Assembly: GCA_013202845.1 (NCBI GenBank)
Contig: JABMPT010000008.1
Span: forward strand, 5,415-69,414
DNA from: Candidatus Woesearchaeota archaeon
GTDB lineage: Archaea > Nanobdellota > Nanobdellia > Woesearchaeales > GCA-2686295
Direction of reading: 5' to 3'
Length of the DNA stretch: 64,000 bases
Shown here: piece by piece, positions 1-64,000 of the stretch
Layout: each line of letters starts with the position of its first letter
Position numbering within the stretch: position 1 is the first letter of the stretch
Made by a program: the position numbers and the translations under genes
Notes under the pieces: generated by a model
Seen by the model: the letters and a program-made list of their open reading frames with translations, nothing else
Told to the model about the DNA's origin: nothing
The model's database searches: none

Positions 1-447
1 AGGAATAAAATACCTGTTATAACCGGGAAAACAACTCCTTTCCACATTGGAAGAGCAGAGGTTTTCAAGAAAGGAACAGATGTAACTATAATTGCTTGTG
101 GAATAATGGTTAACGAAGCATTGAAAGCATCGGAAGAATTGTATAGTCACGGAGTGAATGCTGAATTAATAAACTGCCACACAATAAAGCCCATTGACAA
201 AGCTAAGATAATAGCTTCCGCAAAGAAAACAGGTTGTGTCGTGACAGCAGAAGAACACCAGAAGCATGGTGGATTAGGAAGTGCAGTTGCAGAAGTGATT
301 GTTAAGCATCACCCAGTGCCGATGGAGTTTGTAGCAGTGAATGACAAGTTTGGAGAAAGCGGCAAACCAGACGAATTAATGAAGAAATATGGATTAACTT
401 CTAAAGACATAGTTCATGCAGTGAATAAAGTCGTTAAAAGGAAGTAA
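1..447 (+). CDS. transketolase C-terminal subunit, 5'-truncated by the window edge
   Basis: Frame 1 is open from position 1. The C-terminal sequence (GGLGSAVAEV..., ...PDELMKKYGLT) matches the transketolase C-terminal domain family. Stop TAA at 445-447. Confidence 0.75.
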   Translation, partial: RNKIPVITGKTTPFHIGRAEVFKKGTDVTIIACGIMVNEALKASEELYSHGVNAELINCHTIKPIDKAKIIASAKKTGCVVTAEEHQKHGGLGSAVAEVIVKHHPVPMEFVAVNDKFGESGKPDELMKKYGLTSKDIVHAVNKVVKRK

Positions 448-490
448 TGCTTGCTCGGGGCATAATAGAAGAGATAAGAATCAGATTTAA

Positions 491-1009
491 TTATTTCAAT
501 TTACTAAAATACTTTGAGAACTTCTGAACATATGAATTCTCAATTAAACCTTGTTCTGTTTCACTAGTTAGTCTAAAACCTGTAGCAAGAACAGCGGAAG
601 CAATTCCATTCAAAGGAATCTGCCAAGTAGAAGAAAGCAAAGGATCCTGAGAACCGCCAATAAGATGAGATAAATAAGTTGCACCAAAAGCAAAAGCAGT
701 AGTGCTAACAGTAGAAGTACCAATAGCTAAATTTCTATTAGGAATATTAGTTGCAATATACTGACAAATTCTCGTATTAAAACCGCCGATAAGTAAATTA
801 TAAAAAAACTGATTACGAAAAACAACCGCAGCTTCCAAAGCACCATAATCACTATTAATAAAAGCATTAATGCCGCCAATAAGAAAACCGCTCAAAGCAC
901 CAACCTTATAATTTATACCTTTGGAAGTGAAATCATAAATACGCCTAATAACACCAGGGTGGTTCTTAACAACAGAATCATATTCAGAATCAACTAAATT
1001 CTCATCCAT
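491..1009 (-). CDS. hypothetical protein (Gly-rich, possibly membrane-associated)
   Basis: 172-aa ORF with no recognisable motif. Confidence 0.35.
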   Translation of the reverse strand: MDENLVDSEYDSVVKNHPGVIRRIYDFTSKGINYKVGALSGFLIGGINAFINSDYGALEAAVVFRNQFFYNLLIGGFNTRICQYIATNIPNRNLAIGTSTVSTTAFAFGATYLSHLIGGSQDPLLSSTWQIPLNGIASAVLATGFRLTSETEQGLIENSYVQKFSKYFSKLK

Positions 1010-1141
1010 GCTTAAAGGAAATAAAAATAGTTTATATACTTTAAGAAAAAAGATGAGGGGAAAGAAGGGTTGATAAGTGTTTGGGAGGGGGAGGCGGAAG
1101 GATTTCGGGATGTTTTATACTAAAGTAAAGAATGTGAAACT

Positions 1142-1945
1142 CTATTCTGGGCTTTGGCTTTTCTTCGTTGTTAAAAGAATTGTCTTGTACGGAAGAGAAA
1201 GATTATCTGGCTCATCTTTCAACAACTCAGATAAATCATCTAAAAACTTTTTTGATTCTTCATCAGGTAAAGAACTAACCCATCCCCAAGTCCTTATTAA
1301 TTTAACGTACTTGTCCTTTGTTAATTCTAAATTCCAATAATGGGTGTTTACTTCAGTTGGTTCAAACAAACCACTTGTATCTAACTTATCAATATATCTT
1401 TTTGGTGAACCACAATCAGGAGGAAATATTGGACAATGTTTAAGATATAAATCTCTTACTTGTGCAACTAAACCTCTTTTATCATAATCCTCAAAATTCC
1501 AAAAAGCAGCAAGTGTTCCAGAATCTTTTAATAAATCAGAAATTTTTTTATAACCAACTTCTGGTATAATCCAATGAAGAGCTTGTCCGGAAATAATTAA
1601 ATCAAACGATTCTTTCGACAAATCCACAGTTTCAAATTCTCCAACAACATAACTAACATTTGGTAAAGTTGAAGATTTTTCCCTTGCAATATCAATTAAT
1701 TCTTCACTAAAATCTACTCCAATTACTTGATAACCTCTTTCACCAAATAAAATTGTAGCTCTTCCTGGACCACAACCAATATCTAAAACATCACCATTAT
1801 CTGGAACTCCTGAAATTTCAATAACATCATCAACCACCGAACTAGGATAAGTAGGTCTAGCTTCATCATACAAAGCACTATTTTTTCCAAATTCTTTCTT
1901 TATTTCGTTAGGTGGATCCATTATAATTTCCAAAATGAAGAACAA
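1142..1945 (-). CDS. class I SAM-dependent methyltransferase
   Basis: Motif I VLDIGCGPGRATI, followed by the acidic loop GVDFSEEL. Confidence 0.7.
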   Translation of the reverse strand: MFFILEIIMDPPNEIKKEFGKNSALYDEARPTYPSSVVDDVIEISGVPDNGDVLDIGCGPGRATILFGERGYQVIGVDFSEELIDIAREKSSTLPNVSYVVGEFETVDLSKESFDLIISGQALHWIIPEVGYKKISDLLKDSGTLAAFWNFEDYDKRGLVAQVRDLYLKHCPIFPPDCGSPKRYIDKLDTSGLFEPTEVNTHYWNLELTKDKYVKLIRTWGWVSSLPDEESKKFLDDLSELLKDEPDNLSLPYKTILLTTKKSQSPE

Positions 1946-2000
1946 GTTTTTAAGTCTTTACTTTGTTTTGGAAAAAAACTATATTTGAGAGAGAGTAAGA

Positions 2001-2047
2001 GATTGTTTGCTGGTGGCATTGGAAGAAGTGATGTCAGCTCGGGGCAC
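2001..2047. repeat. composite repeat copy (block 3 + GC hairpin block 4)
   Basis: gattgtttgctggtggcattggaagaagtgatgtcagctcggggcac. Confidence 0.65.
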
Positions 2048-2095
2048 TATTATTTAGGATAAGAAAAAGGGCATAACTATTTCTATATTGCAAGC

Positions 2096-3430
2096 TTATT
2101 TCTTCCTTTCTTTTCCATCAATATACGCATGCAGGTGATGATATCTCTTTGCGAGTTCTCCTTGATGTGCGATTACCGCTTTTTTGAACAATTTAGGTAT
2201 GTTTAGTTCTAGTCTTTCTTTGCTATAATCTGCTTTTACTAGTTGAGGTATAAATTGTAGTAATGCATCTCCAAATGATTTTGAAGCTTCTCTAGGTAGT
2301 TCTATGGGTAGTTTATCTTGTGCTAGTATTACTGGTCCAAATCCTTCTACTCCATCTTTTACTTTCTCTGTTAATGGTTCATATACATATACTGGGTTTT
2401 CGCTTGTCGTTGCTTTTGTCGTTAGTTCTATTGACCCTTCTATGTCGCATGATATGTCTGCTATTACTCTTAGTTTTGGATTTGGATTGAATTCGTAGAA
2501 TTGTTTCATATAACTTAGTGTTACTAGTCTTGGAAACTTCGGTTCCCAGTATATTCCGTTTACCATTATGCTTAGGTATGGTATAAACTTTTCAAATTTG
2601 CTTGTGAATCTTTCTGGATACTTTCTATATAGATAGCTGTCAAAGTTTCCTCCTTCTTTTTTCATAAGAATGTCTGATTTTTTAAATTCAACTATGTATA
2701 TTACTCCGTTTGAGAATTTTCCTTTTCTATAAAATGCTCCTAGTTCATCAGCAGATATGTTTATGGATGGTAGTAATCTGATGATTTCTTGTGATGCTTT
2801 TGAAACTCTTCCAAATCCTGTGAATCCAATAACAAGTGGTGTTAATTGGTTTGGCAGTCCTTCTTTTTTGATTTTTTTACCTATGTTCTTGATAACTTTT
2901 TTTATTTCAGCTAAACTATCATATGTACATGTTTGTTTTAATTCTTCAAATGGGTTTTCAACTCCATCCCATTTTAATCTTTTACCAAAAATCCATAAGG
3001 CATTAATCATTCCAACATAACCTGCATAATCACCAAAGAATACTACTCTTCTTCCATTATCTCGCTTTACTAGTTCATAATCAATTAAAGTAATTTTTTT
3101 CTTAAGAATTTGCTTGAGCATTCCCATATTGTATTTTTGACCTTTGATTGTATGAGAAAAAAACAAATAAGTTTTGCCTGCTATTAGCTCTTTAGCTGGA
3201 ACTTCTTTTACTCCTAGAATAACTTTACATGGTTTTAAGTCTCTTGAGATAGTTGCACCTGTCGCTCTATATTCTGCATCTTTAAAAATACGTAGTTTTG
3301 AAGGTTGAACTATTACTCCAATATCTTTATGTTCATGAATTAGTTTTTTAACATGCTCTGGTGTTAATACAACTCTTCTCTCATCAACATGGCCTGTTTC
3401 TTTTTTTATACCAATAAACACTTTCTCCAT
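2096..3430 (-). CDS. saccharopine dehydrogenase / LOR-SDH (alanine dehydrogenase/PNT-like) family protein
   Basis: 444 aa; architecture and length resemble lysine-ketoglutarate reductase / saccharopine dehydrogenase-like enzymes. ATG start at 3430. Confidence 0.5.
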   Translation of the reverse strand: MEKVFIGIKKETGHVDERRVVLTPEHVKKLIHEHKDIGVIVQPSKLRIFKDAEYRATGATISRDLKPCKVILGVKEVPAKELIAGKTYLFFSHTIKGQKYNMGMLKQILKKKITLIDYELVKRDNGRRVVFFGDYAGYVGMINALWIFGKRLKWDGVENPFEELKQTCTYDSLAEIKKVIKNIGKKIKKEGLPNQLTPLVIGFTGFGRVSKASQEIIRLLPSINISADELGAFYRKGKFSNGVIYIVEFKKSDILMKKEGGNFDSYLYRKYPERFTSKFEKFIPYLSIMVNGIYWEPKFPRLVTLSYMKQFYEFNPNPKLRVIADISCDIEGSIELTTKATTSENPVYVYEPLTEKVKDGVEGFGPVILAQDKLPIELPREASKSFGDALLQFIPQLVKADYSKERLELNIPKLFKKAVIAHQGELAKRYHHLHAYIDGKERKK

Positions 3431-3546
3431 AAAAGTAATAATTTCATGTCAGGCTTTAAACTTTCCTATTTCTCAAATAATCTTTTGAATCATAAAAGAA
3501 TATTTAAAGGTTTTACAAATATAGAGTAACATCAATATATTTGTTT

Positions 3547-3616
3547 TCGACATGAAGAAATGTTGAACAGAGTTGTTTAATAAGTGTTTGGGAGGGAAAA
3601 GCGGAAGATTTTGAAC
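3547..3616. repeat. composite intergenic repeat copy (blocks 1+2)
   Basis: Near-identical to 9590-9658. Confidence 0.7.
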
Positions 3617-4450
3617 TTATTCAACAGCTGCTGGAATTTTAGGAGCTCCATCAAACAATATTGTATTCTCAGGGATTTTTTCCTTCATTGTGCCAAACTT
3701 AATGTGACAATTAATACTATTCTTTTTACAGAATTCTATAACTTGTGTTGCACATTTTTCATAAAATTCCTCATTACCATTTCTAAACATACTGCTTTCC
3801 ACATTATAATTCAACTTTCCAAAAATGATGGTGTCTACAAAAGAAATTTTGTTTAATATTTCTAACAGGTTTTGCTTTTGTATACTCTCAGGAGGGTATG
3901 GCTCAACACTAACCCATGTTTTCAATCCTTGGTCATGAAGATATTTTAATGCTGCAATCCTTTTTTCATAAGGAGCGCTATAAGGTTCCCATTTTTTCTT
4001 ATAATTATTATCAAGAGAAACTAGAGTAATTCCATATTCATTATTAGCACCGAATTTTTCAATGTTCTTCAAAACTTTAGGATAAATTCCTTTTGTTAAA
4101 ACAGTGCATTTAATATTGTCCTTGTTAAGTCTTGCAATGATTCTCAGCGTTAAATGTTCAACTTCTTTATAACCACACATGAAAGGGTCTGTCATAAAGC
4201 ATAGATGAACAAATTTTATCTCATCTTTGTATTTTGGAATTTCCTTATCTAAGATTTCAATCGCATTTTCGACGATTTTAGGTTTTAGCCAGTCATGATA
4301 AGTTTTGACTCTCCCAAACCTTTTAGCCATATTGAAAGCATAGCAAGGAAAAGTACACCCATGAGAACAACCTTCAACATGATTGATACAGAAATCAGCG
4401 TATTCAACACCACTTTTATACAAAAGACTCTTCCTTTTAACACTCTCCAA
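3617..4450 (-). CDS. radical SAM / SplB (COG1533)-like protein with variant three-Cys motif C-x3-C-x3-C
   Basis: N-terminal GCSHGCTFPCYA resembles the GCSHxCxYCYA cluster of SplB-like radical SAM proteins but has one extra residue. Apparent TTG start. Immediately upstream of the TcmP-like gene. Confidence 0.5.
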   Translation of the reverse strand: MESVKRKSLLYKSGVEYADFCINHVEGCSHGCTFPCYAFNMAKRFGRVKTYHDWLKPKIVENAIEILDKEIPKYKDEIKFVHLCFMTDPFMCGYKEVEHLTLRIIARLNKDNIKCTVLTKGIYPKVLKNIEKFGANNEYGITLVSLDNNYKKKWEPYSAPYEKRIAALKYLHDQGLKTWVSVEPYPPESIQKQNLLEILNKISFVDTIIFGKLNYNVESSMFRNGNEEFYEKCATQVIEFCKKNSINCHIKFGTMKEKIPENTILFDGAPKIPAAVE

Positions 4451-4513
4451 GTCCTAACACCTCATACTTCACCCTTTTTACAATAAAATAATAATAGTAT
4501 ATAATAGTTTTGA

Positions 4514-5596
4514 TTATGAAAATATCACTGAATCTTCTTCATTTAAACCAGTTCTTGGCTTTCCGGTTTTAGTTTCTTTCTCAAATCGGTCTATTTTGGC
4601 TTTGCCTTCAATCTCAAGTTCTTTAATAACTTGACGAAAATGTTTTACAAGATAAACTGTTTCATCTAACTGATCACAAATGATTTCTTGAAAGGTTTTT
4701 GTTTTTTTCGAATATTCAGATAATAAATATTTTTTTAATTCTTTGAATTTTATATCATCATAGTCAAAAAAAGTCATTTGATTCTGATTCCTTCCTCTAT
4801 ATTCAACGCGTCCATGATTATATTTAGCGAAAGAACTCTTCATTATCTCACATCCTAGATAATAATTTGTTAAATGAAATAAATAATAATAAGTTCTTTT
4901 CATTAAAGGAAAACTTATTTTAAAAGGATATACAAATTCACAGAACTCTTTTAGTTTTAGACGATAAAGTTCTATTGTTTTATTTTCTTTATCTTGACCT
5001 GAGAACTTATTTAGAGATTTCCATTCATCAGAACCGAATAAGTCAGTCAAAACATTGCTAGCTTGTTCAACATTCAAATTTCTTATTATACCATCATACA
5101 TAAAATTTAAGAAAATCTCTGATTTCGGAATTTTCATCATTTTTTTTAAAGTTGTTAACTTGATTTTAAATCCGAAAGGATCAACAAAGAAAAAGGATGG
5201 GGCTAAATTTGTATGTTTGTCTAGAATTTTATTTATTGCTTTATCAAAATCTGAATTAATAAACTTAACTTCAACATCTAACTTTCTAAGTTCGAGAATT
5301 GTTTTAATATTATCAAGGTTTGATTGTTTGCTATCAATTATAATAAGACATGCGTCTCTTTTTAGACCTTCACTATTTTTTTTAATTATTTCCGCCGCAA
5401 GTATTGGAGAACCATAAAAAATTGATTCTTTATATTCATAGGCTCCAATTCCGCCAAACCCATCAAAATAATTTAAAGGACTAGATTTTCCAACAATTTT
5501 AATCCATTTATCAAAATAATCTGCAAATACCAAATGTTTTATTTTAGTGTGTTCTTGATATTTCCAAGTTTTAAAAGGGAGTTTTGTTTCTTTCAT
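4514..5596 (-). CDS. three-Cys-motif partner protein (TcmP-like)
   Basis: N-terminal HTKIKHLVFADYFDKW resembles the TcmP family signature. Gene pair with the 3-Cys protein, separated by a 63-nt spacer. First ATG at 5596 (the track's first M is GTG). Confidence 0.45.
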   Translation of the reverse strand: MKETKLPFKTWKYQEHTKIKHLVFADYFDKWIKIVGKSSPLNYFDGFGGIGAYEYKESIFYGSPILAAEIIKKNSEGLKRDACLIIIDSKQSNLDNIKTILELRKLDVEVKFINSDFDKAINKILDKHTNLAPSFFFVDPFGFKIKLTTLKKMMKIPKSEIFLNFMYDGIIRNLNVEQASNVLTDLFGSDEWKSLNKFSGQDKENKTIELYRLKLKEFCEFVYPFKISFPLMKRTYYYLFHLTNYYLGCEIMKSSFAKYNHGRVEYRGRNQNQMTFFDYDDIKFKELKKYLLSEYSKKTKTFQEIICDQLDETVYLVKHFRQVIKELEIEGKAKIDRFEKETKTGKPRTGLNEEDSVIFS

Positions 5597-5686
5597 CACA
5601 AAAAAGGTTGTTTATTATTATGGTAGTTTTGTATTTATATACTTTATGTGACCATGTCCAGTGCTGGAAACTTATTCATCAGAAGG

Positions 5687-5729
5687 ATTGTTTGTTGGTG
5701 GCATAAGAATTAATGTCCGCTCGGGGCAT
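5687..5729. repeat. composite repeat copy (block 3 + GC hairpin block 4), overlapping the 3' coding end of 5710-6267
   Basis: gattgtttgttggtggcataagaattaatgtccgctcggggcat. Confidence 0.65.
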
Positions 5730-6267
5730 ATTTATTCTTTTTTAAAAGAACCACTTTCCAAGTCACTTTTCCATCCTTATTCATTTTTACTTCAGGACGA
5801 ATATTGTAATTCGGCTCAATTTTACACTGTTCACAAGCAATCATATAGAGCACCGCAACTAATAATACACTATACACATGAAACTTTTGCCAATCATTAG
5901 AAGAACTAACTGCCTTAAGTAATTCTGCATTATCTGTATGAAACAATAACTCCATATTTTCAAGTTTCTTATTAACATCTTCAATAGTTACAGTAATTGA
6001 ATGAACGAGTTTATTTCTCAAATCAATAATTAATTTGATAAGATTGTAAGCACGTTTTTCTAAAACACCTTTACTCAAAAGAGCTTTACATCTTTCCTTA
6101 AGCGTTCCTTTAACACCCATCTTCTTACAAATAAAAAGTAAGTAATGCTCCATGTATAAATCAATATACAAAATAAGAACTCGAACGTCAAAAGTAGGTT
6201 TTTGACGTACTATTCCTTCAATGTCATTATAAAACGATATTAAATTAACAATTTTCTTCATAAACAT
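5710..6267 (-). CDS. HEPN-like protein (RN-x3-H motif)
   Basis: IDLRNKLVHS fits the HEPN R-x4-6-H consensus (RNxxxH). Helical, 185 aa. The C-terminal codons coincide with the repeated GC-rich hairpin motif. Confidence 0.4.
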   Translation of the reverse strand: MFMKKIVNLISFYNDIEGIVRQKPTFDVRVLILYIDLYMEHYLLFICKKMGVKGTLKERCKALLSKGVLEKRAYNLIKLIIDLRNKLVHSITVTIEDVNKKLENMELLFHTDNAELLKAVSSSNDWQKFHVYSVLLVAVLYMIACEQCKIEPNYNIRPEVKMNKDGKVTWKVVLLKKNKYAPSGH

Positions 6268-6581
6268 AAAAATACTTCTTGTATGTATTTAATTATTTTC
6301 TTTTTCTTAAATAACCACACAACAAAAACAACCTTTTCAAGAGTGAATCCGGAAAGAATCACAGGAACAAGCGAGGAAGGATAGTTTGTTGGTGGCATAG
6401 GAGGAAGTGATAAAGAAGAAGAATAATCATCGGGGTTATTATGGAAAGCAATAGATGTTGTATATGAGAATAAAATGTTTTCATCCTTCGAATATTGGAT
6501 ACGGGATGCAGACAAAAGCACACCAAGTGTGAAAACGGCAAAGAGAAAAATTACTAAAATTCTTGCTAATCCCGACAAATC

Positions 6582-6773
6582 TTATCTCACTCTGTACTCA
6601 TAAGCGTTTCTCCTACCGGCGTTCTTATACGTGAGGAGGTTTGTTTTCCTCAGCTTCTTCAGAGACATGGTCACTGAACCAATAGAAACTTTCAATCTTT
6701 TAGCAATATCTTTAGATGCAAACCATCTTCCTTTGTTCTTACACAGAAAATCATACACTTCTTGCTGCCCCAT
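6582..6773 (-). CDS. small winged-helix DNA-binding protein
   Basis: 63 aa, basic. SIGSVTMSLKKL.K..LL resembles a wHTH recognition helix. ATG at 6773. Confidence 0.45.
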   Translation of the reverse strand: MGQQEVYDFLCKNKGRWFASKDIAKRLKVSIGSVTMSLKKLRKTNLLTYKNAGRRNAYEYRVR

Positions 6774-6936
6774 CAAAAATCACCACTTATGATTTTTGTG
6801 AGTCTCAAAAAAGTCTTTTTTTGTTGCCCCATAATTACCGCTCTTTATGTATTTGAAACGTTGCAGTATATAAGCCTTTGTTTTTATATAGCAACATCCG
6901 TAAACAACCACAGAACAATCGAGAAAATTATTTTAT

Positions 6937-7668
6937 TCATATTTCAACTCCCTTCTTTTTTAAGTATATAAAAATAGGACCAGTGATCAAAGCAATAATC
7001 ATAACCAAGAGACTTCCATATAGAAATCTATCTAGTAAATACCAAACTGGTTTAAAATAAAAGAAGTACCTGATAGCAACTTTTAGCCCATGTATAATGA
7101 TGGAATATAAAACTCCTAGAACCAGCACATTTGAAATATTAAAATCCCCATAAGTTTTTATGAGTTTGATTAAAGAAAAAACAATCATTAAAGCCCATAA
7201 AGCCTGAGTTAAGTTTAGGAAATATGGTATGTTGTACTTTAAACCGATTACATATTGCGAAATGGCTATCAATATTGCTCCCAAAACATAATATCTTATT
7301 GGCCAAAGATATTCTTTTAGAGTTTTGCCAGCGATTCTAGTTTTAAAAACGAATAGCAACATCAATGTGATTACGACTGTTATCAATGGGATAAGAAAGA
7401 ACAGGTCATTGTATTTTTTTTGCAGGCTCAGAGGAAGGATTCTGCTTTGTTCTTCCCGCGGACATGGAACCAAATCATCCCCCGCATAACATTTTTCTGT
7501 TTGTTCAACAAGAGTGGTGGCTCTATCAAGTTTGTCTTCTTCAATACAATCCTCTGGACATAAATCATAATTTTCATTGCTTAAATCACAAAATCCATCT
7601 CCGCAAATCGCCTGGACTAAAGATATATTTATCAGAATAATAAGAATTAAAAAACAAATTCTTTTCAT
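6937..7668 (-). CDS. secreted/membrane protein with N-terminal Cys-rich domain (CGDGFC motif) and multiple transmembrane helices
   Basis: Signal-peptide-like N-terminus, Cys-rich CGDGFCDL...CPEDC, then hydrophobic helices. Confidence 0.45.
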   Translation of the reverse strand: MKRICFLILIILINISLVQAICGDGFCDLSNENYDLCPEDCIEEDKLDRATTLVEQTEKCYAGDDLVPCPREEQSRILPLSLQKKYNDLFFLIPLITVVITLMLLFVFKTRIAGKTLKEYLWPIRYYVLGAILIAISQYVIGLKYNIPYFLNLTQALWALMIVFSLIKLIKTYGDFNISNVLVLGVLYSIIIHGLKVAIRYFFYFKPVWYLLDRFLYGSLLVMIIALITGPIFIYLKKKGVEI

Positions 7669-7822
7669 TTTTTACCTCTTTTTAAATAATATTAACTAAT
7701 CCACTATTTAAATATACTTAAAAAATATCTTTTTTTGGTACAAAGAAATTGTCTTACTTTTATCGAATTTCTATGACTTCTCAAAATGCCCCTTTATCCT
7801 TGTTCTTGATGTCCCACATTTA

Positions 7823-8059
7823 TCAACCAATCCTTCCCATCATCTCCCCACAATACTCCTCAACATCATCATGTTCCAAAACAATTATGTCCTCTCTGTC
7901 ATAAAACAAATCATAGCACTCATGCTCATCCATCAGCTTCTCTTCCATCTCAGCAACCTCGTTCTTCAACTCCTGAACCTTGCTCATCGCTATCAACAAC
8001 GCAAATAACAGTATCAAAGCCAAAGTCCTCGGCTCAAATATCCTGCGTATGAATTTCAT
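7823..8059 (-). CDS. small secreted hypothetical protein
   Basis: 78 aa with a hydrophobic N-terminus. Confidence 0.3.
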   Translation of the reverse strand: MKFIRRIFEPRTLALILLFALLIAMSKVQELKNEVAEMEEKLMDEHECYDLFYDREDIIVLEHDDVEEYCGEMMGRIG

Positions 8060-8140
8060 TTTATTTTAACCTCTCCTTGATATCAACATCCTTCTTCTTG
8101 TACTCCTCCCATCCTTCAGGAGTACAAAAATCACTGTTTT

Positions 8141-8211
8141 CGCCATGAAGAATTGATGAGAGAGGTGTTTAACAAGTGTTTGGGAGAAAAAAGCGGAGGA
8201 AATGCGGGAAG
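8141..8211. repeat. composite intergenic repeat copy (diverged block 1 + block 2)
   Basis: cgccatgaagaattgatgag...aagtgtttgggagaaaaaagcggaggaaatgcggg. Confidence 0.6.
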
Positions 8212-8216
8212 AAAGA

Positions 8217-9491
8217 CTATTTTATTAGATGTATTTTCTCTTGTATCGGAACAAACAATTCAAATCCGTTTTTTGTAACAACACCATCTACTTCAATAGA
8301 AGCACCATTTGCCACTTGCATTCTTGGTTCTATTGTCATTACATAACCGGCTCTTAGCGGTAATTGAGAAGTTGGGTTAACATCATCTCTTCCTTCAGTT
8401 GATCCTTCATTAGTATAATCTAAAAACTTAGGACCAAAAGAAACGCCCGGAGCATGTGTTCCTCCAGCACCTAATTGATGTCCTGTGCTATGCATGTAAG
8501 GTGGATAGCCTGCATTAACAATTACATCTCTTGAAGCTTTATCAACCTCCCAACCTGCAACTCCAGGTTTTGCTGCTAACATCCCTGCTTTAATTGAATC
8601 ATTAAGCAATCCAAACATTTTTTGCACATGTTCAGGAGCTTCAGTTTCTCTATCTTTCAAGACATATCCAAAGTGTTGCAAGTCGCCATGGTAACCATTA
8701 ACACTCAATCCAAAATCAATATAAACTGTTGCTCCAGGATCAATAACCCTGTCTGATGGCTTCATATGCGGACTTCCTGCAATGCCTTCCCCAGTTAAAA
8801 CAATTGGATTACGTTCTTTCTCCCAGCTATAACCCAGTTTATTATTGCCTGAAATTCTCTCATCAGAAATTTTATGGAGAAGATCAGCAACATTTTTTTC
8901 TGTCATTCCAGATTTTATCAGCCCAAATCCTTCAATTAAAACATCATTTGTTACCTGAGCTGCTTCTCTCAGCAGATCTATCTCGTATGGGAGCTTTGTA
9001 CTTGCTATAGTGAATATTAATTGATCCGCAGATATAAATGCTTGTTCCTTTGGTTTATCGATTGAGAAATAACCTTCACGCCAGAGTTCTGTTGAAAGAT
9101 TTCTGAAACTTCCGTGACCTAAAGTGTCGACATTTGTGAATTCTTCAGAATAGTTTATTGCCATAGGAGCAACGCCATTTTCTCCTACAATAGAAGCTAA
9201 GTTTTTAGCTACTGTTGGAAAGACATTTCTTCCCTCCATCCTTATTGTCTCGAAACCATATTGCTTTTGAATTTCTAATTCGATATCATGAGAAACAGCA
9301 ACCGTTCGTGTTGGAGTTAGTATATAAGCACGAGGAGATGAACCAGATGGAGCCCCAATTAGTGGCAAATGCGCCTTCTCAGCCTTATTATCTGCAACAA
9401 GTGTAATCCACACAGGAATATCCAACTGCCCCATAATCTCTTGAGCTTGTTTTCTCTTGGCTAAACATTGCTCTAAGTTTGAATCCCCCAT
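8217..9491 (-). CDS. M24-family metallopeptidase (Xaa-Pro aminopeptidase/creatinase-like)
   Basis: Pita-bread fold signatures (..DFG..VNGYHGD.., HSTGHQLG, ..EPR..). Confidence 0.6.
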   Translation of the reverse strand: MGDSNLEQCLAKRKQAQEIMGQLDIPVWITLVADNKAEKAHLPLIGAPSGSSPRAYILTPTRTVAVSHDIELEIQKQYGFETIRMEGRNVFPTVAKNLASIVGENGVAPMAINYSEEFTNVDTLGHGSFRNLSTELWREGYFSIDKPKEQAFISADQLIFTIASTKLPYEIDLLREAAQVTNDVLIEGFGLIKSGMTEKNVADLLHKISDERISGNNKLGYSWEKERNPIVLTGEGIAGSPHMKPSDRVIDPGATVYIDFGLSVNGYHGDLQHFGYVLKDRETEAPEHVQKMFGLLNDSIKAGMLAAKPGVAGWEVDKASRDVIVNAGYPPYMHSTGHQLGAGGTHAPGVSFGPKFLDYTNEGSTEGRDDVNPTSQLPLRAGYVMTIEPRMQVANGASIEVDGVVTKNGFELFVPIQEKIHLIK

Positions 9492-9589
9492 ATTAAAAAC
9501 AGGTAATCTAAATTTATATATAAGTATTGTGGAATATCACTTCTTCCCACCCTTTTTATATAAAAAAGTAACCAAACTAATGGTCAATT

Positions 9590-9682
9590 TCGACATGAAG
9601 AAATGTTGATAGAAGTGTTTAATAAGTGTTTGGGAGAGGAAAGCGGAGGAATTGCGAGTTGTTTGTTGGTGGCATAAGAAGG
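9590..9682. repeat. composite intergenic repeat (blocks 1+2+3: tcgacatgaagaaatgttga...gtttaa | taagtgtttgggag-rr-aagcggagg-aattgcgag | ttgtttgttggtggcataagaagg)
   Basis: Blocks recur at 1071-1109 (block 2), 3547-3616 (1+2), 8141-8211 (1+2), 2001-2047 (3+4), 5687-5729 (3+4) and 6381-6407 (3). Confidence 0.7.
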
Positions 9683-9749
9683 TTTCTGAAACGAAAAATA
9701 GAAATATTTATATGCATTTGTGTATATTTGTAGTTACGGGGGATATAAA

Positions 9750-9896
9750 ATGGAATCGAAGAATATCACTTTAAGAGTCAATTCAAAATTGTATGATGGT
9801 TATAAGCAATTTTGCAAGAAGAAGGGATTATTGATATCGAGACAAGTTGAAATTATGATGGAAAAACAGTTTAAAGAGAGACAAAAAAATGACTGA
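9750..9896 (+). CDS. ribbon-helix-helix (CopG/Arc-like) small DNA-binding protein
   Basis: 48 aa, MESKNITLRVNSKLYDGYKQFCKKKG...; has the RHH beta-strand/helix pattern. Not in the ORF track (<60 aa). Its stop overlaps the ATPase start (8-nt overlap). GGGGGAT Shine-Dalgarno-like sequence upstream. Confidence 0.4.
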   Translation: MESKNITLRVNSKLYDGYKQFCKKKGLLISRQVEIMMEKQFKERQKND

Positions 9897-11580
9897 TGGA
9901 AGAATTATTGATGAAGGAAGATTGTCTTTTACTGTAGAATCAAGCGTAATTGGTCATTTGAGTATTGGATTGTATAGAAACTTCTCTAGAGCTATCAAAG
10001 AATTAGTCTCAAATGCCTATGATGCACTTGCAATTGAAGTAAAAATCAACTTAGATATAAAATCAAAAAGACTGATTATTAAAGATGATGGTAAAGGAAT
10101 GAATAAAGATGACATACAGAGGCAATTGCTTACAATAGGAAAAACTACACCAAGAACTCAGATGAGTATAGGTTTAGGCAGAAAAAGAATTGGTCAATTT
10201 GGAGTGGGATTCTTGGCAGTATTCCCTTACTGTAATAAAATCAGGTTAATTAGCAAGAAAAGAGGAGAAGAAAATGCTGTGGAGATAACAATTGATGTTA
10301 GTAAATACTATAAGAATAGCACATTTACTCTGGATAAAGACTTAGAGGATATTGAGTATAAGGTGGTTTCAAGTTTACTGCCTAAAGAGAAAGGAGAAAC
10401 GATTATACTTCTTGAAAGCATAAAGCCACACATTTTAAAAATATTCAATAAGAGCAAAGGAAAATCTCACAGTTCTATAGAACAGTTTAGTGAATTTGAA
10501 AAAACAAAATGGGAATTGCAACAATACTTACCGTTACAATTTTCAGAATCTTGCCCAGAATTAAGGGATTTTTTTAGTGTAGAAAGTAGGACCCCTTTAA
10601 GAGTATGGTTTGATGGAGAAGAATTATTTAGGAATGTTCCAGAGGGTTCAAATAACAAGAAATCTGAGATGATAGAGAAAGGTGAAGAATCTTTTGGGGA
10701 TATCAAAATAAAATATGTCATTCTTTCTCCAATTAAATCGATTCGACCACAGGAATCAAGAGGACTTCAAATTAGGATGAATGATGTGGGTATTGGTTTG
10801 CCAACAGATTTTGATGTTATTAAACTCAGAGGAAGACTCCTTGGTAAACTCAATTATCTAGCAGGAGAAGTTCATATTATAAAAGGATTAGATAATGACC
10901 TTATGTTAGATAGGGATGGATTTTATTTTACTGAAGAAGTTTCAGCTATGTATGAATTCTTTAGGGATAAACTCACAAAATGGGACCATAAATTTCAAAA
11001 CACTGCAAAGGAAGATAAAGCAGTATATGAAATTCTGTCAAGATTACCTAAGCAGGATAAAATAGTGCAGGAGTTTAAATCGGTAGGAATTTTAAAATTT
11101 GATAAAAACAACCTTCGCATACCTAAAGCGCCAATAACAAGGAAACATAAAACTAAATTGTCTTCAATCTCAAAACAAATTGATACTATAGTTAGCAAGA
11201 AAGGTTATAGCGTCAAGAGAAGGAAAAAGAGTGATACATGTGACCAATCTATCAAAGTTGACAAAAAGACAAAGAAGGTTATCATTTATGAAGACCATCC
11301 TGCACTCTCTGAACAGATTGAAATAGACGGTAAGAAAATATCAATAACATATGACGAACAGGATGAATTAAAAAAGGATGAATCAATATGTGAGTTAGAT
11401 TCAAAAAACAAAGTAGCTACTTTTAATAAAGACCATGAAATTTTTGATCTTAGCTTAGACAACAAGATAATTATGGAATTTGTTATCAGACTCCATCTTC
11501 TAGCAAAGACTGAAATGATTTCAAATTCTGCTTTAAAGAAAATTTTGAAGGCCTTCAAAAAGACTTTCTCCAAAGAATAA
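9889..11580 (+). CDS. GHKL (Bergerat-fold) ATPase, MORC/MutL/Hsp90-like (HATPase_c_3-type)
   Basis: N-box ELVSNAYDA, G1 DDGKGM and G2 GQFGVGFLAVF motifs in the N-terminal 110 aa. The 450-aa C-terminal region is unassigned. Confidence 0.8.
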   Translation: MTDGRIIDEGRLSFTVESSVIGHLSIGLYRNFSRAIKELVSNAYDALAIEVKINLDIKSKRLIIKDDGKGMNKDDIQRQLLTIGKTTPRTQMSIGLGRKRIGQFGVGFLAVFPYCNKIRLISKKRGEENAVEITIDVSKYYKNSTFTLDKDLEDIEYKVVSSLLPKEKGETIILLESIKPHILKIFNKSKGKSHSSIEQFSEFEKTKWELQQYLPLQFSESCPELRDFFSVESRTPLRVWFDGEELFRNVPEGSNNKKSEMIEKGEESFGDIKIKYVILSPIKSIRPQESRGLQIRMNDVGIGLPTDFDVIKLRGRLLGKLNYLAGEVHIIKGLDNDLMLDRDGFYFTEEVSAMYEFFRDKLTKWDHKFQNTAKEDKAVYEILSRLPKQDKIVQEFKSVGILKFDKNNLRIPKAPITRKHKTKLSSISKQIDTIVSKKGYSVKRRKKSDTCDQSIKVDKKTKKVIIYEDHPALSEQIEIDGKKISITYDEQDELKKDESICELDSKNKVATFNKDHEIFDLSLDNKIIMEFVIRLHLLAKTEMISNSALKKILKAFKKTFSKE

Positions 11581-11582
11581 AA

Positions 11583-12308
11583 ATGGAAGAGGCTTTGATT
11601 AGTTTAAAAACGGAAATTGTAAATAGTTTTTGGAAAAACAAATTTATTAAAATAGGTCAACTTGTTTTTCCTAGGAAAAAATATAAATCCCTAAAAGTAC
11701 TAAGTCTTACTAATTCTCGAAACATTGAAGAAGTAAAAATACTTATTAAGGATCATTTGACATCAAGGGCCTATCTGTTTGCATGGTGCAATGATTTCAT
11801 TGAAGCTTTAAGCTTAGATGCAGAGGCTAAGTTTAATGAAGTTCTTGATGCTGCCAAATTTGAGGAAACTTTTCTAAGCCGTACTGATCATAAGGTTTAT
11901 GCTTGTTTTCCATTTCATGTGCTTAATATAGATTTTACATCACAAGCAGTTGAATCAGAAGATGGTCGTTTGGAAAAGGAATTACACTCAATTGAAAAGG
12001 TTTTATTGAAACAAAAAGAGACAAATGGAAATAATGCTTGGTTGATGTTGTTTACTACCTTAATTGATAATACACCGGTCAATGTAGATGATATTAAAAT
12101 AAATTCTGACCAATATACAATAAGTTTATGGTCGGGAATGACTTTCTCTAAGCAAGGAAGTTTGAATGATTCTGATGATATCAAGAACATTCTCATGGAA
12201 TTTTTTCACAAAATGAAAGATAAATATGGGCTTCAGGTTGATATTGATTCATTTACAAAACCAATTAACTCTCATGAAGTAATGTCTATTTCGATTATAG
12301 TAAAATAA
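11583..12308 (+). CDS. hypothetical protein (operon partner of the GHKL ATPase)
   Basis: Start 2 nt after the ATPase stop. No recognisable motif. Confidence 0.45.
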   Translation: MEEALISLKTEIVNSFWKNKFIKIGQLVFPRKKYKSLKVLSLTNSRNIEEVKILIKDHLTSRAYLFAWCNDFIEALSLDAEAKFNEVLDAAKFEETFLSRTDHKVYACFPFHVLNIDFTSQAVESEDGRLEKELHSIEKVLLKQKETNGNNAWLMLFTTLIDNTPVNVDDIKINSDQYTISLWSGMTFSKQGSLNDSDDIKNILMEFFHKMKDKYGLQVDIDSFTKPINSHEVMSISIIVK

Positions 12309-12323
12309 CTTTAAGGTGATATT

Positions 12324-13103
12324 ATGGCAAGAATAAATGTTAGTACCTTTCCTCGGATGTTAAAAAGCGTTCACAATGCTCAAAAGAAATGGAGACAGCA
12401 GAACTATGAAAACTCTATTACCAAGTTTAAAGATGAAATCGAGAAAACTCTTGAAATATTGAATTTTTATGGAAAATGGAAGAGTAAGTTTTCTGGTCAA
12501 AAGATAACAGATAAAATGATACCTGAAATATTCATGGATGGATTATCAAGTCTCCATTTTGCTTTATGGGGACAATATAAATATGCGAATATGGGTTTAC
12601 GTTCACAATTAGAGACTGCTTTGAGACTTATTTATTTTATGGACCACCCACGAGAATATGAATGGTGGTTAAGTGGTAATGAATGGTATAAGGGACAAAA
12701 AGGAGCTTATGTTTGGGGTGATGATTTTAATTACTTTAAACAGATAGATAAGATAAACAAGTTTGATAAAAATTTAGCTGGTGAAAAAAAGATATATTCC
12801 TCATCTAGTTCGGGCAAGTCTGGAAATTTACTAAAGGAAATTTACGGAAAACTCTCCAAGTCTATACATACTAGTGCACAACATTTTCAAACCTCTATAG
12901 GTAGATTTTCTCCTAAGTATTCCATGTCTAAAATGGAGACTTGGTTAAAGTCCTGTAAGGATTTACAATGTTACATAATTGTATCTTTGATATTATCTTT
13001 TCCTAAAGAATTTAAGAAAATGTCATCTATAGAACGGAGTACAATATTAACAAAAGGAGTTGTTGATTCGGTATATATCAAAAAAATAAATGAAGTAATC
13101 TAA
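12324..13103 (+). CDS. hypothetical protein (operon partner; weak R-x6-H HEPN-like motif RLIYFMDH)
   Basis: AGGTGA Shine-Dalgarno-like sequence upstream; co-directional tight spacing. Confidence 0.4.
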   Translation: MARINVSTFPRMLKSVHNAQKKWRQQNYENSITKFKDEIEKTLEILNFYGKWKSKFSGQKITDKMIPEIFMDGLSSLHFALWGQYKYANMGLRSQLETALRLIYFMDHPREYEWWLSGNEWYKGQKGAYVWGDDFNYFKQIDKINKFDKNLAGEKKIYSSSSSGKSGNLLKEIYGKLSKSIHTSAQHFQTSIGRFSPKYSMSKMETWLKSCKDLQCYIIVSLILSFPKEFKKMSSIERSTILTKGVVDSVYIKKINEVI

Positions 13104-13104
13104 A

Positions 13105-14172
13105 ATGACTAAACAAGAGAAAATTATCTCACCATCCACAAGATATCAAGGTAGTAAGAGAAGAATACTGCCTTGGCTGAAATCAACATTTGATAATCTA
13201 GAATTTGAAACTGTTTTAGATGGCTTTGGAGGTACTGCAAGCGTTAGTTATTTGTTCAAGCTAATGGGAAAAGAAGTAACCTTCAACGATATTCTTTTAT
13301 CAAATTATCAAACAGGACTTGCTTTAATTGAAAACAAAAAAACATTATTAAATGAAGAAGATATTGAATTCATTCTTAACATAAATAGAAAAAGTAATTA
13401 TTCAAACTTAATTTCGAAGAATTATAAAAATATATATTTTCTTGATGAAGAAAATAAGTGGTTAGACAAAGTAATTAACAATATTAAAGATTTATCTTTA
13501 TTTTACAAAGGAAATAAGTTGAAATTAAAAAAGGCTTTAGCTCATCATATTCTTTTTCAATCTTGTCTCTCAAAAAGGCCTTTTAATTTATTTCATAGAA
13601 AGAATCTAAACATGAGAACTAACACTAATATTAAAAGAAGTTTTGGTAATAAAGTTACTTGGGATACTCCTTTCAGAGAACATTTTATTAAATTTAATAA
13701 AGAGTACTCAGATAGAGTATTCGATAACAAAAGAAGAAACAAAGCTATGAATAAAGACATCTTCAAGATAAATAAGACTTATGATTTAGTTTATCTTGAT
13801 CCTCCTTATATGCGAACTCATACAACCAAACCTCAGAAATACCAAGAAATGTATCACTTTTTAGAAGGAATTATGAACTATGAAACTTGGCTAAAGAATA
13901 TTGATTATATTCGAATACACAAACCGTTCATCATAGAAAATAATAACTGGAACGAAAAAGTGTTAGAGAATTTTGATGAACTATTTAAGAAATTTTCTGA
14001 CTCTGTATTGGTTGTTTCTTATGGAAATAAAGGTTCGCCAAGTATATCTTCTATTGTGCGTTTGATGAAAAAATACAAAAACAAAGTTAGAACAATTTCA
14101 AGACCTTATTCATACAGATTAAATAGAAATAATGGAAAAGGATATCGAGAAGTGATTATTATTGGAGAATAA
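13105..14172 (+). CDS. D12-class (Dam-like) N6-adenine DNA methyltransferase
   Basis: N-terminal Y-QGSKRR..P, motif I DGFGGTASV, motif IV YLDPPYM. Start 1 nt after the upstream stop. Confidence 0.65.
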   Translation: MTKQEKIISPSTRYQGSKRRILPWLKSTFDNLEFETVLDGFGGTASVSYLFKLMGKEVTFNDILLSNYQTGLALIENKKTLLNEEDIEFILNINRKSNYSNLISKNYKNIYFLDEENKWLDKVINNIKDLSLFYKGNKLKLKKALAHHILFQSCLSKRPFNLFHRKNLNMRTNTNIKRSFGNKVTWDTPFREHFIKFNKEYSDRVFDNKRRNKAMNKDIFKINKTYDLVYLDPPYMRTHTTKPQKYQEMYHFLEGIMNYETWLKNIDYIRIHKPFIIENNNWNEKVLENFDELFKKFSDSVLVVSYGNKGSPSISSIVRLMKKYKNKVRTISRPYSYRLNRNNGKGYREVIIIGE

Positions 14173-14173
14173 G

Positions 14174-14842
14174 CTAAGAATTATAGTTGTTTAAGTAGTC
14201 CATAGTTCTAATATAGGACTTATCAATTAGTCTATTAAATTTTGTTCTTAGTCTTTTAGTTTCTGTTGTTAAATACCCTTCATGTGTAGGTGAAGGGTAC
14301 TTCTTTAGTTTTATCTTAGTTTGTTTATCTTTCCTTCCAGCATTATGAACGTATTGGTTTCTAATAATATAAATATGTTCCATTATTTTCTTTTCATCTT
14401 GTGTTAAAAAAGGAATTCCAAACAATTCGAAGAAATCGTAAACATCAAATCTGTTTTTAATATTTAACTTATTTAAGATAATTTCATAAGTATTGCGTTT
14501 TCTTGAAGATACTAATTCGCCAATAATATTCTTATGTTTCGTTTCTTTGCTTGTGAAAAAAGTTGAAAATTTATTAAGAAGTTCTTGTATTAAATCTTTA
14601 TAATAGACCTCAAAATTTGTACTTAAAGATATGAGTGCATGTTCTGAACATGATACTTCGATTTTGATTAATTCTTTATCTTGTGATTTTTTTACTGCCT
14701 CGTGATGTTTTGGATGTATATCATAAGCTTTTTGTTGATATATCCAATTATATGTTTTAAGTTTACTCATCGCAGTTATTAACATCTCAGTTCTTTTTGC
14801 ATTAGTATGAAAATTTGATATTGAATTAATTTTTCTTATCAT
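14174..14842 (-). CDS. HEPN-like protein (RN-x3-H), convergent on the MTase
   Basis: IIRNQYVHNAG matches RNxxxH. Its stop abuts the MTase stop. Confidence 0.4.
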   Translation of the reverse strand: MIRKINSISNFHTNAKRTEMLITAMSKLKTYNWIYQQKAYDIHPKHHEAVKKSQDKELIKIEVSCSEHALISLSTNFEVYYKDLIQELLNKFSTFFTSKETKHKNIIGELVSSRKRNTYEIILNKLNIKNRFDVYDFFELFGIPFLTQDEKKIMEHIYIIRNQYVHNAGRKDKQTKIKLKKYPSPTHEGYLTTETKRLRTKFNRLIDKSYIRTMDYLNNYNS

Positions 14843-14963
14843 TATTGATTTATAGAATATTATTTATTATAAATCTTATTAAAATTATTGAACTTAGATT
14901 AAATTTTTTGACCCGGAACGATGTAAACTATTTTTTTGAACAAAGTTTTTTTACAGCAACTTT

Positions 14964-15026
14964 CGTAAATAACCACACAAAAACAACTTTGAGAGTGAAT
15001 CAAGAAAGAATCACAGGAACAAGCGA
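14964..15026. repeat. second intergenic repeat family (cgtaaataaccacacaaaaacaac tttgagagtgaatcaagaaagaatcacaggaacaagcgag)
   Basis: Copies at 6306-6377 (fused to block 3 of the first family), a shortened variant at 6888-6935, and the 5' part at 16221-16250. Confidence 0.6.
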
Positions 15027-15049
15027 GAAAAATAATTATTCTAGAACTT

Positions 15050-15337
15050 TTATAAGAAATTTCCTTTTTTGACTTGTTCAACAATATACATTATGTCTGC
15101 GACAACTATTGCAACACCTAAAAGATTGAAAGCAGCTTTGAAAACAGGTACAAGATTAAGAAAAGAATCAGTTGGAGTGGCTCCTGCTAAGGTATCAACA
15201 ATCATATAACCAATATTGGCTTGACTAGGTATTGCAAAATAAACTCCAATAAAGAAAACAATTATGGCTCCTATTACTCCTTGTTCATTTCTTTTCCTTG
15301 GCATTTTTTTCTTTGTTTTATCATCTTTTTTAATCAT
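15050..15337 (-). CDS. small membrane protein
   Basis: Lys-rich N-terminus followed by two hydrophobic helices. Confidence 0.3.
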   Translation of the reverse strand: MIKKDDKTKKKMPRKRNEQGVIGAIIVFFIGVYFAIPSQANIGYMIVDTLAGATPTDSFLNLVPVFKAAFNLLGVAIVVADIMYIVEQVKKGNFL

Positions 15338-15555
15338 TATTTTTTAAAAATATATATTCCTCTATCGTTATTTCCGGCCGGAATTGCAGTAACTAAAATC
15401 CAACCTTCTTTAGCGAGCTTATTAATTTCATCTGTTACTTGTTCAAAAATTCCTTCTTTATTTGTTTTCCAAGGATTAATTAATCCTGCATGCACAATTC
15501 CTTTCGCAATATATTCAACCATTATAAAACACCCCTCAATAATTTTTAAGAGCAA
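15337..15555 (-). CDS. hypothetical small protein
   Basis: 72-aa ORF whose stop overlaps the start codon of the downstream small membrane gene. Confidence 0.3.
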   Translation of the reverse strand: MLLKIIEGCFIMVEYIAKGIVHAGLINPWKTNKEGIFEQVTDEINKLAKEGWILVTAIPAGNNDRGIYIFKK

Positions 15556-16190
15556 TTACATAATTCTGTAATTCTATGTTTAATAACTTCTTTAATTCTA
15601 GTTTCTATATGTGGAAATATTGCAGTAAGGACTTCTACATCCTCACCAATATCTGTATCAAAAGTTGTTGTTAAATCTTTTGTTTCTCCGCCTGGAATAA
15701 AAACAGATACTTCTTTCACACCAGCTTTCTTTAGTGTCCTATAACTATGTTTAACAGCGAAAGTACCTCCCTCATCTTCAAAATTTTTTATTTTAGTTGT
15801 TTGTTCTGTTCCCCAATTATCTATCTCCAGAAGAGTTCCTAAAGTGGAGTCATCTATAATACCAAATTTAAAAGTATATTGATAAGATTCATTTTCGGTA
15901 TAAGGTTGTGTTATATTCACGCATTTTTTTGTTGGACATTCAGGACATATTTGTTCAGAACACAGTTCAATAGAGTCCACAACAACACCGTCTTGACATT
16001 GATATTTAATCACTGTTTCTATTAGACACTCAGGACATATTTGTTCGGAACATAAATTAACGGAATCAACCACTTGACCATTTTGACATTGGTATTTTAT
16101 AATTGTCTCTGGCTCACACCCAGACAGAACAAACATACATAAGAGTAAAAAAATTATTTTTCTCATAATGCCCCCAAAACAATCATACAT
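15546..16190 (-). CDS. secreted lipoprotein-like protein with duplicated Cys-rich repeat (IKYQCQ.G.VVDS..LCSEQICPEC x2)
   Basis: Signal peptide with lipobox-like LSGC; internal tandem protein repeat. Confidence 0.45.
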   Translation of the reverse strand: MYDCFGGIMRKIIFLLLCMFVLSGCEPETIIKYQCQNGQVVDSVNLCSEQICPECLIETVIKYQCQDGVVVDSIELCSEQICPECPTKKCVNITQPYTENESYQYTFKFGIIDDSTLGTLLEIDNWGTEQTTKIKNFEDEGGTFAVKHSYRTLKKAGVKEVSVFIPGGETKDLTTTFDTDIGEDVEVLTAIFPHIETRIKEVIKHRITELCNCS

Positions 16191-16281
16191 AGTAGAAACT
16201 TCTTTTTAAAGATTTAGATTTTTCGTAAATAATCACACAAAAACAATCTTTATATACAACATTTGTTTAACATTTGTTATA

Positions 16282-17112
16282 ATGAATGTTAAAATTCCCA
16301 GATTTGTCAAATGGGCAGGCGGAAAAACTCAATTAATCAACCAATTCAAACCTTTCTTCCCTAAACAAATAGAAAGATACTTTGAACCATTTGTAGGTGG
16401 AGGAGCTGTTTTGTTTTACATAATTCAGAAATTTTCTCCAAAAAAAGTATTTATTTCAGATACTAATGAAGAGCTTATTAATGCTTATGAAATAATAAAA
16501 AATGATGTTGAATCTTTAATTAAAGAACTTAAGAAGCATAAAAACAATTATGACAAAAATCCTAAAGAGTATTACTATAAAACAAGAGCTATAAATCCTG
16601 AAGATTTAACCGAAGTAGAAAAAGCAGCCAGATTCATATTTCTTAACAGAACATGCTTCAATGGATTATATAGAGTGAATTCTAAGAATAGATTCAATGT
16701 ACCTATTGGAAGATACACAAATCCTGCAATAGTAAGAGAAGATATTCTTAGAGAAATTAATAAATTGCTTCAAAAAGTCGAAATAGAAGTTATGTCTTTT
16801 GAGAAAATAGTTAAGATTGTCAAGAAAGGAGACTTTGTTTATTTCGATCCTCCTTATTGGCCAATAAAAAGCGATAATTTCACAAGTTACACAAAACTAG
16901 ATTTCAAGAAAGAAGATCAAGAAAAACTTGCAGAAGTTTTTCAAGAATTAGATAAAAAAGGAGTTAAAGTAATGTTAAGTAATAGCGATACAGAATTAAT
17001 TCAAAATTTATATTCTAAATACAAACCAAAGATTGTCAAAGCAACTAGAATGATTAATTCTAAAGCAGAAGGAAGAGGAGCAATTAATGAAGTTGTTGTT
17101 GTGAACTATTAG
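16282..17112 (+). CDS. Dam/DpnM-like (alpha-class) GATC-type N6-adenine DNA methyltransferase
   Basis: KWAGGK, FVGGGAV, NGLYRVN, FDPPYWP. Confidence 0.85.
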   Translation: MNVKIPRFVKWAGGKTQLINQFKPFFPKQIERYFEPFVGGGAVLFYIIQKFSPKKVFISDTNEELINAYEIIKNDVESLIKELKKHKNNYDKNPKEYYYKTRAINPEDLTEVEKAARFIFLNRTCFNGLYRVNSKNRFNVPIGRYTNPAIVREDILREINKLLQKVEIEVMSFEKIVKIVKKGDFVYFDPPYWPIKSDNFTSYTKLDFKKEDQEKLAEVFQELDKKGVKVMLSNSDTELIQNLYSKYKPKIVKATRMINSKAEGRGAINEVVVVNY

Positions 17113-17635
17113 CTCGTTTGGATATGTTCTTTACAAGTTTTACACCCTCAACTTCTTGCATTAATATCTTAATAGGAACCAATCGACCTACTGTGGTGTG
17201 TTTATAATTACCTTCAAGGTCTTTTGTAGTTGTTTTACTTTCTTTGAATCTATCAATGTTTTTCAAGAACCATTCTCTAACTTTATTTAATGGGAGAATG
17301 TACATATCATCCCATTCAGTGAAATAATAGAAAATAATTCTGGCTTTACTTTTAACAAAACATCCTTTTGTTCCCAAACTCTCATTGCTTAATGTTTCAA
17401 ACCAAAAATTCCCAGTAGTATACTTGTCCGTTTTTACTTCGATAGACACAAAGAATTTTAATTCGCCTTTTTTATAACTCCAAATTAAATCAATATCGTT
17501 TTTTTGATATTCAGGATCATTCTCAACATTCTTCAATTCAATTGTTTTTTTAAGATCACCTAAATATCTACAAACAACTTCTATTCCTTTCTTCGAGAAA
17601 TCATTTTTTTCATCAAAGGTATAAGACTTAACCAT
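17084..17635 (-). CDS. PD-(D/E)XK nuclease-fold protein, putative restriction endonuclease subunit
   Basis: D-x(12)-E-V-K core (NDIDLIW...FFVSIEVK). True ATG at 17635; the track's first M is TTG. The ATG lies inside AATGGTTAA, which overlaps the upstream ORF's stop. Confidence 0.45.
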   Translation of the reverse strand: MVKSYTFDEKNDFSKKGIEVVCRYLGDLKKTIELKNVENDPEYQKNDIDLIWSYKKGELKFFVSIEVKTDKYTTGNFWFETLSNESLGTKGCFVKSKARIIFYYFTEWDDMYILPLNKVREWFLKNIDRFKESKTTTKDLEGNYKHTTVGRLVPIKILMQEVEGVKLVKNISKRANSSQQQLH

Positions 17636-18152
17636 TTTGTGTGGCTTTACCAACAATAACAAAAATATCCTCTTCGTTTAGAATGGAGTCCATTAAATTC
17701 TTAAAAACAAAAGCTCTTGCTAAACCAGTTTTTTCCATTCTCATCATCAGCTCTATTAAATGACCAATAAACTCAATAGTATACTCCCCATACTTATTTA
17801 GCTCATCAAATTCTCTTAATTTCTTAGGTGTTGTCTGTTTTAACTGACACTTCTGCTGTTCTTCCTTTGTTCTAAAGGGTTCTACCTTTTCCCACATATC
17901 TCTTAAGTATCTAACAAAATCAAGACTTAATTCTCTGTTGTGCTCCTTTTTAATAAGAATGTCAATAACCCAATGAATGTGCTTTGGAGTTCTAACCCTC
18001 TTATTTGGTTCTTGATATTTAATTATAATATCTAAATCAGGATTTTCTCCTCTACTACCCTGAAATACACCCATAATAGTACCATCCAATAGATTGAATT
18101 CTTTAAAGGAGTGAGCTTTTGTTCCTTTTCCATCTCTCAAACTGTATTCCAT
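17628..18152 (-). CDS. hypothetical protein translationally coupled to the nuclease (possible specificity/partner subunit)
   Basis: 174 aa; its stop overlaps the nuclease ATG by 8 nt; sits between two DNA MTase genes. Confidence 0.35.
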   Translation of the reverse strand: MEYSLRDGKGTKAHSFKEFNLLDGTIMGVFQGSRGENPDLDIIIKYQEPNKRVRTPKHIHWVIDILIKKEHNRELSLDFVRYLRDMWEKVEPFRTKEEQQKCQLKQTTPKKLREFDELNKYGEYTIEFIGHLIELMMRMEKTGLARAFVFKNLMDSILNEEDIFVIVGKATQNG

Positions 18153-18279
18153 AACATAAATTATACTGAAGATGTTTTTATAAATCTTTTCGATTCTTCC
18201 GAAAACATCCTGTCAATAACAACGAAAACACTGGACATCGAGGAGAAAACTATATAAAAGAAAAAGTTCCAAGCATAGT

Positions 18280-19050
18280 ATGACTATTTTTGAAGATAAC
18301 AATATAACATTACTGAAAGGGGATTGTTTGAAACTCTTACCAACCATAAGAAAAGGCTCAGTAACAACTATATTTGCAGATCCTCCTTACAATCTTTCTA
18401 ATGGAGGAATTACGTGTAAAGCCGGAAAAATGGTTTCTGTGAACAAAGGAGACTGGGATAAATCCAAAGGATTTACTAAAGATTATGAATTTACATATAA
18501 CTGGTTGAAATTATGTAAAGATGTCTTAAAACCTAATGGAACTATATGGATATCAGGAACTCCTCATAATATTTATCAAGTAGGACATGCTTTACAATCT
18601 CTTGGTTTTAATATTCTAAATGAAATTTCTTGGTTTAAACCAAATGCTCCACCAAATCTTTCTTGTCGTTATTTTGCACATTCACACGAGACAATTTTAT
18701 GGGCTAAAAAAGATAAAAAAGCAAAACACACATTTAATTATAAAGAAATGAAAAAATGGGATGATAAAATTAGTCCTTCAAATAAACAAATGAGAAGTGT
18801 TTGGCACATTCCTTTAACAAGCCCGAAAGAAAAGAAGAATGGTAAGCATCCAACACAAAAACCAATTGAGTTATTAAAAAGAATAATCACTGCAAGTTCT
18901 AATAAAAAAGATTTAATTTTGGATCCTTTTAATGGTTCAGGCACTACTGGAATTGTAGCAAAAATGTTAGGAAGAAGATATATAGGAATTGATAAAGAAC
19001 AAAAGTTTCTAAATTTAACAAAAAAAAGATTTAATGAATTAAAGAAATAA
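18280..19050 (+). CDS. beta-class N4/N6 DNA methyltransferase (DpnA/ParB-MTase-like, PF01555-type)
   Basis: ADPPYN early, FNGSGTTG near the C-terminus (circularly permuted beta-class order). Confidence 0.8.
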   Translation: MTIFEDNNITLLKGDCLKLLPTIRKGSVTTIFADPPYNLSNGGITCKAGKMVSVNKGDWDKSKGFTKDYEFTYNWLKLCKDVLKPNGTIWISGTPHNIYQVGHALQSLGFNILNEISWFKPNAPPNLSCRYFAHSHETILWAKKDKKAKHTFNYKEMKKWDDKISPSNKQMRSVWHIPLTSPKEKKNGKHPTQKPIELLKRIITASSNKKDLILDPFNGSGTTGIVAKMLGRRYIGIDKEQKFLNLTKKRFNELKK

Positions 19051-19063
19051 ATATCTGTTAATC

Positions 19064-19243
19064 ACTTAAACGGACAAGTTCTACATTCAGGTCTATTTTC
19101 TAAATTCATATCTTCAGTATAATCTTTACAATCAGGATATGTTCCTATACATCCAGGGAACTTGCTTGTTATACTACTACCTTTTGCACTTTGTTTATAT
19201 GTGTGTCTCTTAGGTAACTTTCTTCCTGTTCCGCCCATTTTAA
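19064..19243 (-). CDS. small basic Cys-rich protein (possible zinc ribbon)
   Basis: 59 aa, MGGTGRKLPKRHTYKQ...C.G...C...C..C; TATA-like sequence about 30 nt upstream. Not in the ORF track. Confidence 0.25.
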
Positions 19244-19368
19244 TTTAATACTATCTTTCTTATTTAATTTTTTCTATCCCTTCCTTCTATAATCTTTAAC
19301 AACTTTCTCTTTTTATTATTTTAATCTTTCAAAAATCAATCTTTTTTAGAAAGGGAAGTGGAACCTTA

Positions 19369-19923
19369 CTACGAATTATTTGATATTGGAATAACTTTAG
19401 GTTCTTCATAACCATCTTTAAACATGTAAAGTAGTTTTTTCTCAGAATCCAAGAATAAATCTCTTCTCCTAACTTCTTCATTAGATTCAGGTTCTACTTG
19501 TTTATGTTGAATATTTTGAAAACCAAGATGATTAAGAGCTTCCTCAATTCTTGAGGGATGAGCTGCAAAATAATCTGGATCGTATATATTCATTATCTGT
19601 ATACTGTCCTTATCAACATACAATTGGTTAATATCAATTTCCTCCTTAAGTGACCTATTTGTTATATTTTCAATTCTGTGATCGTTAACAAACATATCCC
19701 ATGGAGATATTAATTCTGAAATATGTGCTAAAGTACTAGGACCACTATATTCTGGGACAAAAATGATGCCATTACATTTAGCGAATGTATCTGACCATAT
19801 ATATCTTTTTTCTCTGGAACTTCTTATTCCATTTGTGCCAACAAATTCTATTATTTCATCTAATTCGTTTTCTTTACACTTACCTGTAATTTCAAGTATC
19901 TTGTCAATATGATCATAATACAT
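19369..19923 (-). CDS. hypothetical protein
   Basis: Shared promoter block upstream. Confidence 0.4.
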   Translation of the reverse strand: MYYDHIDKILEITGKCKENELDEIIEFVGTNGIRSSREKRYIWSDTFAKCNGIIFVPEYSGPSTLAHISELISPWDMFVNDHRIENITNRSLKEEIDINQLYVDKDSIQIMNIYDPDYFAAHPSRIEEALNHLGFQNIQHKQVEPESNEEVRRRDLFLDSEKKLLYMFKDGYEEPKVIPISNNS

Positions 19924-19944
19924 AGTTAAAAGAAACTAGAACAA

Positions 19945-19995
19945 TTTTTTAAAGGTTTTACTAAATATCCCTTCCTCTACAACCTTTATATAATC
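19945..19995. promoter_or_regulatory. bidirectional promoter block: TTTTTTAAAGGTTTTA (for minus gene 19369-19923) plus TTTATATA box (for plus gene at 20016)
   Basis: AT-rich TATA-like elements about 25-30 nt upstream of both divergent starts. Near-identical blocks at 22168-22183, 31067-31083, 34533-34549 and 35044-35063, each about 20-30 nt upstream of minus-strand starts. Confidence 0.5.
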
Positions 19996-20015
19996 ATCTT
20001 CTTTTCTTTTTCGTT

Positions 20016-20486
20016 ATGAAGAGTTTTTCAAAAGATGAAATTGAGGGAACTAGAAACTTCTTTAGAAATAAAAACTTTCAAGAAGTGGATGTATCTTTAG
20101 GTGATAGAACCTTTAGTTATTTTGTAGTCCCTCAATCTCAAGAACCAAACTTAGTTAACTTTGTTGTTCGTTTAACAGGAAAACCTGAGGATGGTTATGT
20201 TCTGGGCATTTCAGACAGCGTTGATTCAAGATATAGGCAGTATGCTGTGGTTCATGAATTCATAGAGTTCGTTGAGATAGGTATCAACACTAAAGATAGA
20301 TGTGTAAAAGCTTTAGATGAAGAATTAAAATTGGTTCCTGAGGACTTAAAGCCTGATTACATTAGGATGAGAGCTGAATTCTTTAGAAATCTGATTCCTT
20401 TCTGTTCAAAACAGCCTGAGTTCTATACAAACGATGATTTGAATCAATTCAGAAAGAATCTTGCTAAATTAGAAGAGTTAGTATAA
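20016..20486 (+). CDS. hypothetical protein, paralog A (family duplicated at 32895-33365)
   Basis: About 85% amino-acid identity to the second copy; TTTATATA box about 25 nt upstream. Confidence 0.5.
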   Translation: MKSFSKDEIEGTRNFFRNKNFQEVDVSLGDRTFSYFVVPQSQEPNLVNFVVRLTGKPEDGYVLGISDSVDSRYRQYAVVHEFIEFVEIGINTKDRCVKALDEELKLVPEDLKPDYIRMRAEFFRNLIPFCSKQPEFYTNDDLNQFRKNLAKLEELV

Positions 20487-20521
20487 GGTCCCTCTATTGC
20501 TTTCTATAATAACCCTCACAA

Positions 20522-20890
20522 CTATTCTTCTTCAATAATCATCTTTGCGAAGGTTTCATAATCAGTTTCAATGATTATTATTTTATATCCAAAAGCCAGA
20601 CCTATATCCATTCCTTTTTTTACTTCACCATTATGAGTGTATTCTAATTCTACTCCTAATCCTGACCATATGCACTTTGCGCCTCTAGGACATGGCGAAT
20701 TATAGAATTCAAGGATTTTCACTTCAAAATCAACATCTTTAATTATTGCCGTTTGATTTAAGTGCAATATGAATTCTTCATTTAAGTTAACGTAAATATC
20801 TTCATAATGTTGAGTGTCAGGTGTTTTCTGGCTACAACCAGCTATTATAATAGAAACCATTATAACAACAATTATTAGCGACTTATTCAT
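20522..20890 (-). CDS. lipoprotein
   Basis: Signal peptide plus lipobox IAGCS. Its 3' terminal 43 bp is copied at 23111-23153. Confidence 0.45.
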   Translation of the reverse strand: MNKSLIIVVIMVSIIIAGCSQKTPDTQHYEDIYVNLNEEFILHLNQTAIIKDVDFEVKILEFYNSPCPRGAKCIWSGLGVELEYTHNGEVKKGMDIGLAFGYKIIIIETDYETFAKMIIEEE

Positions 20891-20950
20891 AGATCATAAC
20901 TTAAGATAGAAAATATATAAATATTGTCATAACTTCTAACTTGTTAAGAA

Positions 20951-22147
20951 TTAAAAACTTTCTTGCGCCTCTCTTTTGCATTGTCTGTACAACTCGTTAG
21001 ATGGGTCTAGTTCTATTGCTCTGTCATAGTTCGGTATTGCTTCTTCTAGTTTTCCTTGGTCGACTAGTGTTTCTGCTTTATTAATCCATGCGTTTGAAAA
21101 TGTTGGGTCTAGTTCTATTGCTCTGTTATAGCATTTTATTGCTTCTTCTAGTTTTCCTTGGTTGACTAGTGTTATTCCTTTGTTGCTCCATGCTGTTGCG
21201 TCTTTTGGTTTTATTTCTATTGCTTTATCAAAACATTCTATTGCTTCTTCTAGTTTTCCTTGGTCGTATAGTGCTGCTCCTTTGTTGTTCCAAGCAAGTC
21301 TATGTTTTGGCTTTAGGCTTATTGCTTTGTCATAGTTTTTTATTGCTTCTTCTAGTTTTCCTTGTTTTCTTAGTGTTAATCCTTTGTTGTTCCATGCCAA
21401 CGCGAGTTTTGGTTTTATGTTGATTGCTTTGTCATAGCATTCAATTGCTTCTTCAAATCTTTTTAAGTTTTTCAGCGCTACTCCTTTGTTGTTCCATGCT
21501 GTTGCGTATTTTGGTTTTATGTTGATAGCTTTATCATAGCATTCTATTGCTTCTTCTGGCTTTCTTTGGTCGGCTAGTGTTATTCCTTTGTTGTTCCATG
21601 CTCCTGTGTATTTTGGGTTTAGTTTTATTATTTTATCATAGCATTGTATTGCTTCTTCTAGTTTTCTTTGTTTTCTGAGTGCGTTTCCTTTGTTGTTCCA
21701 TGCAAATGCGTCTTTTGGGTTTAATTTTATTGCTCTGTCATAGCATTGTATTGCTTCTTCAAGTCTTTCCAAGTGATATAGTGTTACTCCTTTGTTGTGC
21801 CATGCGTCTGCGTATTTTGGGTTTATTCTTATTGCTTTGTCAAAACTTTCTATTGCGTCTTCTAGTTTTCCTTGGTTGTATAGTGCTACTCCTTTGTTGT
21901 ACCATGCGCCTCTGTCTTCTGGGTCTATCTTTATTGCTTTATCATAGCATCGTATTGCTTCTTCATATCTTTCCAAATTATGTAAGTTTGCTCCTTTGAT
22001 AATCCATGCGTCTGCGTCTCCCTGCCCCATTGCTAGCAAGAACCAATTTTTAAGTCTTTTTGTTATCTTTTCTTCTTTTATTTTAATTTCTATCTCTGCC
22101 AACTCTTCAAATTCTCTTTCCAGGTTTAAGTCTTCATCCAAAGTCAT
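20951..22147 (-). CDS. TPR-repeat protein (paralog 1)
   Basis: About ten 34-aa TPR units (AW.NKG..L......EA...Y..A....P). N-terminus shared with the other two copies. Confidence 0.8.
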   Translation of the reverse strand: MTLDEDLNLEREFEELAEIEIKIKEEKITKRLKNWFLLAMGQGDADAWIIKGANLHNLERYEEAIRCYDKAIKIDPEDRGAWYNKGVALYNQGKLEDAIESFDKAIRINPKYADAWHNKGVTLYHLERLEEAIQCYDRAIKLNPKDAFAWNNKGNALRKQRKLEEAIQCYDKIIKLNPKYTGAWNNKGITLADQRKPEEAIECYDKAINIKPKYATAWNNKGVALKNLKRFEEAIECYDKAINIKPKLALAWNNKGLTLRKQGKLEEAIKNYDKAISLKPKHRLAWNNKGAALYDQGKLEEAIECFDKAIEIKPKDATAWSNKGITLVNQGKLEEAIKCYNRAIELDPTFSNAWINKAETLVDQGKLEEAIPNYDRAIELDPSNELYRQCKREAQESF

Positions 22148-22167
22148 AATAATAGAAAGTAAAACAA

Positions 22168-22240
22168 TTTTTTAAAGGTTTTACTAAATATCCTTCCCTC
22201 TACAACCTTCAACAACTTTCTCTATTTATTATCTTTTTCA
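22168..22240. promoter_or_regulatory. copy of the shared promoter block upstream of the TPR paralog 1 start (22147)
   Basis: Same 45-bp block as at 19945-19990. Confidence 0.45.
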
Positions 22241-22344
22241 ACTCTTTTAAGAATTAACTTCTTATTTCTTCAACGAATCTACTTGCATCCTTTGGATTCT
22301 GAATAAGAATAACATCTCTATAGCTTTCTCCAAAAGTATTCCTT

Positions 22345-22923
22345 CTATTTCATTGAATCTTTAAAGTCTTGTTTTATTATTAAAATATATTTTGAGACTG
22401 TTTGTATAAGTTCGTTTGATGTCGAAAAGTTTGATCCCCTTTTTTTGTCAAAATATGTGAATAAAGTTGTTTTAATGCCTAGACTATTGAGATTCTCAAT
22501 TACTGGAACAAAATCACTATCGCAAGCTATAAGAATTATTTTTTTTATTTCTTTATGTTTTATTGGTACTGTCATTAAGTCCATTGTAAGAAATGTATCA
22601 ACCCCTTTTTGGTGATATTCTATTTTGTGGTTCTTTATTATTTTTTGGCATCTTCCTTCTCTGACAGTAATAATCTTATTATTTGATAATGTTCTTATAA
22701 AATTATCATAGTTCTCCTTTCTCTTGTTCTCATCTTTTGTTGGTTTTGATGATTGAAAAGGTGGTGCAGTGTAATAGAAAATATGTTTGCAGTATAAACC
22801 TTCTTTTTTTGAGAATATTTTTGATAAATTAAAGATGTTATTCTTCAGATATTTGCCTCTACCAAAATATTTTGATAATTTTGAGAGAAACCCTGCATCA
22901 ATAAAAACGATGGTATCTTTCAT
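22345..22923 (-). CDS. NYN/LabA-like (PIN-like) domain protein
   Basis: VFIDAGFL, GVDTFLTMDL, ILIACDSDFVPVIENL. Confidence 0.55.
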   Translation of the reverse strand: MKDTIVFIDAGFLSKLSKYFGRGKYLKNNIFNLSKIFSKKEGLYCKHIFYYTAPPFQSSKPTKDENKRKENYDNFIRTLSNNKIITVREGRCQKIIKNHKIEYHQKGVDTFLTMDLMTVPIKHKEIKKIILIACDSDFVPVIENLNSLGIKTTLFTYFDKKRGSNFSTSNELIQTVSKYILIIKQDFKDSMK

Positions 22924-23110
22924 AAGGACTCCTCCTGATTAGAAAAAAGTCATCCAGCAACCCAGAGGGATCACTGGGGATCATTTTAATAATATTAATA
23001 TTAATATCTTTATAAATATTGCTCTTTTTTAAGCTCACCATACTTTTTCTCATACATCACTTTTTTCCCTTATCCCTTCCTCTATAATCTTTCATAATCA
23101 ACTTTCCAGA

Positions 23111-23153
23111 ACTATTCTTCTTCAATAATCATCTTTGCGAAGGTTTCATAATC
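23111..23153. repeat. 43-bp exact copy of the 3' end (last 13 codons plus stop) of lipoprotein gene 20522-20890
   Basis: actattcttcttcaataatcatctttgcgaaggtttcataatc is identical at 20521-20563; flanked by a copy of the ccttcctctataatcttt promoter block. Confidence 0.7.
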
Positions 23154-23162
23154 TGTTAATAA

Positions 23163-24254
23163 TCAAATCTCCTTAACATTCAACTCAAAGAGCTCTTCAA
23201 TATTCTTAAACCTCAAGTCATCTTCAGAGCAAATAAAAGTTATGGCATGACCTTTTTTATCAATTCTCCCAGTTCTTCCAATTCTATGAATATAAAACTC
23301 TGTTCTTGTTGGAACATCATAGTTAACTACCAAGTCAACATTTTCAATATGGAGTCCTCTTGCAGCAACATCAGTCGCGACTAAAATTGGAACTTTGCCA
23401 TTCTTAAATAAATTAAGATGTTTTAGTCTTTCATTTTGAGTTAAGTTACTGCTAATAGCTCTGACAGATAGTTTATTATCATTTAGAAACTTAGCAACCT
23501 CGTGACACCTAGACCTAGTATTGCAAAAGATTAATATTTTCTCAAACTTTTTACCTGCAAGTAATTCAAGAAGAACTTCATTCTTATCTAGAATCTCAGA
23601 AAATAATTTTTCTTGAATAATATTTTTTGGAATTGGAGAGCCAATAGAAAGAAACTCATAAGGTGAGATCTCTTCATCCATAAAGGTTCTAACTTTCCCT
23701 GTGATTGTCGCAGAAGAAAGGATAAATTGAGCATCACTGCTGGCTCTTTTTTTCACATAAACACATTCATCAAAAAAGCCATCATCAAACATTTGATCGC
23801 TTTCATCAAAAACAATAAGTTTAGTTTCACCAATCTTAATTTTTTTACTATTAACATGTTGAATTAATCTTCCAGGAGTTCCAACCATTATATGATTATT
23901 CCTATCAGTTGTTTTGTAATCCTTTGAAGCTTCATGACCACCATAAAGCATTCCAACATTCAAATTAAGAGGTCTGCAAAGATTTTGAATCTCTTTTCCA
24001 ACCTGAATACAAAGCTCTCTAGTAGGAACAAGAACAATCATCTGAATACCAATCTTTTTGTTAATTTTGCTAAGAAAACCAATGGTGAAAGCCAGAGTCT
24101 TACCACTGCCAGTTCTGGAAGTAAAAACAATATTCTTGCCTTGAATAGCTAAAGGAATGACTTTTTCTTGAACTTCCAAAGCTTCTTTAAACTCCAAACT
24201 ATCAAGAGCATTAATTACTTCTTTTTTGAGACCAAGCTGTGAAAATGATTTCAT
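23163..24254 (-). CDS. DEAD-box ATP-dependent RNA helicase
   Basis: Q motif, SRTGSGKT, PTRELCIQ, DESD, SAT, HRIGRTGR. Start moved to ATG at 24254. Confidence 0.85.
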   Translation of the reverse strand: MKSFSQLGLKKEVINALDSLEFKEALEVQEKVIPLAIQGKNIVFTSRTGSGKTLAFTIGFLSKINKKIGIQMIVLVPTRELCIQVGKEIQNLCRPLNLNVGMLYGGHEASKDYKTTDRNNHIMVGTPGRLIQHVNSKKIKIGETKLIVFDESDQMFDDGFFDECVYVKKRASSDAQFILSSATITGKVRTFMDEEISPYEFLSIGSPIPKNIIQEKLFSEILDKNEVLLELLAGKKFEKILIFCNTRSRCHEVAKFLNDNKLSVRAISSNLTQNERLKHLNLFKNGKVPILVATDVAARGLHIENVDLVVNYDVPTRTEFYIHRIGRTGRIDKKGHAITFICSEDDLRFKNIEELFELNVKEI

Positions 24255-24303
24255 AGAAATAATGAGAGTAGAATATTTTAAAAGTGTTGTGGATAATAAT
24301 AAA

Positions 24304-24320
24304 GTGCCCCGAGCGGGCAT
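24304..24320. repeat. GC-rich hairpin motif GTGCCCCGAGCGGGCAT (stem TGCCC/GGGCA, loop CGAGC)
   Basis: The core 12-mer GTGCCCCGAGCG or its reverse complement also occurs at 447-463, 2031-2047, 5713-5729, 27664-27678, 32200-32213 and 32832-32845, in a genome of about 32% GC. Confidence 0.7.
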
Positions 24321-24435
24321 TAGTATCTAAACAACTTTTATTTCTTCCAATTCTGGAAAATTAATATTATTTTAAAAAGATATAGAACATCTCCCCTCAC
24401 AACATTTTTATACTCTCTCTTTAATATTCCTTCTT

Positions 24436-26367
24436 ATGAAGTTTAAATCTTTTGTTCTTGATAAGTTCCAAGAAGACTCCATAAATGCTATTCAAAATGG
24501 TTTTTCTGTTCTTGTTTCTGCACCTACTGGTTCTGGTAAGACCTTGATTGCTGATTTCATCATTGATAAATTTTTAAATGAGAATTCGAGAATTATTTAT
24601 ACTGCTCCTATTAAGGCTTTGTCTAATCAGAAATACAAGGAGTTCACTGACTCTTATGGTGAGGGGAATATTGGTTTGATTACTGGTGATTTGGTTATTA
24701 ATCCTGAGGCTCAGATTCTTATTATGACTACTGAGGTTTATCGTAACATGGCTATTGTTAAAGATCATACATTAGATTCGGTAGCATATGCTATCTTCGA
24801 CGAGATTCATTATATTAGTGATTTGGAGAGGGGTTATGTTTGGGAGGAGTCTATTATTTTTAGTCCTGATCATGTTAAGTTTTTATTTCTTTCAGCAACG
24901 ATTCCTAATTCTAAGGAGTTTGCTTCTTGGGTTGGCAGTATTAAGAGTACATCTGTTAAAATTATTGTTGATGATGTACGACCTGTTCCTTTGGAGCGTA
25001 AATTCTTTGATTCTGAGTTTGGTTTATGCTCTCTTGATGAGATTAAGAAGAAGAAAGAGCTTGATAACATTCCTGATTATAATAGTTTGATGAAGGGCAG
25101 GCATAGGACTGCTAGGGTTCGTAAACCTGATTTTAGAGATTTAATTGCAATCCTTGACAATAAACTTCCTTGTATTTACTTTGTTTTCTCTAGAGTTAAA
25201 ACTATGGAGTATGCGGCTACATTAGCATATAAAAACCAGTACTTATCAAGAGAAGAGCAAAAACAAGCTATTTCTATTGCAAGTTCTGAATTCAATAAAT
25301 TAAATAAAGAGATTCTTTCTTTAAAGACTACTTTAAAACTTAGGGAGTGTATTCCTAAAGGGGTTGCTTTTCATAATGCTGGTATTCTTCCTGAACTTAA
25401 GCATATCGTTGAAAAACTTTTTTCCAAGGGTTTAATCAAGGTTTTGTTTGCAACTGAAACTTTTGCTGTTGGTATTAATATGCCTGCAAAAACTGTTTGT
25501 TTTGATAGTTTAAGAAAATATTCTGATTCTGGTTTTAGATATCTAACTTCTAAAGAGTACTTCCAGATTTCAGGTAGAGCAGGTAGAAGAGGTATTGATA
25601 AGAAGGGTTTATCTGTTGCCATGATTTTTCGCCCTAGTGCCGAGCTTGGCAGAATTAAACAGTTCACTACTAAGGATGTTTTGCCTTTGCAATCACAGTT
25701 CAAGATTACTTACAACACAATTCTTAACATGATTAATCAGCATACTCCTGAGGAAAACAAAAAGATTCTTACTATGAACTTCTTTACTTATCAAAAACTT
25801 AAAGGTGCAACTTCTAATAGGTTGCTAGGTTCTATTAAGGCTCGCTTTACTAAAGCATCTAACCTTTTAACTGGTTTAGGTTATATTCAGGACAATAAAT
25901 TAACTGAATTAGGTTTGTTCACTACAAAGATCTTCGGAAATGAGTTGGAAGTCTCTCAGATGTTTAAGGGTGACTTGGAACTTGATGAGTATTCTATTTT
26001 GTTATTACTTGCATCTCTAGAATATGAGGGTAAAAAAGAAACTATTTTTCAGAAAACTTTTGAAAATGCAAATACAAGAAAGCTCTATAAGCAAATTCAA
26101 TCAAACTCAGTCCTTAGACGCGGTGATTGGCCTAGGAACATTGATAAGCTAACTGCAATCATTCACCCTTTATATCATGGTAAGAAGTTCACAGAGATTC
26201 TTAAGAATACAAACTTGCTTGAAGGTGACTTAATAAGAATCTTAATGCGATTAATGGATAAGCTAGAACAAATAGGTAAAGCTTCAAATGATAAAAAATA
26301 TTTGCTCATGGTTAAAAATTGCAAACAAATAATCAGAAATTCTCTTGAAGGAATACATTTGTTTTAG
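24436..26367 (+). CDS. Ski2/Hel308-like superfamily-2 helicase
   Basis: APTGSGKT, DEIH, SATIPN, QISGRAGRRG, with a C-terminal helical domain. Confidence 0.7.
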   Translation: MKFKSFVLDKFQEDSINAIQNGFSVLVSAPTGSGKTLIADFIIDKFLNENSRIIYTAPIKALSNQKYKEFTDSYGEGNIGLITGDLVINPEAQILIMTTEVYRNMAIVKDHTLDSVAYAIFDEIHYISDLERGYVWEESIIFSPDHVKFLFLSATIPNSKEFASWVGSIKSTSVKIIVDDVRPVPLERKFFDSEFGLCSLDEIKKKKELDNIPDYNSLMKGRHRTARVRKPDFRDLIAILDNKLPCIYFVFSRVKTMEYAATLAYKNQYLSREEQKQAISIASSEFNKLNKEILSLKTTLKLRECIPKGVAFHNAGILPELKHIVEKLFSKGLIKVLFATETFAVGINMPAKTVCFDSLRKYSDSGFRYLTSKEYFQISGRAGRRGIDKKGLSVAMIFRPSAELGRIKQFTTKDVLPLQSQFKITYNTILNMINQHTPEENKKILTMNFFTYQKLKGATSNRLLGSIKARFTKASNLLTGLGYIQDNKLTELGLFTTKIFGNELEVSQMFKGDLELDEYSILLLLASLEYEGKKETIFQKTFENANTRKLYKQIQSNSVLRRGDWPRNIDKLTAIIHPLYHGKKFTEILKNTNLLEGDLIRILMRLMDKLEQIGKASNDKKYLLMVKNCKQIIRNSLEGIHLF

Positions 26368-26445
26368 ATAAAGTCATCTGATTTCATAAAGAATAATAGG
26401 TAAGTATAATATAAAAAGTTTTTGAAAATAAAGTAAATCTGATTC

Positions 26446-27282
26446 TTAACCCATGACTTGTTCGGGAAAAGCATTTTGTGTAGAACCAATTCTTTTCATG
26501 ATGTTAACATAGTATTTATTATTTATATGAGGATATTTTTTAATTAAGGACACATATTCGGATTTTAAAGTTTTAATGTCAGTTGAAGTGTGACCTTTTA
26601 ATTGTTCAAAGATTGAAGGATTACAAACTGCTGCTCGTCCAATCATAACTCCTTTTACACCTAGTTTTTTCATATAATTTACTTTTTCAACAGAGTCTAT
26701 ATCACCATTTGCAATTATGGTTTTTCCCGTATCTACACATTCAGGATAGATTTTATCGTCCGCCTTTGACTCATAGTCTTCCTTACCATGTCTTGCATGA
26801 ATTATGAAAAAGTCAGCGTCAACATTTTTTAGTAAATTAAGATAAACAAATTTTTCTTTTTCATACTGGTTCAATCCTAAACGCATTTTTATAGAGCAAG
26901 AAAAGCCATTATTCTTTACTATTTGAACTAGTCGATTAACTTTTGATATTCTTTTCATCAAAGCACAACCTAAGCCAATTTTTATTAGGTGAGGACTTGG
27001 ACAACCAAGATTAAAATTTATTCCTTGAAAACCTTCTGTTGGTTTAAATTTTTTTAAGAAAAGTTTAAGATGATCTTCGTTCTTGGCAGCTAATTGTATC
27101 TGTGTAGGAACATTGTTTAGAATCTCAATTCTTCTCTCTGTACTCTTATTGTTTCTTATCAAACCAGTCAATCGAGTCATCTCAGTAAAAGTAAGATCAG
27201 CTCCATGATTAAAACAAAGCTCTCTAAAAGCATTATCAGTATAATCCTCCATAGGTGCAAGCATGAACTCAAAATCTTTCAT
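26446..27282 (-). CDS. tRNA-dihydrouridine synthase (Dus family)
   Basis: MLAPMEDYTD, NLGCPSP, TIM-barrel pattern. Confidence 0.75.
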   Translation of the reverse strand: MKDFEFMLAPMEDYTDNAFRELCFNHGADLTFTEMTRLTGLIRNNKSTERRIEILNNVPTQIQLAAKNEDHLKLFLKKFKPTEGFQGINFNLGCPSPHLIKIGLGCALMKRISKVNRLVQIVKNNGFSCSIKMRLGLNQYEKEKFVYLNLLKNVDADFFIIHARHGKEDYESKADDKIYPECVDTGKTIIANGDIDSVEKVNYMKKLGVKGVMIGRAAVCNPSIFEQLKGHTSTDIKTLKSEYVSLIKKYPHINNKYYVNIMKRIGSTQNAFPEQVMG

Positions 27283-27433
27283 AAATAAAAGTTTTGAGAA
27301 CTAGTTTAATAAAGGTATTGAATTAAAGCAAAAAATGAGCTTTATACCGAGTTGTTTATAAAGAGAGGATGTTATTTAATAGTTAGAAAGTATTATTTAG
27401 AAAATAAATAATATTAAACGAGGAAAAATTAAA

Positions 27434-27604
27434 ATGGAAGGACGAAATAGAAGCGGCGGAAGATTTAACGACTCCCCAAGAGAAATGCATAAAGCAACGT
27501 GTGCTGATTGCAAAAATGAATGTGAAGTACCATTCAAACCTACAGAAGGTAAACCTGTCTACTGTAAAGAATGTTTTTCAAAACGTAAACCACAAAGATT
27601 TTAA
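27434..27604 (+). CDS. small zinc-ribbon protein (C-x2-C ... C-x2-C)
   Basis: 56 aa, CADCKNEC...PVYCKECF. Not in the ORF track. Confidence 0.35.
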   Translation: MEGRNRSGGRFNDSPREMHKATCADCKNECEVPFKPTEGKPVYCKECFSKRKPQRF

Positions 27605-27700
27605 TTTCTAAGATTTTTGAATTACATAATTTTTTTATTCTAAGTTTTCTAACCAAAATAAGAGTGCCCCGAGCGCATCAAAAAGACTATTTTGTTTTGG

Positions 27701-28795
27701 TTATTGTTCAGGAAGTATTCCGTTTTCAAGATAGGTTTTGATTTCGAGAAGGCTTAGCCCTGCAAGCCCCAAGGTTTTAAGGCTGCGTTTTTTCTGGGCG
27801 AAATAATCAATATCTAATATTGCGGAACCAATAGCGACCATAGCCTGTGCTGTAGGTGTGGGAACATTAAGAAGCTCGCCCATTTCACAGTATAATACTA
27901 GCCCAAAGCCTATGTCTTCATGAAAATAGCGGTGATCTAATGTATTGGGACTGGTGAAACCAGCAAATCCCTTACCATTTTTATAACATTCTAGATAGTC
28001 CGTGCTTTCTGCATACCCTTGAGCCACGCAGGTCTCTGGATCAGGTCGAGCTGAATATCCAAAAGCCCTGAGAATGGCCATGCGTTCTTCATCAAGTTTT
28101 TTGATTAGCTTGGCTACCGAAGATGATAACCCTTGATTATAGAAAAGCATATCTTCATTTTCAAACCGTGCTCCATTTAAAAGGGCTATGGGTGGATGAA
28201 TCACGGGGTTAGCATTATTTAATCCTGCTTCAAGCACGCTTTTAGCACGCACAAGTCCCGGAAACAGTTTTTCAAGTGACGGTCCTACTTCATCGATTCT
28301 ATTGGCGGGAAAAGTACTGTATAAAACTCGTCCAACCTTCACTGCAATATTAATCTTGTTCCCTTTTGCTCGACATCCATAAGTAAGGGTATGAAATTCT
28401 CCAAGAAGCGGCAGTTCCTTCAAGCCCCTTTTACGAAATATATTGGCAAGATATAGTGATCCGCCGGTTGATCCTGGATTGAGTATAACACATTGCTCTG
28501 GTTTTACAAGAGAGGTAAGTTCCTGCCCTACTCTTTCGTGCGTGAGAGCCTGAGTACAGATCATAATCATGTCTGCACCGTTAACTGCTTTGGCCAAATC
28601 AGATGTAATAAACTCTAATTGGGCTGTTCCCTGTACTGCTCCTTGCAAAGTAATTTGAGGTTTTTCTTTGAGCATGTCAATATTAGCTGCATACTCAGGA
28701 AACTCGAAGAGCCGTACTTTTTTCCCCTGTAGAGCCAGGTCTCCAGCTGCAGCTTTACCACCATTACCAGCCCCAATTATTGCTATAGTTTCCAT
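27701..28795 (-). CDS. NAD(P)-dependent opine dehydrogenase-like oxidoreductase
   Basis: Rossmann motif IAIIGAGNGG; length and helical C-terminus as in octopine/nopaline dehydrogenase. Start moved to ATG at 28795. GC-richer than the flanks. Confidence 0.5.
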   Translation of the reverse strand: METIAIIGAGNGGKAAAGDLALQGKKVRLFEFPEYAANIDMLKEKPQITLQGAVQGTAQLEFITSDLAKAVNGADMIMICTQALTHERVGQELTSLVKPEQCVILNPGSTGGSLYLANIFRKRGLKELPLLGEFHTLTYGCRAKGNKINIAVKVGRVLYSTFPANRIDEVGPSLEKLFPGLVRAKSVLEAGLNNANPVIHPPIALLNGARFENEDMLFYNQGLSSSVAKLIKKLDEERMAILRAFGYSARPDPETCVAQGYAESTDYLECYKNGKGFAGFTSPNTLDHRYFHEDIGFGLVLYCEMGELLNVPTPTAQAMVAIGSAILDIDYFAQKKRSLKTLGLAGLSLLEIKTYLENGILPEQ

Positions 28796-28894
28796 TGTAA
28801 GAAGGAAAACAAATATGACGATATATAAAATCATTGTTTTAATTTATTTTCATCAGAGAATTAATCTTCTGGAATGTAGCCATGACCTGTTGAT

Positions 28895-30181
28895 TCAAAT
28901 ATTGCATCTTGCCTGGCTCAACACAGGAGCTATTGTTCGTTCAACAGCTTGATCAATTAGTGCTTCTGTCATGGCACCTGGAGGCGGTGCAATTCTGGTA
29001 TATGCTCTTCTTGTTTTAGGATTATAATGCCCGTGTTTCATGAATATTCTGGGATCTCTTCCTTGACCTAACAACATTTCCAGGCATGAATGCTTTGCTG
29101 TATCTACTCCCTCCAATTCCACTCTGATTAATAAACCTCTATGATCAACTGTGACTCCTTCTATTCCTTCTAATTGTCTAACAAAGTAATCTCCGAGTTC
29201 CTTAGCTCTTTTGGGAATTCCTTCTCTGTCTATATATTCAAGTGAAGCGCACGCAGCTGCACAAGCTAATGAATAACCACCAAAAGTGCTTCCATCACTG
29301 CCGGGTGTGTAGATTCTCATAAACTGCTCAGTTCCAACAACTGCTGAAACAGGAATAATGCCTCCTCCTAAGGCCTTACCCAAAGTTACAAAATCAGGTC
29401 TAGCTTCATCTCCATACTCTTGCCAAGCCATCATATAACCACATCTACCTAATCCTGTTTGAATCTCGTCTGCACCAAAGAATATATCCCTTTCTGTTGC
29501 AAGTCGTCTTATTGCCATATAATGGTCTTTTGTAGAGAATAATGGTCCTCCTTCTCCCTTGTGTGTCTCAACAAATATTCCAACTGTATTTTCGTTGATT
29601 GCAGCTTCAATAGCTTCAACATCATCATCAGCAACAACCACGCCCGGTGCTCTTGGCACTCTTCTGTTTGACTGGTCAGGATCAAACAGTGCATTTGATG
29701 CAAATATCCAGGTTCTTCCATGAAAATAATCCTTAGTAAGGATTACTTCAGGATTTTCAATGCCTCTTTCATGGCCATGCATTAATAACCCACTAATAGC
29801 AGAATCTGTTGCAGAACCCCCATCACTTTTTGAGAGAACTCTGTCATAACCAGTCAACTGCGCAACCAATTCGACAAAATCGGCATATCTTACAGAGAAA
29901 AGAGCTCTGCTTACCAAGTCACAACCATGCTCCATTTCTCTCTTTACAGCTTCTATAACCCCTTCATGCCCATGTGATAAGACTGCTGAGTAAGCAGATA
30001 GAAAGTCTAGTGCTTTGTTTCCATCTGGATCAAATAACCATGGTCCTTGTGCTCTATATACAACAAAAGGATAAGGTTCATAATTTCTTGCACTGTGACC
30101 CTCTATTCTTCTAATAAGCTCTGCACTTTGCGGTCCTAACGGACCATAGTTTCTATCTCTAAAAGGTATAAATTTTGCCAT
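28895..30181 (-). CDS. class III pyridoxal-phosphate aminotransferase (ornithine/acetylornithine AT-like)
   Basis: ADEIQTGLGRCG, TLGKALGGG. Start moved to ATG at 30181. GC-richer. Confidence 0.75.
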   Translation of the reverse strand: MAKFIPFRDRNYGPLGPQSAELIRRIEGHSARNYEPYPFVVYRAQGPWLFDPDGNKALDFLSAYSAVLSHGHEGVIEAVKREMEHGCDLVSRALFSVRYADFVELVAQLTGYDRVLSKSDGGSATDSAISGLLMHGHERGIENPEVILTKDYFHGRTWIFASNALFDPDQSNRRVPRAPGVVVADDDVEAIEAAINENTVGIFVETHKGEGGPLFSTKDHYMAIRRLATERDIFFGADEIQTGLGRCGYMMAWQEYGDEARPDFVTLGKALGGGIIPVSAVVGTEQFMRIYTPGSDGSTFGGYSLACAAACASLEYIDREGIPKRAKELGDYFVRQLEGIEGVTVDHRGLLIRVELEGVDTAKHSCLEMLLGQGRDPRIFMKHGHYNPKTRRAYTRIAPPPGAMTEALIDQAVERTIAPVLSQARCNI

Positions 30182-30261
30182 AATGAACACTCAATCTTAT
30201 TAATTTAAAAAAAACGGATTATATAAAGATATCTAAATAAGAATTAACTTTTTAGAAATCT

Positions 30262-31047
30262 TCAAAGGCTCTCTTGCGCCTCTCTTTTGCTTTGTCTGTA
30301 TAGCTCGTTAGAAGGGTTTAGTTCTATTGCTCTGTCAAAGTTTGGTATTGCTTCTTCTAGTTTTCCTTGGTCTGCTAGTACTTCTGCTTTGTTAATCCAT
30401 GCGTTTGAAAGTGTTGGGTCTATTTCTATTGCTTTATCATAGCATTTTATCGCTTCTTCTGACTTTTCTTGTTTGTCTAGTGCTGTTCCTTTGTTGTTCC
30501 ATGCCTTTGCGTATTCTGGGTCTAGTTCTATTGCTTTGTCATAGTGTTGTATTGCTTCTTCTAGCTTTTCTTGTTTGTCTAGTGCTAGTCCTTTGTTGTT
30601 CCATGCGTTTGGGTCTTTTGGGTTTAGTTCTATTGCTCTGTCTAAGTTTTGTATTGCTTCTTCTAGCTTTCCTTGTTTGTATAGTGTTGCTCCTTTGTTA
30701 CACCATGCATTTGCGTGTTTTGGGTCTAGTTCTATTGCTTTATCATAGCATTTTATTGCTTCTTCATATCTCCCCAAGTCATTTAGTGCTAGTCCTTTGT
30801 TGTTCCATACTGTTGCGTGTTTTGGTTTTAATTCTATTACTTTATCATAATTTCGTATTGCTTCTTCTAGCTTTCCTTGTTTGTATAGTGCTAGTCCTTT
30901 GTTGAACCATGTCGTTGCTTCTCCCTTCCCTATTACTAGCAAGAACAAATTTTGAAGTCTTCTTGTTATAGTTTGTTTTATCTTAATCTCTATCTCTGCC
31001 AACTCTTCAAACTCACGTTCCAGATCTAGTCTTTTATCCAAAGTCAT
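30262..31047 (-). CDS. TPR-repeat protein (paralog 2)
   Basis: Same N-terminus (MTLDKRLDLEREFEELAEIEIKIK) and TPR units as 20951-22147. Confidence 0.8.
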   Translation of the reverse strand: MTLDKRLDLEREFEELAEIEIKIKQTITRRLQNLFLLVIGKGEATTWFNKGLALYKQGKLEEAIRNYDKVIELKPKHATVWNNKGLALNDLGRYEEAIKCYDKAIELDPKHANAWCNKGATLYKQGKLEEAIQNLDRAIELNPKDPNAWNNKGLALDKQEKLEEAIQHYDKAIELDPEYAKAWNNKGTALDKQEKSEEAIKCYDKAIEIDPTLSNAWINKAEVLADQGKLEEAIPNFDRAIELNPSNELYRQSKREAQESL

Positions 31048-31066
31048 AATAATGGAAAGTAAATGA

Positions 31067-31083
31067 TTTTTTTAAAGGTTTTA
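31067..31083 (-). promoter_or_regulatory. TTTTTTTAAAGGTTTTA TATA-like promoter element of TPR paralog 2
   Basis: 20 nt upstream of the start at 31047. Confidence 0.45.
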
Positions 31084-31195
31084 CCAAAAACACATTAAGA
31101 ATTAATTTTTTCTTATGCCTTGAGCAAACTCAAAAACAGTTTCGTGACTACAAAAAACAACAAAATTTAAATATGTGGTCACCTTATAAGTTTAT

Positions 31196-32104
31196 ATGTT
31201 TCTTGAAAAGAGAAAAGCAGGAAAGAACATAAAATATTATTTGGTTCATTCATACAGAGATAAAGACAATAAAGTTGTAAAAATAAGACGATTTCTAGGA
31301 AGCAATTTATCAGAAAAAGAACTTAAAAAACTTAAAAAAAGAGCAGAAGAAATCATCAGCCAACAAATAGAAGATATGAAAACAAGTGTTTTTGACTTTT
31401 CTTTAACAGATAAAGAGATTCAATCGCTCAATAGATTCAGTGAAAAAATTGAAATTGTTCATTTTGATGATAAACAATGGCAACAATTTACAGAAGAATT
31501 CGTATATAATACTAATGCAATAGAAGGCTCAAAAGTATTAGAAGAAGAAGTCCCATACATACTAAGGAGAAAAGAAACAACAAACACTGATGAAATAGAA
31601 ACAAAAGGAGTTGCAAAAGCAGTTAAATTCATAAGAACTACAAAAGAAGATTTATCTTTAAAGTTGATGCTCAGATTACATGAGTTTTGTTTTAAAGGCT
31701 CAAGACCTTTTGCAGGTAAATTTCGAGATATTGAAGTAGGAATAAGAAATGGTTATGGAGAAATAATTCACCAAGGAACACTTGTTAAAGACCTAAATAA
31801 AGAATTAAATGAATTTATTTCATGGTATAAAAAAAATAAAAATAAGTTTAGACCATTGGTCTTAGCAGCAATCATACACAATCAATTCGAAGATATACAC
31901 CCATTCCAAGATGGAAATGGACGAGTGGGAAGATTGTTGTTAAATTTTGTTTTGTTAAAAAACAATTATCCGCCAGTAAACATCTTATTAGAAGATAGAA
32001 TAGAATATTACCACACATTACAAGAATATCAAAAAAACGATAAATTAAAACCAACACTTAAATTCTTAATAAAACAATACAAGAAAACACTGAAAAATAG
32101 GTGA
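31196..32104 (+). CDS. Fic/Doc family protein (AMPylation-type)
   Basis: HPFQDGNGRVGR Fic motif. Confidence 0.8.
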   Translation: MFLEKRKAGKNIKYYLVHSYRDKDNKVVKIRRFLGSNLSEKELKKLKKRAEEIISQQIEDMKTSVFDFSLTDKEIQSLNRFSEKIEIVHFDDKQWQQFTEEFVYNTNAIEGSKVLEEEVPYILRRKETTNTDEIETKGVAKAVKFIRTTKEDLSLKLMLRLHEFCFKGSRPFAGKFRDIEVGIRNGYGEIIHQGTLVKDLNKELNEFISWYKKNKNKFRPLVLAAIIHNQFEDIHPFQDGNGRVGRLLLNFVLLKNNYPPVNILLEDRIEYYHTLQEYQKNDKLKPTLKFLIKQYKKTLKNR

Positions 32105-32245
32105 CCACAAATAAAGAATATTAAATTATGGTAGACACCTTATAGACGAGAAGTTACCATTACAAATATATAATTAGTGTGTTTTTAGAGAAAAAGAAAG
32201 TGCCCCGAGCGAGAAAAAAAGGAATAAATAAAAAAATTAAATTAT

Positions 32246-32752
32246 TTATTCAGCAGAAGAATCTGCGTATAGGAATCTATACCAAGGGGCTTTCTCAGTT
32301 AATTTACCTTCATTATCTAAGTTAAACCTTTTAGTTGCTTTTCCTTTAATAAATCCAAAGTACTTTACTTGTTCTTTAGCTTTTATCTTAACTTCGCCAG
32401 TTTCTTCATCAACTTCTTCCACTTCAACATCTTCAAGAGTTCTATTAGCGACTCTTGCTTCAAAAGCTTCCATGTTTGTTTGTAGTCTTGCTCTTGCGTT
32501 CTCATTAGTGACTTTTGTCAAAGCCATTTCTAAACCAGTAACTTTAGGTTTACCAGCTTTTTCAGGTTTACCAACATCATCAGGTTTACCAGCATCTTCT
32601 GGCATATTAATAAGTTCTGGCTGACCAGTTTCATCAGGCATACCAGTAGTTTCCGGTCTGCCAACATCATCAGGTGCATTTCCCTGTCCTTGAGCCATAA
32701 CAATAGAACTCATCAAAAACAAAGCAATTAATAAAACTATAACTTTTCTCAT
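32246..32752 (-). CDS. secreted protein with Pro/Asp/Glu-rich short repeats
   Basis: Signal peptide; G.P(D/E)..G.P repeats. Confidence 0.4.
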   Translation of the reverse strand: MRKVIVLLIALFLMSSIVMAQGQGNAPDDVGRPETTGMPDETGQPELINMPEDAGKPDDVGKPEKAGKPKVTGLEMALTKVTNENARARLQTNMEAFEARVANRTLEDVEVEEVDEETGEVKIKAKEQVKYFGFIKGKATKRFNLDNEGKLTEKAPWYRFLYADSSAE

Positions 32753-32894
32753 AATATCACCGAATTTATGTATTATTATTCATATATAAAAAAGTTATTA
32801 TTTTACCCTAAAAGATTGAACGAATAATAAAGTGCCCCGAGCGAGCTTATCCCCTCTACAACCTTTATATATAAATCTTCTTTCCTGTTTTTTT

Positions 32895-33365
32895 ATGAAG
32901 GCTTTTTCAAGTGCTGAAATTGAAGGAACTAGAAACTTCTTTAGGAATAAAGACTTTCAAGAAGTGGAAGTATCTTTAGGTGATAGAACCTTTTCTTATT
33001 TCGTTATTCCTCAATATATGGAACCAAACTTAGCTGATTTTGTAGTTCGTTTAACAGGAGATCCTGAAGATGGTTATGTTCTAGGTGTTTCTGACAGCGT
33101 TGATTCAAGATATAGGCAATATGCTGTGGTTCATGAATTCATAGAGTTCATTGAGATAGGAATCAACACTAAAGACAGATGTGTAAAAGCCTTGGATGAA
33201 GAGTTAAAATTGGTTCCTGAAGACTTAAAGCCAGGTTACATTAGGATGAGAACTGAATTCTTTAGAAATCTGATTCCTTACTGCTCAAAACAGCTTGCGT
33301 TGTATACAAGTGATGATTTGAATCAATTTAGAAAGAATCTTGCTAAATTAGAAGAATTAGTATAA
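32895..33365 (+). CDS. hypothetical protein, paralog B of 20016-20486
   Basis: Start set at MKAFSSAEIEG by alignment with paralog A; TTTATATA about 25 nt upstream. Confidence 0.5.
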   Translation: MKAFSSAEIEGTRNFFRNKDFQEVEVSLGDRTFSYFVIPQYMEPNLADFVVRLTGDPEDGYVLGVSDSVDSRYRQYAVVHEFIEFIEIGINTKDRCVKALDEELKLVPEDLKPGYIRMRTEFFRNLIPYCSKQLALYTSDDLNQFRKNLAKLEELV

Positions 33366-33422
33366 TAAATATCTTATCCCTTCCCATAATAACCCTTTAC
33401 CAATAAACACTCTAGAATTTAT

Positions 33423-34103
33423 CTATTTCTTTTTCTTTCTCTCTTCATATCTCTTCTTTGATCTTTCTAGGATTTTATCCCAATCTCTGGTCACACTAGC
33501 TGTGCCATCTTTGTTAATGACGACTTTGCTATCTCTATGGCCACGACAGGCCATCGTCCTTCTAGGTCCTTTGTCTTTTCTAATCTCTTCAAATATGTCA
33601 TCAAGTTCTTTATCAGTGTAAGGTATTGCTGATCTTAAACTTTTAGTATCAACTGTTTCTATATCACCTACTGCTATTACCATTGCTTTGAATATGTCAA
33701 CGAGTCCATATTTTTCTTTTTTAAAATCCGCTAATATTTTATGAGCTTTTGCCTCGTCTTCGTCTGGTAAGGTTACGCAAGCTGCAGCACGTTTTAATTG
33801 AACGCTTGCTTCATTAAGATTAAATCTCCATTCAAGAACATTTTCTAATTCTTTTTTCTCATATCCACATTTTATACATCCTAAAAGCTTGTAAGTTCCA
33901 TCAGATCCATGGTGTAATCCTTTCTTCTTGCATTTTGGACACGTTCCATCTCCTGCTAGGAGCATAATAGGCGGACCGGTATATTTATAGTTTTTATTCT
34001 CAGCATATAGTTTATCAGTCCATATTAGTCCACATTCTCTACAGATATTCTCATCTCCTTCTACATCAACTTTAGAACTCTTACATACAACACATTTAAT
34101 CAT
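33423..34103 (-). CDS. zinc-ribbon protein (two C-x2-C...C-x2-C ribbons, TFIIB-like N-terminal ribbon)
   Basis: CVVCKS...CRECG and CPKCKK...CIKCG. Confidence 0.4.
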   Translation of the reverse strand: MIKCVVCKSSKVDVEGDENICRECGLIWTDKLYAENKNYKYTGPPIMLLAGDGTCPKCKKKGLHHGSDGTYKLLGCIKCGYEKKELENVLEWRFNLNEASVQLKRAAACVTLPDEDEAKAHKILADFKKEKYGLVDIFKAMVIAVGDIETVDTKSLRSAIPYTDKELDDIFEEIRKDKGPRRTMACRGHRDSKVVINKDGTASVTRDWDKILERSKKRYEERKKKK

Positions 34104-34226
34104 TTTATGGTAAAGTATTGATATTATTTAACTTTTTCCCCTATCCCTTTCCTCTATAATCTTTAACAACTTTCTCTATTTATTATTTTTATTTTCAACA
34201 AGGGTCATTTTTCCAGCTAATTAGCT

Positions 34227-34529
34227 CTAATCACAATATCCTATTGCTTGGCCTGTACTACTATTATTTTCATACCATTCTTCTCGCTCTGACGGCCCTG
34301 TTATTTCTTCGTATACGTTCTTTATTATTGAATGTCTTCCTTCGAATGCTATATTATCAATTGTTTCGTATGCTGAGAATATTGTTAGCCCTGCTGCCAG
34401 CCAGAACCACTTAGGGATTATTCTGCGTTCTTTTTTTATCTTTATTTTTGTACTCTTCAACTCTTTAAACTCTCTCTCAGGATCAACTACTTTCTCATCG
34501 ATAGCCATCAGAACTAAAAGAAAGCTCAT
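34227..34529 (-). CDS. small membrane hypothetical protein
   Basis: Single transmembrane helix; promoter block directly upstream. Confidence 0.3.
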   Translation of the reverse strand: MSFLLVLMAIDEKVVDPEREFKELKSTKIKIKKERRIIPKWFWLAAGLTIFSAYETIDNIAFEGRHSIIKNVYEEITGPSEREEWYENNSSTGQAIGYCD

Positions 34530-34557
34530 TGTTTTTTTAAAGGTTTATTAGAAATCT

Positions 34558-35034
34558 TCAAAGGTTCTCTTGTGCTTTCTTCTTGTTTTGCCTGTATACT
34601 TTTTTAGATGGGTCTAGTTCTATTGCTCTTTCATATGCTTTTATTGCTTCTTCTGGCTTTCCTAGTTCGTTTAGTGCTATTCCTTTGTTGTTCCATGCGG
34701 TTGTGTATTCAGGGTTTATTTCTGTTGCTCTGTCATAGCTTTCTATTGCTTCTTCTAGTTTTCCTTGTTCGCCTAGTGTTGTTCCTTTGTTGTTCCATGT
34801 GTCTGCGTCTTTTGGGTTTATTTCTATTGCCCTGTAAAAACATTCTACTGCTTCTTCTAGTTTTCTTTGGTTGTATAGTTCTACTCCTTTGTTGCTCCAT
34901 TTGTATCCCTTCCCTGTTACTAGTCGGAACCAATTTTGAAGTCTTCTTGTTATCTTTTGTTTTTTTATCTCAATCTCTACATTCTCCGACCCTGTTTTAA
35001 GATTTACTTCTTTCTCCAAAGGCATTTTAAACAA
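34558..35034 (-). CDS. TPR-repeat protein (paralog 3, short)
   Basis: Three TPR units; N-terminus shared with the other two copies. Confidence 0.7.
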   Translation of the reverse strand: MFKMPLEKEVNLKTGSENVEIEIKKQKITRRLQNWFRLVTGKGYKWSNKGVELYNQRKLEEAVECFYRAIEINPKDADTWNNKGTTLGEQGKLEEAIESYDRATEINPEYTTAWNNKGIALNELGKPEEAIKAYERAIELDPSKKVYRQNKKKAQENL

Positions 35035-35043
35035 AAGAAAGCT

Positions 35044-35063
35044 TATTATTTTTTAAAGGTTTA
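35044..35063 (-). promoter_or_regulatory. TTTTTTAAAGGTTTAA TATA-like element of TPR paralog 3
   Basis: About 10-28 nt upstream of the start at 35034; another copy at 34533-34549 upstream of 34529. Confidence 0.45.
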
Positions 35064-35072
35064 ACTAAAAAC

Positions 35073-35813
35073 TTATCCTTCTGCAATAACTAAATGTTCT
35101 TCAACATCTTCTCTGTGTGTTTCTCTATTAGAATCTAAGGAACTGGCATGACCATATTCAGCAGTTAGGATTTCTGTCATAAGACTCAATTTATCCTCGA
35201 ATGGAATGTGACCTAAACTTGCAGCTTCTTCAGGAGTCATAGAATATACTTTTACACCAGTCATTTTAGCTGTTTCTGGATCAATTCCCTCAAACCATAA
35301 AGAACTCGTTAAGTGAGCTTCATCAACTTTTCTTGAAAGATCATCAACTTCGTCCGAAGTAAATTTCCTAAAACCATTTCTTTGATACATCTCGCTTAAC
35401 TGTTCGGTTGTCAAGGGGTATTCTTGAATACGAGATTCCTCAACAATTATTTCTCCAGGTCTTTGTGGTCTCATAATTAAAGTCTTATCTCTTTCTCTAG
35501 ATAATGTCTTTGAATGATCTAATAACAGTTTTCCTATTCCATTTCTAAAGTAGGCTGGATCAACTTTTAGCATTCTTAATTCTAAAAATGTTGGTTCAAC
35601 ATCAAGCAAAGAAGATTGTCTTGTAACAAATCCTGAATAACCTAACAATTCTCCTTTATAATCAGGACTTGTTGCCAATAAAGCAAATGGAAAATCTCCA
35701 TTTTTTAATTCTGCTTCTCTAATATTTACTGATGTTGAAGAACCATTTAATTGAAGTTTAGTAGTTCCTCTATCTCTTGAAGATTTTATATGTTTTTTTT
35801 TAATCATGTCCAT
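35073..35813 (-). CDS. hypothetical protein
   Basis: 246-aa ORF. Confidence 0.35.
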   Translation of the reverse strand: MDMIKKKHIKSSRDRGTTKLQLNGSSTSVNIREAELKNGDFPFALLATSPDYKGELLGYSGFVTRQSSLLDVEPTFLELRMLKVDPAYFRNGIGKLLLDHSKTLSRERDKTLIMRPQRPGEIIVEESRIQEYPLTTEQLSEMYQRNGFRKFTSDEVDDLSRKVDEAHLTSSLWFEGIDPETAKMTGVKVYSMTPEEAASLGHIPFEDKLSLMTEILTAEYGHASSLDSNRETHREDVEEHLVIAEG

Positions 35814-35877
35814 TCAAGCAGGAAATCAAGAGAATTATAAAAAGGTATAGCTCAAAATAACAACCCTTAAAGATTAT

Positions 35878-36480
35878 CTATTTTTTAATATTAGAAAGCA
35901 TTCTATTATGTAAATCTTCATATCTGCGAGGATTATTCGTAACTCTTTTTATTAATTCAAGAGTGTCTTTTGATGAAAAATCCGGATCATATGGTTCCTT
36001 TCCTCCCGGAGCAGACACTTTTGAGACTGTTCCATTCCTAAAAATCCGAAACTTAGGAAAATCAAATCTTCCTTTTTCATTTATCGCTAAGATAGGAAAT
36101 TTAATCTCTCTAGACAATTCTATAGATAATTTATTCACAATCTCATAATCAATTACAGGAAGATAGAAATAAGAACTTAAATCAGGAGCATAAAGATAAG
36201 CAGCATCAAAATCCATTGTGCCAATCTTATAAAAAAAGTACATCATTGGTTCTTTTGGCAAACTAAAATCATACTTCAATAAAGAATCTTTCAACTCTTC
36301 AGCAAGCGTGTCTATACTATGAATTCCAATGTCTATAGCACTAGCATCTAATTGATCTTCTGGAGTCTTGAAATGTGCTTCAACGCCATTGGATTTAAGT
36401 ATTCTAATGATTTTCTCAAGATCAACATAGAACTCAGGAGAAGTCTCTTCTCGAACAATTAAGCTATCATTATTGCTCAT
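35878..36480 (-). CDS. hypothetical protein
   Basis: 200-aa ORF. Confidence 0.35.
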   Translation of the reverse strand: MSNNDSLIVREETSPEFYVDLEKIIRILKSNGVEAHFKTPEDQLDASAIDIGIHSIDTLAEELKDSLLKYDFSLPKEPMMYFFYKIGTMDFDAAYLYAPDLSSYFYLPVIDYEIVNKLSIELSREIKFPILAINEKGRFDFPKFRIFRNGTVSKVSAPGGKEPYDPDFSSKDTLELIKRVTNNPRRYEDLHNRMLSNIKK

Positions 36481-36522
36481 TATAAAATAGAAAAGGCATT
36501 TATTATTTAATCCTTTCTATCT

Positions 36523-36969
36523 CTATTTAGAATACTTCTTTTCAATATCTCTTATCTTATTTATTCTTCTTTCATGCCTGCCGTCTTCAAACTCTGTTGT
36601 GAAGAAGGTTTCTATTATTTCTTTTAAATCCTCAGCTCTTGTGTTCCATCCTGACAATACCAATATATTGGCATCGTTGTGCTCTCTGCTTATCTTTGCT
36701 TCTTTTTTTGTGTGACAGAGAGCTGCTCTTATTCCAGGAACCTTATTAGCGACAATACTCATGCCTACTCCTGTGCCGCATATCAATATTCCTTTAGCAT
36801 TCTCTTCAACAACTCTTTTAGCAACAATCAGTGCATGATCCGGATAGTCATCATTTTCATCAAAGAAAGGAGAGATATCTTCCAAATCCCAACCCATAGA
36901 ACTCAATAATCTTTTAATCTCTTCTTTCAACTTAAAACCTGCATGGTCAGAGCCGATGTAGATTGTCAT
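36523..36969 (-). CDS. rpiB: ribose-5-phosphate isomerase B
   Basis: IYIGSDHAGF, ICGTGVGMSIVANK. Confidence 0.85.
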   Translation of the reverse strand: MTIYIGSDHAGFKLKEEIKRLLSSMGWDLEDISPFFDENDDYPDHALIVAKRVVEENAKGILICGTGVGMSIVANKVPGIRAALCHTKKEAKISREHNDANILVLSGWNTRAEDLKEIIETFFTTEFEDGRHERRINKIRDIEKKYSK

Positions 36970-37057
36970 AATGATTTAATTAGTAGAGTAACTATAAAAA
37001 GTTTATGATAGGTTTTTATTAAAAAATTTTATATAAGAATTTTAATTCCCTGTCTGA

Positions 37058-38059
37058 ATGGGAAACACTGTCTTGCAATCAACTCGTTTTTTAGTTGAGA
37101 ATCCTTCTTATGTTAGGATAAATCATGAAAGACTTGAGGAGTTTGCTGAAATGTTTTCTAAGTATGATTTGACATTGCCAGCCTATGATTACTTTGGTCT
37201 GCCTGAGGGAACTGATAACACAGTGATTGATTTCTTTGTGTTGATTAATACAATCAATTTTGCATATGTAGACTTGGAGACTAAAAAACTATTCAAAACA
37301 TTCCACAATGGAAAAGAGATTAATGATTATGCTGCTCTATGCGTTTGTTTTAAGAGATCTCTTGAAGAAGGAATGTCTGTTCTGGAGGGTGAATTCTTAA
37401 AGGATATTTCTGAGGATGATTTGGACAGTATACTTAGCAGGGATTCAAAGATTCATATGTTTGAGGAGAGGTTAGATATTTTGAGGGAAGTTGGTCAGGT
37501 GCTATGTGAAAAGTATGATGGACACTTTCATAATATCCTTGCTGAGTCTAATAACCGGCTTTTCAACAATGGAACTGGTTTTGTCGAACGTTTAATAAAT
37601 GACTTTCCTTCGTTTGATGATTCTGTTCAATATCAAGGTAAATTGGCGAGGTTTGATAAGCGAGCACAGCTGGCAGGTGGTATGTTGTATGGGAGGTTCA
37701 AGAACGCGGGCATAGATTTGTTTGAGGATGTCGATGAGTTAACTGTGTTTGCAGATTACATTCTTCCGAGGGAGTTTAGAGACTTAGGTGTATTTGTGTA
37801 TGAAGATAGATTAGCTGAGAGAATAGATCTCAGAATGCCAGTATTGTCTGAATCTGATGAAGAATTGGAGATGAGAGCTGGCACTGTTCACACAGGTAAG
37901 GGATTCGTTGACGGAATTAATAAATATAGGAATGATAAAGAAAAAATAAATTCTATACATGCTGATAGCTTTTTTTGGTCTTTCTCTAGGAATGGTGAGA
38001 AAGAAAGACTCAGCATTGAATCAACCCCTCATCACCTAACCAAAACGATTGCTTATTAA
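37058..38059 (+). CDS. hypothetical protein (possibly DUF2419/queuosine-salvage-like)
   Basis: Weak recollection of the KRAQ-containing family; not secure. Confidence 0.3.
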   Translation: MGNTVLQSTRFLVENPSYVRINHERLEEFAEMFSKYDLTLPAYDYFGLPEGTDNTVIDFFVLINTINFAYVDLETKKLFKTFHNGKEINDYAALCVCFKRSLEEGMSVLEGEFLKDISEDDLDSILSRDSKIHMFEERLDILREVGQVLCEKYDGHFHNILAESNNRLFNNGTGFVERLINDFPSFDDSVQYQGKLARFDKRAQLAGGMLYGRFKNAGIDLFEDVDELTVFADYILPREFRDLGVFVYEDRLAERIDLRMPVLSESDEELEMRAGTVHTGKGFVDGINKYRNDKEKINSIHADSFFWSFSRNGEKERLSIESTPHHLTKTIAY

Positions 38060-38094
38060 AAAATTTTATAAACATTAATAATATTAGTTTCTTC

Positions 38095-38709
38095 ATGGCA
38101 AAAGTATCAGTTTCTATTTTGAATGAAAACTTCACTCAGGAAGCAGTTGATAGTGTAAAATCTGCTGATATGATTCATTTCGACATAATAGATGGCCGGT
38201 TTGTTCCTGATAAGACTGTGTGGGCTGATGTTGTCGACTTGTTGAGAACTGATCTGCCAAAGGATGTTCATCTGATGACTGTCAATCCTGAAGAGCATGT
38301 TGATGAATTCTTAGACGCTGGAGCAGATAGAATTTCTTTTCATATTGAAGCAACTGATTGTCCTGAGTCAATAATTGGTCTCATACATGCAAAAGGTGTC
38401 AAGGCAGGTATTGCCATCAAGCCAAGCACTGATTTGGAAGCTATTTCTCGTTTTCTAAAGGATGTTGAGTTTGTTTTGGTAATGTCTGTAGAGCCTGGAG
38501 CAAGCGGCCAAGGTTTCATAGAATCTATTATAGACAAGATAAAGGACATAAAAAAGAGATTCCCTAACCTAGAGATAGAGGTTGATGGCGGTATAGACGA
38601 CAAAACAGGTAAACAAGTTATAGAAGCAGGTGCAAATATCCTTGTCTCAGATTCTTATATACATGAAGGTAATTCTAAAGAGAAAATAGATGTTTTGAAG
38701 AAAATATAG
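38095..38709 (+). CDS. rpe: ribulose-phosphate 3-epimerase
   Basis: HFDIIDGRFVP, MSVEPG..GQ.F. Confidence 0.85.
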   Translation: MAKVSVSILNENFTQEAVDSVKSADMIHFDIIDGRFVPDKTVWADVVDLLRTDLPKDVHLMTVNPEEHVDEFLDAGADRISFHIEATDCPESIIGLIHAKGVKAGIAIKPSTDLEAISRFLKDVEFVLVMSVEPGASGQGFIESIIDKIKDIKKRFPNLEIEVDGGIDDKTGKQVIEAGANILVSDSYIHEGNSKEKIDVLKKI

Positions 38710-38755
38710 AGGAATTAATTACAATTGGAGTAAAATTCTATAAGTGCGAGGAAAA

Positions 38756-40060
38756 TTATTGTTGAGTTGGATTAGTAACTCTTCCCATAAATAATATATT
38801 TCCAGTTCCTTTTTCTTGGATTATAAATATAAATGGATGGTCTGCTCTGAACACATTTCTTGGCATTGCAGCCATAGCTTCCATTACAACAGCGGTTGCT
38901 GCAGCAGCTTCTGTTCCTTTTTCATCAACTTTAACATAAGCTTGATGAATTACACTACTAATATATAGATTATTTGTTCTATCCATTCCAGAAAAATCAG
39001 CAGAGCTAGAAAATGCAGTTGGCATTCCCAAAGTACTCAGAGTATCTGCCATGAAATATTTTGTGTCAAATTCAAATTTAGGTAAATAGATAGAATCTAA
39101 TTTTGTTTCTGTCATTTGTGCTTTATATTCTTCAAGTTTTTCAGATGATAATTCAATATCTTCAAGTGTATAATCAGAAGTAATTACCTCGCCAGTTTCA
39201 CGATCGTAATCTTGTCCTTGTTTTGGCAATAAAATTAACATTGAAATCTTTTCGCCCTTGTATGGAAGTTCCAATATTTGCAGATCTTCTAAATCTGCGT
39301 AATTAAATCTTGCTTTGTCAGGATCCATATACATCATTGGCGTTTTTACGACATTTGTAGGCGTTATCTTGAAATCCTGTTCACGAGTATCGGATTTATC
39401 AAATTCCCATTCCCATGTTCCTTTAAAATAAATTGCATTTGTAAGAACCAACCTTGTCATTGAATTAAGAACTCCTGCTGGAATTAAATCTTTAATTTTA
39501 TTATTGGTTTGTTCTTCAATGAAGCTATTGATGGTTTGCCTTGATTTTTCTGTTTCTTGCTTAAAATCAAGATTAGCTACTTTACCACCATAGTATTTTT
39601 CTACTCTGCTTGTATAATCTTCAAGAAACTGATAATCATATTGAGCCCATAAAGCATTCCCAGTTCTTAATTCATAAGCTTTATTTCCCTGATTGATGTC
39701 ATTGTAAATTGCAGCAAAATTAGGTCTTAATATATTATTTTCAGGAAAATGAAAAACTGATTGCATTTCATCTGCTGTTTGTCCTTTTGCACCTTCATAG
39801 GTCATTGCTAAAGCAGCAGAGATGCTGTAAGGAGAATAGAAAATATTGCTATCTTCAGCTTTATTTAATTCTGAATAGAGTTCAAAAGCAAATTGATTAT
39901 TAGCGTTTACTACTTCCTGAATTCCTTGTTGTGTTGAACCAGTATCATCTGTTTGTGGAGGCTGGTCTGGTTGATAGGGGAAAAGAAACAATACTGCTGT
40001 AGCAGTTACAATAGTTACCATTAGAAGTGCTATTCCAATTGTTAAAATTTTTTTGTTCAT
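38756..40060 (-). CDS. serpin (serine protease inhibitor), secreted
   Basis: Signal peptide; C-terminal F.ADHPF.F.I....G..LF.GRV..P serpin signature. Confidence 0.8.
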   Translation of the reverse strand: MNKKILTIGIALLMVTIVTATAVLFLFPYQPDQPPQTDDTGSTQQGIQEVVNANNQFAFELYSELNKAEDSNIFYSPYSISAALAMTYEGAKGQTADEMQSVFHFPENNILRPNFAAIYNDINQGNKAYELRTGNALWAQYDYQFLEDYTSRVEKYYGGKVANLDFKQETEKSRQTINSFIEEQTNNKIKDLIPAGVLNSMTRLVLTNAIYFKGTWEWEFDKSDTREQDFKITPTNVVKTPMMYMDPDKARFNYADLEDLQILELPYKGEKISMLILLPKQGQDYDRETGEVITSDYTLEDIELSSEKLEEYKAQMTETKLDSIYLPKFEFDTKYFMADTLSTLGMPTAFSSSADFSGMDRTNNLYISSVIHQAYVKVDEKGTEAAAATAVVMEAMAAMPRNVFRADHPFIFIIQEKGTGNILFMGRVTNPTQQ

Positions 40061-40348
40061 ATAATAAAGTAATAAGTTAGATAGTATATAAATGTTTTTT
40101 TAGCTTCTATTTGATTTGAAGTTAGGGTGGGAAAAAATATTATTTTTATTAATCTCAAAAACGAAGTTTTTGACTATCTATCCCGAAGGGATGGCGACGA
40201 CAACCTCCTTTTAATAAATCTACACGACGATTGAATATGACATGGGGATTAATAGAATCTTCAACTGAAAGAATATTTCTGAAGATAAAATGTTCTTTAG
40301 ATTAAAATAATGAGTTAAGGTTGCCTTCCCTAACTCTTGAGAATAAAC

Positions 40349-40891
40349 TTATTTGTTTCCGTAATAGAAGATGTCTTCAATTCTTACATCATCAGAAGTG
40401 AAATGGCCCTGCTTTTCATAGTAGGGCTTTTCTTCTTTTCTTTCTTGGCTTTCGTGTTTTGCGGGTTTTTCTTCTTGGCCTTCTGGTTTTGCAGATGGTA
40501 GATCTTCTTGTTTTACAGATTCTTGGCTTTGCGGCTCTTCTTGAGGGGAAATAGTCGGACTAGGGCTTTCGGGCGGGGAGGGTTCGTTCCGGGACTGAAG
40601 TGCAGCTATGTTCGAGTTTAGCTCGTCTATCTGACCGTGAAGATTCACTATGTTTCTGGTCATCTCTTGCATTTTTGCGGTAGTCATCTCTTTAAATCGT
40701 TTGAAGCTGTTAGAAAGCTCGACAACAACTTCTTCTTCGCTAGTAAACACTCTACTCTCTTGTTGATCTTCTTCAGTCATAAGAATTTCTTTAGCTCCTT
40801 CTATTGCGTCCATGGTATTGTCAGAAAAACCGAACTTTTTTAGTTCTTGGGACATGGCGTTTATTTTTTCTACTCTTTGGACATCATCCAT
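40349..40891 (-). CDS. coiled-coil hypothetical protein
   Basis: Heptad-like central region; Pro/Glu-rich C-terminus. Confidence 0.35.
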   Translation of the reverse strand: MDDVQRVEKINAMSQELKKFGFSDNTMDAIEGAKEILMTEEDQQESRVFTSEEEVVVELSNSFKRFKEMTTAKMQEMTRNIVNLHGQIDELNSNIAALQSRNEPSPPESPSPTISPQEEPQSQESVKQEDLPSAKPEGQEEKPAKHESQERKEEKPYYEKQGHFTSDDVRIEDIFYYGNK

Positions 40892-40971
40892 CGGGAACTC
40901 AAGAGAATATTAACACTACACCTTTATAAACTTTTCTATACTAGACTACATATTTCATATACTAGTATGTC

Positions 40972-41679
40972 TTAATTTTTAATTTTATAGTATACTCTCC
41001 TGTTATTCTTTCCCTTGTTATCAGCCTTCAAGAACTCCAGTTCACCAATCTCAGAAGTGTTCTTGACATGGGTTCCACCGTCGGCCTGAGTATCGAAATC
41101 GCCAATCTCTACAATTCTCAAAGTATCAATGGCGGGAGGCAATGCGCCAGCCAGTTTTACAACAGAAGGGATACTTAAAGCTTCTTCACGAGGAAGAAAA
41201 TACCATTTCACCTCTAAATTCTTCTTTATTACGTCGTTAGCCTGCTTGATATACTCAACCATTTTCTCACGATCATAATCCTCCAAGCTAAAATCAATCC
41301 TCGTCTTGTCCAGACCTAATTGATTACCAGATATCAAAGCACCAGTTTCATTATGAATCAAAGTGCTCACAATATGCGCAGAAGTATGCATCCTCATCAA
41401 TTTATAGCGTCTCTCCCAGTCAATAACGCAGTGAACCTTGTCACCATCCTTCAAACCTTCTTTATCCACTTCATGGCTTATATCATCACCAAACTTGCCA
41501 ACAAAAACCACCTTGAACTCGTCATTATCTGTCTTCATAACACCTTCATCCCAAGGCTGACCCCCGGAATTAGGATAGAAACCAGTATTATCCAAAACAA
41601 TGAACTTGCCATTAGCCTTTTTTACAGAAGCATCAAACTCTTTCAAATAAGAATCATCCAAATACAAAGCATCTGCCAT
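40972..41679 (-). CDS. alaX: alanyl-tRNA editing protein AlaX (AlaRS editing-domain homolog)
   Basis: HTSAHIV...H and GGTHV zinc/editing motifs. Confidence 0.8.
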   Translation of the reverse strand: MADALYLDDSYLKEFDASVKKANGKFIVLDNTGFYPNSGGQPWDEGVMKTDNDEFKVVFVGKFGDDISHEVDKEGLKDGDKVHCVIDWERRYKLMRMHTSAHIVSTLIHNETGALISGNQLGLDKTRIDFSLEDYDREKMVEYIKQANDVIKKNLEVKWYFLPREEALSIPSVVKLAGALPPAIDTLRIVEIGDFDTQADGGTHVKNTSEIGELEFLKADNKGKNNRRVYYKIKN

Positions 41680-41734
41680 ATGATCACCCCAAAGAAAGTG
41701 TAAACATAGTATTATATAAGGATTCCCATTTCAT

Positions 41735-42655
41735 TCACTCGAATAAACCAGTGCTTAAATACCTTTCTCCAGTGTCGGGCAGTATCACTACAAGATTCTT
41801 ATCCTCCCCCTTGTTCTTAGCTACTTGCAGAGCTGCGTATACTGCTGCTCCTGAAGATATTCCTACTAGAATACCTTCTTCTTTAGCTATTCTCTGGGCA
41901 GTGTTTTTTGCATCCTCATCACTCACCTGGATGATTTTATCGTAAATGCTTGTATCAAGAATGCTAGGAACGAATCCTGCTCCTATACCCTGAATTTTAT
42001 GCTTGCCAGCTTTGCCTGCAGAAAGCATTGGAGATCCTTCAGGCTCAACAGCGTAGATCTTTATCCCAGGAAAAGCTTCTCGAAGAACTTTTCCAGCTCC
42101 AGTAATTGTACCACCAGTACCTATGCCTGCAACAAAATAATCTAGTCCAATATATTTGAACTCTTCAACTATTTCAGGACCAGTTGTTTTTTCATGAATC
42201 TCTGGGTTTGCAAGATTCTGAAATTGCTGAGGCATGAAATAATTATTTTCCTTTGCTAGTTTCTCAGCTCTTTTTATCGCGCCTGTCATTCCAGGACCTT
42301 CTTCTGGCTTCACCAAAACAAGTTCAGCGCCATAAGCTTTTAACATATCCCTTCTTTCTTTAGACATTGTTTCGGGCATAGTTAATATAAGCTTGTATCC
42401 TCTCTGTGCAGAAACGAATGCGAGTGCGATTCCTGTGTTACCAGATGTTGGTTCTATAATCGCATCTCCAGGTTTTAGAAGACCTTTTTTTTCCGCATCC
42501 AGTATCATGTTTAATCCTATGCGGTCCTTCACGCTACCGGCAGGGTTATAGTGTTCTAGCTTTCCCCATGTAGTTGCAGAGTCCTTGTCTGCCAACTTGT
42601 TCAACTTAATTATTGGTGTGTTTCCTACTAGTTCTGTTATGTTGTTTACTTTCAT
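41735..42655 (-). CDS. cysK: cysteine synthase / O-acetylserine sulfhydrylase
   Basis: SVKDRIG PLP-lysine motif, [11 protein letters not shown]. Confidence 0.85.
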
Positions 42656-43539
42656 TTTTTTCCTCCGTTTTGTTTTTTTTCTAATTGAGGGTGTTCTGAT
42701 ATGAATACTGTGGTGTTGTCAGGGATATCTTCTTGGACCCAAGAGTTCGCACCGATGCTTACATGGTTACCTATATTAACAGGTCCTAGAATTTTAGCAC
42801 CTACGCCTATCACTACATGATTTCCGATAGTTGGATGTCTTTTGTAATTCTTCCTCAGCTCTTGCTCTCCTTCTTTCTCGAAATGTAATGCTCCTAGAGT
42901 CACACTTTGATAAATTCTCACCCAATCTCCTATTTTGGTTGTTTCGCCTATCACTACTCCTGTACCATGGTCTATGAAGAAGTATTCTCCAATCTTCGCT
43001 CCAGGATGAATATCAATTCCAGTCATTGAGTGGATTTGCTCAGCAAGCTCTCTAGGATAAGATGGAACATTAAGCTCATATAGTTTATGCGCAATTCTGT
43101 GGATCATTATAGCACTAAAAGAAGGATATGACCTTATTATCTCAGTATAATTCCTGGCTGCAGGGTCTCCTTTATAGGAAGCCTCTATGTTTTTCTTCAA
43201 ACTCTCTCTGATAGAAGGTATTTGTCTTATAATCTTATCAACGGTTAATTTATTTTGTTCATTTTTCTCAAGATAAGAGCTTGTTCCCTCAAACAATACC
43301 TGCCCAAGCTCATTTATTTTTGCTTCAAGACCTTTCTTATTATCCTGCTTTGTTATTGAGCCATTATTCCAATAATTTGGAAACATCACTTCCCTTAATA
43401 ATCCCAGTTCTTCAAATACCTGATCCCTCTCCAGAAAATTTATATTTGTCCTTGTTATAAAAGGATTTTTGTCTTGTTTATATGATTCAAATAACCTATT
43501 GATTGCGTCTCCTTTGTATTCATACATTTTAACCCTCAT
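42652..43539 (-). CDS. cysE: serine O-acetyltransferase
   Basis: Left-handed beta-helix hexapeptide repeats (IHPGAKIG...[11 protein letters not shown]). 4-nt overlap with cysK. Confidence 0.8.
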
Positions 43540-43812
43540 GTTTTTTTTTAAATAGTAGAAAAATTATTATTCCAATCAACAAGTATGAGATTGGAAAAAA
43601 GACTGGTGAGTTGCCTAACAGCAACAACAGCAACAGCTACAGAAATTCTTACTTTTTATTCTTTGTTGCTTAAACATAGTTAATCTGGGTGATAGAAGAC
43701 ATATTTAAATTTTTCGATGTTAATATTTGTATCCAAAAACTTTATAAATAGTCTATATTTCCAACGACATGGTTTAGAGGTTCTGTAAACAACTTAAGTA
43801 TTAGGTGAAAAT

Positions 43813-44754
43813 ATGTTATTCGAAGTACCACAGAACGAATTGATTAAGAAAACAGCAGAAGAGCTGAAAAAGCTCATAGACATGCCTAGCTGGGGGCTTT
43901 TTGTAAAAACAGGCGCCCACAAGGAGAGACCGCCAGTGGAACGTGATTGGTGGTATATTAGAGCAGCAGCAGTTCTAAGAAAAGTATACTTACTAGGACC
44001 AATAGGTGTTTCTAAGTTAAGAACCAAGTATGGTGGAAAAAAGAACAGAGGAGTAAGGCCAGAGAAATTCTACAAAGGATCTGGAGCTATACTAAGGAAA
44101 GTACTCCAGCAACTAGAAGAAGCCCAACTAGTAAAACAAGCTGTAATCAAGAAGCACAAAGGAAGAGTCATAACCCCAAAAGGGATATCAGTTTTATTCT
44201 CAGCAGCAAAAAGCATAAGAGGCACTGTTGCAAAGAAAGCACCAAAGCCAGAAGTGAGAACACCAAATCCAAAAAAAGAGGAAAAGAAAGAACATCCTTT
44301 AGGAACAAAGAATTTGGCAGATTATAAAGAGAAAGCTCCAGAAGAAACTAAAAAAGAAACTGTGTCTGAGGAGAAGAAGCCAGAAGAGACAACAGAAACA
44401 AAAGTTTCAGACAAACCTAAGGAAGAAGTCAAAGAAGAAGCGAAGCATGAGGATAAGAAAGACAAAGCTGAAGCTATCTCAGAAACAAAAGTTTCTGAAC
44501 TGTCAGAAACGAAGTCTTCTGAGCATGATCAGAAATCTGAAAAACAAAGTTTTTCAGGTGCACAAAATTCACAAAATTTTGAGCAACCAAAGGTTTCAGA
44601 CAAACCTAAAAAAGAAGAGAAAAAGCCTGAAACCAGACCAAAAGAGAAACCAAAGGTTTCAGACAAACCTAAAGCTCCAAAAAAAGAAGAAACAACAACA
44701 GAATCAAAAAAAGATTCTGAGCCTCAGGCAAAGCCTGAGAAACCTAAAAAATAA
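43813..44754 (+). CDS. 30S ribosomal protein S19e with about 160-aa Lys/Glu-rich C-terminal extension
   Basis: The N-terminal 150 aa match the S19e family (LIDMPSWGLFVKTGAHKERPP...DWWYIRAA). The tail has KPK.EEKK repeats. Confidence 0.8.
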   Translation: MLFEVPQNELIKKTAEELKKLIDMPSWGLFVKTGAHKERPPVERDWWYIRAAAVLRKVYLLGPIGVSKLRTKYGGKKNRGVRPEKFYKGSGAILRKVLQQLEEAQLVKQAVIKKHKGRVITPKGISVLFSAAKSIRGTVAKKAPKPEVRTPNPKKEEKKEHPLGTKNLADYKEKAPEETKKETVSEEKKPEETTETKVSDKPKEEVKEEAKHEDKKDKAEAISETKVSELSETKSSEHDQKSEKQSFSGAQNSQNFEQPKVSDKPKKEEKKPETRPKEKPKVSDKPKAPKKEETTTESKKDSEPQAKPEKPKK

Positions 44755-44755
44755 A

Positions 44756-44929
44756 ATGGCAAGATTCATACATTTAAGCAGGAAATTGAGATTGGCTAAG
44801 AAGGGAAGAAGAGTCAGATGGGCTCCTTTCTGGACAGTGCCAAAGATATATGGGCGGGGAAGAAGAATCCACCCAGGTAGACACACAGCTGTCAAGAGGC
44901 ACTGGAGAAGAACCAAGACCAAGGCATAA
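44756..44929 (+). CDS. 50S ribosomal protein L39e
   Basis: 57 aa, ...RRIHPGRHTAVKRHWRRTKTKA (HWRRTK signature). The track's longer ORF 44447-44929 is an upstream frame extension. Confidence 0.8.
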   Translation: MARFIHLSRKLRLAKKGRRVRWAPFWTVPKIYGRGRRIHPGRHTAVKRHWRRTKTKA

Positions 44930-44934
44930 GGAAG

Positions 44935-45480
44935 ATGGCAGAAGAGAAAAAAAAAGAAAAAGAAGCTAAAGTAACTCTGGAAAGAGCATACAATGTTCCT
45001 TTGAGAAAGAAATGGCTAAAAGCGCCAAGGCACAAGAGATCCAAGAAAGCTGTAAAAGCATTGAAAGAATTTCTACAAAAACATATGAAATCAGATGATG
45101 TAAGACTAGGAATGTATGTTAATGAGTTTATCTGGAAGCACGGGATAAAGAACCCGCCGCACCATGTCAAGGTCAAAGCAGTCAAATATGACGACGGAGT
45201 CGTAAAAGCAGAGTTGGAAGGAAAAGACTTCAAGGGAGCAATCAAGATAAAGGCAAAAGAGGAGAAACCTACAGGGTTGAAGGGCAAGCTACAAGACGCT
45301 TTAGGAAAAAAAGAAGAAGAAACTCCTAAGGAAGAGGAGAAAAAAGAAGAAGCGCCTAAGGAAGAGAAAAAAGAAGAAAAGAAACCAACAAAGAAACCTG
45401 CAAAAAAGCCTGCTGCAAAGAAAAAACCAAAGACTAAGACTACTTCTAAATCAACAGCCAAGAAAAAGGCTAAAAAATAA
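44935..45480 (+). CDS. 50S ribosomal protein L31e with Lys-rich C-terminal extension
   Basis: The N-terminal 90 aa match L31e; the tail has EEKKE/KKPAKK repeats. Confidence 0.8.
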   Translation: MAEEKKKEKEAKVTLERAYNVPLRKKWLKAPRHKRSKKAVKALKEFLQKHMKSDDVRLGMYVNEFIWKHGIKNPPHHVKVKAVKYDDGVVKAELEGKDFKGAIKIKAKEEKPTGLKGKLQDALGKKEEETPKEEEKKEEAPKEEKKEEKKPTKKPAKKPAAKKKPKTKTTSKSTAKKKAKK

Positions 45481-45483
45481 TTT

Positions 45484-45795
45484 CTACTTAATTTCAGCAA
45501 GTATTTTCTTCAAACAGGTATCAAGAGCCACAAACAAGTTTCTGTCGACAACTTCAGAGGTTTTTGGCTTGCCTCCGGCAGTTAGCTTTCCATGTATCTC
45601 ATACTTCTGACTCTTGGGAGTCTTGTGAACACTTTTCATAGTCACTGTTAAGTTTTCAAAGTCCTTCAGAGAATCACTCATCTTTCTAGCGTATCTGCCA
45701 ACAAGCTTCTTAACTACAATCAATTCAGCGTGGTCTAAGTCCTTAAAACCTGCAAGGGTTATATTACCGCCTAGTTCTATTTCTTCGTCCCCCAT
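45484..45795 (-). CDS. hypothetical protein, possibly ribosome-associated (RaiA/S30Ae-like fold)
   Basis: Pattern I.I.G...(x)...V.L....H..E..L..GG....EV...NLFVALD resembles hibernation-factor topology. Start set to ATG at 45795. Confidence 0.3.
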   Translation of the reverse strand: MGDEEIELGGNITLAGFKDLDHAELIVVKKLVGRYARKMSDSLKDFENLTVTMKSVHKTPKSQKYEIHGKLTAGGKPKTSEVVDRNLFVALDTCLKKILAEIK

Positions 45796-45957
45796 GCTAA
45801 TTCTATGGATTGCTAGATTTATAAATCTTTTGTAAAGACTTTTCTCGACGAGAAAGAGAAAATATTGTAGACGACACAAATTCTTTTATTCTGATAGGAA
45901 TATTTTTGTCAAGAGGATTTATATATTAACATTGTAACCTCACTTTCTAGGGAAAAA

Positions 45958-46488
45958 ATGGTTATTGAATATATATTGTTAAGAAAAGATAAAAGGGATA
46001 ATTTGAGTAATTTCTTTGACTGGTATAGTGGTCTTGATACTGAAAATGTTGATGTACAGCAAGCTCTTGAAGGCAATCAAGACTTAAAAGAGATACTTCC
46101 TCATTATTTTCTTGTTCAGGATCTATTAGTTAAATTTGATATTAACCATAAAGATTTTGATACAAGACCTGTGTTAAGTTATCTAATATCTAAACAAATT
46201 GAATCTTTGCCAGATGTTAAATATGATGATGGTTCTGTTTTTGTAAGAGGAACTATACATTATGGATTGAGACTTTTGTCACAACAGATAGGGCTGCGTA
46301 ACATTGAAGAGTTGAATGGGGCCGAATTAGAACCTTCACATTTTCTTAATGACCAATTAGTTTCTTTAGTAGTTCAATATGATAATAAGGTTAATAGAAG
46401 TAGTGCAATATCTGATCTGCACCCCACTATTATGAATGGTACTGGTACAGAACAATTTAATGTGGATTTGTGTGATCTCTATGACTAA
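45958..46488 (+). CDS. hypothetical protein
   Basis: 176-aa ORF. Confidence 0.35.
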   Translation: MVIEYILLRKDKRDNLSNFFDWYSGLDTENVDVQQALEGNQDLKEILPHYFLVQDLLVKFDINHKDFDTRPVLSYLISKQIESLPDVKYDDGSVFVRGTIHYGLRLLSQQIGLRNIEELNGAELEPSHFLNDQLVSLVVQYDNKVNRSSAISDLHPTIMNGTGTEQFNVDLCDLYD

Positions 46489-46530
46489 AATGTTTACTAT
46501 TTCTTTAATGGAGAATGGAGGTAAGAAAGA

Positions 46531-47748
46531 ATGAAAAATGGAAGATACTTGTTTACAAGTGAAAGTGTAGGTGCAGGTCATCCGGATAAGATGTGTGATC
46601 AGATAAGCGACGCAATCTTAGATGCTGCATTGAAAGACGATCCTAATTCAAGGGTCGCTATAGAAACATTGACAAAAACCGGCTTTGTAGTGGTTGCCGG
46701 TGAATTGACAACAAAGACATATATCGACGTCCAGAAAGTTGTCAGGGATACAATCAGAGAGATTGGATATGATAATCCTGATTATGGATTCGATTGTGAT
46801 GGATGCGGAGTTTTGAATGCCATCTCAGAACAAAGTCCTGATATATCACAAGGAGTCACAACTGGAAAAGGTTTGCATAAAGAACAAGGTGCAGGAGATC
46901 AGGGATTGATGTTTGGGTATGCTTCTAATGAGACTCCTGAACTAATGCCTTTACCAATAGTTCTTGCTCATAAATTAGTAAAGAAATTAGAGATTGTCAG
47001 GAAATCTGGTAAGTTGAAATACTTAAGACCTGATACCAAGAGTCAGGTGACAGTTGAATATTATAATGGTCAGCCAAAAAAGGTTGATACAGTGGTAATT
47101 GCAACACAGCATTCACCAAAAGTCAAGCACAAGACAATATACAAGGATGTAATAAAGCATATCATTAAACCAGTATGTGGAAAATGGCTTGACAAAAAGA
47201 CAAATTACCATGTAAATTCAACTGGAGCATTTATTGTTGGAGGACCAGTAGCTGATGCAGGAGTTACAGGAAGAAAGATAATAGTCGATACCTATGGAGG
47301 ACACGGAAGCCATGGTGGAGGTTGTTTCTCAGGAAAGGACCCTTCAAAAGTTGACAGAAGTGCCAGTTATGCTGCCAGATACGTTGCAAAGAACGTTGTT
47401 GCGGCTGGATTGGCAGATAAATGCGAGGTTCAGCTAGCTTATGCAATTGGAGTTGCAAATCCAGTCTCTGTGTTGATACACACTTTCGGCACAAACAGAA
47501 TTCCTGAAGAGGAAATAAGCAAATTAGTTGTTAAGCATTTTCCATTGAAACCTGCTGAAATCATAAGCCATTTAAGACTGAAGAGACCTATCTTCAAGAA
47601 AACAGCTGCTTACGGACATTTTGGAAGGAATGACCCTGACTTTACATGGGAGAAACTGGACAAGGTGGAAATACTAAAGAAAGAAGCTGCAGGACACTTG
47701 GTTGAGTCAGAATTAAACGGAACAAAAGTTCCCTTGGATGGATACTAA
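46531..47748 (+). CDS. metK: S-adenosylmethionine synthetase, bacterial/eukaryotic-type (MetK)
   Basis: GHPDK, full-length MAT motifs; GGAGGT Shine-Dalgarno-like sequence upstream. Confidence 0.9.
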
Positions 47749-47781
47749 ATCTTTTTATAATTCTTTTATTTTCTTTTTCCA

Positions 47782-48153
47782 ATGAACAATATTGTTGAAA
47801 AGAATCTTGAATTAATGACTACTCGAGGAGATGGTTCTATGGTAGACCTGATGATAGATGAGAGTCTGGGTGGAAATGCTCATATATGGAAAGATTATCC
47901 TTGTGGAGGAGCGAATTTTCGTTATGATCCAGAAACTGGAGAGATAAAATGTTTCGAAAATCTTCAGAATGTTCCTGAAGAATTTAAGGGATTTCCAGCT
48001 CATATACTTCGAATTGCTGTTAATCTAAAAGGCACTGATAATATAGGGTTCTATATAGTTAACTATTATCCTGAAGAGTTACCTATAACTGCTAGAGTGA
48101 ATTTGGAAAAAACAGTTAAACTTTACAATAAGAATCACGCTTTTAAACCATAA
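47782..48153 (+). CDS. hypothetical protein
   Basis: 123-aa ORF. Confidence 0.35.
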   Translation: MNNIVEKNLELMTTRGDGSMVDLMIDESLGGNAHIWKDYPCGGANFRYDPETGEIKCFENLQNVPEEFKGFPAHILRIAVNLKGTDNIGFYIVNYYPEELPITARVNLEKTVKLYNKNHAFKP

Positions 48154-48820
48154 CTTTATACTTCAATACTTCTCCTGCTTCTAAAATCTTATAATTTATT
48201 TTTTCTTGCTCGAATCTTCTCTTAACTTCATCAAAATCCACAGGATGTAATGGACTGTCTGCGTGCATTGGAATAGTTATTTTTGCCTCTACATCTTTTG
48301 CAAACTCTGCTGCCTCCCAAGGGCTCATTGTGACGCAGTGGTTTGAAACTGGCACTAACAAGACATCACATTTGTAGTTATGCTCAAAAGCTATGGAATC
48401 GCTTGTGTGGTATGCTCTTGTTTCACCATCGTCAACAATGTAACCAACGTTTTCATAGATAATTGCTCCTTTGCCTTTCATCCAAGGACCAACGCCGTGC
48501 ACTGCTTTTACTACCTCTACTTTTATGTCATCAAACTCTAAAACATCTCCTTCCTTGACAATCTCTGGAGAAAGTTCAGGATGCGCTTCTGCAGTTTCTT
48601 TTGTAGTGTAGAATTTTGTCTTTGGATTCTTAATAATCTCTTTTACAGCGTCATCATGGCAATGATCTGAATGTTTATGTGTGACTAGCAGGACATCTAT
48701 GTCTGCCCAGTCCTTTTCAAGCAACGAATCTTCATATTTTATTTTTCCAGGATCAACTAATATCCTTTTTCCTTTTGTTTCTATCAAAAAACAAGATTGC
48801 ACATACTTAGTTATCTTCAT
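48143..48820 (-). CDS. MBL-fold metallo-hydrolase
   Basis: LLVTHKHSDHCHD (H-x-H-x-D-H). Confidence 0.7.
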   Translation of the reverse strand: MKITKYVQSCFLIETKGKRILVDPGKIKYEDSLLEKDWADIDVLLVTHKHSDHCHDDAVKEIIKNPKTKFYTTKETAEAHPELSPEIVKEGDVLEFDDIKVEVVKAVHGVGPWMKGKGAIIYENVGYIVDDGETRAYHTSDSIAFEHNYKCDVLLVPVSNHCVTMSPWEAAEFAKDVEAKITIPMHADSPLHPVDFDEVKRRFEQEKINYKILEAGEVLKYKVMV

Positions 48821-48822
48821 TT

Positions 48823-50628
48823 TTACAACCCCAAATTTTTTACAACTATTTTTTTCTCGAACTTAGTTAAATCATCATATGTCTGGCCTGTTCCCAAGTA
48901 TATGATTGGTTTCTTTGTGATGTATGAAACAGAGATTGCTGCTCCTCCTTTCTCATCGACGTCTGCCTTTGCAAGAATTATAGCGTCGATACCAACTTCA
49001 GCATCATACACTCTTGCTTGCTCCACACAATCGTTGCCTGTTATGCTTTCCCCAACAAAGATTTTCATATCAGGATTATTAACTCTCACTATTTTTTTGA
49101 GTTCTTCCATCAAGTTTGCGTTGCTATGAAGCCTTCCGGCAGTATCTATCATTACAACATCTATTCCTTTGGCTTTTGCATGCTCTACAGCGTCGAACGC
49201 AACTGCCGCAGGGTCTGCATTGTAATCATGCTTTATCATCTTCACACCTAATTTGTTAGCGTGCTCTTCCAACTGCTGGATAGCTGCTGCTCTAAAGGTA
49301 TCTGAAGCAGCGAAAACAACGCTTAACTTGTTTTTTATCATCATGTGAGCAACTTTTGCCATCGTGGTTGTTTTTCCAGAACCATTGACACCTATGAATG
49401 CTATAATATATGGTTTTTTCTTCTTGACTCTTTTTACCAAATCAAATGTTTGAACATCCAGAACTTCCTCAATTGATTTCTTAAGAGTGCCTGTTATGAC
49501 TTCTTCAACCCCTTTCCTTGAAATCTTTCCTGTTGTAAGCTCTTCTTTCAAATCACCTTTTATCTTTTCGATGACCTCAACAGCAACATTATTTTCCAGC
49601 AATGTAACTTCCAGTTGCCAGAACAACTCTTCAAACTTCTCTTCAGAAAGATTAAACTTTGTAACTCTCTCAGTTATTTTCTTGAAAAAACCTTTTTCTT
49701 CTTTTTCTTCCTTTGGTTCAGGTTCCGGCTCTGGTTCTTCTTCAACAATCTCTTCTTCAGGCTCTTCCTTGACTACTTCCTCAACCTTTTCTTCTTCAGG
49801 CTCTTCTTTCTTTTTGAATATCTTTTTAAAGAATGATTCTTTTTTTATTTCAGGAACTTCCACTTCTTCTTCTATATCATAGTTCCAACCTGGTTGCCAA
49901 GCTTTTTTTGGTCTCCAATCATCTTTGAAAGCTTGTTCCCAAGTTTTTCCAAGTAATACCTCAATTGCTAATTGTGGAATGTGATGACACATCAGTGCAA
50001 CATGTTTTCCTTCGTAATTTTCATACAAATAATTCAAGAATTCTGCAACTCTTTTTTCAACATCTTTTAGGCTTTCACCTTTTGGCATTGGTTCTTCTAA
50101 GTAATTTAGAATATCTTTCTTAAATTCGCTAGATTTCTTTAACGTGAATTCTCCATAATCCATTTCTCGAAGTCTTTTATCTTTCTTCAATGGACATATA
50201 TTTTTGAATGAGTTTGCAGAATCAACAGCTCTTTTCAGATCAGAGCTAAACATTACATCGAACTTTTTATCTTTAATTTTCTCAGGCAATTCTTTGGCTT
50301 GTGTTATTCCAAGTTCAGAAAGTTCACCAGGTTTTTGGCCTGTTGCTAATCCTTCTTCATTATCAGTTGTGGTTCCGTGAACAAAATAAGTTATTTTGAC
50401 GCCTTCAATCTTTTCCTTCTTAACTTCAGGCTTTTTCTCTTTTACTTCTTTTTTCTCTACTTTCTTTTTCTCAACCTTTTTTTCTTTTACTTCCTTCTTA
50501 ACTTCTTTCTTTGGTTTCTTCTCTACTTTCTTCTTTACCTCAACCTCTTCTGTAGTCACTACTTCCTCTACCTTTTTCTTTATAGTATCTACAGCTTCCT
50601 TAAGCTTGTCTTTTAGGAATTTAAACAT
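48823..50628 (-). CDS. ftsY: signal recognition particle receptor FtsY with N-terminal Lys/Glu-rich region and an inserted histidine-phosphatase (PGAM-like) domain
   Basis: C-terminal NG domain (GVNGSGKTTT, DTAGR). Residues about 65-250 (YFVHGTTTDNE...G..PG.LSELG) resemble the histidine phosphatase superfamily. Confidence 0.8.
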   Translation of the reverse strand: MFKFLKDKLKEAVDTIKKKVEEVVTTEEVEVKKKVEKKPKKEVKKEVKEKKVEKKKVEKKEVKEKKPEVKKEKIEGVKITYFVHGTTTDNEEGLATGQKPGELSELGITQAKELPEKIKDKKFDVMFSSDLKRAVDSANSFKNICPLKKDKRLREMDYGEFTLKKSSEFKKDILNYLEEPMPKGESLKDVEKRVAEFLNYLYENYEGKHVALMCHHIPQLAIEVLLGKTWEQAFKDDWRPKKAWQPGWNYDIEEEVEVPEIKKESFFKKIFKKKEEPEEEKVEEVVKEEPEEEIVEEEPEPEPEPKEEKEEKGFFKKITERVTKFNLSEEKFEELFWQLEVTLLENNVAVEVIEKIKGDLKEELTTGKISRKGVEEVITGTLKKSIEEVLDVQTFDLVKRVKKKKPYIIAFIGVNGSGKTTTMAKVAHMMIKNKLSVVFAASDTFRAAAIQQLEEHANKLGVKMIKHDYNADPAAVAFDAVEHAKAKGIDVVMIDTAGRLHSNANLMEELKKIVRVNNPDMKIFVGESITGNDCVEQARVYDAEVGIDAIILAKADVDEKGGAAISVSYITKKPIIYLGTGQTYDDLTKFEKKIVVKNLGL

Positions 50629-50661
50629 GGTAAAAATAGAACAATAAAGTGTTTATAAAAG

Positions 50662-51063
50662 TTATGACTTCTCCTGTTGTGTTTGCATCATCTCTTGCTG
50701 TAATGCTTGCAACTTCATATACATCTGTTCGTAGTACTGCATTGTCTCTTCTTTGTATTTCTCCAGGTCTTTTATCTGCTCTTCCATCATCTTCTTTGCA
50801 TCTTCAGGGCTTTTGTCAACAATTACATTGCTTCCTACATTAACTTTCAATTTATCAGAATTGTCAAGTGTTGCTTCAGCAAATATGCCATTAGCAACAG
50901 GTACTTGTATTGTGTCACCTTTCTTTAATTTCTTGAACTCATCAAGAGTGTTCATTATTGCTTTGATATCTGCGATGTTCTGGTCTATGTTCTGTATGTT
51001 TGTATTTAACTGCTGGAACTGTTGCTCCAATAACTGGTATTCCATTATCTTTTCCTGGTTCAT
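50662..51063 (-). CDS. pfdB: prefoldin beta subunit
   Basis: Coiled coil - beta hairpin - coiled coil arrangement of about 130 aa; 4-nt overlap with prs. Confidence 0.65.
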   Translation of the reverse strand: MNQEKIMEYQLLEQQFQQLNTNIQNIDQNIADIKAIMNTLDEFKKLKKGDTIQVPVANGIFAEATLDNSDKLKVNVGSNVIVDKSPEDAKKMMEEQIKDLEKYKEETMQYYEQMYMKLQALQQEMMQTQQEKS

Positions 51064-52001
51064 TTTTTCCTCTTTTCATCTCTTAATATTTGTCTGTCCA
51101 ATGTGCTTATGGATCTGCTCTCGTGGATGTTTCTGATGGCCATTGCCAAAACATACCCTACATCTAGTACTTTTATCTTATCACTGTTCTTTGTAGGAAC
51201 AGTGTTTGTGACTATGACTTGTTTTGCTTTTGAGGCTTTAATCTTTTTGAGTGCATCGCCTGAAAACAATGAATGAGTTGCGCATAGATAGACATCTTTT
51301 GCACCTTCTTTCTTTACATAGTTGGCTGCTTCACAAATTGTTCCGCCGGTATCTATTATATCATCGTATATTATGACATTTTTTCCTTTCACATCTCCAA
51401 CTAAAGTCATCTCTCCAACCTTGTTGTGGTCTTCTCTTCTCTTGTGAATCATCGCTATAGTAGCATTAAGCCTTTTGGTTAGATGCAGAGCTCTTTTTAC
51501 GCCTCCTGCATCAGGTGAGAGTATTACAAGATTTTTCAGGTTCTTTTTCTTGAAATATCTCACGAATATTGGGAATGCCCATGTATCATCCAATGGTATA
51601 TCAAAGAATCCCTGTATCTGAGGTGAATGCAAGTCAATCGTTAAAACCCTATCAGCGCCTGCAGTTGTTATCAAATTAGCAACGAGTTTTGCAGTTATCG
51701 GTTCTCTAGCTTCTGCTTTTCTGTCCTGCCTTCCATAACCATAGTATGGTATTACAGCAGTAATCCTTTTTGCAGAGGCTCTTTTCGCAGCGTCTATCAA
51801 GATCAATAATTCCATCAGGTTGTCATTGGAATTCGTGGATTGGACAATGAATACATCCTCTCCTCTGATATCTTCCTTAATCCTTACATATATTTCCCCG
51901 TCTGCAAACTGTTTTACCAACACATTGGTATCTTTAACCTTCAGAAATTTGATTATCTCCTTAGAGAGATTCGGGTTTGATGTTCCGCATATTACCTTCA
52001 T
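51060..52001 (-). CDS. prs: ribose-phosphate pyrophosphokinase (PRPP synthetase)
   Basis: PRPP-binding DDIIDTGGT and the remaining motifs. Confidence 0.85.
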   Translation of the reverse strand: MKVICGTSNPNLSKEIIKFLKVKDTNVLVKQFADGEIYVRIKEDIRGEDVFIVQSTNSNDNLMELLILIDAAKRASAKRITAVIPYYGYGRQDRKAEAREPITAKLVANLITTAGADRVLTIDLHSPQIQGFFDIPLDDTWAFPIFVRYFKKKNLKNLVILSPDAGGVKRALHLTKRLNATIAMIHKRREDHNKVGEMTLVGDVKGKNVIIYDDIIDTGGTICEAANYVKKEGAKDVYLCATHSLFSGDALKKIKASKAKQVIVTNTVPTKNSDKIKVLDVGYVLAMAIRNIHESRSISTLDRQILRDEKRKK

Positions 52002-52002
52002 T

Positions 52003-52674
52003 TTAACCGTCGATAAATCCTAATCCTTCTTCAGCATTCATCACTTCGGCAGGACCTGATATCTCGCCAATCACCAAGCCGTTCTTATTGCATATGATGC
52101 CTGACTTGAGGTATGGCACCCCCATGTTGATAGTGCTTGGAATGGTCTTAACTTTTAAAATCTTTTCAATGGTCTTTGTCTCTGTGGTTGTAGCATCTCT
52201 GTGGATAAGCGCTTTTCCTTTGTTCATGGCAATGCATGCTCCTGGAGTCTCTGTATCTGCAATACTTATCTTTTTTACAGGCACTTTGAAAATATCTTTC
52301 AATCTCTTTATTTCATTATCTGAGAAATCTGAATTGACAAGCATTCCATTTTTGTTCAGTGCAATATTATTTCCTAGGCATGTTAAGTCTGTCTGAAAAA
52401 CCTCATATTTTATCTTTAGCTTGGTAAGCTCTTTTAACTCGCTTTCAAAAGTGATGCTCGGAACTAGTATTAAATCTTCATTTCCTACTATGAATACTCC
52501 TATAAATGAAGTTCCAGCTATATTGATCTTATGAACAGGCACTTCAAATATCCTTTTTAGTTCTTTAACTGTGTTACTCGCTACTTCTCTTCCAACAAGG
52601 ACGTATTTGTCTGTTGCAAAAGCATATAATCCTATGTTTGGATTCTTGTTGAAGGTCATTAGGCTTGTCGTCAT
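52003..52674 (-). CDS. eif6: translation initiation factor 6 (aIF6)
   Basis: Pentameric repeat pattern (..N....G.......V...); the length matches. Confidence 0.8.
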   Translation of the reverse strand: MTTSLMTFNKNPNIGLYAFATDKYVLVGREVASNTVKELKRIFEVPVHKINIAGTSFIGVFIVGNEDLILVPSITFESELKELTKLKIKYEVFQTDLTCLGNNIALNKNGMLVNSDFSDNEIKRLKDIFKVPVKKISIADTETPGACIAMNKGKALIHRDATTTETKTIEKILKVKTIPSTINMGVPYLKSGIICNKNGLVIGEISGPAEVMNAEEGLGFIDG

Positions 52675-52752
52675 GTTCTCGAAGAATAATAGTTGTTTTA
52701 AAAAGCTATTGAATTGAAAAATTTTTTATATCAGTAGTATTAAAATAATTAG

Positions 52753-53394
52753 ATGATTGCAGAGGTGAGTGGTTTTATTTGGAAACAGCTGTTGCCGGAT
52801 TTATTTGGCAAGTTCTTTGAAATCCTCGGCGCTCCTTTCACTCATCCTGAAATGTTCTGGATTCTCACACCTCTTTTAATCGTTTGGATACTTGTTGAGC
52901 TGTATTTTGCCCGCTATGTGCGCGAGCAGCTGGAGTATGTTAGCGCTTTAGACAATTCCCTGTTCTTGTTGTTTGTAGGTGTTGATCTTGTCAGGAGACT
53001 TGTTCATAAAGAATTATTGTTCTCAGACTTCCTAAGAAGCTCTATAGCTGCTGTTTTAGTGCTTTTAGGACTTGTTTTGGCATATTTGGACTTCTTCCAT
53101 GTCATTAAGAAGAAACTCATGTCAAGGGTTAATTCAAAGTTTGTGATAAGCTTCATTTCTTATGTGGGCATAATACTTGTGTATTCTGATATAGTAGCTG
53201 AGAAGAATTTCTATAACTATGCAATTGCTTTTGTTGCTGTCCTATTGTTTTACTTAGTACTTAAATTCATAGTCAATTCTATCAAGTTATTCGAGCCTAA
53301 GAAAGTTGACGATGTAGAAGATGTTCTCCAGAGTGTGGAAGAAGATTTACAGCAAGCAGTTCATAAGATGAAGGAAAAAGAGAAAAAGAAATAA
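52753..53394 (+). CDS. membrane protein
   Basis: Four or five hydrophobic helices. Confidence 0.4.
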   Translation: MIAEVSGFIWKQLLPDLFGKFFEILGAPFTHPEMFWILTPLLIVWILVELYFARYVREQLEYVSALDNSLFLLFVGVDLVRRLVHKELLFSDFLRSSIAAVLVLLGLVLAYLDFFHVIKKKLMSRVNSKFVISFISYVGIILVYSDIVAEKNFYNYAIAFVAVLLFYLVLKFIVNSIKLFEPKKVDDVEDVLQSVEEDLQQAVHKMKEKEKKK

Positions 53395-54132
53395 TCACTT
53401 TATTTTTTTCTTGTTGAGATGTATTGAAATCTCTCCAAAGTGCTCTTTCTGCATCAAATCAATCTTTCTCTGAAAATCCAAGTGTAGAAGCGGTATGAAT
53501 GTGAATACCTTGTCTTCTTTTGAGTCAGAAGGTATCAGCTCTTCGAAAGTTAGTTTCATAGTTGACTTCGTGAAGTAAGAGACTATCTTGTCGTATACGT
53601 CTTTTATTATTGTAGATATCTCTTTTGTTTTCTTTGGCGGCTCAATTTTTTCACTTGAGTCGACATATACTTTTCTTCTGCTATTGACTTCCAAGGCCTT
53701 TTCTAAAGCCTCTACAAGATCGAATACAGATACTTTCCTCTTTCTTGGCTGTGGTATTTTTGGATGAATCTTTGGCAATTCTTGTCCATCAACCTGCACC
53801 CCTCCTTCACCTAATTCCTCAAGCAGATCCATTGCATCTTCTTCTGATGATAATAAACTGTCGAACTCTGTCAAGTCCTTGTCTAGCAACCTTGTTGATT
53901 TCATCTTTAGCAACATTGCAGATGCTAGAACTACTTTTCCAGAAATCCTGAAATCCATGTCTTTCAGATCTTTTAGTTTTCCCAAGAACTTTTGTGCTAT
54001 CATAGAAATATCTATGTTCCAAGGATTCATCTCTTCTTCTTTTACAAGATCATAGATTATGTTCTGCCAGGTAAGTTCATCTTCCTGAAATAGAATATTA
54101 AATATTCTCTCGTGTGGTTGCTCTTGCGTCAC
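53395..54132 (-). CDS. scpA: segregation and condensation protein A (ScpA kleisin)-like
   Basis: N-terminal F.GPLDLLL-like region and winged-helix C-terminus. Confidence 0.55.
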   Translation of the reverse strand: MTQEQPHERIFNILFQEDELTWQNIIYDLVKEEEMNPWNIDISMIAQKFLGKLKDLKDMDFRISGKVVLASAMLLKMKSTRLLDKDLTEFDSLLSSEEDAMDLLEELGEGGVQVDGQELPKIHPKIPQPRKRKVSVFDLVEALEKALEVNSRRKVYVDSSEKIEPPKKTKEISTIIKDVYDKIVSYFTKSTMKLTFEELIPSDSKEDKVFTFIPLLHLDFQRKIDLMQKEHFGEISIHLNKKKIK

Positions 54133-54282
54133 TTGTTATCACTACTGAATAAATTTAGGGGTTAATAGTATATAAATGTTTTGAAATAAAAATATTTATG
54201 CTCAAAAATTTTTAATTTTTGTTTGTATAAATTTTATGATTATTATGTAAGTTTTATATAGTAGTTTTAATTACAGATTATA

Positions 54283-54831
54283 ATGTATGACTTGTTATTG
54301 GCTGCAATGCTTTCTTTGAACCCTGAGACAGATATTAATGCTTATCAAGTAAAGCCTGTGGATGTAAATATTCAATACTGGTCAATTGATCTTTTGGTCA
54401 ATCATCTTGAAGGACTTTTAGATGATTCAAACATAAACACAGTTATGGCTGAAACTTGGGATGGTTCGATTGGAAGAGTTGCGCTTTTTTACTTTCATCA
54501 ACCCTCCTTTTTAGATCCTAAAGAGGGTTTTATTCCAGAAGGGACTTATATCCAGACTACTTTGTCTATCCCTGAGTCTTCTGGATTAAGTAGTTTATAT
54601 CCTAAAGCCACTCATGTGACAATACTTGACGGTGGACCTGAAGGTCCAAATAGTAAAGCAAACGCTGCGTACGTAACTAACGCAACTGTTGAGGATGATG
54701 TTTTACACCTGAATGATATGACTTTCGTCCCTTATGGAAAAGATCAGGAGATAACTTCTTTGATTGATGAGTTATACCCTGCAGTGTTGCAAAAATTCCA
54801 ACCAGAAGAGTTTCAACAATCTATATATTAG
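54283..54831 (+). CDS. hypothetical protein
   Basis: 182-aa ORF. Confidence 0.35.
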   Translation: MYDLLLAAMLSLNPETDINAYQVKPVDVNIQYWSIDLLVNHLEGLLDDSNINTVMAETWDGSIGRVALFYFHQPSFLDPKEGFIPEGTYIQTTLSIPESSGLSSLYPKATHVTILDGGPEGPNSKANAAYVTNATVEDDVLHLNDMTFVPYGKDQEITSLIDELYPAVLQKFQPEEFQQSIY

Positions 54832-54833
54832 AA

Positions 54834-56090
54834 TTATTTGAGCTTCTTAATAGCTTCTTTTACAGAAATAAGTCTCTCTTTTCCTGACTTCATATCTCTT
54901 AGTTTGACTTTTTTCTTTGCCAGCTCTTTCTGGCCAACGAAAAGAATGTATGGTATTCCCTGGCTGTTTGCAAAGTCCAGGTTTTTGCTGATTCCTTTGC
55001 CTACAATGTCTAAATCAGTCTTTATGCCTGCTTTTCTAAGCTCTTGAGCTATTTTCAGGCTTTCATTAGGGGTTTTGATAGGTATTACATAAACCTTGGT
55101 AACTGACTTCTTTTTTGCAGAAGATTTCATAACATCTGTTATCAGTTCTAAACCGAATGATATGCCTGTTGCAGGGTATTTTCCTTTACCCAAGAATTCA
55201 CCTATCATATTATCGTATCTTCCGCCAGCTGTGATAGCTGAACCTATTCCTTTTGTGAAAACCTCGTAAACAGGTCCTGTGTAATAAGCTAATCCTCTGG
55301 CCAGAGAAGGGTCGAACTCAACGTTCTTAACGTATTTTAGTAATTCTTCAATTTCTTCTAAACCTTCTTTACCTATTCCTTTTTTCAAGAATAGTTTCAG
55401 ATTGCTGATTGTTTTTTTGTTGGTTTTCTTTTTTTGAATCATGCCAAATATCTTTGCGATTGAGTCATTAGATATTCCTTTTTGTTTCAATTCCTTCATG
55501 ACTTCGTTCTTTCCCTGTTTTTCGAGTTTGTCCATTGAGAGAATGGCATTATTCCATTTGCTCTTACTAACGCCTGCAGACTCCATTATTCCGTCGAGAA
55601 TCTTTCGGTTATTTATCTTGATAACAACTTTCAAACCAAGTTTTTTGAAAACATCAGAAGTGATTAATAGTAATTCTGCGTCTGCCATCATGTTTTTAGA
55701 ACCTACAACATCAACATCGCATTGCCAGAACTCTCTGTAACGTCCTAGTTTGATAGGCCCGTCCCTGTAAACCCTTCCAATCTGGTAGCGTTTGAAAGGC
55801 ATCTTCATGTTGGGGTTCATGCCAACAAATCTAGCGAAAGGAACTGTTAAATCATAGCGTAGACCAAGCTCTCTCTTACCCTGGTCTTTGAACTTGAATG
55901 TTTCTTTTAATATTTCATCCCCTCCAGCGTATTTTGACGATAGAAGATCATATCTCTCGATAACTGGAGTTTCCAAAGGGTTGAAACCGTACTCTTCGAA
56001 AGTCTCTCTTAGAGTGTCAACTATTTCTTGCCTGATTATTTTTTCTTCAGGTGGAAAATCCCTGACTCCTTTAGCATTCATTAGCTTCAT
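54834..56090 (-). CDS. hisS: histidyl-tRNA synthetase
   Basis: Class II motifs and HisRS signature (GGRYD); anticodon-binding C-terminus. Confidence 0.9.
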   Translation of the reverse strand: MKLMNAKGVRDFPPEEKIIRQEIVDTLRETFEEYGFNPLETPVIERYDLLSSKYAGGDEILKETFKFKDQGKRELGLRYDLTVPFARFVGMNPNMKMPFKRYQIGRVYRDGPIKLGRYREFWQCDVDVVGSKNMMADAELLLITSDVFKKLGLKVVIKINNRKILDGIMESAGVSKSKWNNAILSMDKLEKQGKNEVMKELKQKGISNDSIAKIFGMIQKKKTNKKTISNLKLFLKKGIGKEGLEEIEELLKYVKNVEFDPSLARGLAYYTGPVYEVFTKGIGSAITAGGRYDNMIGEFLGKGKYPATGISFGLELITDVMKSSAKKKSVTKVYVIPIKTPNESLKIAQELRKAGIKTDLDIVGKGISKNLDFANSQGIPYILFVGQKELAKKKVKLRDMKSGKERLISVKEAIKKLK

Positions 56091-56197
56091 AATTTCACCT
56101 CCATAAAATTATGAGCATCGAAATTTTTCAAATTTCTCAGTTTCATATTAGTTCACCTGAATTTTATTACTTAAATATTTGTCGAAATAGAAAAGAG

Positions 56198-56271
56198 GGC
56201 GGTACCTGGGATTTGAACCCAGACCAAGAGAGCCACAGTCTCGTATGCTACCAGATTACACCAATACCGCC
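56198..56271 (-). tRNA. tRNA-His (anticodon GUG) with genomically encoded G-1
   Basis: Reverse complement G|GCGGTAT...CTGTGGC (anticodon loop: U33, GTG)...GGTTCAAATCCCAG GTACCGC C73. G-1 can pair with C73. No encoded CCA. Confidence 0.85.
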
Positions 56272-56522
56272 ATGGTTTATTGAAGTATGAATAAGTTGTT
56301 TTTAATGTTTTCGCATCGAAAAGAGAGTTTAAACTAGAAAAAGGTTGACTAACAATGAATACAATCAGCTCTTTTCATTTTGTATCAAGTTTTGATATAT
56401 TATTTATAAATTTTATTATTCTTTTAGTTAAATTTATAAAACAACACTTTTTCCAGCAGAGTAGCATAGATGTGGGCTTGACTCGCCTGAATATGCGTAG
56501 TAAATAACAATGGAGGTCCAAA

Positions 56523-57095
56523 ATGGGATTATACAAACATATTCGAGAGGCTTGGAAAAGACCCAAGCAGACCCTAAAAGAGATAAATAGGGCAAGACTT
56601 ATTTCTTGGAGACGAGAAGACTCCACAGTAAGAATTAAAAGACCTACAAGACTTGATAGAGCAAGATCTTTAGGTTATAGAGCAAAACAAGGTATTCTAG
56701 TCGTTAGACAGCGTGTCAAGAGAGGCGGTAGACAGAGAGAACAGTTCAAAGGCGGCAGAAGGCCTAAGCATATGCGAAGAAAGAAGATCGTTGCCAAGAA
56801 CTATCAGCAAGTAGCTGAAGAAAGAGCTAACAAGAAATTCGTGAACTGCGAAGTGTTGAACAGTTATAAGGTTGGTGAAGATGGTATGTATTACTGGTTT
56901 GAAATCATTCTTGTCGACAGGGATCATCCTCAAATATTAAAGGATAAACAGCTTGGCTGGATGATTTTAAAGAGAGGAAGAGCTCAGAGAGGTTTGACAA
57001 GCGCTGGTAGAAAAGGCCGTGGCCTAAGAGGCAACAAAGGTTTAGGTGCTGAGAAGTTAAGGCCGAGCTTGAGAGCAAAAGGCAGAAGGCATTAA
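56523..57095 (+). CDS. 50S ribosomal protein L15e
   Basis: [16 protein letters not shown]... is the canonical L15e N-terminus. Confidence 0.9.
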
Positions 57096-57134
57096 TAATT
57101 AATTTTTTATACTTCCTTTTTATACTTTTTTTCT

Positions 57135-58178
57135 ATGCCTTGGGTTAAAATGTTTTTTAGAAAGGATTATCTCTACATGTTATATTATCCTTTCACTGCT
57201 TATAGACTTTGGTGGAAAGAGTTTTTAGGCATAAACCTGAAACATGTTATGTTTTATTGGAATGGTGAGTATTATGAGTCTTGGCGTGACGATGTTGAAA
57301 TAGATAAGTTCTATAATTATTTGAAAAAACTCTGTGATGATGATAAAAACTTACTTGATTCCTGGATTGATCAGGTTGCAAAGAATAACACTATTCTCGA
57401 CGAGCAGATAAACACTGTTTTATCTCTTGATTTAGAGAGTTTTTCAGATCAGGAGTTGATTCATCTTTTGAAAAAAACTAATGATGTGGTTAAGAGTTAT
57501 TGGATTGTTTACACTCTTCCTTTGTTTGCTTCTGAAAAAGTCGAGTTTAGCTCTTCCCAAAAGGAAAAGTTTCTTCCCCTTAGAAAAAAGACTTTGTACG
57601 TTGACTTTCAAGTTAAGTTGTTGCCAAAGCTTTTCTCTGAAATCTCTAAAAGAACAGGTGTTGATGAAAATCTTTTGTATTTTGCTTTTCCTGATGAAGT
57701 TATTGATGCTTTTGAGAAAAAAATCTCTGTTGATGAACTGAGAAAAAGAAAAGAAAATTGGTTCTGGAAGAATGAAGATGGAAAACTAGAATTTTTATCA
57801 GGAAAGAAAGCTCAAAGGAAATACGATGAAATGTTTTCATCTAAACAGTTATCTGATAAAACTCTTAAAGGTGTTGGCGTAAGCAAAGGAAAAGCAAAGG
57901 GCAAAGCAAAAGTCATTGTGACTGAACAATCTTTTGAGAAACTTGGAGATAATGATATATTAGTAACTTTAATGGTGCGACCAACTTTCTACTCTAAAAT
58001 AAAAGCTTGCAGAGCAATAATCACAGAGGAAGGTGGGATTAACTCACACGCTGCGATATTAGCAAGAGAGCTAAATATTCCTTGCATTGTTCAAGTTGAA
58101 AACGCAACAAAGAACATTGTAAACGGTGAAAGTTTAGAAGTAGATGCAAATGAAGGTGTAGTTAGAAGAAGGCATTAA
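57135..58178 (+). CDS. PEP-utilising-enzyme mobile-domain protein
   Basis: C-terminal RAIITEEGGINSHAAILARELNIPCIV (phospho-His swivel domain). Confidence 0.55.
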   Translation: MPWVKMFFRKDYLYMLYYPFTAYRLWWKEFLGINLKHVMFYWNGEYYESWRDDVEIDKFYNYLKKLCDDDKNLLDSWIDQVAKNNTILDEQINTVLSLDLESFSDQELIHLLKKTNDVVKSYWIVYTLPLFASEKVEFSSSQKEKFLPLRKKTLYVDFQVKLLPKLFSEISKRTGVDENLLYFAFPDEVIDAFEKKISVDELRKRKENWFWKNEDGKLEFLSGKKAQRKYDEMFSSKQLSDKTLKGVGVSKGKAKGKAKVIVTEQSFEKLGDNDILVTLMVRPTFYSKIKACRAIITEEGGINSHAAILARELNIPCIVQVENATKNIVNGESLEVDANEGVVRRRH

Positions 58179-58555
58179 TTTTTTTTATAAAATTCTTTAT
58201 ATTCTTTAATCAAATCTTCTATTTTTTTCAATGGTTGACCAAAATAGTTTGCAGCATTTTTTATGGCTGTACTCTCAATTTCTTTTATGTTTAATCTGTT
58301 AACAAGAGGTGTAATAGTGGAGAGATATGCATATGATAACATTTCTTCGATAATTGCTGCTAATCCTGCTATTTGTTTTGGCTCGTTAATATCTATGAAT
58401 CTTTCATCAATGGTTTCTATCAGGTAATAAGTTTCTCTTATTCCGAAATGTTTTCGATGACCCCCAAACAACCAATACTTCAACGCATGATATTTTGCTT
58501 TTTTTCTAGCTTGTCTAAGTGATTCATAATTTGGTTCTTGAGAATTTTGGTTCAT
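58175..58555 (-). CDS. hypothetical protein
   Basis: 126-aa ORF. Confidence 0.3.
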   Translation of the reverse strand: MNQNSQEPNYESLRQARKKAKYHALKYWLFGGHRKHFGIRETYYLIETIDERFIDINEPKQIAGLAAIIEEMLSYAYLSTITPLVNRLNIKEIESTAIKNAANYFGQPLKKIEDLIKEYKEFYKKN

Positions 58556-59310
58556 TTTCTAGCCAAGTATGCTTTGTATAATTGTTCTGTTTCTAGATTT
58601 ACTGGTTCGATATTTCTAAAACCTGTTTCTTCTAGCATTCCAGTCAGGCTTTCTCCAGTTATATTGTATGAGTTATTCATAATCTGTCTTTCTTTATCAT
58701 GGCTTCTTAGTATTATTGTCCATTCGCTTCTTTCCTCTTCTGGAAAGCTTTTTCTCTCCCATTCCAGTTCACAGGTTTTTCCTTCCAAAGTCATTGTTCC
58801 AAATTCATAAAAGTGTTCTTCATCTCCTTTCTTGACGCAATCCTGTATTAGGAATCCTTCTGGTTGCAATAGCTTGTAGAAATTGTTCAGTGCGTTCATT
58901 ACTTGAGTGTATGATTCTCTCGCATCAAATCCTTCTTTTCTCCATGTGGCAGCGTAACCTAGAGAGTTTCCTCTGTTTATTATCAGTTTCGGTTGTTTGT
59001 TGTATTTTTCAAGGAGATATTCCCAATGAATTAGTTTAGATTCAGCTTCTAGACCTATTCTTTCTGCTTCTTGAGCAAATTGTTTAATCATATCTGAATC
59101 TCCATCTGAAAATATAACGTTATACCCTCTTTCTAGCAAATCTAATGATAGAAATCCTGTTCCTGCTGAAACGTCCCATATCAAGTCATTTTTTGTGATA
59201 TTGTTGGGTGTTAAGATTGAACTGATAAATTCTTCTGTGTACTTTTCTCGATTATACGCTAAGTTTACCGTTTCCCTCCAAAAATCATTTATATTGAACA
59301 TATTAATCAC
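58552..59310 (-). CDS. class I SAM-dependent methyltransferase
   Basis: DVSAGTGFLS...FSDGD. Confidence 0.6.
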   Translation of the reverse strand: MINMFNINDFWRETVNLAYNREKYTEEFISSILTPNNITKNDLIWDVSAGTGFLSLDLLERGYNVIFSDGDSDMIKQFAQEAERIGLEAESKLIHWEYLLEKYNKQPKLIINRGNSLGYAATWRKEGFDARESYTQVMNALNNFYKLLQPEGFLIQDCVKKGDEEHFYEFGTMTLEGKTCELEWERKSFPEEERSEWTIILRSHDKERQIMNNSYNITGESLTGMLEETGFRNIEPVNLETEQLYKAYLARK

Positions 59311-59404
59311 TCAACAGTGGTTTGTAGATGGATATATTAAATTTCTCATCATTTTTTTGTACAAAACACAAAATATTTAAATTAAAATACTCTTTCGTAC
59401 AAAT

Positions 59405-60364
59405 ATGAGCATCAAACTAGATACAAAAGATAAAAAGATACTGTACGAGTTAGACTTAAACAGCAGACAATCGCTCAACCAGATAGGAAAAAAAGTCGGA
59501 TTGCCAAAGAATGTAGTGGCATATAGAATAAACAGGTTGGAAGAACAAGGAGTGATCCAGAACTATCACACTGTTGTAGATGCCTCAAAACTAGGATATA
59601 ATAGTTTGAGATTCTATCTGAAGTTTCAATACACAGACGAAAAGAAAGAGGCAGAGATAAAAGAGTATTTCATAAAAAGCAAGCTGACATGGTGGATTGG
59701 AAGAGGAGAACCTTTGTATGACTTGGGAATGGTATTCTGGCTGAAAGACTACAATGCGTTCCATGAGTTCTGGAAACAGACACTGGAGAAATATGGGCTC
59801 TATTTCAAGGAACAGACAATATATCCTTACATGAAATTGCAGCACTACAACTATTCTTTTCTAACAAATAAAAAACATCAAATGAAACTAGTTACAGGAG
59901 GAAATAAGCAAGTGAATTATGATGACAAGGATTTTGAAATACTGAAGATGCTTGCTGCAAATGCTAGAATTAACATAACTGAGATAGCAAAGAAAACATC
60001 GCTCACAGTCAACACGGTGAAGCAGAGAATGAAGAGAATGACTGATAAAGGGATTATTGTGGGGTACAGGACAAACTTTGACCTGAATAAATTAGGATTG
60101 ATATTTGTAAAGATAAACATCAATCTAAAAGAATACAAGCAAGCAAGTAAAATAATATCTTATATAGAGCAAGACCCAAAGCTCATCTACATAGATTTCA
60201 CAATAGGATATGCAGACCTGGAGATAGAATACCTAATAGAAGATTTAGAGGAAATAAAAAAAATAATGGAAGATATAAGACAGAAGTTCCCAGGAGAAGT
60301 TACTGATTACAGCTACTTCATATACAAAGAACTATACAAGGTACAATTGATGCCAGAAGAATAA
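59405..60364 (+). CDS. tandem Lrp/AsnC-family transcriptional regulator
   Basis: Two HTH_AsnC-like modules (DKKILYELDLNSRQS..IGK and DFEILKMLAANARINITEIAK). Confidence 0.65.
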   Translation: MSIKLDTKDKKILYELDLNSRQSLNQIGKKVGLPKNVVAYRINRLEEQGVIQNYHTVVDASKLGYNSLRFYLKFQYTDEKKEAEIKEYFIKSKLTWWIGRGEPLYDLGMVFWLKDYNAFHEFWKQTLEKYGLYFKEQTIYPYMKLQHYNYSFLTNKKHQMKLVTGGNKQVNYDDKDFEILKMLAANARINITEIAKKTSLTVNTVKQRMKRMTDKGIIVGYRTNFDLNKLGLIFVKININLKEYKQASKIISYIEQDPKLIYIDFTIGYADLEIEYLIEDLEEIKKIMEDIRQKFPGEVTDYSYFIYKELYKVQLMPEE

Positions 60365-60925
60365 TTACCTATCAACAAACAATAAATGCTTCTCTACTCC
60401 AGTCAATTCCTGCATGATTCTCTTCTGTATAACTGTCTCTGGATCAGGCATTAGCTTTACTCTCTTCTTTATGTCATCGAAGTCTTTGAAAGGTTCTCCT
60501 TTTCTTTCCTCAACTATCTCCCACATATGCTTTTTTCCTACACCTGGCAGTAATTCGATTATATGCATCCTTGTACTCAATGGCTGTGCCTTGTTGAAGA
60601 ATTCTACAAATCTTTTTTGATGATTATGAACTAATTGTTTTACTGCATGCGCTAACTCTGACTTTGCTGTATGTGTCAATTTGTCAGGTGTTATCTTTCC
60701 GTTTATGTGGTGTATCTTCTCTCTTTTAGCCTCACCAATATACACTTCTTCATAAGGTTGCAAGAATATTCCTTTCTTTGGAACAAGTTCTAGAAGTGTG
60801 AAGTTCTCTTTGCCTATGGCTTGCACTATAGGAGTTTTCATATGACTAGGCCGAGAATCAAAGGGGTAGCCGTTCGGCAAGAAGTCTAGCACTATAGCTT
60901 CCTCTTCCTTTCTCCTAGGTAACAT
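60365..60925 (-). CDS. DUF655/COG1491-like archaeal nucleic-acid-binding protein
   Basis: LLPGVGKK HhH-like motif; archaeal-specific family resemblance. Confidence 0.5.
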   Translation of the reverse strand: MLPRRKEEEAIVLDFLPNGYPFDSRPSHMKTPIVQAIGKENFTLLELVPKKGIFLQPYEEVYIGEAKREKIHHINGKITPDKLTHTAKSELAHAVKQLVHNHQKRFVEFFNKAQPLSTRMHIIELLPGVGKKHMWEIVEERKGEPFKDFDDIKKRVKLMPDPETVIQKRIMQELTGVEKHLLFVDR

Positions 60926-61043
60926 TTTGCTTCCCCCGAGTCTTTCTTAATTTAATTGTTTATAAATCTTTTGTTGAAAATCGCTTAGAAATCTAAAAAC
61001 TTTAAAGTTTTTAGGTCCTTAAAAAGCGATGCTTTTTCAGAAG

Positions 61044-61391
61044 TCACTTAAGATATTCCTGGACAACTTTGATTATTTTTGTCATGTCTTCGTTCTTGAC
61101 AGACAAGGTGTATCCCTGTAATATCACTTTCAATTCAGCGACTGAAGCAGGCATCAAGTCAACGATTTTTTGAATGAACTCTTCCTTCAACCTGGTGATG
61201 TTCAGCTTTCTAAGTTTATTAACCATTTCATCAGCGTCTTTCTTTGACATCTTTGCAAAGTCATTCAAATATTCTTCAGTCTTATTCCCTCTGAATGTGA
61301 GCTCTTCATCCCTTTTTTTTATTGCTTTAAGTTCTTGTCTTAATTCAACTACGTTGATTGGAACTTTTCCTACTATTTCTGGTTTCGACAT
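61044..61391 (-). CDS. rpoF: DNA-directed RNA polymerase subunit Rpo4/F
   Basis: Alignable with archaeal RpoF (I..KIVDLMP...L..I.....ED..KIIKVV.EY). Confidence 0.55.
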   Translation of the reverse strand: MSKPEIVGKVPINVVELRQELKAIKKRDEELTFRGNKTEEYLNDFAKMSKKDADEMVNKLRKLNITRLKEEFIQKIVDLMPASVAELKVILQGYTLSVKNEDMTKIIKVVQEYLK

Positions 61392-61685
61392 TTAACTCAC
61401 CCTTTTCAGATGTACGGGATGTACAACCACTGTTTTTTCCTTGGTGAAGTCTTTTATCTTGACTTCGTAGCATTCTCCTCTCTGCTTGGTCACTGTTCCT
61501 GTTTTTCCATGGAATCTTAGGAAGTATTGTCCTTTCTGGTATGCAGGTTCTGCTTTCAATGCGACTCGGTCTCCTTGTTTGAATTTTTGTAAGAAATCGC
61601 TAATCTTAATTTTACCTCTTTGTCTAATATTTTTCGAGAGCTTCTGCCTGCTCTTTCTCATCCTGCCTCCTATTCTCTTTACCAT
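61392..61685 (-). CDS. 50S ribosomal protein L21e
   Basis: Canonical L21e sequence (G.R.G.R..F.....KG....Y......F..G..V....D.....G.PH..YHG.TG.V). Confidence 0.85.
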   Translation of the reverse strand: MVKRIGGRMRKSRQKLSKNIRQRGKIKISDFLQKFKQGDRVALKAEPAYQKGQYFLRFHGKTGTVTKQRGECYEVKIKDFTKEKTVVVHPVHLKRVS

Positions 61686-61846
61686 GGCTTCTGAGGAAAA
61701 GTAAAGGGTTTATAAAGATTACTAATGGAATAAATGAAAAAATTTAAATATTTCTTCATCCTAGTAACTTATTGTTGTGATGATCAACGTTTTTCTTTCA
61801 AAAAACCCTTTAGAATCTAGTTTAAGCTTTAAACAAAAGATGCCAG

Positions 61847-61948
61847 ATGGATGAAGCATTACTTGAATTGGTAGAAAACTGCCCTGCATGCGGAGAAAGA
61901 TTGTTTCCTGAAGATGTAGTATGCTCGAAGTGTGGATCAGATATCTAA
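61847..61948 (+). CDS. tiny zinc-ribbon ORF (CPxCG...CxxCG)
   Basis: 33 aa, MDEALLELVENCPACGERLFPEDVVCSKCGSDI. Convergent 4-nt overlap with the L11 gene. Unverified. Confidence 0.2.
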   Translation: MDEALLELVENCPACGERLFPEDVVCSKCGSDI

Positions 61949-62721
61949 GATTCAGAATCTTCCTTAGGTTCTGCTTCTTTAGGAGCTTCCTTAGCTTCGC
62001 CTTCAGCAGCTTCTGCAACTTCAGCAGTCTCTACAGGTAGAAGTCTGTTAATTGTATCGTCGTGGATCTCTGCTTCGTGGAGTTTTGCAACTATTGCAGA
62101 TCTCTCTTTGCCTTCCATGGAGCCAATTATCTCTTTAGCTTTGGCATCTTCCTCTGCGTGTTTCTCTGCCAGCTCAGCCTGTAGAGCTTTTCTTTCTTCT
62201 TCAAGTTTCTTTTTCTCTTCTTCTGAAAGCTCTGTCTTTTCCGCTGTAATCTCTTTGTCAAATTTTCCTTCTTCAATTAATTTTATGGCTTCTGAAGCTT
62301 TCACTCCTTCAACTTTTATACCCATGGAATTGCATGTTCCTACGATCTCTTTGACCTTGTTCTTCATGTCTTTTCCTAGAAGTGCTGTTTCTTTCATCTT
62401 TGCAATCTTTATTATTTGCTCGATGACAAGGTCTGCCACAAATTCTTCCTGTGCTCTTCCTGATCCTTTATCAACACCTGCTTCTTTTTTTATCAATGCT
62501 GAAGCTGGCGGGGTTCCGACGCTTATTGAGAATGCTTTTGTTTCATCGTTAACTTCGACTTTTACAGGTACTTGCATGCCTTTGAATGCTTGAGTCTTAT
62601 TGTTAATCTCTGCAACTACTTCTCCTATGTTGACTCCTAATGGTCCTAGAGCTGGACCTAGAGGTGGAGCTGCTGTAGCTTTTCCTCCTTCAATTAATGA
62701 TTCAACTGTTTGCGTTCCCAT
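61945..62721 (-). CDS. rpl11: 50S ribosomal protein L11 with about 110-aa acidic Glu/Lys/Ala-rich C-terminal extension
   Basis: N-terminal PPLGPALGPLGVNI and GTPPASALIKKEAG L11 signatures. The tail (AEVAEAAEGEAKEAPKEAEPKEDSES) resembles a stalk P-protein. Confidence 0.85.
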   Translation of the reverse strand: MGTQTVESLIEGGKATAAPPLGPALGPLGVNIGEVVAEINNKTQAFKGMQVPVKVEVNDETKAFSISVGTPPASALIKKEAGVDKGSGRAQEEFVADLVIEQIIKIAKMKETALLGKDMKNKVKEIVGTCNSMGIKVEGVKASEAIKLIEEGKFDKEITAEKTELSEEEKKKLEEERKALQAELAEKHAEEDAKAKEIIGSMEGKERSAIVAKLHEAEIHDDTINRLLPVETAEVAEAAEGEAKEAPKEAEPKEDSES

Positions 62722-62767
62722 GGTCGTGAAGAAAAAGATGACTGTTTATAAAGATTACTATTAACCT

Positions 62768-63391
62768 TCATAGTGATTCATCAGTAACTTTCTCTGGTTC
62801 TAAGTCTGATGTGTATGCTGCGTGTTCTGAGAAGAGCCATTCTCTTAGTTGCTTGAAATTCTTTATTCTTTCCTTTGTTTCTTCAAATTGTTTCAAGCTT
62901 TCTTTTTCCTTTTCTTTTTTTGCAGCCATAAGGTTCTCATCAATGCCTTCGTCATCAACTGTTAAGAATGTGAGTTTATGTTTCACTGGTAATGGTTTTA
63001 ACGAGTATACCCATTCAAATATTGCTTTTGTCCTGGGCATGTGGAATTCTGATGTTATTATGCACACTTTTTTCAATTTTTTTGGCTCTGTGAAGAATGC
63101 TCTTGCAAAATATGCATTGCCTATGGTGTCCATTGATTCTTCTTCTCTAAATATATTCTCCTTAGGGATTCTTCTTCTTATGAGATAATTAGCTGCTGCA
63201 ACTGATTCCATGATCGGATTTCCTCTGTAATCAAGAACTGGTGGTTTGTGGGTTGTTCCCTTGCTTAAGCAGATTACTATCTCTTCGTCATATATATCTA
63301 TTGCCTTGTCTAATCTCCTTTTTGTCCACTCAGGAACCTCTCCTATTGGCCTTACGCCTCCCCCAGGAATCAAGATTGCATCGTATCCCAT
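62768..63391 (-). CDS. DUF218 (YdcF/ElyC/SanA-like) domain protein
   Basis: GYDAILIPGGGV and the SEFHM..R region. Confidence 0.55.
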   Translation of the reverse strand: MGYDAILIPGGGVRPIGEVPEWTKRRLDKAIDIYDEEIVICLSKGTTHKPPVLDYRGNPIMESVAAANYLIRRRIPKENIFREEESMDTIGNAYFARAFFTEPKKLKKVCIITSEFHMPRTKAIFEWVYSLKPLPVKHKLTFLTVDDEGIDENLMAAKKEKEKESLKQFEETKERIKNFKQLREWLFSEHAAYTSDLEPEKVTDESL

Positions 63392-63461
63392 GAAAAAGGT
63401 GAAGATGGTCTTTGTTTTAAATATTTCTAAAAGAGTATGAGTAGAAACGAACTAAGGATTA

Positions 63462-63842
63462 TTAATGCTTCTTTCTGTGAAGGAAAATTGTTAGGAAAGC
63501 CAGAACTATCACTAAACCGCCAACATAACCTATTACTCTAGAGCTCTTTACGCGGGCAGGGCTTTCAACCAAGGGCATGTTTTCAATATCAATGTTTGCA
63601 TCTATTTTAGGTATTAATTTGTATGCCTTATCACATGAGTCTTCGCATATGCCGTATCCTCCTACATCACAGCACACACCTGTAAAGCAATCAACATCAG
63701 AATCACAGAGTTCTTTGCATTCTCCATCTCCGCAGTACATTGACTGCACAACATGACCTGTTATAGATGCTCCTAAGAAATAAATTAAACCTGTCAGTCC
63801 GACGATGAAAACGAACAAAAAAGCAATCTCTCTTTCTTTCAT
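63462..63842 (-). CDS. membrane-anchored Cys-rich protein (CGDGEC motif)
   Basis: Signal/TM N-terminus, Cys-rich core (YCGDGECKELCDSDVDCFTGVCC...), C-terminal TM helix. Same Cys-rich module as 6937-7668. Confidence 0.45.
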   Translation of the reverse strand: MKEREIAFLFVFIVGLTGLIYFLGASITGHVVQSMYCGDGECKELCDSDVDCFTGVCCDVGGYGICEDSCDKAYKLIPKIDANIDIENMPLVESPARVKSSRVIGYVGGLVIVLAFLTIFLHRKKH

Positions 63843-63889
63843 AGCATTGTCTGTGGAAGGTATAATATATAAATATTACTAAAAAAGAA

Positions 63890-64000
63890 TTATTCTTCTT
63901 CCTCTTCCCTTCTGATGACTTTCACAGAGTCTATCTTTACGGTTATAGGGATTGGAACTGCGGCTTCGAGAAGCTCGACAACGACTTCTCCTTTCTGCTT
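63890..64000 (-). CDS. partial CDS (C-terminal end ...ITVKIDSVKVIRREEEEE), N-terminal part beyond the window
   Basis: Open frame to the window edge; stop at 63890-63892. Confidence 0.3.
   Translation of the reverse strand, partial: KQKGEVVVELLEAAVPIPITVKIDSVKVIRREEEEE

Follow-up and report, generated by a model that had tools for sequence, protein, structure and literature searches.

A probable Type II GATC restriction-modification cassette of a Candidatus Woesearchaeota archaeon with two unrelated small genes between a DpnM-like and a beta-class methyltransferase

To our knowledge, only a handful of nuclease folds are found among restriction enzymes. In Streptococcus suis, the GATC system SsuDAT1I combines two methyltransferases with two isoschizomeric GATC nucleases, both being homologues of DpnII. 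The heteromeric Type II enzymes BslI, BbvCI and Bpu10I are encoded by two small, adjacent and co-translated genes located between two methyltransferase genes, and as far as we know, their subunits always occur together and are both required. In the DpnII system of Streptococcus pneumoniae, the genes dpnM-dpnA-dpnB provide an alpha-class Dam-like and a beta-class methyltransferase together with restriction of unmethylated GATC (PMC3573125). MboI and LlaDCHI can be named as further DpnII relatives for comparison.

Here, we analyzed four genes of a Candidatus Woesearchaeota (DPANN) genome, located in a stretch of 64,000 nucleotides which as a whole is referred to as the window. These genes rather likely constitute a GATC restriction-modification cassette of Type II. 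The four ORFs had been placed here by a preliminary description, and all of them were present, as were the motifs and the 8-nt overlap quoted there. Two methyltransferase genes on the plus strand, M1 (16282–17112; 276 aa) and M2 (18280–19050; 256 aa), flank the minus-strand ORFs A (17628–18152; 174 aa), a probable GATC restriction component, and B (17084–17635; 183 aa from its ATG), a predicted nuclease. As in the DpnII system, an alpha-class Dam-like methyltransferase is thereby paired with a beta-class one. In contrast to the single co-directional operon of that system, the candidate nuclease genes are read from the opposite strand, and B is an extra PD-(D/E)XK gene. In combining a pair of methyltransferases with a pair of candidate nuclease genes under one methylation specificity, the GATC cassette resembles SsuDAT1I, but here the candidates are related neither to DpnII nor to each other.

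M1 carries the KWAGGK and DPPY motifs and belongs to the D12/Dam class (PF02086, 1.4e-71; TIGR00571, 305.6 bits at a cut-off of 114.85). Its top PDB sequence match and closest solved relative is DpnM (2dpm; 1.3e-69, 238 bits), compared with 128 bits for E. coli Dam, in agreement with the assignment made before as a Dam/DpnM-like alpha methyltransferase. M1 thus provides the DpnM-like alpha-class (D12) N6-adenine methyltransferase expected of a DpnII-type system, and copies with 59–64% identity are found in sister cassettes. M2 is a beta-class N6-adenine methyltransferase of the N6_N4 type (PF01555, 1.2e-64) with the corresponding fold and motif order, DPPY preceding FNGSGTTG, as had been described. 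It occupies the position of DpnA, and by class the methyltransferase content mirrors that of the DpnII system. True PF04556 nucleases are present in sister cassettes, and M2 is 74%, 57% and 56% identical to methyltransferases adjoining such nucleases in the loci L089, L168 and L190, of which L089 encodes a PF04556 nuclease of 310 aa (2.8e-92) and L190 is from Clostridium saccharoperbutylacetonicum. Unlike the nucleases of the DpnII/MboI family, neither A nor B matches PF04556, and sequence searches with both against the rest of Pfam, NCBIfam, PADLOC and the PDB were negative as well.

From sequence comparison and motif statistics, we infer that both methyltransferases are specific for GATC. 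No 4-mer palindrome in the window is more strongly depleted than GATC (O/E 0.56, z −7.5), and the same holds for 80 pooled loci with A homologues (O/E 0.58, z −22), in which depletion is similar with only a Dam-like (O/E 0.53) or only a beta-class methyltransferase (O/E 0.61). This depletion, the DpnM match of M1 and the occurrence of M2 homologues beside PF04556 nucleases favour the GATC-directed, DpnII-like reading of the methyltransferase pair. The top PDB match of M2 is CcrM (6pbd; 3.2e-61), whose recognition site is GANTC. A GANTC specificity of M2, raised by this similarity, is disfavoured by the linkage of its homologues to PF04556 nucleases and by a GANTC O/E of 0.84–0.87 in the A loci versus 0.53–0.61 for GATC. 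That the closest solved relative of M2 is CcrM and that unrelated loci are also moderately depleted in GATC (O/E 0.82) nevertheless counts against the model proposed below.

Reading of the minus strand confirmed that A (...ACA CAA AAT GGT TAA) and B (ATG GTT AAG) overlap by 8 nt at 17628–17635 (ATGGTTAA), the stop codon of A lying inside the start of B, which supports translational coupling of the two genes. When B is called from a TTG, it extends from 17084 to 17662 (−) with 192 aa and overlaps A by 35 nt. The preliminary description had taken this for an artifact, rightly so, because the homologues start at M-[VIM]-K-S-Y-T-F and thereby support the ATG start and the 183-aa product. The junction ATGGTTAA is repeated in other loci behind members of three gene families, namely A, the A-like 205-aa protein X and a DpnII-like gene. 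According to the ORF coordinates, M1 and B are convergent and overlap by 29 nt at their 3′-ends (17084–17112), and similar convergent overlaps occur in L088, L091, L094, L099 and L110. A and M2 are divergent, and the intergenic region separating them (18153–18279) contains TATA-like boxes at ~18177–18184 for A and ~18251–18259 for M2, 25–28 nt from the respective ATG. From archaeal promoter geometry these may be the promoters of both genes, although this is weak evidence since the region is AT-rich. A scan for bacterial promoters and terminators was uninformative, the host being an archaeon.

By motif and predicted fold, B is a predicted PD-(D/E)XK nuclease. Its AF2 model (pLDDT 89.9) has the alpha-beta-beta-beta-alpha-beta core with the D...(D/E)-x-K motif of this superfamily, and Foldseek matched it to known PD-(D/E)XK nucleases at probabilities of 0.97–1.0, including the D212 nuclease, I-Ssp6803I, PrfA/RecU, SPARDA and R.SwaI. 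D49, E66, K68, D70, N76 and E80 are invariant in 43 homologues. The PD-(D/E)XK core noticed earlier is thus present, but its spacing is D49-x16-E66-V-K68 and not D-x12-EVK, a spacing of ~x12 being found in shorter relatives. With SSV1 D212 (PDDEXK_5), I-Ssp6803I and RecU/PrfA, B shares the fold (Foldseek probability 0.99–1.0), the D...E-x-K motif and sub-threshold Pfam matches, which were weak matches to PDDEXK_5 and NOV_C in 18–19 of the 43 family members. However, identity to these proteins is 8–15%, TM-scores are only 0.36–0.45, no Pfam family is reached, and B has a conserved C-terminal hairpin of its own (TTT...TTVGRLVPI).

Close homologues of B (≥59% identity) were found in 23 loci, where the upstream gene encodes A (nine loci), X (nine) or a DpnII-family nuclease (two), or is cut off by the contig end (three). 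B shares an operon with this gene and frequently overlaps it. More distant relatives are lone genes in diverse bacteria, where stand-alone B had no conserved neighbours, and they also occur in phages, with 22 viral contigs carrying them inside replication modules. These lone and viral relatives, the fold neighbours among homing endonucleases (I-Ssp6803I) and resolvases (RecU/PrfA), and the identical junction behind three different upstream genes would fit a hitch-hiking mobile or phage-derived nuclease, comparable to a free-standing homing endonuclease or resolvase, which inserted behind restriction genes without any role in restriction. Such an origin without function is nevertheless clearly unlikely in our view, since all 23 close homologues lie within cassettes with GATC-type methyltransferases and since the shared operon and frequent overlaps represent a linkage stronger than random insertion predicts. 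As B follows whichever restriction gene is present, we rather consider it an optional second nuclease, predicted to act under a shared methylation umbrella and not as one of two parts of a split enzyme. Possible functions are those of a second GATC-directed cutter or a processor of restriction products.

The preliminary description had instead distributed one restriction function over the 174-aa and 183-aa proteins, i.e., A and B would be the two subunits of a heteromeric GATC endonuclease replacing DpnII. Their adjacency with the 8-nt overlap, the PD-(D/E)XK site in B and the recurrence of A–B with both methyltransferases in L091, L094 and L096 are consistent with such a split. The distribution of the two families argues against it: they are unrelated, and B adjoins A in only two of the 80 species-level A loci, most of which contain a methyltransferase without B. 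Only nine of the 23 close B homologues follow A, the others being found behind X or even intact DpnII homologues, and distant ones stand alone. The constant co-occurrence of subunits known from BslI, BbvCI and Bpu10I is thus not seen here, and in contrast to these enzymes the inferred target, GATC, is a palindrome, so that no heterodimer is needed. Furthermore, among the 150 best-scoring representatives of the A family there was no fusion of A and B, and the homologues of both are all separate proteins of ~175 aa. We therefore regard a split enzyme as highly unlikely, and the same two observations led us to reject a frameshift within a single gene.

Neither of the small ORFs is a chance ORF; both represent conserved genes, the family of B comprising 70 and that of A 503 database clusters (E ≤ 1e-3). 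The A family is strongly conserved and extends over 365 GTDB species, and its members, all of ~175 aa, are all named 'hypothetical'. In a census of 80 species-level loci, a Dam-like and/or beta-class methyltransferase adjoins A in 64; within 1.5 kb, 29 loci have only a Dam-like enzyme, 30 only a beta-class enzyme (one of them also with B) and five have both. About three quarters of the loci consist of A and a methyltransferase alone with no conserved third gene, and apart from the methyltransferases no conserved neighbour was found in the 80 loci, three of which also contain a DpnII-family nuclease. One methyltransferase–A fusion (P0194) and one fusion of an A domain with a TIR effector (P0313) were found. 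Subtypes of A that track the type of methyltransferase were considered, but the sequence subtypes do not segregate in this way.

A nuclease homology of both small ORFs, as assumed before, was found for B with its PD-(D/E)XK fold, but not for A, which had no match in Pfam, NCBIfam, PADLOC or the PDB at the sequence level. The AF2 model of A is confident (pLDDT 91.1), and its comparison with the PDB and with the viral structures of BFVD gave no fold match; similarity to the PD-(D/E)XK, HNH, GIY-YIG, PLD or half-pipe folds was not found either. Residues D41, R54, P56, H60, D64, K68, E140 and K/R141 are conserved even in the divergent members inspected. A or B as a divergent DpnII, MutH or Sau3AI was rejected, as neither sequence nor fold matched. 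The fold matches of A as a HEPN domain (R-x4-6-H) or as a SeqA-like or MBD-like reader were not significant, those to methyl-CpG-binding domains (MBD) reaching probabilities of only 0.12–0.33. Descriptions of the A or B family were not found in literature searches.

In the model that we propose, adenine methylation at GATC by both M1 and M2 would shield the host DNA, which corresponds to the role of DpnM and DpnA in the DpnII system of pneumococci. A would stand in for the DpnII nuclease and attack unmethylated GATC, although its family is not homologous to DpnII, and B, co-translated behind A, would be a separate small PD-(D/E)XK nuclease. Because members of the A family are usually paired in a two-gene unit with a methyltransferase of only one of the two types, A is most likely a self-sufficient nuclease, i.e., a putative restriction enzyme for GATC whose family has not been described. 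Its nuclease activity is presumed from this genomic context, and the widespread, uncharacterised family probably represents a new kind of restriction enzyme. It counts against this model that an A-like gene and a complete DpnII nuclease occur together in L020 and L190, which would mean two or three nucleases with one shared specificity.

Observations on A also count against this model: A has no nuclease fold or motif recognisable by profile and fold searches, one A domain is fused to a TIR effector, and A-like proteins repeatedly adjoin PD-(D/E)XK genes, namely B, PDDEXK_7 (L190) and DUF2779 (L194), being encoded directly upstream of them. These would fit a reading in which A and its A-like counterparts have no catalytic activity and instead sense unmethylated GATC or act as regulators, with the neighbouring nuclease, here B, making the cut, so that A and B would cooperate without being a split enzyme. 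The translational coupling of A and B and the low-probability MBD matches point in the same direction. However, the roughly three quarters of A loci with only A and a methyltransferase would then be left without an effector, and B is also found behind complete DpnII-family nucleases, for which a sensor is unnecessary, and relatives of B occur without A in bacteria and phages. In addition, the residues conserved in the A family include histidines and acidic residues of the kind that catalytic sites typically contain. A role of A as a mere sensor is therefore rather unlikely in our view, and we prefer A as the nuclease.

Going beyond this locus, A and probably the A-like proteins X and Y may form a new superfamily of restriction enzymes that are directed at GATC, are widespread and have an unseen catalytic fold, the active site likely being centred on His, Asp and Glu residues around P-x-H...D-L. 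It would be dominant in DPANN archaea and present also in CPR bacteria, methanogens and Clostridia, with GATC methylation as a shared umbrella that allows stacking and swapping of unrelated nucleases (A, X, Y, DpnII and B). We put this forward tentatively, as a possibility that falls somewhat short of being probable. Homology of A to X or Y is suggestive only (hhalign probability 1%, or 21% with E = 0.001 when a deeper alignment is used) and was not accepted as established.

If the reading of A is true, a conserved GATC-methyltransferase partner in hundreds of species, with a confident model and no structural or profile relative, would be a candidate for a new nuclease fold and might also provide a new reagent for GATC. 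The A family would also add to the known defences of DPANN and CPR organisms with their small, mostly unannotated genomes. The swapping and stacking of unrelated nuclease genes beside the same methyltransferase pair suggests that restriction diversified at a constant methylation pattern, and such stacking could be of use against phage inhibitors that act on one enzyme only. The related cassette in the cultured C. saccharoperbutylacetonicum makes this idea testable.

A conserved winged helix-turn-helix (wHTH) controller gene upstream of A was also considered and rejected, as none was found among the neighbours of A. Upstream of X, an 84-aa wHTH protein is encoded in at least four loci (L088, L090, L099 and L110).

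The cassette at 16282-19050 comprises four ORFs, located as in the preliminary description, with two minus-strand ORFs between the methyltransferase genes. M1, a Dam/DpnM-like alpha methyltransferase gene (16282-17112, plus strand), encodes 276 aa with the motifs FVKWAGGK and FDPPY. M2, a beta-class methyltransferase gene (18280-19050, plus strand), encodes 256 aa; ADPPY occurs close to the N-terminal end and FNGSGTTG close to the C-terminal end. Between them lie on the minus strand ORF A (17628-18152; 174 aa) and ORF B, whose 183-aa product starts with an ATG at 17635. At their junction the minus strand reads ACA CAA AAT GGT TAA / ATG GTT AAG; A terminates within the start of B and the overlap is 8 nt. 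The 35-nt overlap, already described as an artifact, originates from the TTG at 17662 called by the ORF lister as start of B. Since 42 B homologues share the start M-[VIM]-K-S-Y-T-F, 17635 is the correct ATG start and 183 aa the correct product length, and the 8-nt overlap is confirmed by the junction sequence and these starts. The 3′-ends of B and M1 overlap convergently by 29 nt (17084-17112).

M1 belongs to the D12/Dam class (Pfam PF02086, 1.4e-71; NCBIfam TIGR00571, 305.6 bits, cut-off 114.85), and its closest solved relative is DpnM (2dpm; 1.3e-69, 238 bits; E. coli Dam, 128 bits). M2 is a beta-class N6_N4 enzyme (Pfam PF01555, 1.2e-64). Since its closest solved relative is the GANTC enzyme CcrM (6pbd; 3.2e-61), family membership alone does not fix its specificity. 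At homologous locus L089, an M2 homologue with 74% identity is the divergent neighbour of a 310-aa protein matching the DpnII family PF04556 (2.8e-92). At L168, a 57% M2 homologue is followed by a 302-aa DpnII-family gene, and the M2 homologue of Clostridium saccharoperbutylacetonicum (L190; 56%) comes first in a classical operon of beta methyltransferase, D12 methyltransferase and DpnII nuclease. Among palindromic tetranucleotides in the window, GATC showed the most significant depletion (111 observed vs 197 expected; O/E 0.56, z -7.5), and it again ranked first for depletion when 635 kb surrounding the A homologues of 80 species were pooled (O/E 0.58, z -22). GATC was depleted to a like degree in loci pairing A with only a Dam-like enzyme (O/E 0.53) and with only a beta enzyme (0.61), whereas GANTC in A loci was depleted only to 0.84-0.87. 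Based on the neighbouring DpnII nucleases and the GATC depletion, a GATC-specific, DpnII-like methyltransferase pair (DpnII system: PMC3573125) is well supported, if only indirectly. The DpnII-like methyltransferase content proposed earlier is supported by family matches, DpnM similarity, PF04556-linked M2 homologues and GATC depletion.

The database already contains a protein identical to A, entered as hypothetical and assigned to a Candidatus Woesearchaeota archaeon. A profile search of 1.84 billion representatives yielded 323 clusters at 50% identity; no family member matched Pfam, NCBIfam, PADLOC or PDB sequences. The AlphaFold2 model (pLDDT 91.1, pTM 0.87) predicts five N-terminal strands followed by seven helices, and Foldseek gave no match for it in PDB (best E 0.53) or BFVD (best E 0.12). 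D41, R54, P56, H60, D64, K68, E140 and K/R141 were retained in the divergent members inspected; this acidic/His/Lys mix would be more in keeping with a catalytic centre than with simple DNA binding. Scanning a single genome for each GTDB species revealed relatives in 365 species, mostly DPANN archaea (Woese-, Pace-, Nano-, Micr- and Aenigmarchaeota), and further in Methanosarcinales/Methanoperedens, Bathyarchaeota, Patescibacteria, Chloroflexi and Clostridia (40-80% identity); viral contigs yielded none. According to a survey of restriction-modification in archaea, which takes in only six DPANN genomes, similarity searches mostly miss Type II nuclease genes (PMC10609329).

For the neighbourhood of A, 80 fetched loci were inspected within 1.5 kb. 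A occurred with only a Dam-like methyltransferase in 29 loci, with only a beta methyltransferase in 30 (one also with B) and with both in five; a DpnII-family nuclease was present in three, and no further conserved neighbour was found among the 80. Sequence subtypes of A did not track methyltransferase type. Guilt by association would make A the restriction partner of a methyltransferase in two-gene units; in the window it occupies the dpnB position. Fusions also occur, namely a 462-aa protein of D12 methyltransferase then A (P0194) and a 388-aa protein of A then a TIR domain (P0313; PF13676, 1.6e-17), besides forms of ~280 and ~336 aa with unannotated N-terminal extensions.

The AlphaFold2 model of B (pLDDT 89.9) matches PD-(D/E)XK nucleases (SSV1 D212, I-Ssp6803I, PrfA/RecU, SPARDA nuclease domain, R.SwaI and HinP1I) with probabilities up to 1.0 and TM-scores of only 0.36-0.45. 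Sub-threshold matches to PDDEXK_5 and NOV_C were obtained for 18-19 of 43 family members. The PD-(D/E)XK core noted previously is real, while its spacing is D49-x16-E66-V-K68 and not x12. All 23 metagenomic loci of close B homologues (at least 59% identity) are GATC-type cassettes; directly upstream of B lies A in nine, the 205-aa A-like protein X in nine and a DpnII-family nuclease (310 or 375 aa) in two, while in three this gene is cut off by the contig end. The identical ATGGTTAA overlap joins B to A in the window, L037, L094 and L096, to X in L090 and L092, and to the 375-aa DpnII-like gene in L110. At L020, A, a DpnII homologue and B are consecutive; right after this run follows a 753-aa DndB-domain (DNA-sulfur-modification-associated) protein (2189-4450; PF14072, 1.9e-09). 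In bacteria of 33-68% GC, distant relatives (32-50% identity) stand alone without conserved neighbours, and others lie within replication modules on 22 viral contigs. As a nuclease module, B is independent and portable, and it has become linked to GATC cassettes in one clade. The restriction function had been proposed to be split between A and B; given the varied upstream genes and B adjacent to A in only 2/80 loci, B is very unlikely to be a missing half of A. Breakage of one gene by a frameshift is excluded, because homologues of A (503 database clusters at E ≤ 1e-3) and B (70 clusters) are all separate proteins of ~175 aa and no A-B fusion occurred among the best 150 of 323 A clusters. A BslI/BbvCI-type heteromer is likewise very unlikely, as A/B co-occurrence fails.

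In function, the cassette would resemble the DpnII/MboI/LlaDCHI class, but it lacks the defining nuclease family of that class, PF04556. SsuDAT1I reportedly has two methyltransferase and two nuclease genes; the cassette resembles it in this content, but the cassette's two candidate nucleases are unrelated. We rate the system as ordinary Type II logic with a probable restriction component from a large family without annotation, profile or structural relative, and the accessory nuclease B as apparently undescribed.

X (717 clusters, all named hypothetical) is related to Y, a third A-like family of 150-180 aa with the motif P-[SK]-H-K-D-I-F-x-D-L (tblastn 26-28% identity, about 1e-6). Y was found in tandem with A (L026, 5001-6087; L064, 5001-6094) and upstream of B (L168, 3540-4501; L129; L135), there between a DpnII-family nuclease and the B homologue. 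X, Y and A share the P-x-H...D-L motif and a later glutamate; profile-profile comparison lends their homology with A no more than suggestive support (hhalign E 0.001, probability 21%). X can also pair with a single methyltransferase of one or the other class (L193, L194). The cultured bacterium C. saccharoperbutylacetonicum offers a related cassette open to experiment, in which X lies between a complete DpnII system and a PDDEXK_7 gene downstream (L190/L191, 1-5442, one direction: beta methyltransferase, D12 methyltransferase, DpnII-family nuclease, 230-aa protein, 203-aa X, 67-aa ORF, PDDEXK_7). At four loci (L088, 734-988; L090, 1933-2187; L099, 1897-2151; L110, 1432-1692), a gene for a winged-helix protein of 84-86 aa (HTH_20, 4.7e-06) runs into the start of X or the DpnII-like gene, resembling a controller (C) protein gene; it is absent before A in the window.

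M1 and M2 would maintain methylation of host GATC sites, and A would be expressed from a TATA-like promoter predicted in the 127-bp divergent spacer and attack unmethylated GATC in incoming DNA. B, produced by translational coupling in about equal amounts, would contribute a second nuclease activity under the same methylation protection. We consider this overall picture fairly probable, and are more confident that the locus is a GATC cassette and that A and B are not a split enzyme; that A itself is the nuclease is less certain. A less probable alternative is a sensor-plus-effector model for A-like proteins and neighbouring nucleases, in line with A-like genes repeatedly adjoining assorted PD-(D/E)XK genes and with the A-TIR fusion. 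B may cut GATC as a second enzyme, degrade the fragments that restriction produces, or be carried along as a selfish passenger.

A second methyltransferase module lies ~1.4 kb upstream of the cassette (12324-14842). It consists of a 259-aa protein with a weak DUF5677 match (12324-13103, plus strand), a 355-aa D12-class methyltransferase whose gene begins 2 nt further on (13105-14172, plus strand) and, convergent to these, a 222-aa protein weakly matching HEPN families (RiboL-PSP, Apea; 14174-14842, minus strand); the region looks like a defence island. DUF5677 and HEPN_RiboL-PSP genes likewise adjoin a homologue of B at L005, a bacterial locus unrelated to this one. A 398-aa protein (20951-22147, minus strand) carries ~ten tetratricopeptide-like repeats (AWxNKGxAL...GKLEEAIxCYDKAIxLxPK), with several spurious ORFs on the opposite strand. 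G+C reaches 0.40-0.42 at 28001-30000 and 41001-43000 vs a background of ~0.33.
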